Made by a program: the position numbers and the translations under genes. DNA of 64,000 nt from Eledone cirrhosa (Eukaryota): contig OZ024746.1 of assembly GCA_964016885.1 (NCBI GenBank), positions 78,740,001 through 78,804,000 on the forward strand, in the 5' to 3' direction. The notes under the pieces were generated by a model. The model had not been told where the DNA came from, searched no databases, and saw only the letters and a list, made by a program, of their open reading frames with translations. Shown piece by piece: positions 1 through 64,000 of this stretch (within the stretch, counting starts at the first letter, position 1; every line of letters begins with the position of its first letter).

Positions 1-14606: not shown

Positions 14607-15128
14607 ATAATAATAATAATGATTTCATTTATTAGTCACAAGGGCCGACATGTAGGGGACAATACAAAGACAGGGACAGTGGGGGTTTACAATAAGGTCG
14701 AGTAAAAGTGTGCAATTGGAAGACTAATTTAACAATGAAGATATACAAATATAAAATAAACTATGCATAAATATAACAAAATAAGTTCCCCGATAGGGGG
14801 TGGACGACCCTGGGGTGACTCGGGTACCCCACCAACCCTGAACCACCCTGCGCTTCTAGGGCACCCAGGGAGAGCATCCCTCTCCTCAAGTTAGCTAGCC
14901 TATAGGCGCATGGTCAGAGTAGGCCCATTCACACGAGCCATTCTCGCCACATTCACCCACCTTTTAGCAAATGTACTGAGAGGCAGCACTTCTCTCTCCA
15001 CCCTCACCTTCCTTTCCTGGTGAAACTTGAAGAAGTTGGTGAGGGATTGGCCGAAGAGGTAAGTGTCTGTCTTCAGTCCTTTTAATCTGGTCCACCATAA
15101 CCTCTTTCGCAACTGCCACCAGACAGAG
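14607..15128 (-). mobile_element. 3' end of an L1/Tx1-like LINE (ORF2 C-terminus, 3'UTR, (ATT)n tail)
   Basis: Minus ORF ...LWWTRLKG...FFKFHQERKVRVERE...FAKRWVNV...* resembles a Tx1 C-terminus. AATAAA precedes the tail. Confidence 0.5.
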
Positions 15129-15129
15129 G

Positions 15130-15537
15130 GCCAGCAATTATCCAGTGCATTACTGGTACTTTATTTTATCGACCTCGTAAGGATGAAAGGCAAAGTAAAC
15201 CTCGGCAGGATTTGAACTCAGAATGACAAGGGCCGTAACTCTATGCGTCAAAGCATTGTGTCCGACTCTTTACCGATAATGCCAATCCACCGCCATATAA
15301 TAAATTACCTATAATAATAATGGTTTCTTATATAGGCACAAGGCCAGTAATTTGGGGGGAGGGGAAAGTCGATTAAATCGACCCCAGTGCGTGACTGGTA
15401 CTTTATTTTATCGACCCCATAAGGATGAAAGGCAAAGTAAACCTCGGCAGGATTTGAACTCAGAATGACAAGGGCCGTAACTCTATGCGTCAAAGCATGG
15501 CGTCCGACTCTCTACCGATACTGCCAATCCACCGCCA
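15130..15537 (-). mobile_element. Two tandem S1 SINE copies
   Basis: Repeated core, and a shared flank GCCATATAATAAAT.ACCTATAATAAT. Confidence 0.9.
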
Positions 15538-15930
15538 TATAATAAATGACCTATAATAATAATAATAATAATAATAATAATCTCTGAAAAGTACTCAGAC
15601 AGAGAAGCAACGCAGGATAATCCTTCTGATTAATTGTCAAGTTATGCCAGAAGAACGAAATACTTTCTTCGAAGGTAAATGTACAAGATTTGTACTGATA
15701 ATAAATTCCACTTAAATAGAGATAATGGCCGTTATGTAAGTGTTGCAACAGTTGTTATAATGACAAATTATTGTTTCACACTTTCATCAAGTCGTTAGCG
15801 ACGCAGCGTTTCGTTTTTTCTTTTTTTGTTTTCAATCTGAGACCTATAATTATCTACCTACTTGTCTCTTTCTCCCCTCCTTTTTCCCGTCTCTCCCCGT
15901 CTCTCCCCCCCTCTCTCTCTCTCTTTCTCT

Positions 15931-16019
<89 letters not shown>

Positions 16020-16860
16020 ATGTATGTGTGTGTGTAAGTGTGTGTATATGTGTGCATGTATGTATATCTATGTACGCAAACAGTAGATGGAGAGTGAAAG
16101 AGAGATAAGTAGGTATAAAGACGATAAACTCCACTTTAGTTGGTAATTAACCAGCTGCAAGAGATAACTATTACCACAATATACACAATTATTACAATTT
16201 ACGATATCACCATTCTTATTTTGAACCCTAATCTACTATAACCTTGTTCCGTCCCGAAGGCCGATGTAATATATTTCCCTATTTTAGTTTGAAAAACCCT
16301 TTCTTTGGTCATGAATTTACCATAGGTTCATACATGGAAAGTTCCTTTCCTAGGTGTAACCCTGAGCAAGGTGTTTGTAGAAGACCAGATGTTACCCATG
16401 CTTGCCAGTCCTCTCCACCGATGTTGTCCAAGGGAAGGGCAAAAGTTGATACAGCTTGGTGCTAGTGTCATTAAAACACTTTTCTTTACAGCTGCGCGAC
16501 AGGAGTAACGTGAATTAAGTACTTTGTTAAAAAATACGACATCATCACCTTATCCGGGAATCACCAAATAATTGATTCTACTTTTGGCACAAGGCCAGCA
16601 ATTATCCCAGAGTATTACTGGCACTTTATTTTATCGACCCCATAAGGAAGAAATGCAAAGTTAACCTCGGCGGGATTTGAACACAAACGTAAAGGGACGT
16701 AACTATATGCCACAAAGCATGTTGTCCGACGCTCTACTCCATTTTTTTAGATGGTTCCAAACCCCACTAACAGGATAACATTTCTTTAGTAAAAAAATTA
16801 CGGTGAAAGTTTCTATTTATATATATGTATATATAGTTATGTAATAAACAACAAAAGATC

Positions 16861-17323
16861 ATTATTTCATATGTCCCTCCAGCTCTCCCCATCTTTCACT
16901 ATTATGGCAGTATCGCTAGAGAGTCGGACGCCATGCTTTGACGCATAAAGTTACGGCCCTTGATATTCTGAGTTCAAATCCCGCCGAGGTTAACTTTGTC
17001 TTTCATCCTTACGGGGTCGATAAAATAAAGTACCAGTAATGTACTGGGATAATTGCTGGCCTTGTGCCAAAAGTAGAAACAATTATTTCATATGTCCCTC
17101 CAGCTCTCCCCATCTTTCACTATTATGGCAGTATCCGTAGAGGGTCGGACGCCATGCTTTCCAGCATAGTTACGTCCCTTTACGGTTTGAGTTCAAATCC
17201 CGCCGAGGTTAACTTTGCCTTTCATCCTTACGGGTCGATAAAATAAAGTACCAGTAATGTATTGGATAATTGCTGGGTAATGCTGGGTAATTGCTGGCCT
17301 TGTGCCTAAAGTAGAAACAATTA
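16861..17323 (+). mobile_element. Tandem dimer of an S1 SINE variant with a 5' extension
   Basis: Both units begin ATTATTTCATATGTCCCTCCAGCTCTCCCCATCTTTCACTATTATGGCAG. Confidence 0.85.
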
Positions 17324-17494
17324 TTTCATTTACCAGTGGTTTCTTGAAGGCAGAAACCACTGGTAAATGAAATAATTATCTTATGTTGAGCCTACATAGA
17401 GCACTCTTTTTTCCTGCACCTTTCCAACGGAAATACTTTATATATACATACATACATTTATATATATACATACATACATACATACATACATACA

Positions 17495-17530
<36 letters not shown>

Positions 17531-17787
17531 TATATTATATATATATATATATATAAGAGTTAGATATTTGGATATTTGTTTCTCGTACCTGCCTTCAGAG
17601 TTCAGATCACATCAAGATCTAATTTGTCATTAATCGCGTTGTGTCGGGGGTAACCACAGTTAAAAAAGGTACTCAATATGTTAGTAGAGTATAGGCATGT
17701 TAATTATATTACGACATGACCTCTACAGAACTAGAACTGTTTCATTCACATGAAATGATCGGGTATATCATTTATCGTCCTTTATCA

Positions 17788-17822
17788 TTACTGAAGATTT
17801 CATACGAATGAAACTGTTCTAG
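17788..17822 (+). ncRNA. Minimal hammerhead-like motif (family H-C)
   Basis: CTGAAGA-TTTC ATAC GAAT-GAAAC TGTTC. An inverted family copy lies at 17640-17757, with relatives at 23070, 48143 and 57389. Confidence 0.55.
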
Positions 17823-17838
17823 TCCTCCTGTAGAAGGC

Positions 17839-17918
<80 letters not shown>

Positions 17919-17957
17919 CAAGGACGATTTGTTTAGCCTTCATTACGTTTATTGATT

Positions 17958-18035
17958 GGTGACGCGCGTTTCGCTATTGATTAGCCCAAGGTTCAATCTG
18001 TATTGATCTGGCCCGACTCAAAAGCTCGTCGGACC
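17958..18035 (-). ncRNA. Type I hammerhead-like motif with CCGACGA core, in the fold-back element 17915-18240
   Basis: GGT-CCGACGA-GCT...AGC-GAAA-CGCGCG-TC-ACC, with a palindromic stem III. Confidence 0.6.
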
Positions 18036-18296
18036 TCTGCTTTTGTAATGACAGAGTCGGGCCAAATCGATACAGATCGAACTTTGATCTGATCAATAGC
18101 GAAACGCGCGTCACCAATCAATAAACGTAACGAAGGCGTAACAAATCGTCCTTGTTTTATTATATTACATTTTGTCTAGCTCTACACCTGGCCACTGACC
18201 TGAACCTAAACATCGAGTGCTCGCCTGGGAGAACCTACAGTATATAAAATAAAGTAAAATAAAAAGTCAAATGTTTAAAATTTAGCTTCGTTTATT

Positions 18297-18351
18297 ACTG
18301 CTATATATATTTCGGTAACAGCCATCTTTGGCTGTGACCTCTTCAGGCAGT
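18297..18351 (-). ncRNA. Canonical minimal type I hammerhead ribozyme
   Basis: ACTGC-CTGAAGA-GGTcACAGCCA aaga TGGCTGTtACC-GAAA-TATATA-TA-GCAGT: 5-bp stem I, long stem II, palindromic stem III, AUA site. Confidence 0.85.
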
Positions 18352-18573
18352 CCGAATTAGTGTAGTATAGACAAGTACATATGTTGTTGAGGTGTATAAT
18401 TTTGTCAATACTCTGATATGCCCAGTTCCTGGTTCCTGGTTGGGTTGTTATTTCACTGAGGAACTGGAATATATATATATACTTCCTACCTCGAGATTTC
18501 CCTCTGCATTGTTGTGGCTTTCTTAACTACGTATTTTACACATTTCACAATGCTTCAAGCAAAATTTAACACC

Positions 18574-18670
<97 letters not shown>

Positions 18671-18672
<2 letters not shown>

Positions 18673-19716
18673 TTAAGTCGTTTGGAAGCCTCGACAATGC
18701 AAATGGGTAAATCTCCGGGTAACAAGATCCAGTGGTGGAGAGAGAGATGTAAGTGGGTACGCACATACGTCGTGTATAAGATAGAATGTGACAGGTGCAA
18801 CCAATACTTCATAGGTAGCACAATCCCACCTTTGCACATCCGGATCAAGGAACACACTAAAACCAGGGCCTTGTCTTTCCGGAAACACAGACAAATGCGG
18901 AAACAAAGACGGAAGGCCCATTGTCACAATTCTAGCGACTGAAAGAAACGTCGGCACGTTACGTATCAAGGAAGCGCTTTTTATCAAACGCCTGCAACCG
19001 CAAATAAACAATCGATCAGAGAGAAGCGAAATGAGATGGCTGGTTTAAGTTAACAAACGATGCAGCAACACACGCACACACACACACAAACGAGACAACT
19101 ACACACACACACGCACACACACACAGTAGCATTCCACCATACGAACATACTACACTGCCAATACAGAGTAACAAGGCAACAACACACGCACACACACACA
19201 CACTCAAGCGAGACAACAACACACGCACACACACACACACAGTAACATTTAACAAACAGGCAGAGAATGGACTGACAGCTAGCGCCACCCCACTCCCTCA
19301 TTCGGCCGCTGACCTCTGCCCGACCGACCCCATTTCACGCGCACGCGCGCTCTGCCGAATACCTCAGATATTCAAAACAACAAACAGCAGTGGACGCGTT
19401 TCGCACCTGTCCGACAGACAACCTTTCTCCCACCCCGGAAAAAACCCCAGTTGATGGATGTGAATCCGAAATATATAGGGTCAATTAAATCTCTCCCAAG
19501 GTAACTCTCTCTCATGTTGTTATTTTTATTTTATCCTTTATACTCTTTCCTCTACACATCTTATACACACCACGCATCTCAACGTACACCCACTTACATC
19601 TCTCTCTCCACCACCGGATCTTGTTACCCGGAGATTTACCCATTTGCATTGTCGAGGCTTCCAAACGACTTAAAGAAATTTACCTTATTCCACAATGCTT
19701 CAAGCAAACTTCAATA

Positions 19717-19722
<6 letters not shown>
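18671..19722 (+). mobile_element. 5'-truncated Penelope-like element with an inverted terminal copy; GIY-YIG fragment at ~18763-19030
   Basis: VVYKIECDRCNQYFIGST...RIKEH, then a frameshift, then LRIKEALFIKRLQPQINNR. 18671-18761 is the reverse complement of 19583-19674. There is a degenerate HHR at 19444-19481 and (TA)n on both sides. Confidence 0.85.
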
Positions 19723-19762
<40 letters not shown>

Positions 19763-20471
19763 AAAATATCCCCCACACACGTACAGACACATTCCTACTG
19801 ACAGATCCCTCTACCACGAATTACTCTGCTACACACACACACACACATATTTGTCTTAATAGGCACCTGAACTGTTGACCTTTCAACATGACTGCAATTC
19901 ACACACACATCCCTACTGACCATTATCACAACAATGAACCTTTTTACTATACACACACACACACACACACATATTTGTCTCAAAAGACTTATTTTTCAGT
20001 GACTTCTCAATCAGGCGGAAACGGACGCTCTTCGACAAACCTACATTTGGCGCAAAATCAATTTTTAACATTCAAGTGACCTCTACCGACCAATCAAAAT
20101 TGTTTTGACTACAAGAATTTTTGCAACACGAATTGGCGCGAAACTTATAGTACTCATTCACGTGACATTCAACAACCAACCAAATCTTAATACCTCTGGA
20201 GCCACTTTTTTCACATAAAACAGGTAGAATTTCCAAAACTGATCAGATTAGAGCAAACATCACGGGCGCTCTATCTCAAAATTATTTTTGAAAAGCATTA
20301 GAAATGCGCAACCGGTAAAAACTTAAAACAAAACTTAAAACTAAAACTAACCAATACTTATTACTAATTTTTACTTATTCCTAATTAAACTATTTTTCAC
20401 TGGGAACATTTTCTTTTCCTTTTACTAATATATATAATATAAGATCAAAAGATGGTTAAAAGAGTTCCAAG

Positions 20472-20542
20472 TATTTTATTATTCGCATTTCAAAAACAAA
20501 TATCATCATGAGATGATATCTGCGTTTTCATCAGATAAAATA
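20472..20542 (-). ncRNA. Type I hammerhead ribozyme (family H-D)
   Basis: TATTTTAT-CTGATGA-long stem II-GAAA-TGCGAA-TA-ATAAAATA (8-bp stem I). Confidence 0.75.
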
Positions 20543-20699
20543 GGGATACATGATATGAAGGTTAAAAAACACTTGTGAATAGTGAAGTTTTAAATTAACA
20601 TATATCTTATATTATTTATACTCCAGTCCTACAAACTGTAGAGTGCTACTTATCCGATATTTGCATTGCTTTATTGTGCTACAATAAAATTCACCTCCT

Positions 20700-20771
<72 letters not shown>

Positions 20772-20773
<2 letters not shown>

Positions 20774-20935
20774 CGAAGGAAATGTGGTAAGGAACCAGGT
20801 GGACCATAACGCACCAAAGTACTCAATACTTAGGGTAGTAGAGGTAGAGTGGGTAAGAGGAACGAGTAGGACCCCGACGGCTGAGCTCAAGCCGCGTCAA
20901 CTGCTAATTCAGCCGTCGGGGTCCTACTCGTTCCT
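20772..20935 (-). mobile_element. Family H-A 3' end with a short fold-back, in (TA)n
   Basis: Reverse complement of 27890-28005, plus a short inverted piece at 20910-20935. Confidence 0.75.
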
Positions 20936-21094
20936 ATATATATATATATATAGTTGTGGGTACTAACGAAAGAAAGGAACAGACAACAGATCATGTAGAA
21001 GCAGAGTAATTTGTTTTCACAGTTTGACTTAACTCCGCAGCAGTTTTAAGACGAAAGCACATCTAAATCATAAGTATATACAGTATTTATATAT

Positions 21095-21193
21095 ATGTCC
21101 CCCCAAAATGTATACATACTTTGATTACCTATACAGGCAATATTTATTAGAATGTTGTTGAAGTATGTTTACATTTTTGGGGGACATCCCGTA
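21095..21193. mobile_element. Small Tc1/mariner-type MITE remnant
   Basis: Inverted ends ATGTCCCCCAAAATGTATACATACTT / AAGTATGTTTACATTTTTGGGGGACATCCCGTA. Confidence 0.6.
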
Positions 21194-21774
21194 TATTACT
21201 TAGAAATTAATACGACTTCTCTGCACCACCAATACACTAATTTGACATTTGGTAAACAGAAGTTTGCAAATGTGATACAAGTAAGGATTGGATTTCGATT
21301 ATCAACGATCTCAGACTACAACTGAAATCAGCTAGATTAACTAACTGACACACTAATACACCACCACAAGCCGTAAATTGTTCTAGTTGTATTTCTTAAT
21401 GGAAAAACCGTGTATATAAATAAGTCAAGTGCTTATTTTTCCTTGTCGTCTTTGGGAAATTTCTACTTGCTATAGTTTGTAAATAGGCTCATTTACCTCA
21501 ATTAATGACACCACATGCACTCACACACAAGAGGAGAGAGAGAGAGGGAAAAATAATATGAAAAAAAAAAAACAATCAACAACAACTAATAAATAAAAGT
21601 TAAAATAACACCAAATATATGAATATATAAATAAATTAAATAAGTGATTAAATGTATAGACATGTAGACACGACGAAAATTATTTTTTAGCATTTATTAG
21701 TAAACAGGGCAAAGTAAGATAGCAATAATGTGAAGGGAAGCCATAAAAACCCTCGCAATATGTTTGATTATATA

Positions 21775-21833
<59 letters not shown>

Positions 21834-21872
21834 GACTACAATTACAATTTGTTTTCCTTTTACACACACACC

Positions 21873-21959
<87 letters not shown>

Positions 21960-22057
21960 TCGTTAAGTAGAGTATAAGAGTATATCATTTATTTAAGATT
22001 CATTTATTTTCTCGCAATTGTGATCTCCAACTATATATATATATATATATATATTTT

Positions 22058-22182
<125 letters not shown>

Positions 22183-22308
22183 ATACGTAATGTAGTGAGA
22201 AGAGAGAAAGGGAGAAATAGGAATAAGGAAAGATAAAAAAATGAAAAATGAATGCTTTCACAATTAATAATGATAGAGAAAAGCTATGTTTGATAATACA
22301 TACATACA

Positions 22309-22928
22309 TGGTGGCTGCCAACTCGTTTTCGAGTACGCCCACTACTTTATATCCATGTAGGAGAACCCCTACCGATGCGCTGAACAAGTGTGACTTTTTA
22401 GTCCAGCCAGCGACTTGAAAACTCTGGTACAAACACTACATTTGTGACAATTATTGACACATAGTGCTGGGCCCATGGTACCATGTGACGACAAGTGCAG
22501 AGAGATCTCCAGATATAAAGCAATGCCTGTTCCGTGAAGCTTTTATAGTGAGCAAAGGCACTGCACAATGCCAGTCCCACTCTCTTAACCAAGATGATAT
22601 TTACCAAAAAGAATAACAAGTCAACGTCAACATCATTGGATACCATCAGAGTTGCAGGTGTTATATCAGAGTTTTCCTTCTCCGAGAATTCTGCCTTGAC
22701 AAAGGCTAAGGGGTCATCTCTCCCGGTGATTTTGGATGGCCATTGACTCTTAAGAGCTCCTTTGTTCTTTGACAGGTTTTGTTTTTAGTCCTGCAGGATG
22801 TCCAAAGTCACCCTCCTCACCAAGAAACCTTGGTGGGGTTGCCAGTTTAGTCGCCAACGACCCGACCATGAGACAGGTTGTACTGGGATACATGTTACCA
22901 GTAGCACCAACTGGTGACCTGACATAAC
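22309..22928 (-). mobile_element. Bipartite RTE-like element (copy 3, longest)
   Basis: Highly similar to 7305-7875, with the micro-ORF at 22476-22369 intact. Confidence 0.75.
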
Positions 22929-23344
22929 ATACATACATACATATATATATATAATATAAAATATTATGATGCAAACAGAATTAATCTCCAGGACCCCTTT
23001 CAGAAATAAGCTTTCCTGTTCACAAGATTTTTCTTTTTTCCTTTCCTCTTGCATTTGACAACAAACCTTGATACGAATGAAACAGTTCTAGTCCTGTAGA
23101 AGTCATTTAATATGCACATTTAATATGCACGTTTTCTACCAATGTATTGGGCACCTTATATAATACTAGATATTTTTTTTGTCCTAAGCCGTAAATACAT
23201 TGTTTGTCCATCTAAACAAGAGTGCACCGAGAGTGCACAATGATATAGAAGGTAATCGGTGCTATGACCATATATTTGTATGAATTAAACTAGCCGGCAA
23301 ACAACTGGAACAAATGCTGTAAAGCCCTGGACTAAATAATAATA

Positions 23345-23895
23345 ATTGTTTCTACTTTTGGCACAAGTCCAGCAATTACCCCAGTGCATTACTGGTACTT
23401 TATTTTATCTATCCCGTGAGGATAAAAGGCAAAATTAACCTCAGCGGGATTTGAACTCAGACCATAAAGGGCCGTAACTCTTTGCTGCAAAGCATGGCGT
23501 CCGACACTCTATCGATACTGCCAATCCCCTAAAGAGTCATAACTCTATACTACAAATCATGGTGCCCAACGCTCTACAGACCATAATAATTGTTTCTAAT
23601 TTTTGGCACAAGGCCAGCAATTATCCCAGTACATTACTGGTACTTTATTTTATCTACCCCGTAAGGATGAAAGTCAAAGTTAACCTCGGCGAGATTTGAA
23701 CTCAGAATGGAAAGGGCCGTAACTCTATGCGTCAAAGCATGGTGTCCGACTCTCTACCGATGGTTTCTAATTTGGGCAAAAGGCCAGCAATTTGAGTAGC
23801 AAGTTGTCGAAATCGACGCCAGTACTTCAATGGTACTTTATCGACCTCAGAAGGATGAAAGGCAAAGTTGACCTTGGTGAGATTTAAACCAGGAA
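23345..23895 (-). mobile_element. Three tandem S1 SINE copies
   Basis: Reverse-complement cores and B boxes. Confidence 0.85.
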
Positions 23896-24216
23896 GATAG
23901 AAAGCCAATGATAATGATAAAAGAAATCAATTTTTTCAGTGAATGAACTTTCAACACGTGTCTTCTAATGTCCGATTAAGAAGGGAAATCCTTCTTTGGA
24001 ATTGTGTTCTTCAGTCTTTAGTCATTGTACATCGTTACACTTGAATCATTGATATCAAACAGTCTTATATCTTGAGCTAAGAATATAAAATGGATATTTT
24101 TATTCTTTTCATCACAATGAAAAAAAAAATCGCATGGAAAGTGTTGGGTAGGTCCGTCGGGTATACTCAATAAACCTCAATATAAACATTCATTTATACA
24201 CACACGAATCTGCGTG

Positions 24217-24296
<80 letters not shown>

Positions 24297-24421
24297 TGTG
24301 TGTGTGCGCGTGCGTGTATGTATATATACAAATATATATATATATACATACGTATGTGTGAACACACACACACGTATATATAAATATATATATTATTTAT
24401 ACATATTTACATATACATTTG

Positions 24422-24577
<156 letters not shown>

Positions 24578-24680
24578 TATACATATATATATACTGTATA
24601 TACATATATATACATATATATATACATATATATGTATATATATACACATATATATACGTACTCATACACACACAAACACA

Positions 24681-24754
<74 letters not shown>

Positions 24755-25110
24755 CGCTTCATTCTACATAACACGACTGTTGTTTAAGATAGATGTCGCT
24801 TTTAAAGAATCTCTTTAAACATTGTGCATTGGTTGGTGAAGTATGAAACATTTACTTGCTTATTATTGCCTTAGTCTGGTAATGTGGTCTGTCGCTCCTT
24901 GTATCAATAGCTTGTGTGGAGGCACCATAAACATCCACCACCACCACCACCACCACCACCACCGCCACCACCACCACCACCGCCACCACCATCATCATCA
25001 TCATCATCATCATCATCACAGCTAAATATTTATTACGAATATTCTAGTCTGACGTAACATTACACATTATATAATACATACATATATACATACATGCATA
25101 CACACACAAA

Positions 25111-25196
<86 letters not shown>

Positions 25197-25378
25197 GAAT
25201 AATTCAAGGGTAAGAAATTGTCCAGGCAATATATATATATATATATATGCAAAAGTTATATTTAAATTGTTGGATACAACAAGCAAATATTTTTATAACT
25301 GATATAAAGCACTCAACAAGTATTTGGAGTAAACATACGATATTAACAAATGGAAAACTATATTTATAAAACGATATT

Positions 25379-25443
25379 TATTTTATTATACATATTTCAA
25401 GGACGCCACGTTAAATTATGGTGTGCTTTCATCAGACAAAATA
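25379..25443 (-). ncRNA. Type I hammerhead ribozyme (family H-D), with an inverted partial copy at 25507-25590
   Basis: TATTTTGT-CTGATGA-AAG..CTT-GAAA-TATGTA-TA-ATAAAATA. Confidence 0.75.
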
Positions 25444-25590
25444 CAATATAGATCAGTTTTATAAATAAATATTGACATACCCTTAAAAAATGCAACCATT
25501 ACTTTAATGAAAGCACACCATAATTTAACGTGGTGTCCTTGAAATATGTATAATAAAATAAATATGGTTTTATAAATATAGTTTCCATTT

Positions 25591-25691
<101 letters not shown>

Positions 25692-25736
25692 CAAAATATT
25701 AATAAATGAAGATATTCACATAATCAAAATATATGC

Positions 25737-25799
25737 TTTATTATATATATTTCGAAGGTACTGTGCTGTTTTTTCAGTACGTCCTCGTCAGATAAAATA
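25737..25799 (-). ncRNA. Type I hammerhead ribozyme (family H-D)
   Basis: TTTAT-CTGACGA-GGAcGTACTG...CAGTACcTTC-GAAA-TATATA-TA-ATAAA. Confidence 0.75.
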
Positions 25800-26261
25800 C
25801 ATGAGTGACTGGTACTTTATTTTATCGACCCCCATAAGGATCAAAGGCAAAGTTAACCTCAGCGGTATTTGAACTCAGGGGGTGTGATATAATGAAATAA
25901 ATTAAGCCCAGTATTTTACTGGTATTTTATTTATCGACCTCAAAACGATTACAGGCAAAGATAACTTCGGTGAGGGATGGACTCATATCGTAAATGGTCG
26001 GAAGTAAATATCGCATTACATTTTGTCTGATGCTCTACCAATTTGTTTGATCTGCCAATCTACTACTCTGCAATATTGGTTTCTATAATAGGAACAGTTC
26101 CACAAATTCCATGAGGTGGGTACAGTCAATTATATCTACCCTCGGTACATGACTTGGACACTACATTATCAAACCCGGGTGGGATAAAAGGCAAAGTGGT
26201 GACAGCTCTGCACCGGGGCCGCGAGGTGGCCAGCGCATGGGCCCCCATTTGCTTATAATAG

Positions 26262-26466
26262 TTGTTTCTACTTTTGGCACAAGGCCAGCAATTACCACAG
26301 TACATTACTGGTACTTTATTTTATCGACCCCGTAAGGATGAAAGGAAAAGTTAACCTCGGCGGGATTTGAACTCCGACCGTAAAGGGACGTAACTATGCT
26401 GGAAAGCATGGCGTCCGACCGTCTACCGACACTGCCATAATAGTGAAAGATGGGGAGAGCTGGAGA
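26262..26466 (-). mobile_element. S1 SINE variant with the same 5' extension as 16861-17323
   Basis: CTGCCATAATAGTGAAAGATGGGGAGAGCTGGAG. Confidence 0.85.
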
Positions 26467-27299
26467 GACGGAGGTATTGACAGTGGGTGTTTGGTTCCTT
26501 TTGTGTTCGGACCCGGTGCATGTCTATATGTTTCACGGACATACACTGATTGAATCGACCTCAATATTCACGGCTAGTCCCATGTTTTATCAACTTTAGT
26601 GATATCACTACTTGTTTGATAGAGGATTATAGTCAAGGCTCGACCAGTTGATGATATGTGTGAAACATTGGCAGAATTGTTAGAGCGCCGCACAATTTTT
26701 TTTGCAGCATTTAATTACGGTTCTTTTACTTTCTCAGATAAAATTTCGACGAGATCAATTTGCCAAACCTATTTCCAGGGACGCTAAAATAAATTACTAG
26801 TCAAGTACTGGGGTCTACTTAAGGACGATAAAATAAATTACTAGTCAATTACTGGGGTCTACTTAAGGACGATAAAATAAATTACTAGTCAAGTTCTGGG
26901 GTCTAATTAATCTGTTAACCTATCCCCCAAATTTCTAGCCTTGTGCCTACTTTAGAAACCAGGATTTGAACTCAGAACAATATGATAAGTAATTAAATAC
27001 CGCAAGGCATTTCGTCAGGAATATTATATCAGTGGTTAGACTCCTTTACACAGAAGATATGGAACCAAACAGCATTGTCTTCTCTTGTAACTACGTATAT
27101 ACATATATACACTATTATACACATATATACACTATTAAACACATATAGAAATATGTGTATATATATATATATGTGTTTAATAGTGTATATATGTATATAC
27201 ATAGTTACAAGAGAAGATATATATATATACTTATCTTCGTCTATGTGTCTATGTATGTGTATGTCTGTGTGTGTGTATGCCTGTGTGTGTCTGTGTATA

Positions 27300-27338
<39 letters not shown>

Positions 27339-27341
<3 letters not shown>

Positions 27342-28005
27342 AACAAGTAAGACCCCGACGGCTGAGCTCAAGCCGTTTCGACGGCTAATTCTGGACTGAA
27401 TGAAAATTTATTCTGGTATTTAAATAGCCGAGCTTATCAAGGGGTAATTCCATATATGGTCAAAGAGATAATCACCAGGATTGGTCACATCACAAGTTAG
27501 TAGTAAATCTGTGATGGCAAATTGGTGGGGGAAGGGGTAGCTAAACCTGCCGGTAGGAGAAAAAGGGAGAGGGGGGTGGGGAGTAGACCCACTTACCGTT
27601 TCGACTCCCCCCTCCCCCTCCCCAGTTTCCTCTTTGACCTCACGCCCAGCTGTAGCCGGCACTACCAACGCATGAATGGGTCTACTCCCCCCCTCTCCCC
27701 TTTTCTCCTACCGGCAGGTTTAGCTACCCCTTCCCCCACCAATTTGCCATCACAGATTTACTACTAACTTGTGATGTGACCAATCCTGGTGATTATCTCT
27801 TTGACCATATATGGAATTACCCCTTGATAAGCTCGGCTATTTAAATACCAGAATATATTTTCATTCAGTCCAGAATTAGCCGTCGAAACGGCTTGATCTC
27901 AGCCGTCGGGGTCTTACTTGTTCCTATTACCCACTCTACTACCCTAAGTATTGAGTACTTTGGTGCGTTATGGTCCACCTGGTTCCTTACCACATTTCCT
28001 TCGTT
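27339..28005 (+). mobile_element. Family H-A fold-back element: ~250-bp inverted repeat plus 3' extension, in (TA)n
   Basis: 27339-27591 is the reverse complement of 27677-27926. There is one HHR in each arm. Confidence 0.85.
27819..27912 (+). ncRNA. Type I hammerhead ribozyme with U3:A8 core (antisense twin at 27352-27445)
   Basis: ACCCC-TTGATAA-G..CGGCTA...TAGCCG.C-GAA-ACGGCT loop AGCCGT-C-GGGGT, GUC site. Confidence 0.75.
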
Positions 28006-28127
28006 ATATATATATATATATACACACACACATACACAGAGAGAGAGAAAGAGAGATTTATTTATAGGTACACATTTATATATTCATATAAAGTGTGAAA
28101 TGAATATATGAATATATATACATTTAT

Positions 28128-28224
<97 letters not shown>

Positions 28225-28232
28225 TATGGTTA

Positions 28233-28275
<43 letters not shown>

Positions 28276-28320
28276 GGTTATGTGTGTGTGTGTATATATA
28301 TATATATATACATATTGTTA

Positions 28321-28407
<87 letters not shown>

Positions 28408-28510
28408 TTATGTGTGTGTGTGTGTGGAACGATGTGAGTAAATTAGGAGAATGTCAACAATATTATATTGTTATATTAAGCGATTATATAGACAAGACAA
28501 ACGGCAGGAT

Positions 28511-28512
<2 letters not shown>

Positions 28513-28607
<95 letters not shown>

Positions 28608-28795
28608 GAGAGAGAGAGTGGTGGTAGGCAATGGCTGGACGTATATGTGGAAAGAGAGAGAGAGATAACGGACGTATATGTGGAAAGATGGTGTGAGAGA
28701 GAGCGAGGGAGAGAGAAAAGAGAATGAGAGAAGAGAGAAGAGAGAGAAGAGAGAAGAGAGAGAAGAGAAAGAAGAGTGTATGAGAGAGAGAGAGT

Positions 28796-28834
<39 letters not shown>

Positions 28835-64000: not shown

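What the first reader, a model, noticed from the sequence alone, without database searches (positions are those of the whole stretch)
27819..27912. Hammerhead family H-A carries a compensated U3:A8 core (UUGAUAA) and a full stem III
Seen: TTGATAA replaces CTGANGA in three copies (1203, 27434 on minus, 27824). Stem I (ACCCC/GGGGT) is intact in all three, and the 6-bp stem III and GUC site are intact in the two 27-kb copies. Known: positions 3 and 8 form a tertiary Watson-Crick pair, so C3U with G8A is a compensatory double change. Inference: the ribozyme is under selection for activity and would be missed by consensus searches. Further family fragments are at 20772, 32002, 58576 and 62818.
Basis: partly seen in the sequence, partly recalled or inferred. 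Interest (0 to 1): 0.7.

Follow-up and report, generated by a model that had tools for sequence, protein, structure and literature searches.

The report
Penelope hammerhead that survived core mismatch
This hammerhead-shaped RNA motif sits at the end of a very abundant Penelope-type jumping gene; its swapped core pair is already known from such elements, but the lineage likely made over a thousand copies while that pair was mismatched and then restored it, so self-cutting is probably weak, assisted or not needed for every jump.

Summary
Observation confirmed: a type I hammerhead fold with U3-A8 core at 27819-27912, mirrored at 27352-27445. Both are arms of one 5'-truncated, (TA)n-inserted copy of a Penelope-like retrotransposon with Hydra-clade motifs (intact 719-aa RT-endonuclease ORF elsewhere in the genome). 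U3-A8 is in print for Penelope elements (PMC4209133), and this scan noted it before on other repeats of this genome.

Genome-wide, 5,014 of 6,573 exact-pattern copies are U3-A8, but 1,471 are C3.A8 mismatches. Two trees place the window's subfamily inside that mismatched grade (AU p=1.75e-73), so U3 was likely regained. The other 12 core positions stayed fixed across nine subfamilies while 37 of 75 loop and flank columns changed. Stem III is a near-palindrome that can also pair between two RNAs.

Also new here: about 88% of some 54,000 copies begin inside loop II, 14-22 nt before G12, at a conserved initiator-like motif, likely the transcript's 5' end. Cleavage and transcription were not tested; no RNA run was listed.

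The parts
27819..27912 (+). Type I hammerhead fold, U3-A8 core (27824-27830), G12-A14 at 27885-27887, predicted cleavage after C17 at 27907; youngest subfamily (A5)
27352..27445 (-). Second copy of the same hammerhead in the inverted arm; family-typical loop III palindrome; C17 at 27357
27337..28007 (.). Whole insertion: inverted arm 27337-27591 (-, no tail) plus direct arm about 27591-28007 (+, with tail), both pieces of the element's 3' UTR / pseudo-LTR, between (TA)n runs; no ORF
   Evidence: no tblastn hit of the element protein in the window
27888..27906 (+). Stem-loop III; in the family-typical sequence an 18-nt palindrome with one bulged U, able to form a hairpin or a duplex between two RNAs; this copy has a private change at 27897
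27865..27870 (+). Initiator-like motif in loop II; its A (27867) is 18 nt before G12 and marks the zone where most genomic copies begin; candidate transcription start (inferred)
   Evidence: initiator consensus recalled
27928..28007 (+). 80-nt 'tail' present on one arm only; its two ends (20 and 100 nt after C17) are the two 3' ends of the family's copies, likely the two reverse-transcription start sites
   Evidence: PMC11167929 for the interpretation
1198..1293 (+). Older sister family B copy, U3-A8 core, different loop II, decayed stem III and GUU triplet
20772..20937 (.). Head-to-head pair of half ribozymes (3' halves), tail on the minus arm
32002..32195 (.). Head-to-head pair of half ribozymes, each starting 14 nt before G12, tail on the minus arm
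58575..58636 (-). Family B half ribozyme starting 17 nt before G12
62811..62858 (-). Decayed half ribozyme of family B type

Best explanation
This is the pseudo-LTR hammerhead of an abundant Penelope-like retrotransposon with Hydra-clade protein motifs, kept as a fold by selection and likely a slow, dimer- or protein-assisted cutter that is probably not needed for each insertion. Shown: the motif flanks an RT-endonuclease ORF at both ends (unit 3.5-3.6 kb); the window copies are ORF-less truncated inserts in (TA)n; U3-A8 is the usual core, C3.A8 the core of 1,471 copies; copies run through the uncut cleavage site and end 20 or 100 nt beyond it; most begin 14-22 nt before G12. Inferred: transcription likely starts at the initiator-like motif in loop II, so the RNA's 5' end carries only the 3' half of the ribozyme and the complete ribozyme lies at its 3' end; the element's enzyme would nick (TA)n DNA and prime at the two tail ends on uncut RNA; priming near the 5' end would run off after 60-140 nt and give the tens of thousands of half-ribozyme inserts; occasional cleavage, helped by the palindromic stem III or the element protein, would trim or circularise the RNA. 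The master lineage likely went U3-A8 to C3.A8 and back to U3-A8.
For: Element: L034 has hammerhead, tail, ORF, 3' UTR, hammerhead, 3,631 nt apart; L162 has an intact 719-aa ORF with RWR, DKT, YRDD, CxCx5C, YIG, CxxC and CxH, the Hydra hallmarks of PMC8557442 section 11. Selection: across 9 A-lineage subfamily majorities 0 of 12 core, 3 of 32 stem and 0 of 7 loop III columns vary, against 37 of 75 loop II and flank columns, while N7 takes all four bases. With the core left free, U4, G5, A6 and A9 are kept in 99, 98, 100 and 100 of the first 100 listed of 5,623 copies (hand tally). One stem II pair changes on both sides between families A and B. Relaxed 3:8 pair; ladder trees from the ribozyme-proximal region with positions 3 and 8 masked and from the endonuclease region about 1.1 kb away; C3 copies rejected as one clade, p-AU 1.75e-73; the majorities on either side of the reversion differ at position 3 and one loop base only. 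5' boundary: 45,333, 25,357 and 9,873 copies reach 14, 18 and 22 nt before G12; 62 of 72 sampled half copies end at 11-25; family B peaks at 17-18; the A-G-T-Y motif sits at -18 in all 12 majorities. Precedent: an Anolis Penelope hammerhead cuts only with protein, and catalytic mutants insert normally (PMC11167929); D. virilis Penelope has an internal promoter in its pseudo-LTR (PMC2377424).
Against: No cleavage or transcript data. Covariation is thin: the shuffle control does not separate it from chance (53 of 500 shuffles reach the covariation score). For the C3.A8 interval alone the 12 core columns are not significantly more conserved than background (0 of 12 vs 18 of 75, p=0.064; with stems and loop III 1 of 51, p=0.0006; 5' half 0 of 16, p=0.035). 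Subfamily samples came from patterns that fix part of the motif, so some conservation is by construction. The 3' half may be conserved as promoter or protein site, not as ribozyme. The 5' boundary is a zone of 8-10 nt, not one base; only 3 of 30 tail-ORF junction loci show a half ribozyme before the ORF start, against 15 with a full one. [quoted passage not shown] Clade placement rests on motifs, not on a tree with published proteins; Pfam gives no hit.
Confidence: 0.6

Rival explanations
1. One reading: an efficient monomeric ribozyme held under strict selection for activity, the U3-A8 swap being the mark of that selection.
For: All canonical core residues and three stems are present; the 27824 copy folds mainly as a hammerhead (stem III pair probabilities 0.59-0.94); families A and B, about 65% identical in the endonuclease region, both have U3-A8; U3 was regained after the mismatch period, which could reflect selection.
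Against: 1,471 C3.A8 copies, including ORF-bearing ones, and a U3.G8 subfamily. Every copy spans the uncut site. For the family-typical young sequence a competing fold wins by 1.6 kcal/mol and stem III pairs with probability 0.32. The regain is one C-to-T transition, which can happen by chance.
Confidence: 0.15
2. The ribozyme is vestigial as a catalyst; the fold and sequence are kept as a binding or priming scaffold for the element protein and as promoter sequence.
For: The 3:8 pair has been U-A, C.A and U.G in amplified subfamilies; C3.A8 equals the G8A single mutant of the canonical core, and single mutants here had low activity in PMC9901934; catalysis was dispensable for insertion in vitro in PMC11167929.
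Against: U4, G5, A6, A9, G12, A13, A14 and C17 stay fixed while N7 varies freely, the pattern expected of the catalytic core; the 5' core lies upstream of the inferred start site and pairs with the 3' half only in the complete fold.
Confidence: 0.2
3. The pile-up of 5' ends in loop II is a reverse-transcriptase stall or template switch at RNA structure, not the transcript's 5' end.
For: Family A majorities can form an extra 4-7-bp helix in loop II whose 3' strand covers -21 to -15 (folds); the boundary is spread over 8-10 nt; many junctions are fold-back inversions.
Against: The enzyme has already passed the stronger stems I and III; family B has a different loop II in which the motif is unpaired, yet the same boundary; the motif and its spacing are kept in A, B and the distant family C.
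Confidence: 0.3

Closest known systems
Hammerheads of metazoan Penelope-like elements, including the U3-A8 variant of Schistosoma mansoni Cercyon (Cervera and de la Pena 2014, PMC4209133; parts 1-2 of 4 read, supplements not read)
   Same: Type I hammerhead in pseudo-LTRs, short stem I, long stem II, conserved G10.1-C11.1, palindromic helix III region, inverted pairs 100-700 bp apart, U3-A8 core (about 1,300 hits there).
   Different: Helix III is 5-6 bp with a 7-9-nt palindromic loop where those motifs have none or 1-2 bp; loop II is about 37 nt; no extra base between positions 9 and 10.1 but a 2x1 loop after the first pair; an amplified C3.A8 state is not mentioned in the parts read.
Hydra clade of Penelope-like elements, nearest listed Hydra-1_Obim (Craig et al. 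2021, PMC8557442; section 11, passages, supplement files S1, S2 and part of S4 read)
   Same: C-terminal GIY-YIG endonuclease, DKT, RW(K/R), CxCx5C, CxxC and CxH motifs, (TA)n targets, inverted 5'-truncated arm, one-sided tail, hammerhead at the 3' end; N-terminus resembles Hydra-1_Obim by eye.
   Different: All 26 Hydra hammerhead rows of File S2 have C3-G8 and stem III of 3-4 bp; this family has U3-A8 or C3.A8, a 3.5-3.6-kb unit (Hydra generally under 3 kb) and an 80-nt tail (30-40 typical). Its hammerhead differs from that of Hydra-1_Obim.
PAc Poseidon element of Anolis (PMC11167929; passages and second half of the main text read)
   Same: Two fixed 3' ends that define a tail, AT-rich targets, uncut RNA as template.
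   Different: Canonical C3-G8 core and a different clade; there the ORF starts inside the ribozyme, here 200 nt after the core start.
Natural U3-A8 hammerheads (Perreault et al. 2011, PMC3088659; passages read)
   Same: Same compensated core pair, stated there to be active in vitro.
   Different: Scattered examples; no lineage history of the pair in the passages read.
Animal non-LTR retrozymes (PMC7229834 and bioRxiv 10.64898/2026.07.22.740005; passages read)
   Same: Type I hammerheads in dispersed repeats linked to Penelope elements; dimer-assisted cleavage.
   Different: Retrozymes are non-coding tandem units of 170-400 nt; this motif is part of an autonomous protein-coding element and its truncated copies.

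Membership tests
Type I hammerhead ribozyme | Three stems around the core, stem I open | tested here: met
   (93% of 216 cells paired)
Type I hammerhead ribozyme | U4 G5 A6 A9, G12 A13 A14, A15.1-U16.1, H17 | tested here: met
Type I hammerhead ribozyme | Watson-Crick pair between positions 3 and 8 | tested here: met
   U3-A8 in the three window copies; not met in 1,471 C3.A8 copies of the family
Type I hammerhead ribozyme | Score above an Rfam hammerhead gathering threshold | tested here: not met
   no hammerhead hit at E up to 10 in 27340-28005; a natural C3-G8 copy gets 12.9 bits
Type I hammerhead ribozyme | Self-cleavage after position 17; loop I-loop II tertiary contact | not testable with these tools
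   needs in vitro assay; no RNA run listed
Penelope-like elements | Single ORF with RT and GIY-YIG endonuclease between pseudo-LTRs | tested here: met
   by motifs; Pfam and PDB sequence searches gave no significant hit
Penelope-like elements | 5' truncation, inverted arm, one-sided tail, partial tandems | tested here: met
Hydra clade | DKT, CxCx5C linker, CxxC and CxH around E and N, C-terminal endonuclease | tested here: met
   L162 ORF against section 11 of PMC8557442
Hydra clade | RWK motif | tested here: inconclusive
   RWR at the same place
Hydra clade | Insertion into (TA)n | tested here: met
Hydra clade | Placement in the Hydra clade of an RT tree; no IFD | not tested
   published proteins compared by eye only
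Naiad/Chlamys clade | N-terminal endonuclease, DKA, no canonical hammerhead | tested here: not met
   endonuclease is C-terminal, DKT, hammerhead present
Non-LTR retrozyme | Non-coding tandem unit of 170-400 nt | tested here: not met
   unit is 3.5-3.6 kb with an ORF

The most novel reading that the evidence does not exclude
The element starts its transcript inside its own ribozyme, so the hammerhead is split between the two ends of the RNA and can be completed across 3.5 kb or in trans to cut and circularise the RNA; and in this setting the ribozyme still cuts with a C3.A8 mismatch, the natural equivalent of a normally crippling G8A change. The genome then holds a dated natural series of one catalytic tertiary pair (C-G, U-A, U.G, C.A, back to U-A) and some 50,000 run-off copies that map the transcript's 5' end.
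Probability: 0.2. Interest if true: 0.8.

Novelty: new variant of a known kind. Interest (0 to 1): 0.5.

Why it matters
What hammerheads do in Penelope-like elements is open: essential processing step, assisted cutter or passenger. This family offers a natural experiment. Successive master elements with U-A, C.A and U.G at the 3:8 pair each left dated copies, so rates measured for four natural variants on nearly one background can be set against their copy numbers. If the 5' boundary is the transcription start, the half-ribozyme inserts give genomic evidence for internal priming with run-off at the RNA's 5' end, and explain why most copies are invisible to ribozyme searches. The U3-A8 core by itself is known and of modest interest.

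Tried and rejected
Heptamer count alone: at chance. Rfam whole-window scan: dominated by microsatellite miRNA matches, no hit to this family among the 150 listed of 316. Expression: no RNA holder listed; laying two runs of unknown kind gave contigs only and says nothing on transcript ends. Pfam and PDB sequence searches with the ORF: nothing significant. L139 as a C3-G8 control for Rfam was poor because its stem I is damaged; L134 was used instead. A tree on the long 3' UTR was dropped because older subfamilies do not align to the young reference. U3.G8 as the intermediate from C3-G8 to U3-A8: not supported as it stands, because the more distant family B already has U3-A8; an independent gain in B is not excluded. 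C3.A8 as a register shift or indel: rejected, it is a point substitution behind an intact stem I. C3.A8 as the ancestral intermediate: rejected, older subfamilies and family B have U3. Retrozyme and Naiad readings: rejected (membership table). Literature searches for a natural C3.A8 or G8A family or for a start site inside a Penelope hammerhead found nothing relevant, but the library lacks most subscription papers; two relevant papers (Przybilski and Hammann 2007; Lunse et al. 2017) were not held and are known to me only from recall. Earlier scan notes: none similar by sequence.

Full report
1. Observation. The sequence at 27819-27912 reads as a type I hammerhead: stem I ACCCC (27819-27823) with GGGGT (27908-27912); core U3 U4 G5 A6 U7 A8 A9 (27824-27830); G10.1-C11.1, a 2x1 internal loop and a 6-bp helix closing a 37-nt loop II; G12 A13 A14 (27885-27887); a 6-bp stem III; GUC with C17 at 27907. 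A relaxed descriptor scan of the window returned this copy, the minus-strand copy at 27352-27445 and the copy at 1198-1293 among 11 hits. The heptamer alone is at chance (19 seen, 24.2 expected). The predicted fold is the three-way junction (-23.8 kcal/mol, z -0.85). The two 27-kb copies are arms of one inverted repeat. The four further fragments are 3' halves.

2. What it belongs to. The window lies in a 3.0-Gb genome. A DNA search gave 2,168 candidates, of which 40 were scored, all 98-100% identical; many are inverted pairs. In L034 the motif occurs twice in direct orientation, 3,631 nt apart, around a long reading frame and a 1.2-kb 3' UTR. L162 holds an intact 719-aa ORF with RLRWR, DKT, YRDD, CxCx5C, YIG, CxxC and CxH. 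These are the features given for the Hydra clade of Penelope-like elements (PMC8557442 section 11), and the N-terminus resembles Hydra-1_Obim by eye. Pfam and PDB searches gave no significant hit, so the assignment rests on motifs. The window insertion (27337-28007) has the typical form: an inverted 5'-truncated arm, a direct arm with an 80-nt tail that the other arm lacks, (TA)n on both sides, no ORF. It cannot transpose on its own, and its state reflects the master element it was copied from.

3. The core across the genome. With the 3' half fixed and positions 3 and 8 limited to Y and R, 6,573 places match exactly: 1,471 are C3.A8, 88 have G8 (including chance and chimeric matches), leaving 5,014 U3-A8. 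In the narrow subfamily pattern of the window there are 878 U3-A8 matches, 18 with another base at 3 (10 C3.A8, none C3-G8) and 20 with another base at 8, the level expected from decay after insertion. The C3.A8 class is different: it is dispersed, in register behind an intact stem I, has its own diagnostic changes and includes ORF-bearing copies. A small subfamily has G8 in 27 of 29 copies, with U3 in 14 of 15 inspected. A rare, more distant family has C3-G8 in 3 of 5 independent loci, with an adjacent inverted endonuclease fragment 55% identical. All 26 Hydra rows in File S2 of PMC8557442 are C3-G8.

4. Order of events. A tree of 139 copies (of 191 found; 52 lacked enough upstream element sequence) on the ribozyme-proximal region with positions 3 and 8 masked is a ladder: family B and the U3.G8 subfamily, then older U3-A8, then several C3.A8 steps, then young U3-A8 including the window (bootstrap not fully settled). 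A tree of 53 endonuclease-coding stretches about 1.1 kb upstream, rooted on the distant family, gives the same order; young U3-A8 is a 99/98 clade inside C3.A8 rows. After dropping 8 rows (short, decayed, duplicate or sporadic mutants), holding the 17 C3 rows together lowers the log-likelihood by 71.9, p-AU 1.75e-73. Mean divergence from subfamily majorities falls along the ladder from about 8% to 5-7% (C3.A8) to 2.5-3.6% (samples are biased toward best hits). One subfamily holds both states (3 C3, 10 U3) and differs from the main C3.A8 majority only at position 3 and one loop base, which points to a point reversion. So the window's U3-A8 is likely a restored pair, not an unbroken one.

5. Selection. 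Across nine A-lineage majorities, 0 of 12 core columns, 3 of 32 stem columns and 0 of 7 loop III columns vary, against 15 of 37 in loop II and 22 of 38 in the flanks (Fisher p=0.0009 for core, 7e-8 for all structured columns). N7 takes A, C, G and U. Because the samples came from patterns, I reran with the core free: in the first 100 listed of 5,623 matches U4, G5, A6 and A9 are kept in 99, 98, 100 and 100, position 3 is U in 78 and C in 21, position 8 is A in 97 (hand tally); in the first 100 of the 3'-half search no position from C11.1 to C17 deviates in more than 5 (hand tally). During the C3.A8 interval 18 of 75 neutral columns changed, 1 of 51 structured ones (p=0.0006), 0 of 16 in the 5' half (p=0.035) and 0 of 12 core (p=0.064). 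Covariation is weak: two pairs show a change on both sides in 12 representatives, not above the shuffle control. The fold was kept while the 3:8 pair was broken.

6. Stem III. The strand is an 18-nt palindrome with one bulged base; a duplex of two strands is predicted 14-16.5 kcal/mol below two hairpins. The sixth pair exists only in young subfamilies. In the family-typical young sequence the loop III palindrome can pair with the strand after the core, and the hammerhead fold lies 1.6 kcal/mol above that (stem III probability 0.32). The 27824 copy folds better only through its private change at 27897. Older subfamilies and B mostly fold as hammerheads.

7. Where copies begin and end. The 3' half alone matches at 54,110 places, so about 88% of copies lack the 5' core. 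Counts reaching 14, 18 and 22 nt before G12 are 45,333, 25,357 and 9,873. Of 72 half copies, taken from the first 100 listed after leaving out known full copies, 62 end 11-25 nt before G12; in an independent family B sample 12 of 36 end at 17-18 and 33 of 36 at 20 or less. An A at -18 in a pyrimidine-A-G-T-pyrimidine motif is kept in all 12 majorities although loop II differs otherwise; it resembles the initiator consensus (recalled). D. virilis Penelope has an internal promoter in its pseudo-LTR (PMC2377424, passages). The 3' ends fall 20 or 100 nt after C17, as for the two priming sites of the Anolis element (PMC11167929). Since copies span C17, the template was uncut or re-joined there. Among 30 of 397 tail-ORF junctions, 15 have a full ribozyme upstream, 3 a half ribozyme of 15-21 nt before an ORF start, and the rest are rearranged; four-unit head-to-tail arrays of 3,531 and 3,542 nt occur.

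8. Mechanism. Shown: anatomy, counts, copy ends. Inferred: start of transcription in loop II; priming at the tail ends on uncut RNA; run-off at the 5' end giving the half copies; slow cleavage assisted by dimer formation or by the element protein, as shown for the Anolis ribozyme, whose catalytic mutants still insert. Published data on the pair are mixed: covarying 3:8 pairs are said to be active in vitro (PMC3088659), but in one complete scan only C3G/G8C rescued (PMC9901934). I put 0.6 on this reading, 0.15 on an efficient monomer under strict selection and 0.2 on a non-cutting scaffold; a structural stall in place of a start site has about 0.3 as a separate question.

9. Novelty. U3-A8 in Penelope hammerheads is published, with about 1,300 hits in S. 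mansoni (PMC4209133), and this scan noted U3-A8 on two other repeat arrays of this genome (unchecked notes). Rfam misses the motif but nearly misses a natural C3-G8 copy too. Not found in my searches: a Hydra-type element with this core, an amplified C3.A8 state with reversion, or copy starts piled inside the ribozyme. The library is incomplete, and the supplements of PMC4209133, PMC3088659 and the 2026 preprint were not read. Verdict: new variant of a known kind, interest 0.5.

Noticed in passing
window 55843-55914 (-) and 56422-56493 (+): Another inverted pair of hammerheads with canonical C3-G8 core; Rfam HH9 model 38.6 bits, below the gathering score of 52. Probably a different Penelope-like family.
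   Followed up: no
window about 25791 (-), 25435 (-), 20534 (-), 59492 (-), 45420 (+): Five further canonical-core hammerhead-like motifs with short stem III and AT-rich stem I from the descriptor scan.
   Followed up: no
G000:C1:91476610-91487253 and C1:437200357-437210966: Four-unit head-to-tail arrays of the whole element, spacing 3,542-3,543 and 3,531 nt; could come from rolling reverse transcription of a circle or from unequal crossing-over.
   Followed up: no
G000:C440:38331-118050 (L187-L190): Four near-identical copies of the distant family C hammerhead about 26 kb apart, with U3.G8 core; likely a large tandem duplication.
   Followed up: partly
L041:1473-2234, L074, L093, L132, L135, L148: Fragments of other, more distant Hydra-type ORFs (27-43% identical to the element protein; one with RLRWH and DKT) near family copies.
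   Followed up: no
L162, L206, L209, L211, L144, L151, L192 versus L034: The 3' UTR grew along the lineage from about 690 nt in older subfamilies to about 1,150-1,200 nt in younger ones; L162 is a young copy with a 690-nt UTR.
   Followed up: no
subfamily A4 (for example L016:2866-3004, L162): The most frequent subfamily in the listed rows has a C-to-U change in stem III that leaves a G.U pair and a change next to G10.1 that weakens the competing fold.
   Followed up: partly
L009, L023, L034, L044, L077, L095, L133, L199: Ends of an unrelated reverse-transcriptase ORF (RRLRWYGHV motif, LINE-like by recall) recur within 1-3 kb of family copies; may just reflect its abundance.
   Followed up: no
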